Shown here one piece after another: positions 1-24,000 of a stretch of DNA of 24,000 nucleotides; the first letter of the stretch is position 1, and each line of letters starts with the position of its first letter. The translations under genes and the position numbers were made by a program. The stretch covers positions 712,214 through 736,213 of the forward strand of contig NZ_JAPDIA010000003.1 in the NCBI RefSeq assembly GCF_029525575.1. The letters are read 5' to 3'. Source of the stretch: Cohnella rhizosphaerae. Its GTDB lineage: Bacteria; Bacillota; Bacilli; Paenibacillales; Paenibacillaceae. Under the pieces are notes generated by a model. It was not told where the DNA came from and ran no database searches. It saw only the letters and a list, made by a program, of their open reading frames with translations.

Positions 1-1338
1 GCCACGTCTGTGCTCGCGGGGTGCGGCGGGAAAAACGAAAATAACGCCGCGTCGTCCGCGGCGGCGGGAACGGCTTCGACGTCCGCGACAGGAACGGCGT
101 CGGCGCCAGCCGAGACGGTCACGATCAAATATTACAACTGGGACAACGAGATCGCGGAGCCGAATACGAAAAAGCTGATCGAAGATTTTCAAAGTAAAAA
201 TCCCGGCATCAAAGTCGAATCGGTCAGCCTGGTGCCCGGCAACTCCGTCGAATCGATGAAGAAGCTGGACGTCATGATGTCTTCCGGCGAGCAGGTGGAC
301 GTCGTCCAGTACTCGAACATCGACGAGACGATGGCGCGCGCCGCGCAAGGCGTGCTCGCCCCGCTTAACGAGCTGTACCAGAAGGACAACGTCAAGCCCG
401 ACGAAGAGTACTACATCAATCCGAAGTACAACGGCAATTATTATGCGACGATGTACACCGCCACCGACTGGCTGATCATGCTGAACGAAGACGCGCTGAA
501 GGCGGCAGGCCTGGAGGCGCCGCCCTACGACTGGACCTGGGACGACTTCCGGACGTATGCGAAAAAGCTGACCAAGGGCGAAGGCAACGACAAGCAATTC
601 GGGTCGTACTTCCACACCTGGGGCGAATACGCGAACCCGATCGCCTACGCCGAGTTGAAAAATCCGTACTTGACCGCGGATATGCAGCCGGCGTTCAATG
701 ATCCGTCCTTCGCCTACTTCTTCAACCTGCGGAAGGCGATGGAGCGAGAAGACAAATCGATCCAAACCTACTCGGACGTCGTGGGCGGCAAATTGAACTA
801 CGGGACCGAATTCGTCAACGGCAAAGCGGCGATGATCATGACCGGTTCGTTCCTGATCGCGGCCCTTGCGGACAAGGCCAAAAACCCGCACACGTTCAAG
901 ACCGTGTTCGCGCCGATGCCGCGTTCGTCCAAGGACGTCGAGCCGGGTCTGACCAGCCTTGGCGCCTCCTACGTGGCGATCGCGAACAACTCGAAGCACA
1001 AGGAGGAAGCGTACAAATTCGTCCGTTACATGTCGACGGAGGACAGCGCCCGCACCGACTTGTCCGGGTGGAAGAAGACAGATACGAAGTCGCTGCTGGA
1101 GCGGCTGTACGGCGGCAACGCGGATCTGATCGACCTGCCTTCGCTGACGGCGGTTCTGGCCGACGAACGGCTGAGAACCAACGCGACGACCGACATTTCC
1201 GCGTCCTACCAGAATCAGCTGAAGAAGGTGCTGGAGAACGGGTACTCGAGCTTTATTCTCGACAACCTCTCCGTCGAAGAGGCGCAGAAGCGCATGATGG
1301 AAGAAGCGGACAAGATCATCAAGCAGAATGCGAAATAG
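1..1338 (+). CDS. ABC transporter extracellular solute-binding lipoprotein (sugar/oligosaccharide type); 5' end cut by window edge
   Basis: Frame 1 is open from nt 1. A lipobox L-A-G-C and a Ser/Ala/Thr-rich linker sit right at the window start, so the signal peptide lies upstream and the GTG at 10 is not the real start. The following ~420 aa have the look of a family-1 solute-binding protein. Stop TAG 1336-1338. Confidence 0.85.
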   Translation, partial: ATSVLAGCGGKNENNAASSAAAGTASTSATGTASAPAETVTIKYYNWDNEIAEPNTKKLIEDFQSKNPGIKVESVSLVPGNSVESMKKLDVMMSSGEQVDVVQYSNIDETMARAAQGVLAPLNELYQKDNVKPDEEYYINPKYNGNYYATMYTATDWLIMLNEDALKAAGLEAPPYDWTWDDFRTYAKKLTKGEGNDKQFGSYFHTWGEYANPIAYAELKNPYLTADMQPAFNDPSFAYFFNLRKAMEREDKSIQTYSDVVGGKLNYGTEFVNGKAAMIMTGSFLIAALADKAKNPHTFKTVFAPMPRSSKDVEPGLTSLGASYVAIANNSKHKEEAYKFVRYMSTEDSARTDLSGWKKTDTKSLLERLYGGNADLIDLPSLTAVLADERLRTNATTDISASYQNQLKKVLENGYSSFILDNLSVEEAQKRMMEEADKIIKQNAK

Positions 1339-1354
1339 AACCGAAAGCATATAG

Positions 1355-1381
1355 GGTTAATCAAACTAAGGTTAATCAAAC
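1355..1381. repeat. 12-bp direct repeat GGTTAATCAAAC x2 (1355-1366 and 1370-1381), 15-bp period
   Basis: Read directly in the SBP/heparinase intergenic region. Possible regulator binding site; function unknown. Confidence 0.6.
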
Positions 1382-1393
1382 CGGATACGAAGA

Positions 1394-1444
1394 AACGGAA
1401 GGTTGGCGGGGCGCTTCGAGAGGTTCTGCCAACCTTCTTCCGTT
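1394..1444 (+). other. Intergenic stem-loop (13 bp with a 3-nt bulge), no U-tail
   Basis: AACGGAAGGTTGGC (1394-1407) pairs with GCCAACCTTCTTCCGTT (1428-1444). It is not followed by a T-run. It could be an mRNA-stabilising or attenuating hairpin downstream of the SBP gene. Confidence 0.4.
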
Positions 1445-1461
1445 CAGGGAGGCTACGCGTC

Positions 1462-3374
1462 ATGAAGCTCACTTCATTCATCTCGTCGGAGGATGTCGCC
1501 GCTCATATTTTGAGTCGTGACATGACGGGACGCCTGGTTCCCGCATGGGAGAACCGCGACGCTTGGGGGCTTATGCCCGAGGAGCCGCGTCAGGCGTGGA
1601 TCCGCGCGGCGGAGCGGCATATCGGCGCGGATCTGCCGACGCTTCGCGCCTCCGCGTTCATGGCCTATTTCACCGAAGGCAGCCGGACGCGGTACGAGAC
1701 CATTGACGCGGCCAGACGAAGCGCGCTGTGCACGCTGCTGATCGCCGAATGTCTGGAGGGCCGGGAGAGATTCGTCCCGGACATCGTCGATCTCGTATGG
1801 CTCCTCTGCGAGCAGACGACCTGGTGCAGCCCGGCGCATCATTATTTGTCCCGCGACCCGGCGCAAGTCCTCTCCAACGTGGAGGAGCCTTTGTTCGACC
1901 TGATGGCGGGCGAGACGGCGGCGACTTTGGCCTGGACCTCGTTCTTGCTCCGCGGGCCGCTCGACCGCGTGTCTCCGCTCATCCGCGCGCGCATTCGTCT
2001 CGAGATCGACCGCAGGATCGTGACGCCCTACCTGGACCGCAGCGACTTCTGGTGGATGGGCTTCGGGGAGCGGGAGCCGAACAACTGGAACCCCTGGTGC
2101 AACGGCAACCTGCTCGCCGTGGCGCTGCTGCAGGAGATGGCCCCGGATCGTAGGGCCGCAGTCCTCTCCAAGCTGCTGCGCAGCCTGGACCGATACCTGG
2201 ATGTTCAGCACGAGGATGGCGGCTGCGACGAGGGCACGACCTATTGGGGACGGGCGGCCGGCATGCTGCTGGTTAATCTGGAGCTGCTGTACCGGGCGTC
2301 GGGCGGCGCGCTTCAGGTATACGATCAGCCGCTCATCCGGAAGCTGGGACAGTTCGTCTATCGCATGTATGTCGGCGGGCCTTATTTCGTGAATTTCGCC
2401 GACGGCGCCGCGATGCCTGCGCCCGATTACGGCCTGATTTATTTATACGGCCAGAGAATCAAGGACGATCGGCTGCGGGCTTTGGGGCAGTTGGGGATGG
2501 TTTCGTACCGGGTGCCATCCGAGGGTATCGTCTCTGTATTTCAGGAACTGATCGGCCTCGCCGCTCATGCGGACAGCCGAAGGGAGGAAGCGCCGAGCCC
2601 GCCGCTGGTTCAAGACGGCTGGCTGCCCGATCTGCAGGCGATGACGGCCAGGGAGCGGGAGGGATCGACGCGCGGCTTGTATCTGGCGGCCAAGGGCGGG
2701 CACAACGACGAAAGCCACAATCATAACGACATCGGCCACTACGTCGTGTATGCGGACGGCAGGCCTTATCTGATCGACATCGGCGTGGAGACGTATACCG
2801 CGAAGACGTTCAGCCCAGAGCGCTACGAGATCTGGACGATGCAGTCGGCCTATCACAGCTTGCCGGTCGTCAACGGCTTCGGGCAAAAGGAAGGGCGCGA
2901 CTACCGGGCGGGCGAGGCGGCGTATGAACGAAGCGAAACGACGGTGCGATTCGGACTCGATCTGGCGGGCGCTTACCCCGCGGAAGCCGGAGTGAAGGCT
3001 TGGCGCCGAAGCTGGCTGTTCGAGCGGGCGGAGGGAAGGGCTGCGGCGATCACGCTGCGGGAGCAATGCGAGCTGGCGGAACCGAGCCGAGCCGTCAGGC
3101 TCCATATGATTAGCTGCCGTCGTCCTGAAGATCGCGCGCGAGGGGCGAATGCTTCTGCCTGACGGGGGAGGGCGGAGCGCTCGCGATCGAATACGAGCCG
3201 GGACGGTGGGACGTCGCGTTCGAACGCATCGAAGTCGCCGACGCGCAGTTAAGGCGAGTATGGGGCGAGGCGTTGTACCGCATCGCCTTTATCGCAGCCG
3301 GCGAGGTCGAACGCGGAGATTGGACGTTCCGAATGACCGCGGCCGATAGCGAAGGCGAAGGCGGTGCCGCATGA
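1462..3374 (+). CDS. Heparinase II/III-like family protein (polysaccharide lyase-like); reading frame interrupted near the C-terminus in this assembly
   Basis: RBS GGGAGG 1447-1452, ATG 1462. The 566-aa ORF carries the HNHNDIGH signature typical of heparinase II/III-like proteins. The expected conserved tail (LAIEYEPGRWDVAFERIEVADAQLRRVWGEALYRIAF) continues in another frame to TGA 3372-3374. The frame break(s) lie between 3110 and 3168, one of them on G5 run 3164-3168. Confidence 0.8.
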
Positions 3375-4512
3375 AGAGATCGTACGGCCTGAAGAGATCG
3401 TACGGCCTGAAGAGATCGTACGGCCTCGCGGCGGTTTTGTCAGGAGGGCTCGCGCTCGTGACCCTGATCTTTTTCGCAGGCCGTCTCCCTGCGCTGTCAG
3501 GGAGCGGGGCCGCCGCGCCGCACGCCGCCGCGATGGGCTACATCGACGGTATCCCGGTGGATCAGAGGGAGTTCAGTCTGGTGCTGGATCAGGTCAAGGC
3601 GCAGGTCGCGAGCTACTTTAAGACGACGTACGACGCGGATGCGGCGCCGTCTTTTTGGGATACCTCCTATCAAGGCGAGGTCCCGATCGAAAAGGCGAAG
3701 CAGACGGCGCTGGCGCAGATCAAGCGCGTCAAGGTCGTGCAGCGACTGGCCAGTCAAAACGGGCTGTTGGACGACCTTTCCTATGCCGCTTTTCTCGAAA
3801 AATGGGCGAAGGAGAACCGCAGAAGAGCGGAGGCGGTCAAGCGCAACGAGGTCATCTACGGCCCGCGGCAGTACGACGAGCGGGGCTACTATACGTATCT
3901 CCATACGAATCTGGAGCTGAAGCTCAAACAGCTGCTCTACGAGCGGGAAGACCTCTTGCCCGAACAAGCGGCGAGGGACGCCTACGAGCGGTGGAAAGAT
4001 GCGTCCTACGCCGAAGTCGGCGAGATCAAGACGTACAAGGTCGACATTCCGATCCGGGACGCGTCAGGGGGAGACCGGCGATCCGGACAAGCAGGCGGTT
4101 AAAGCCAAGATCGAGCAGGTCAAGCGGCGCCTGGAGCTGGGGGGAAGACCCTGCGGCTATCGGACGGTCGCTGGCGATGGACGCCGAATCCGGCTGGAAG
4201 GCAAGCGCGTTTGTCGTAAACGAAGATACCCTGCGCAGCAGAGACCTGCATACGCCGGACCAACTGGCGATCGAAGAAGCGATGAAGCTGCCGGAGAACG
4301 GCGTCAGCGAAGTTTTTGCGGACGGGGACCGCTTGGTCGTGCTCAAATGCGTGGCGCGAAAAGGAGGTGGTTACCGGCCGTTCAACGACGTCAAGGAAGA
4401 CGTGAGACGCCGCCTGTTCGAAGAAAAGTTCGACACGGAGGTGGAGCGTTTGGCTGCGGAAGCGAAAGTTACGCTGGAGGAAAACGTGTACCGCGCCATT
4501 CGGCTTCAATAA
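3371..4512 (+). CDS. Membrane-anchored SurA/PrsA-like (degenerate parvulin-type) protein; two frame breaks in this assembly
   Basis: ATG 3371 overlaps the upstream stop (ATGA). The N-terminus has a basic repeat followed by a TM helix (LAAVLSGGLALVTLIFFAG). The reading continues across G5 run 4067-4071 and G6 run 4139-4144 into the 3655..4512 frame. The C-terminal part (GVSEVFADGDRLVVLKCV...PFNDVKEDVRRRL) resembles a rotamase-like domain. The functional call is tentative. Confidence 0.5.
3373..3426 (+). repeat. Perfect tandem repeat, 18 bp x3 (GAAGAGATCGTACGGCCT)
   Basis: Three identical head-to-tail copies at 3373-3390, 3391-3408 and 3409-3426. They encode (KRSYGL)x3 at the extreme N-terminus of the next gene. 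Confidence 0.95.
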
Positions 4513-4579
4513 AGCAGCTGCGCATGCGTGCGCCAATTTATGAAAACGCTTAATCAGAGCGCGAGGAGGACAATAAGAG

Positions 4580-7178
4580 ATGAGAGTTTTGAAAAACAAG
4601 CGTTCGTGGCTGTCCCTCTTTTTTAAGTTTTATGCTGATGTCGAGCGGTATGCTGTCGATCCCTTCGCTGGCGACGAAGACCTACGCCAACAACGCGACT
4701 TATTATGTCGATTCGGTCGGCGGCAGCGACGGCAACAGCGGGCTGAGCGAAAGCTCGGCCTGGCAATCGCTGGCCAAGGTGAACGGCACGACGTTCCAGC
4801 CGGGCGACAAGATCTTGTTCAAAGCCGGCTCCGTCTGGTCCGGACAGCTGCACCCGCTCGGCTCCGGCACTTCCGGCGCGCCGATCGTCATCGACAAGTA
4901 TGGCAGCGGCGGCAGGCCCATCATTAACGGCAACGGCCTGATCGGCGCCACGGTTTATTTCTACAACCAGCAGTATTGGGAAGTCAACAATCTGGAAATT
5001 ACGAATTCGGCGACGGCGGAGGGCGAACGGTACGGGATCAAGGTAGAGGCGCAAGACGTCGGGACGTACAACCACTTTTACATCCAGAACAATTATGTCC
5101 ATGACGTGAAAGGGACGAACAGCGACGCGCTCAAAGCGACCGGGGGAATCCTCGTGCTCGTCACGGGGACGGCGGTGCGCTCGAAGTGGAACGACGTGCG
5201 AATCGACGGCAACACCGTCGAGCGCGTCGACCGTACCGGGATCAACAGCGCGAGCTCGTGGGGCAACAATGACAATACCGGCAGCTTCGAGCCTTTTACG
5301 AACCTGGTGATCAGCAACAATACGCTGAACGATATCGGCGGGGACGGCATCGTGATGCGCGCTTCGATCAACGGTCTTATCCAATACAACGTGGTGAACG
5401 CCGCGCACAACCGGGACACGCACTACGACGTGGCGATCTGGGCGATTAACAGCACGAATCCGGTCATGCAATACAACGAAGCTTATAATACGAAAACGAC
5501 GAACGACGGCCAGGGCTTCGACTGCGACTACAACCTGAGCGGCTGCACCGTGCAATACAACTACAGCCACGACAACGAAGGCGGCTTCCTGCTGATCATG
5601 GGCGTCGGCGCGATCCGCAACGTCGACATGGTCGTCAGGTACAACATCAGCCAGAACGACCGGGCGCGCACGTTCCAGTTCAGCGACAGCTACACGCCCC
5701 TGAACGCCAGTATTTACAACAACACGATCTATGTCGGATCCGGCTTGACGACGAGCATCGTATACGGACTCGGGGGCAGCAATCCGCTGTCGTTCAAAAA
5801 CAACATTGTGTACAACCTTGGCAGCGGCGGTTATACGGTCAAAGGGAACGACGTGTACGACTACAATGTGTTCTACGGCAATCATCCGGCCAGCGAACCG
5901 AGCGATCCCCACAAGCTCACGAGCGATCCGATGTTCGTCACGGCGGGAAGCGGAGGGACGGGGCGGAATACGGTTGACGGGTACAAGCTTGTCGCGGGAT
6001 CGCCGGCTCTCGGATCGGGCGTCCTGATCGGCGGCAACGGAGGGAAGGACTACTGGGGCAATGCCGTGTCTTCCGCCGGCGCGCCGAACCGGGGCGCATA
6101 CAATGGGGCGGGCATCCCTGCGGGCGGCGCCAACCTGACTTTGCTGAGCGACAACTTCGAAACGGGCGCCGCGACGGGATGGAGCGCTTCGGGCGGAACG
6201 TGGAACGTCGTCACGGACGGATCGAAGGTTTACAACCAATCGAGCACCGCCGCTGCCGGCGTGACGGCCTACAGCGGACAGAGTGCCTGGCAGAATTATG
6301 CGGTATCCGCCAAAGTGAAGGCCGACGCCTTCGACAGCACCAACTATGCGGGAGTTGGCCTCGTCGCCAGGCGCGTCGACGATAACAACTATTACGTGTT
6401 CATGTACTATAAATTGAACAATACGTTAAAAATCGCCAAGGTGTCCGGCGGCACGGCCACCGATCTGGTGACGATGCCGTTCAGTCTGAGCACGGGAACG
6501 TGGTACGACTTCAAGGCGGTCGTGAATGGCAGCGCGCTCGAACTTTGGGTGAACGGGGTCAAGCAGCTGTCGGCGACCGATACGAGCATCGGCGCCGGTC
6601 AGGCCGGCCTGTACGCGCACCGGGCCAATGCGAAGTTCGACGACGTCAAGGCGGCGCCGATCTTCGGCGAAGACTTCGAATCGGGATATGCGGCAGGCTG
6701 GGCGCTAAGCGGCGGCACCTGGAGCGTGGCGACGGACGGAACCAAGGTTTACAACCAATCCAGCACGTCGGCCGCGAGCGCGATCGCCTATGCCGGGCAG
6801 AACACGCTGCAAAATTACGCGGTGTCGGCCAAAGTCAAAGCGGATGCGTTCGACAGCGGTAGTTATGCGGGCGTCGGGCTCGTGGCGAGAAGGGTAGACA
6901 GCAACAACTACTATGTGTTCATGTACTACAAATTAACGAACACGCTCAAGATCACCAAAGTAGCCGGGGGCGTCGCGACGGACTTGATCTCGACCGCGTA
7001 TTCGCTTAACACGGGAACGTGGTACGACCTCAAGGCGGTCGTGAACGGCAGCACGCTGGAGCTCTGGGTGAACGGAACCAAACAGCTGACGACGACCGAT
7101 ACCGCGATCGCATCAGGTCAATTTGGCTTGTACGCGCACCGCGCCAACGCGAAGTTCGATCAAGTGATGCAGTATTGA
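4580..7178 (+). CDS. Secreted right-handed parallel beta-helix protein with two C-terminal DUF1080/LamG-like (concanavalin-type) modules; putative polysaccharide lyase/hydrolase
   Basis: RBS GAGGAGGA 4563-4570, ATG 4580. Reading T6 run 4619-4624 as T5 restores a signal peptide MRVLKNKRSWLSLFLSFMLMSSGMLSIPSLATKTYA joined to the 848-aa ORF. The sequence contains repeated NN.I/V.N beta-helix rungs, followed by two ~173-aa modules. Confidence 0.8.
6150..7175 (+). repeat. Intragenic tandem duplication, 2 x ~519 bp (6150-6668 and 6669-7175)
   Basis: The two encoded modules align colinearly (DNFETGAATGWSASGGTWNV... versus EDFESGYAAGWALSGGTWSV...). Identity is high at both protein and DNA level, with an offset of 519 bp. 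Confidence 0.9.
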
Positions 7179-7205
7179 ATGTCTCCAGGCAGGTAGCGCC
7201 ATCGA

Positions 7206-7234
7206 CTCCATCCCTTGAGGATGGAGTTTTTTTT
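7206..7234 (+). terminator. Rho-independent terminator
   Basis: CTCCATCC (7206-7213), loop CTTGA, GGATGGAG (7219-7226), then T8 (7227-7234), 28 nt after the stop codon. Confidence 0.9.
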
Positions 7235-7322
7235 GCGTTTGAGCGGGAAGCAGAGAGCGGCGGATACGCCGTCACGCGCATGACGGTAATCATAGGGTCG
7301 GAATGATAGTTACCCCCCCATG

Positions 7323-7507
7323 TTATCAACGTTATCCACAGACTATCAACAATATGTGCACAGCTTTATGCACATGCGCACACGTGCCATTTTAGCGATC
7401 CGTTCTTGTAGGAGTGGTTTTCCTTCGATCGACCGCGCAACAGACCCGCAGTGATTTATCCCCATGTTGTGCACAGGTTGTGCACGAAGTTATGCACATG
7501 TGGACAC
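7323..7507. promoter_or_regulatory. Cluster of ~11 DnaA-box-like 9-mers in two phased arrays
   Basis: Array 1: TTATCAACG 7323, TTATCCACA 7332 (perfect consensus), CTATCAACA 7343, aTGTGCACA 7354, TTATGCACA 7366, ATGCGCACA 7374. Array 2: TTATCCCCA 7456, TTGTGCACA 7467, TTGTGCACG 7478, TTATGCACA 7490, TGTGGACAC 7499 (opposite orientation). Spacing is mostly 9-12 bp. Confidence 0.55.
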
Positions 7508-7534
7508 GGCTCGCCAGTTTTTTCGGCCTCCCCA

Positions 7535-7571
7535 TTCCTCGCCTTCCGGTCTGGTGATACAATGAATTGAA
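7535..7571 (+). promoter_or_regulatory. Candidate sigma-A promoter (extended -10 TGaTACAAT 7555-7563) overlapped by an OhrR-operator-like imperfect palindrome TACAATGAATTGAA (7558-7571)
   Basis: The -10 element is read directly. The -35 is weak (TTCCTC 7535-7540). The palindrome resembles the TACAATT-AATTGTA operator type known upstream of Bacillus ohrA. It lies upstream of the small membrane protein gene and ohr. Confidence 0.4.
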
Positions 7572-7645
7572 GTCGTGTCCTGGCAAGGCCGGCAATAAAG
7601 AAGCTTCGGCAGATGACGTAGAATTTGAGGAAGGGCGAGGTCAAG

Positions 7646-7825
7646 ATGGCTGCGAATTGGTGGTTGGCTCTCATTATTATGGTGGTGTTCAACGGCATTC
7701 TGGTTTGGACCTTGATAACGGGGACAGAATCCGTGAGCCGCACAGCGAAAAAATGGCTTTTTATCGTGGTAAACGCTGTCGGGCTCATTCTCGCTGTTTC
7801 TCAATTTTTCTGGATGGATTTTTAG
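7646..7825 (+). CDS. Small two-TM membrane protein (59 aa), hypothetical
   Basis: GAGG at 7637-7640 sits 5 nt before ATG 7646. There are two hydrophobic helices (WWLALIIMVVFNGILVWTLI and WLFIVVNAVGLILAVSQFFW). The TTG at 7625 is less likely as a start. Confidence 0.55.
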   Translation: MAANWWLALIIMVVFNGILVWTLITGTESVSRTAKKWLFIVVNAVGLILAVSQFFWMDF

Positions 7826-7938
7826 CAAGGCCCGATCGGATAAAAAATTCCCTTCCGCGTAACCTAGTGGGATGTCGAGGCAAGTCTGCCATGCAGCGCG
7901 CCGACGCATCGATATCGGACTATGCGGAGGGATAACGG

Positions 7939-8355
7939 GTGGAAAACCTATATACGGCAACCGTGACGGTCACGGGCGGACGCGAAGGCAAGCTGTCTTC
8001 GAGCGACGGCGTGCTTCAACTGGAGCTTCGCATGCCCAAGGAGCTGGGCGGCATGGGCGGGGCCGCGACGAACCCGGAGCAGCTGTTCGCCGCGGGCTAC
8101 GCGGCATGCTTCGAGAGCGCGCTGAATCTGGTATGCCGCAGGCGAGAAGTCAAGTACGAAGGCACCGAAGTGACGGGCAGCGTCACGATCGGCAAGGACA
8201 CGGACGGCGGCTTCGCCCTGGCAGTGGCGCTCGACGTGAAGCTGACGGGCGTCGAACGGTCGCTTGCCGAACAGCTGACCGCCGAGGCGCACCAGGTATG
8301 CCCTTATTCCAAGGCGACGCGGGGCAATATCGAAGTGAAGATTAACGTCGTTTAA
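7939..8355 (+). CDS. ohr: Organic hydroperoxide resistance protein, Ohr/OsmC family
   Basis: RBS GGAGGG 7926-7931, GTG 7939. Contains the Ohr hallmark motifs NPEQLFAAGYAACF and VCPYSKATRGNI with both catalytic Cys. 138 aa. Confidence 0.92.
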   Translation: MENLYTATVTVTGGREGKLSSSDGVLQLELRMPKELGGMGGAATNPEQLFAAGYAACFESALNLVCRRREVKYEGTEVTGSVTIGKDTDGGFALAVALDVKLTGVERSLAEQLTAEAHQVCPYSKATRGNIEVKINVV

Positions 8356-8377
8356 GACGCGGCGCCTGGCAAACGCA

Positions 8378-8430
8378 AATAAGACACCGCGGCCTTTTGC
8401 GAGAAGGCGAACGGTGTCTTATTCTTTTTA
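8378..8430. terminator. Bidirectional rho-independent terminator between convergent genes
   Basis: AATAAGACACCG (8378-8389) pairs with CGGTGTCTTATT (8412-8423). There is an inner GCCTT/AAGGC stem. The T-rich tail CTTTTTA follows on the + side, and an A/T-rich flank lies on the other side. Confidence 0.85.
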
Positions 8431-8437
8431 AATAAGG

Positions 8438-8605
8438 TTATTGTCGGTCCGTATTCCGAGTGCCGCTAGCGGATTGGCCTTGTTCGAAGGCTTCTGCCGC
8501 TTCCTCCGCGGAAAACTCGGTATCGTCCTGACCGGGCACGGGCAGCTTGTTCAGCTCGGTCGTCTGGACCTCCGCCTTGGTCGGTTCGTTTTGGTTATTT
8601 GTCAT
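8438..8605 (-). CDS. Small acidic hypothetical protein (55 aa)
   Basis: Minus-strand RBS AAGGAGG lies 6 nt before the ATG (complement of 8603-8605). MTNNQNEPTKAEVQTTELNKLPVPGQDDTEFSAEEAAEAFEQG... The upstream 15 codons in the ORF track lack an RBS. Confidence 0.55.
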   Translation of the reverse strand: MTNNQNEPTKAEVQTTELNKLPVPGQDDTEFSAEEAAEAFEQGQSASGTRNTDRQ

Positions 8606-8694
8606 GGGGCACCTCCTTGGACGATTTTGACAACCATTCCAGCATGCCACGTTTAGGTCCGGAATATGTGCGCCAGATGAGGGGGGCGGGATTT

Positions 8695-9324
8695 ATGCAA
8701 GGAAATCAAACGATCACGCTTGGCATGGGCTGCTTCTGGTCTCCCGAAGCGTTGTTCGGCTCGTTGCCGGGCGTCGAGGAAACGCGCGTGGGATATGCGG
8801 GCGGCACGACCGGGCAGCCGACTTACCGCGAGATGGGGGACCACTCCGAGACGGTCGAGATCGTCTACGACGCCGAACTGATCTTGATCGATCGCCTGCT
8901 GGAGACGTTCTGGGATCATCATAATCCCGTTAATATTAACGGATATAAAGGAAGGCAGTATCAGTCTCTGCTGCTGTACCGCGACGAGCGTCAAGCGGAG
9001 GCGTTTAACCGGATGAAGAAGCGGATGGAAGCGGCCAAGGGGCATCCGTTGGAGACGGAGATCTTACCTTTTAAGGCGTTTTATGCGGCCGAGCCGCGTC
9101 ACCAGAAGTATTATCTGAAAAGATATCCGGACGCCGCGGGCAAGCTGCGCGGGCTGTACGAATCGGAAGAAGCGTTCCTGCGCTCGACGCTGGCCGCGCG
9201 GCTTAACGGTGTGGCCAAAGGCTATGCGAACCTGGCGCCTGTCCTTCGGGAGATTCAAGCGTGGCCGATCCGTCCGGACGAGCGGGACGCCTTGATCGAG
9301 CGGGTCCGGCAGATTCGGTGGTAG
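8695..9324 (+). CDS. msrA: Peptide-methionine (S)-S-oxide reductase MsrA
   Basis: Contains the GMGCFWSPE active-site motif, plus GYAGG..G.PTY and HSE.V.I.YD blocks. ATG 8695 is preferred (G-rich RBS 8679-8690); ATG 8677 is possible. Confidence 0.88.
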   Translation: MQGNQTITLGMGCFWSPEALFGSLPGVEETRVGYAGGTTGQPTYREMGDHSETVEIVYDAELILIDRLLETFWDHHNPVNINGYKGRQYQSLLLYRDERQAEAFNRMKKRMEAAKGHPLETEILPFKAFYAAEPRHQKYYLKRYPDAAGKLRGLYESEEAFLRSTLAARLNGVAKGYANLAPVLREIQAWPIRPDERDALIERVRQIRW

Positions 9325-9393
9325 TTGGTAAAGCATGGCGAATTATCGTATCATGAGGAACCGACACTCGCGGATATACGAAGGGGATTAACA

Positions 9394-16732: not shown

Positions 16733-16858
16733 CGTTGAGGCGCATGGAAGGGCTACTTCGACTTTTAATCGGCTTGTCGTTGGTTCGAATCCAACTCCCG
16801 CTTCGGCAGGATAGCTCAGACGGTAGAGCAGCATGCCTTTCCGACCTTTTCCTCAACG
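16733..16858 (+). ncRNA. yrlA: YrlA-type Y RNA (element B) with circularly permuted tRNA-like domain
   Basis: Outer stem CGTTGAGG (16733-16740) / CCTCAACG (16851-16858). Loop CGCAT versus GACCTTTT. Inner helix GGAAGGG (16746-16752) / CCTTTCC (16836-16842), followed by CTACTTCG. Interior, in order: hairpin (T)CGA-CTTTTAA-TCG(G) (16758-16772); T-arm GTTGG-TTCGAAT-CCAAC (16779-16795); acceptor-like stem TCCCGC-TTCG-GCAGGA (16796-16811); TA; D-arm GCTC-AGACGGTA-GAGC (16814-16829). Confidence 0.75.
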
Positions 16859-16874
16859 ATGCAGCACGACAAAC

Positions 16875-16969
16875 GGAGCGAGGCGAACGAGAGGGATACT
16901 TCGATATAAGGGACGGACGTGGCCATACGCTGGCCTTCCGCGAACCTTCTCGGCCATGTTCCTCGCTCC
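16875..16969 (+). ncRNA. Y-RNA-like element C (minimal), immediately upstream of the rsr RBS
   Basis: Outer stem GGAGCGAGG (16875-16883) / CCTCGCTCC (16961-16969). Loop CGAAC versus GGCCATGTT. Inner helix GAGAGGG (16889-16895) / CCTTCTC (16945-16951), followed by ATACTTCG. Inner hairpin GGCCA-tacgc-TGGCC (16921-16935). It ends 10 nt before AAGGAGG (16980-16986). Confidence 0.6.
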
Positions 16970-16995
16970 GCTCTCTTTTAAGGAGGTCAATTCCC

Positions 16996-18496
16996 ATGAG
17001 TTTCGCTAAAAAAGCTGTTCTCGGCCGTCAGGCCGACGACATTGAACCTGGATGGCTATCCGGCTTACGAACGTTCCGCCGAGGAGCGGTACGTGCAGAC
17101 GCTGGTCACCAATACGATGGGCAACACGTTTTACGCAGACGGTCAGTCGCTGCTGATCGAAGCCGAAGCGCTCCATCGCGAGATGGCGCAGCGCGATCCG
17201 CAGTTCATGGCCAAGGCGCTCGTCTATGCGCGGGGCGAAGGCTACATGCGGCTTCAGCCGCTCTACGGCCTCGCGATCCTGTCGGCGTACCGGCCCGACC
17301 TGTTCGCGAGGATCTTCCTTAAGGTCGTGCAGATTCCGTCCGACCTGTCCGACTTCCTGACGATCCTCCAGGGGATGGGCCGGGGGGAGGGCGGCCGGGC
17401 CGTGAAGCGGCAAGTGAACCGGTTTCTGGCCGGCGTATCCGAATACTGGGCCGTCAAGTACAACGGCCGGGGCCGGGGCTACAGCCTCGGCGACGCGATC
17501 GCGACGGCGCACCCGAAGCCGGCGGACCTGAAGCAGCAGGCGCTCTACCGGTACCTGCGGGGCCAGGAGGCGAACCTGTCGCTGCTGCCGCAGGTCCATG
17601 CGCTGGAGCAGCTCAAGCAAGCGACGTCCGAGGCCGAGCGGCTGTACTGGATCGAGACGGGCAAGCTGCCGCACGAGGTCGTCACGGGCGCGGTGAAGCC
17701 GACCAAGGCGATCTGGGAAGCGCTGATCGGCCAGATGCCGACGTTCGCGCTGCTCCGTCATCTGAACGCGCTTGAGCGGGCCGGGGTGCTGGAGGAGCGG
17801 CACAACTTGCAGGCGGTGACCGATCGGCTAACCGACCGGCGCGCGCTTGCCAAGGCGAGGATTCTGCCGTTCCGGTTCGCCAAGGCGTTCCGGCAGGTGG
17901 AGCATCCGGTTCTGCGTGACGCGCTGCGGGACGCGGCGGAGTATACGTTTGAGCATCTGCCGGATCTCGAAGGCCGTACGGCGATCTTCCTCGACATCTC
18001 GGGCTCGATGACCGGCGACTACCTGCAGATCGGCTCGGTGTTCGCGTTGGCGCTGTACAAGAAGACGGAAGGCGACTCCCTGTTCTGGCTGTTCGACACC
18101 GTCGCCGAGGATGCGAAGCCTTCGCGCAGGGACAGCATCCTGTCGCAGGCGGAGCGCATCCGGACGCGAGGCGGCACGGATACGGGCGCGCCGGTGCGCA
18201 AGCTGCTGGCAAAGCGGCACAAGGTCGAGCAGATCGTCATCATCACGGACGAACAGCAAAATGCGGGCAGTCCGTTCTACGAAGCGCTGGCGAAGTACAG
18301 GGCGAAGGTGAACCCCGGCGTCAAGGCGTTTATCGTCGACGTCTCGCCTTACCGTGGCGCGATGGTGCCACAGCAGGATCCCGGTACGTTCTATATCTAC
18401 GGCTGGAGTGACACGGTGCTGAGCTACATCGCGCAGTCGGCCAGGGGCTACGGCTCCATGGTCGAACGGATCGAAGCGATCGATATCGATAACTAG
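16996..18496 (+). CDS. rsr: Rsr, Ro60-related protein (TROVE domain + vWA domain); one frame break in this assembly
   Basis: RBS AAGGAGG 16980-16986, ATG 16996. MSFAKK joins LFSAVRPTTLNLDGYPAYE... if A6 run 17008-17013 is read as A5. The TROVE-like N-terminal ~300 aa includes GNTFYA and RILPFRF. The C-terminal vWA domain has the MIDAS motif DISGSM plus GGTD. Confidence 0.88.
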
Positions 18497-18514
18497 AGGA
18501 AGAGGTGCTTAAAA

Positions 18515-18976
18515 ATGAAGCTGGCAGAGGCGCTGGTCCGCAGGGCGGACAGCCAGAAAAAAATCGCGCAGCTGCGGCAGCGGCTGGAGCGGGTCGTGAA
18601 GGTACAAGAGGGCGAAACGCCCGCGGAGGACCCAACCCTGCTGCTGGCGGAGCTGGAGCAGACGCTCGCCGAGCAGACGTCTTGGGTGCGCAAGATCAAC
18701 AAGACGAATGCGGCGACGCCGTTTAACGCGGAGCTGAGCATCTCGGACGCGCTGGCGGAGCGGGACCGTCTCATGCAGCATCGCAAGCTGCTCGCCGGTC
18801 TGCTTGAGCAGGCGTCGATCAAGCAGGACCGATTCAGCCGTTCGGAGGTCCGATTCGAGCGGACGGTGGACGTCGTGCAGCTTCAAGCTCGCGTGGATGC
18901 GCTGTCCAAAGCCTACCGGGAGATGGATTTTCGCATTCAAGAGATGAACTGGACGACGGAACTCATCGAGACGTAG
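18515..18976 (+). CDS. DIP1984-family (septicolysin-like) coiled-coil protein
   Basis: RBS GAGGAAGAGGTG, ATG 18515, 18 nt after the rsr stop. The sequence MKLAEALVRRADSQKKIAQLRQRL ... ISDALAERDRL matches my recollection of DIP1984-family proteins. Function unknown. Confidence 0.6.
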   Translation: MKLAEALVRRADSQKKIAQLRQRLERVVKVQEGETPAEDPTLLLAELEQTLAEQTSWVRKINKTNAATPFNAELSISDALAERDRLMQHRKLLAGLLEQASIKQDRFSRSEVRFERTVDVVQLQARVDALSKAYREMDFRIQEMNWTTELIET

Positions 18977-18983
18977 CTGCGAA

Positions 18984-19211
18984 GGTAGTCCGAATCAGCC
19001 GAGGCGTGCACAACCCGCCAACGGGGAACGTTGGACTTGAGCGGACACGGGGGCCATGTCCAACCTATCAATCATGAGCCCAGCAAGGTGACGCGCGTAA
19101 CGTGCACCAATCAATGTAACTACCGCGTGCAGATCGGCAGGATTCGGGCGAGGGCGGGAATGGGGAAATCGCAGCGCATTACGACAGCAGGGCGGCAGGC
19201 TTCGGACTACC
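18984..19211 (+). ncRNA. Candidate structured RNA of unknown family closed by an 11-bp perfect terminal helix
   Basis: GGTAGTCCGAA (18984-18994) is the exact complement of TTCGGACTACC (19201-19211), extended by GCCG (18998-19001) / CGGC (19193-19196). Internal hairpins: CCCG-ccaa-CGGG, and the mutually exclusive TTGGAC/GTCCAA versus GGACA/TGTCC. This is the only long (268 nt) non-coding gap between otherwise tightly packed operon genes. Confidence 0.4.
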
Positions 19212-19244
19212 GGAGCCGCCGTTCTACATAGAGGTGATTTTCAG

Positions 19245-20030
19245 ATGGAAACGATCAGAAAAACGATAAGCGATCAGTTGGATCGGCTCGAGCGGGAAGA
19301 GAACGTCCGCATCCTGTATGCGTGCGAATCGGGCAGCCGCGCTTGGGGCTTCCCGTCGCAGGACAGCGACTACGACGTACGGTTCGTCTACGTGCGCGAG
19401 CCGGACTGGTACTTGTCTATATACGATAAAAGAGATGTCATCGAGCGGCCGATCAGCGATCAATTGGACATCAGCGGTTGGGATTTGCGCAAGGCGCTGA
19501 ACCTGTACCGCAAGTCCAACCCGCCGCTGCTCGAATGGCTGCAGTCGCCGATCCGGTACGCCGAGCGCTACACCGTGGCGGAGCAGCTGCGCGCGATCTC
19601 GCCGCTTACCTTTTCGCCGAAGTCCTGCATGTATCACTACCTGAACATGGCCCGCGGCAACTACCGGACGTACCTGCAGGGCGATCGGGTCAAAATTAAA
19701 AAGTATTTCTACGTGCTGCGCCCCGTGCTGGCGTGCGAGTGGATCGAGCGGTACGGCGACATGCCGCCGATGGCGTTCGACGTCCTGACGAACCGGCTCC
19801 TCCCGCGGGACGGAAAGCTCTGGCGCACGGTGCAGCAGTTGCTGGCCCGCAAAAAAGCGGGCGAAGAGCTTGACTACGAGCCGCGGCTCGCCGTAGTCAA
19901 CGATTATCTGGAGGAGCGGCTCGCTCATCTGGAGCGAATCGCCGCCTCGCAGTCATCCAGGGCCGAGCGCCTGGACGACCGGCTGGACGCGCTGTTCCGG
20001 TCGGCGCTGCGGGAGGTATGGGGCGCGTAG
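19245..20030 (+). CDS. RlaP/YcgL-type Pol-beta superfamily nucleotidyltransferase (RNA-ligase-associated)
   Basis: RBS GAGGTG, ATG 19245. The N-terminal block ILYACESGSRAWGFPSQDSDYDVRFVY is the hallmark of this predicted nucleotidyltransferase family. 261 aa. Confidence 0.8.
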   Translation: METIRKTISDQLDRLEREENVRILYACESGSRAWGFPSQDSDYDVRFVYVREPDWYLSIYDKRDVIERPISDQLDISGWDLRKALNLYRKSNPPLLEWLQSPIRYAERYTVAEQLRAISPLTFSPKSCMYHYLNMARGNYRTYLQGDRVKIKKYFYVLRPVLACEWIERYGDMPPMAFDVLTNRLLPRDGKLWRTVQQLLARKKAGEELDYEPRLAVVNDYLEERLAHLERIAASQSSRAERLDDRLDALFRSALREVWGA

Positions 20031-20073
20031 CCGCTGTTCATTATTGCAACATAAAGGAGCGTAACGATACAAC

Positions 20074-21301
20074 ATGACCTATCAAACGATAGACGGCGTG
20101 CGCGTCTGGGGCAAGCCCGACGAGAGCGCGCTCTCCCAAGCGAAAACCTGCGCGGTGCACGGCAACGTCGTTCAGGCGCTGCTGATGGCCGACCATCACA
20201 AAGGCTACAGCCAGCCGATCGGCGGCGTGATCGCGTATGACGGCCAGATCTCGCCTTCCGGCGTGGGCTACGACATCGGCTGCGGCAACAAGGCCGTGCG
20301 CACGAACCTGATGGCATGCGACGTACTGCCTCGCCTCGCCGATATCATGGACCGGATCGCGCGCAAGGTGTCTTTCGGCATCGGTCGCATCAACAGCGAG
20401 CCGGTCGATCACGAGCTGTTCGACGATCCGGATTGGAGCGTATATGCGGCGATCGGGCGGCAGGAGCACGACAAGCTGAAGAAGCTTGCCCGCGACCAAC
20501 TCGGAACGGTCGGCAGCGGCAATCATTACGTCGACTTGTTCGTCGAACCCGCCACGGACCGCCTATGGATCGGCAATCACTTCGGCAGCCGGGGCTTCGG
20601 CCACAGGACGGCCAGCGGCTTCCTGAACCTGGCGGCCGGACGCGAATTTCTGGGCAACGCCCCCCGGGGAAAAGATGGATCAGCCGCCCGTGCTGTTCGA
20701 TCTGGACAGCGAGCTCGGAGATCTGTATTACAGGGCGATGAAGCTGGCCGGCCGTTATGCGTATGCCGGGCGCGACTACGTGATCCGGCAGGTGCTGGCG
20801 ATCCTGGGCGCGGAGTCGGACTTCGAGGTGCACAACCATCATAACTACGCGTGGCGCGAGACGCACGGCGGCAAGGATACGATCGTCGTGCGCAAAGGCG
20901 CGACGCCTTCGGCGCCGGGACAGCTTGGGTTCATCGGCGGCAGCATGGGCGATATCTCGGTCATCGTGCGCGGCAAGGATACGGCGGAAAACCGCGATTC
21001 CTTCTACAGCACGGTCCACGGCGCGGGCCGCGTGATGAGCCGCACGCAGGCGGCCGGCAAGATGAATTGGAAGACGCGTACCCGTTCGGGCGGCCTGATC
21101 ACGCCGGAGCAGATGGAGCTGGCGGTCCGCGAGTTCGGCGTCGAGCTCCGTGGCGCGGGAACGGACGAGAGTCCGTTCGTCTATCGCCGGCTGCAGGAGG
21201 TGCTGGACGCGCATGCCGAGACGATCGACGTGCTGCACGTGCTGAAGCCGATCGGGGTATGCATGGCGGGCGCGGACGAGTTCGATCCGTACAAGGACTA
21301 G
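20074..21301 (+). CDS. rtcB: RNA-splicing ligase RtcB (3'-phosphate/5'-hydroxyl ligase); one frame break in this assembly
   Basis: RBS AAAGGAG, ATG 20074. Motifs present: DHHKGY, GYDIGCG, GSGNHY, HFGSRGFGH, HNHHNYA, GGSMG, HGAGR. ORFs 20074..20844 and 20675..21301 join at the C6/G4/A4 run 20660-20673. Confidence 0.92.
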
Positions 21302-21345
21302 TTGTCCACCAGCCTTATCGCCCGCCACAGAGAGGATGATTTTTA

Positions 21346-22731
21346 ATGGCCATCGTTCAGCTCAAGTCGAGCCATCCGCAGTTTACGTTTCTGATCCGCA
21401 AAAATCCTTCTACCGGCATGCAGCTGCGGCAGATCCGCCAAGGCATGGCCTATGGCTGGTACTCGGACGATTCGACGTACAACGTTTACTTCAAGGACGC
21501 CGACAACGATATTTCATATAAAAAAGCAGGAAGACGAGCGCTTCGAGTACTTGAACGTCTCCCGGTACAACACGCCGCTGCTTCCGCTGAGCGCGATTAA
21601 CGAATTTTTCGCGGCGCCGTTCAAAAAAGCACGACGACCGGGACGCGGAAGGCTGCGAGCACGTCTTTTTTCATCAATATGATCCACGTCGACCGGCTTC
21701 GCTACATTGATTTTTTTGAAAAGCACCTGACCGATTATTCCTTCACGCTGGAGCACCGGGCGCACAAAAGCTACGCGCTCACGATCGCCACGCGAAAAAG
21801 CCTGTACGGTCTGCTGCATGTTGCCAGTGTGCTGTGCCTGTTCCTGTCGATGTTTGGAGACGAGCAGATCGACATCTCGGACGTCGTGCTCGACAAGTAC
21901 GTTCCCAGCCTGAACGTCATCGATGCGCCGTTTTTCATTCGCAGCCTGTTTGCGAGAAACTTCCTTCATTCGCGAGAGCGGTTCAAGAAGTACAAGGCAG
22001 TCGTGGAGCGGACGGACCGATATGCCATCGAATTGGCGTTCGGCGGTACGGCGATGCAGCGGCGCAGCTTCATTGCGGGCGTGCTGCCTTTCGACAAACC
22101 GATCCTCGACATTGGCTGCGGCGAGGGCTTTTATGCGATTCCGTTTGCGGGCAAGCTGGAGAGCGCTTATTACGCGGTGGACATCGACGAAGAGCTGCTG
22201 GATACCGTTGCGAGAAAAGCGGCTGCCAAGGAGATAGACAATATCGCGACGTTCGGTTCGCTCGACCGCTTCCTCGAAACATACAACGGCGAGCAGGTCG
22301 ACGTCATCCTCACGGAGGTTGTCGAGCATATGAGCCTGGAGGACGCAGCGGCGTTTGTCCGGCACATCGGCACCGAGGTCGATTTCGAACGGTTGATCGT
22401 GACGACGCCGAACGCGGACTTCAACCGGTATTACGAGCTGGAAGGGTTCCGGCATGAGGATCATAAGTGGGAATTGGGCCAGGCGGCGTTCCGGCAATGG
22501 TTTGCAGATACGGTACAAGGGCTGCCGCTCGATTGCGAGTTTGTCGAAATCGGAGATCGGGTGGACGGCGTTCATACGACGCAGGGCGTCATCGTCCGCA
22601 GAGGGGGAGGGGTAGCGCATGGAGATGGCGACGCGCGTGCATACGATATTTATGCTGGTCGGCTCAAGCGAATGCGGCAAGACGACGTTTGCAAAAGAAG
22701 TGATGATGCCGCAGCTGCGTCTGACGGATGA
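21346..22731 (+). CDS. hen1: Bacterial Hen1, RNA 3'-terminal ribose 2'-O-methyltransferase (N-terminal ligase-activating domain + SAM methyltransferase); three frame breaks; the real stop is probably TAG 22613-22615
   Basis: ATG 21346 (RBS GAGAGGA). Frames are joined across A6 21520-21525, A6 21623-21628 and T6 21666-21671. The SAM motif is ILDIGCGEGFYA. The N-terminal pattern (FEYLNVSRYNTPLLPLSAINEFFAAPF) is typical of bacterial Hen1. If G5 run 22603-22607 is read as G4, the ORF ends ...IVRRGEG* 3 nt before the pnkp ATG. Confidence 0.85.

Positions 22732-24000: not shown

Follow-up and report, generated by a model that had tools for sequence, protein, structure and literature searches.

A YrlA-family Y RNA beside rsr in Cohnella whose permuted tRNA-like domain appears to include an anticodon-type stem-loop

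Bacterial Y RNAs of the YrlA family (RF02553), which include S. Typhimurium YrlA (PDB 6CU1) and the YrlAs of M. smegmatis and mycobacteriophages, are encoded just upstream of rsr and on the same strand. They share a terminal stem with a GNCG-type motif, a YUAY element, and T and D arms that keep tRNA-invariant bases, with a closed acceptor-like stem between the two arms and the arms in permuted order. Chen et al. (2014, PMC4201824) described YrlA as a mimic of the D arm, T arm and acceptor stem of tRNA, and called a further hairpin the 'V' arm. [quoted passage not shown] Binding by Rsr and the presence of Psi55 and dihydrouridine are further marks of the family. Salmonella YrlA "lacks the anticodon loop", its connecting stem standing in the anticodon-stem position (Wang et al. 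2018, bioRxiv 10.1101/312249). Hughes et al. (2020, PMC7790460), working on Salmonella, found its YrlA not to be cleaved and suggested that the tRNA-like domain is a possible competitive inhibitor of an anticodon nuclease. What the tRNA-like domain of bacterial Y RNAs binds has been asked since 2014, and a full anticodon stem-loop within that domain would change the picture.

Two further systems are similar in design. Yrn1 of D. radiodurans is also a Y RNA with a tRNA-like module, and a published account mentions a 'potential anticodon arm' whose stem has 5 bp. The Yrn1 loop has 6 nt, however, there is no convincing D arm, and the arm takes the place, between T and D, that the acceptor stem has in YrlA; the Yrn1 lineage is judged independent. 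In permuted tRNA genes of the Cyanidioschyzon merolae type and in two-piece permuted tmRNA, the 3' half is encoded first and a short linker joins the acceptor ends. The RNA described here likewise has its 3' half before its 5' half and linked acceptor ends. Unlike C. merolae-type tRNAs, it is broken in the anticodon stem (between nucleotides 28 and 29) and not in a loop, and it carries a putative Rsr-binding extension of about 55 nt.

This RNA belongs to the known YrlA family, either as a variant of it or as a case for reading the family anew. It differs from described YrlAs in a 15-nt insertion that would combine with a 2-bp helix into a full anticodon stem-loop, and in a score below the Rfam cut-off. 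Its hairpin is almost certainly the published 'V' stem-loop. What is new is the reading of that hairpin as part of an anticodon-type stem-loop: a literature search, which excluded the 2018 Sim & Wolin review and the supplements of Chen 2014, returned no anticodon-arm reading of it.

A YrlA-type RNA in an RNA-repair operon

The window, by which we mean the whole 24,000-nt stretch of DNA analysed, was read as coming from a Cohnella species, its Rsr being 91–95% identical to the Rsr of Cohnella spp. Around the Y RNA lies an RNA-repair operon with tRNA genes and genes for an RNase H-like protein, Rsr, DUF6847, RlaP, RtcB, Hen1 and Pnkp. A divergent HTH-WYL-WCX regulator occupies 12916–14891 on the minus strand. 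Next come a Y-like RNA (14972–15096), four tRNA genes for His, Gln, Glu and Asn (15608–15945) and the RNase H-like gene (PF04308, 15996–16592). The YrlA-type RNA at 16733–16858 and rsr at 16996/17042–18496, a Ro60 orthologue with TROVE and vWA domains by Pfam match, are both on the plus strand. The DUF6847, RlaP, RtcB and Hen1 genes belong to the same operon as rsr, and the Pnkp reading frame runs off the window edge.

The original prediction had classed the RNA as YrlA-type, and its surroundings bear this out. It ends at 16858, 138 nt upstream of the rsr ATG at 16996 and on the same strand, within the published YrlA limit of at most 4 kb from a Ro60/rsr gene, and its T and D arms, with tRNA-invariant nucleotides, enclose a closed acceptor-like stem-loop. 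The Rfam YrlA model (RF02553) aligns with 16735–16859 from end to end (38.3 bits, E 7e-7), below its gathering score of 69 bits because the RNA carries a 15-nt insertion, uucgacuuuuaaucg, that is exactly the hairpin. Phage and viral relatives searched with Rfam at an E-value threshold likewise all fell under the gathering score. An inserted anticodon stem-loop would account for these RNAs being overlooked or wrongly called by the Rfam YrlA model and by tRNA finders. Our own covariance model, R1, gives the window RNA 137.7 bits.

A promoter and terminator scan of 14850–17050 found none near the YrlA-type RNA, which may therefore be processed from an operon transcript. In search of genes linked to the presence of the hairpin, we compared the operon proteins with 146 loci by tblastn. 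Only Rsr was constant; RlaP, RtcB, Hen1, the WYL regulator, the RNase H-like protein and DUF6847 all varied. Since no gene but rsr co-occurs consistently, the genomic context names no partner for the tRNA-like domain.

Every structural element listed in the original prediction is found within 16733–16858 where it had been placed, on the plus strand throughout. We inferred the RNA ends, 16733 and 16858, from the terminal stem P1, in which CGTTGAGG (16733–16740) pairs with CCTCAACG (16851–16858); 98% of its cells are paired, and four of its eight pairs show compensatory change. The 5' strand of P1, CGUUGAGG (16733–16740), overlaps GAGGCGCAUGG (16737–16747), a segment made up of GAGGCG, invariant in the 59 distinct orthologues (columns 8–13), and an internal loop. 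This segment is probably the Rsr-binding motif, related to the published GNCGAAN0-1G, with which GGCGCAUG of the window agrees at five of the six specified bases. In P2, GGAAGGG (16746–16752) pairs with CCTTTCC (16836–16842), with 99.5% pairing and three covarying pairs. The linker CUACUU (16753–16758), nearly invariant in columns 24–29, runs from P2 to nucleotide 29 of the anticodon stem; its CUAC (16753–16756, columns 24–27) is the YUAY motif of the family.

After the linker comes the distal anticodon stem-loop (16759–16771). It consists of CGA (C29 G30 A31, 16759–16761), the loop CTTTTAA (C32–A38, 16762–16768) and TCG (U39 C40 G41, 16769–16771). G42 and C43 (16772–16773), on the 3' side of the proximal anticodon stem, pair with G27 and C28 (16831–16832). 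The variable loop UUGUC (nucleotides 44–48, columns 46–50, 16774–16778) has 5 nt in 63 of 63 sequences, and its G46 and C48 are invariant. It is followed by the T arm GTTGG-TTCGAAT-CCAAC (16779–16795), the closed acceptor-like stem-loop TCCCGC-TTCG-GCAGGA (16796–16811), TA as U8 A9 (16812–16813) and the D arm GCTC-AGACGGTA-GAGC (16814–16829), the same loop letters also being given as AGACGGUA. Across U8 A9, the D arm and A26 (16812–16830), the bases A14, G15, G18, G19 and A21 are invariant or nearly so. The chain then passes through G27 and C28, the 5' strand of the proximal anticodon stem, and returns to P2 by the 3-nt linker AUG (16831–16835 together). The acceptor-like stem of the window has 6 bp with one C.A mismatch; most orthologues have 7 bp, and all seven pairs covary.

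Covariation of the hairpin and of a proposed split anticodon stem

A 3-bp hairpin in one sequence could arise by chance, and the single-sequence minimum free energy fold, weakly better than shuffles (z -1.9), pairs GAC with GUC and misses the hairpin, so the window alone cannot decide. We therefore took 79 Rsr loci from species-representative genomes, made a 30-sequence MAFFT alignment (A2) and built R1. An R1 homologue of at least 90 bits lies upstream of rsr in about 70 of the 79 loci, and the hairpin is kept in about 65 orthologues from Paenibacillaceae and Brevibacillus. Pair statistics were taken from the 63 best R1 hits, which comprise 59 distinct sequences; alignments A4 and A5 are fitted to the model. 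Of the 2123 pair cells scored, 99.4% hold standard pairs, and double-sided changes are seen in 19 of 36 pairs. None of 500 shuffles matched the observed pairing or covariation values, and a structure-blind MAFFT alignment gave the same pairing result.

The three hairpin pairs (29–31/39–41) are formed in all 59 distinct orthologues, 31-39 being A-U in 39 and C-G in 20; the other two are invariant in Paenibacillaceae. Next to the hairpin, 32 sequences have G-C and 27 have A-U at 28-42, and 57 have C-G and 2 have U-A at 27-43; no sequence leaves either position unpaired. The linker between the hairpin and this 2-bp helix (27–28/42–43) measures 0 nt in 58 of the 59. Joined, 27–31/39–43 would make a 5-bp anticodon stem with a 7-nt loop, followed by the 5-nt variable loop and the T arm. 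An alternative in which the hairpin is lengthened to 4–5 bp through U27' and U28' was rejected: its fourth pair (U-G42) shows no double-sided change and is C.A in two cases, and its fifth is never paired.

With the stem split as 27–28 and 29–31, the tRNA is opened within the 5' strand of the anticodon stem, between nucleotides 28 and 29. The Rsr-binding stem P2/P1 would attach at this chain break through the conserved CUACUU linker. Covariation thus upholds the original prediction of a permuted tRNA-like domain with an anticodon-type hairpin, and it shifts the opening, which had been put between the D arm and the anticodon stem, to 28/29.

The arrangement extends to viruses. Searching IMG/VR with a pattern that specifies the flanks only (GGGTTACTTC, then 0–30 nt, then GNCGNNGGTTCGA) gave 67 contigs, and 53 of the 71 matches had an insert of 15–17 nt. 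In these contigs R1 identified 78 RNAs, often two or three in tandem, and most of the contigs with these RNAs encode an Rsr homologue. Most YrlA-like RNAs of the 67 contigs have the hairpin, as do those of actinophages, with compensatory changes. In 71 distinct IMG/VR RNAs pairing reaches 96.8% of cells, and covariation is seen at 32 of 36 pairs. The five pairs of the anticodon stem are all among them, each with double-sided changes; pair 31-39 alone appears as C-G (29), A-U (21), U-A (8) and G-C (4). The YrlA of mycobacteriophage QBert has the same build, CUC-AUUGCAA-GAG plus AG/CU, and so does that of Gordonia phage Mareelih, CGA-AUUGGGA-UCG plus AG/CU.

These viral sequences bear on a caveat in the original prediction, namely that the likeness could be coincidental because part of the hairpin belongs to the conserved TACTTCG motif. 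The overlap is real, since C29-G30 falls within a CUUCG that is kept also in Y RNAs without this hairpin. In the viral set, however, positions 29–30 vary with compensation. On these alignments the hairpin is more general than the original prediction supposed, and its structural reading is right with the one correction at 28/29. The hairpin is absent from two of the loci (L059 and L062), from the second copy in another (L063) and from Salmonella YrlA; the core role of a Y RNA can thus be filled without it.

De-permutation and the loop sequence

We de-permuted the RNAs in silico by joining nucleotide 28 to 29 and opening the acceptor loop, and then ran ARAGORN. It called tRNAs in 62–63 of 63 cases with the anticodon at position 34, and named the window RNA tRNA-Lys(ttt). 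None of the 63 was called in native order, and none with the hairpin deleted. When the 13 nt of the hairpin were shuffled, 299 of 315 calls persisted, and we dropped ARAGORN as proof of hairpin pairing: it tests size and position only, and the pairing is carried by covariation alone. De-permutation yields four arms, a 5-bp anticodon stem to whose distal pairing ARAGORN is insensitive, a 7-nt loop, U33 and purine 37. The de-permuted core is 76% identical both to the tRNA-Asn of the operon and to a real Paenibacillaceae tRNA-Lys. On the native RNA the Rfam tRNA model (RF00005) gave 18 bits against a cut-off of 29, and a canonical-order cloverleaf with free acceptor ends was not found.

Within the loop, conservation is uneven. 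Column entropies for positions 32–38 in the Paenibacillaceae set are 0.29, 0.25, 1.56, 0.96, 0.34, 0.25 and 0.29 bit. C32, U33, U36, A37 and A38 are thus nearly fixed (at most 0.34 bit) and 34 and 35 vary freely, position 34 being among the most variable columns of the RNA. The triplet at 34–36 is most often UUU (27 of about 66), then GUU (9), CUU (9), UCU (8) and GCU (2), with AUU, GAU, GUA, CCU and others occurring singly. Of the CUUUUAA loop that the original prediction had singled out for comparison, orthologues therefore keep the hairpin context and five bases and let 34 and 35 drift. Viral loops contain many different triplets, with positions 36–38 reading UAA in 24, GGA in 7, AAA in 4, CAA in 3 and GGU in 2, and phage contigs carry arrays of two or three such RNAs beside rsr with differing 'anticodons'.

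The bases that stay match a known recognition pattern. Published determinants of the bacterial t6A37 synthase are a strict 36-UAA-38, neutral 34 and 35, a base triple of pyrimidine 32, and D-stem contacts (PMC13276492). The window loop has C32 together with U36 A37 A38, and 36-UAA-38 is found in 15 of the 20 distinct arms from Paenibacillaceae and in 24 of the 41 from the viral set. The pattern C32, N34, N35, 36-UAA-38 coincides with the t6A37 determinants, which makes A37 a candidate site for t6A. Anticodon stem-loops of ANN-decoding tRNAs, the substrates of TsaBD, share C/U32, U33, free N34/N35 and 36-UAA-38 (PMC13276492), and there, too, the stem has 5 bp and adjoins a normal D stem; the window stem differs in being interrupted on its 5' strand.

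Among the 60 distinct arms of both sets, 57 have U33, 59 have a purine at 37 and 54 have A38. U36 occurs in 40 arms, always followed by A37, and G36 in 9, always followed by G37, a coupling that may reflect few evolutionary events, because the sequences are related. G36-G37 is a TrmD determinant and A36-A37-A38 a MiaA determinant. The loops thus keep U33, purine 37 and A38 along with combinations at 36/37 that position-37 modification enzymes use.

Interpretation of the anticodon-type arm

From the secondary structure and its conservation, which the alignments establish, we infer what the arm may do. Our favoured explanation, which we regard as probable, is that this YrlA-family Y RNA combines an Rsr module with a complete circularly permuted class-I tRNA that would be shown to tRNA-reading proteins. 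P1, P2 and the invariant GAGGCG...GGAAGGG-YUACUU region would form the module that binds Rsr (Ro60). The remainder would supply a closed acceptor stem, U8/A9, the D arm, A26, a two-piece 5-bp anticodon stem, the 7-nt loop, the variable loop and the T arm. The chain would leave and re-enter the tRNA body at 28/29, where a three-way junction would let the Rsr-binding stem branch from the anticodon stem on its 5' strand. Selection would maintain the anticodon-loop architecture (C32, U33, A37, A38) and U36, and no particular anticodon.

Bound to Rsr, the RNA would then look like a complete tRNA of the ANN-decoding class, and could be engaged by proteins that recognise the shape of a tRNA as a whole, the anticodon loop included. 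The t6A37 synthase TsaBD is the most concrete candidate; anticodon-loop nucleases and the operon's own repair enzymes are more speculative ones. As an outcome, such proteins might be tethered to Rsr, or real tRNAs might be competed with. On this account YrlA, so far seen as imitating the D, T and acceptor arms only, would become a mimic of a whole tRNA in Paenibacillaceae, Brevibacillus, actinophages and many IMG/VR contigs.

We see a small chance that YrlA-type RNAs with real anticodon loops are Rsr-tethered surrogate substrates or competitive inhibitors, that is decoys or sentinels, for anticodon-loop ribonucleases. The drift at 34 and 35 and the phage arrays with different 'anticodons' would in that case be marks of an arms race with toxins and defence systems that target tRNA, and resealing of the decoy would fall to the RtcB or Pnkp/Hen1 encoded nearby.

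The published reading makes the hairpin a 'V' stem-loop equivalent to a variable arm, takes P2 as the anticodon stem and has no anticodon loop. It has behind it both the description by Chen et al. and the Salmonella YrlA crystal structure, in which the connecting stem is at the anticodon-stem position. Yet the hairpin lies 5' of the covarying helix 27–28/42–43 and of a separate 5-nt variable loop with its invariant G46 and C48, whereas a true variable arm would sit 3' of nucleotides 43–44. The 7-nt loop with U33, purine 37 and A38 also speaks against a variable arm. By the rules for junctions, a 0-nt linker between helices favours coaxial stacking, and the hairpin and the proximal helix, joined in this way, may well stack on one another. 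We consider it improbable that the hairpin is a variable-arm equivalent.

Little weight, in our view, attaches to the proposal that the hairpin is a relic of a tRNA or tandem-tRNA ancestor, one that merely stabilizes the fold and whose loop has no partner. Loss of the hairpin in some lineages and its absence from Salmonella agree with such an origin, as do the unconstrained positions 34 and 35, and R1 also matches the junctions of adjacent tRNA genes, fitting tandem-tRNA descent. Against it, the Paenibacillaceae, Brevibacillus, actinophages and many IMG/VR contigs all preserve U33, U36, A37, A38 and the length of the loop, and the stems turn over by compensatory change while these loop bases stay. 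A purely structural cap needs no 7-nt loop with these bases.

The original prediction went further and proposed that the loop specifically mimics tRNA-Lys(UUU), as a decoy or sensor for nucleases of the PrrC, RloC or gamma-toxin type, and that it completes the s2U34 set with the neighbouring Gln(UUG) and Glu(UUC) genes. A loop identity is present: CUUUUAA is also the loop of a real Paenibacillaceae tRNA-Lys(UUU), encoded at 2746–2821 of a Gorillibacterium locus (L011). UUU is moreover the commonest triplet, RtcB and Pnkp/Hen1 are encoded in the operon, and published work has suggested that YrlA might act as a competitive inhibitor (PMC7790460). The triplet nevertheless varies even between close relatives, since three Cohnella loci (L002, L004, L005) have UCU and three others (L001, L003, L072) share UUU with the window; elsewhere it is GUU, CUU, GCU, AUU or GAU.

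Neighbouring tRNA genes give no better support. A scan of 60 loci (L001–L060) found no tRNA gene in 46 and a doubtful tRNA-Trp alone in two more, most of them loci that carry the hairpin; tRNA genes stand beside rsr in Cohnella-type loci only. The Cohnella loci with a UCU loop have the same His/Gln/Glu set, and across the 60 loci the loop triplet showed no link with the neighbouring tRNA genes. The Gorillibacterium locus even pairs its genuine tRNA-Lys(UUU) gene with a UUU-loop RNA. The triplet drift and the tRNA-gene survey leave both Lys-specific mimicry and the s2U34-set idea unsupported, and we regard them as very unlikely; UUU in the window RNA appears to be one drifting state, with no Lys-specific signal.

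Least plausible of all, to the point that we hardly entertain it, is a genuine permuted tRNA gene processed to a functional, chargeable or two-piece tRNA, a route that needs an RNase P cut in the acceptor loop, CCA addition and possibly excision of the Rsr stem with ligation by RtcB. [quoted passage not shown] Against it, the acceptor stem of the window has 6 bp with a C.A mismatch and is capped by a UUCG tetraloop, the discriminator position lacks a conserved nucleotide (columns 75–80), neither a bulge-helix-bulge nor any other excision signal is evident at 28/29, and Salmonella YrlA is not cleaved.

Two observations concern the DNA just downstream of the YrlA-type RNA. The rsr reading frame is interrupted past codon 5 by one additional A in an A-run, an indel seen in comparison with the Cohnella locus L072. 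Between the YrlA-type RNA and rsr lies a second Y RNA, YrlB-like (16874–16971, plus strand; R1 35.1 bits; fold z-score -2.2), which has GGGAUACUUCG in common with the YrlA-type RNA.

Origin and architecture of the permuted tRNA-like domain

Positions 29–105 of the Y RNA covariance model (R1, built from a 30-sequence alignment of orthologues) match stretches at several of the compared loci, namely L006 3314–3391, L068 2172–2249, L076 2681–2757 and L008 3482–3557. The L006 match straddles the junction of adjacent tRNA genes, taking in the 3' half of tRNA-Ile and the 5' half of tRNA-Asn. The L006 match suggests that a tandem tRNA pair was the source of the permuted tRNA-like domain of the YrlA-type RNA.

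YrlA homologues that lack the anticodon-type hairpin occur at L059 (3512–3629), L062 (3417–3534) and L063 (3760–3877). In these RNAs GGGUUACUUC is followed by the variable loop with nothing between, an architecture resembling that of canonical Salmonella-type YrlA. Both kinds, with and without the hairpin, are present in L063.

YrlA-type RNAs in phages and viral contigs

Gordonia phage Mareelih (L150) carries a YrlA-type RNA (5165–5299) within its tRNA/tmRNA array, with a weaker second Y-like RNA upstream (4961–5088). The YrlA-type RNA overlaps an annotated tRNA-Leu(gag) at 5149–5237, which may be a mis-call. In six IMG/VR contigs (L131, L130, L133, L145, L134 and L084), YrlA-type RNAs stand in tandem, two or three together and usually adjoining an Rsr homologue. 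The anticodon-like triplets differ between the tandem copies in most of these contigs, as in L131, where they read CCU, AUG and UGA.

Further Y-like RNAs at the operon

Between the YrlA-type RNA and rsr lies a YrlB-like Y RNA (16874–16971, + strand), which R1 scores at 35 bits; most Paenibacillaceae loci have one or two such RNAs. A third Y-like RNA is encoded upstream of the tRNA cluster (14972–15096, + strand). It shares with the YrlA-type RNA the P1/P2 stems, GAGGCG and GGAAGGGUUACUUCG. Beyond these it has just two hairpins, a 7-bp one resembling a T arm and a long one, and it lacks a D arm. Its fold is very stable (−55.1 kcal/mol, z −6.95), and it has orthologues at L001, L002, L003, L004, L005, L011, L012, L014, L068, L072 and L076.

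Reading frames and tRNA content of the operon

Compared with Cohnella sp. OV330 (L072), the window shows one-base length differences in homopolymer runs at ~17008–17013 (rsr), ~20660 (rtcB), ~14054 (the WYL regulator) and 21515–21665 (the upstream part of hen1). At these differences rsr is split (ATG at 16996 versus the frame of 17042) and rtcB falls into two ORFs; the hen1 and regulator frames are also split. Homopolymer sequencing errors, or alternatively an operon in decay, likely account for the broken frames. On the + strand 3' of hen1, an open frame beginning MMPQLRLTDE (~22703–24000) continues past the window end and contains a GDVHEC metallophosphatase motif. It is presumably Pnkp, and the locus would therefore hold both the RtcB and the Pnkp/Hen1 repair systems.

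In Cohnella ginsengisoli (L003), ARAGORN calls a Val(AAC) tRNA (2733–2810) at the place of the operon's tRNA-Glu(UUC); the Val anticodon AAC is unusual in bacteria.
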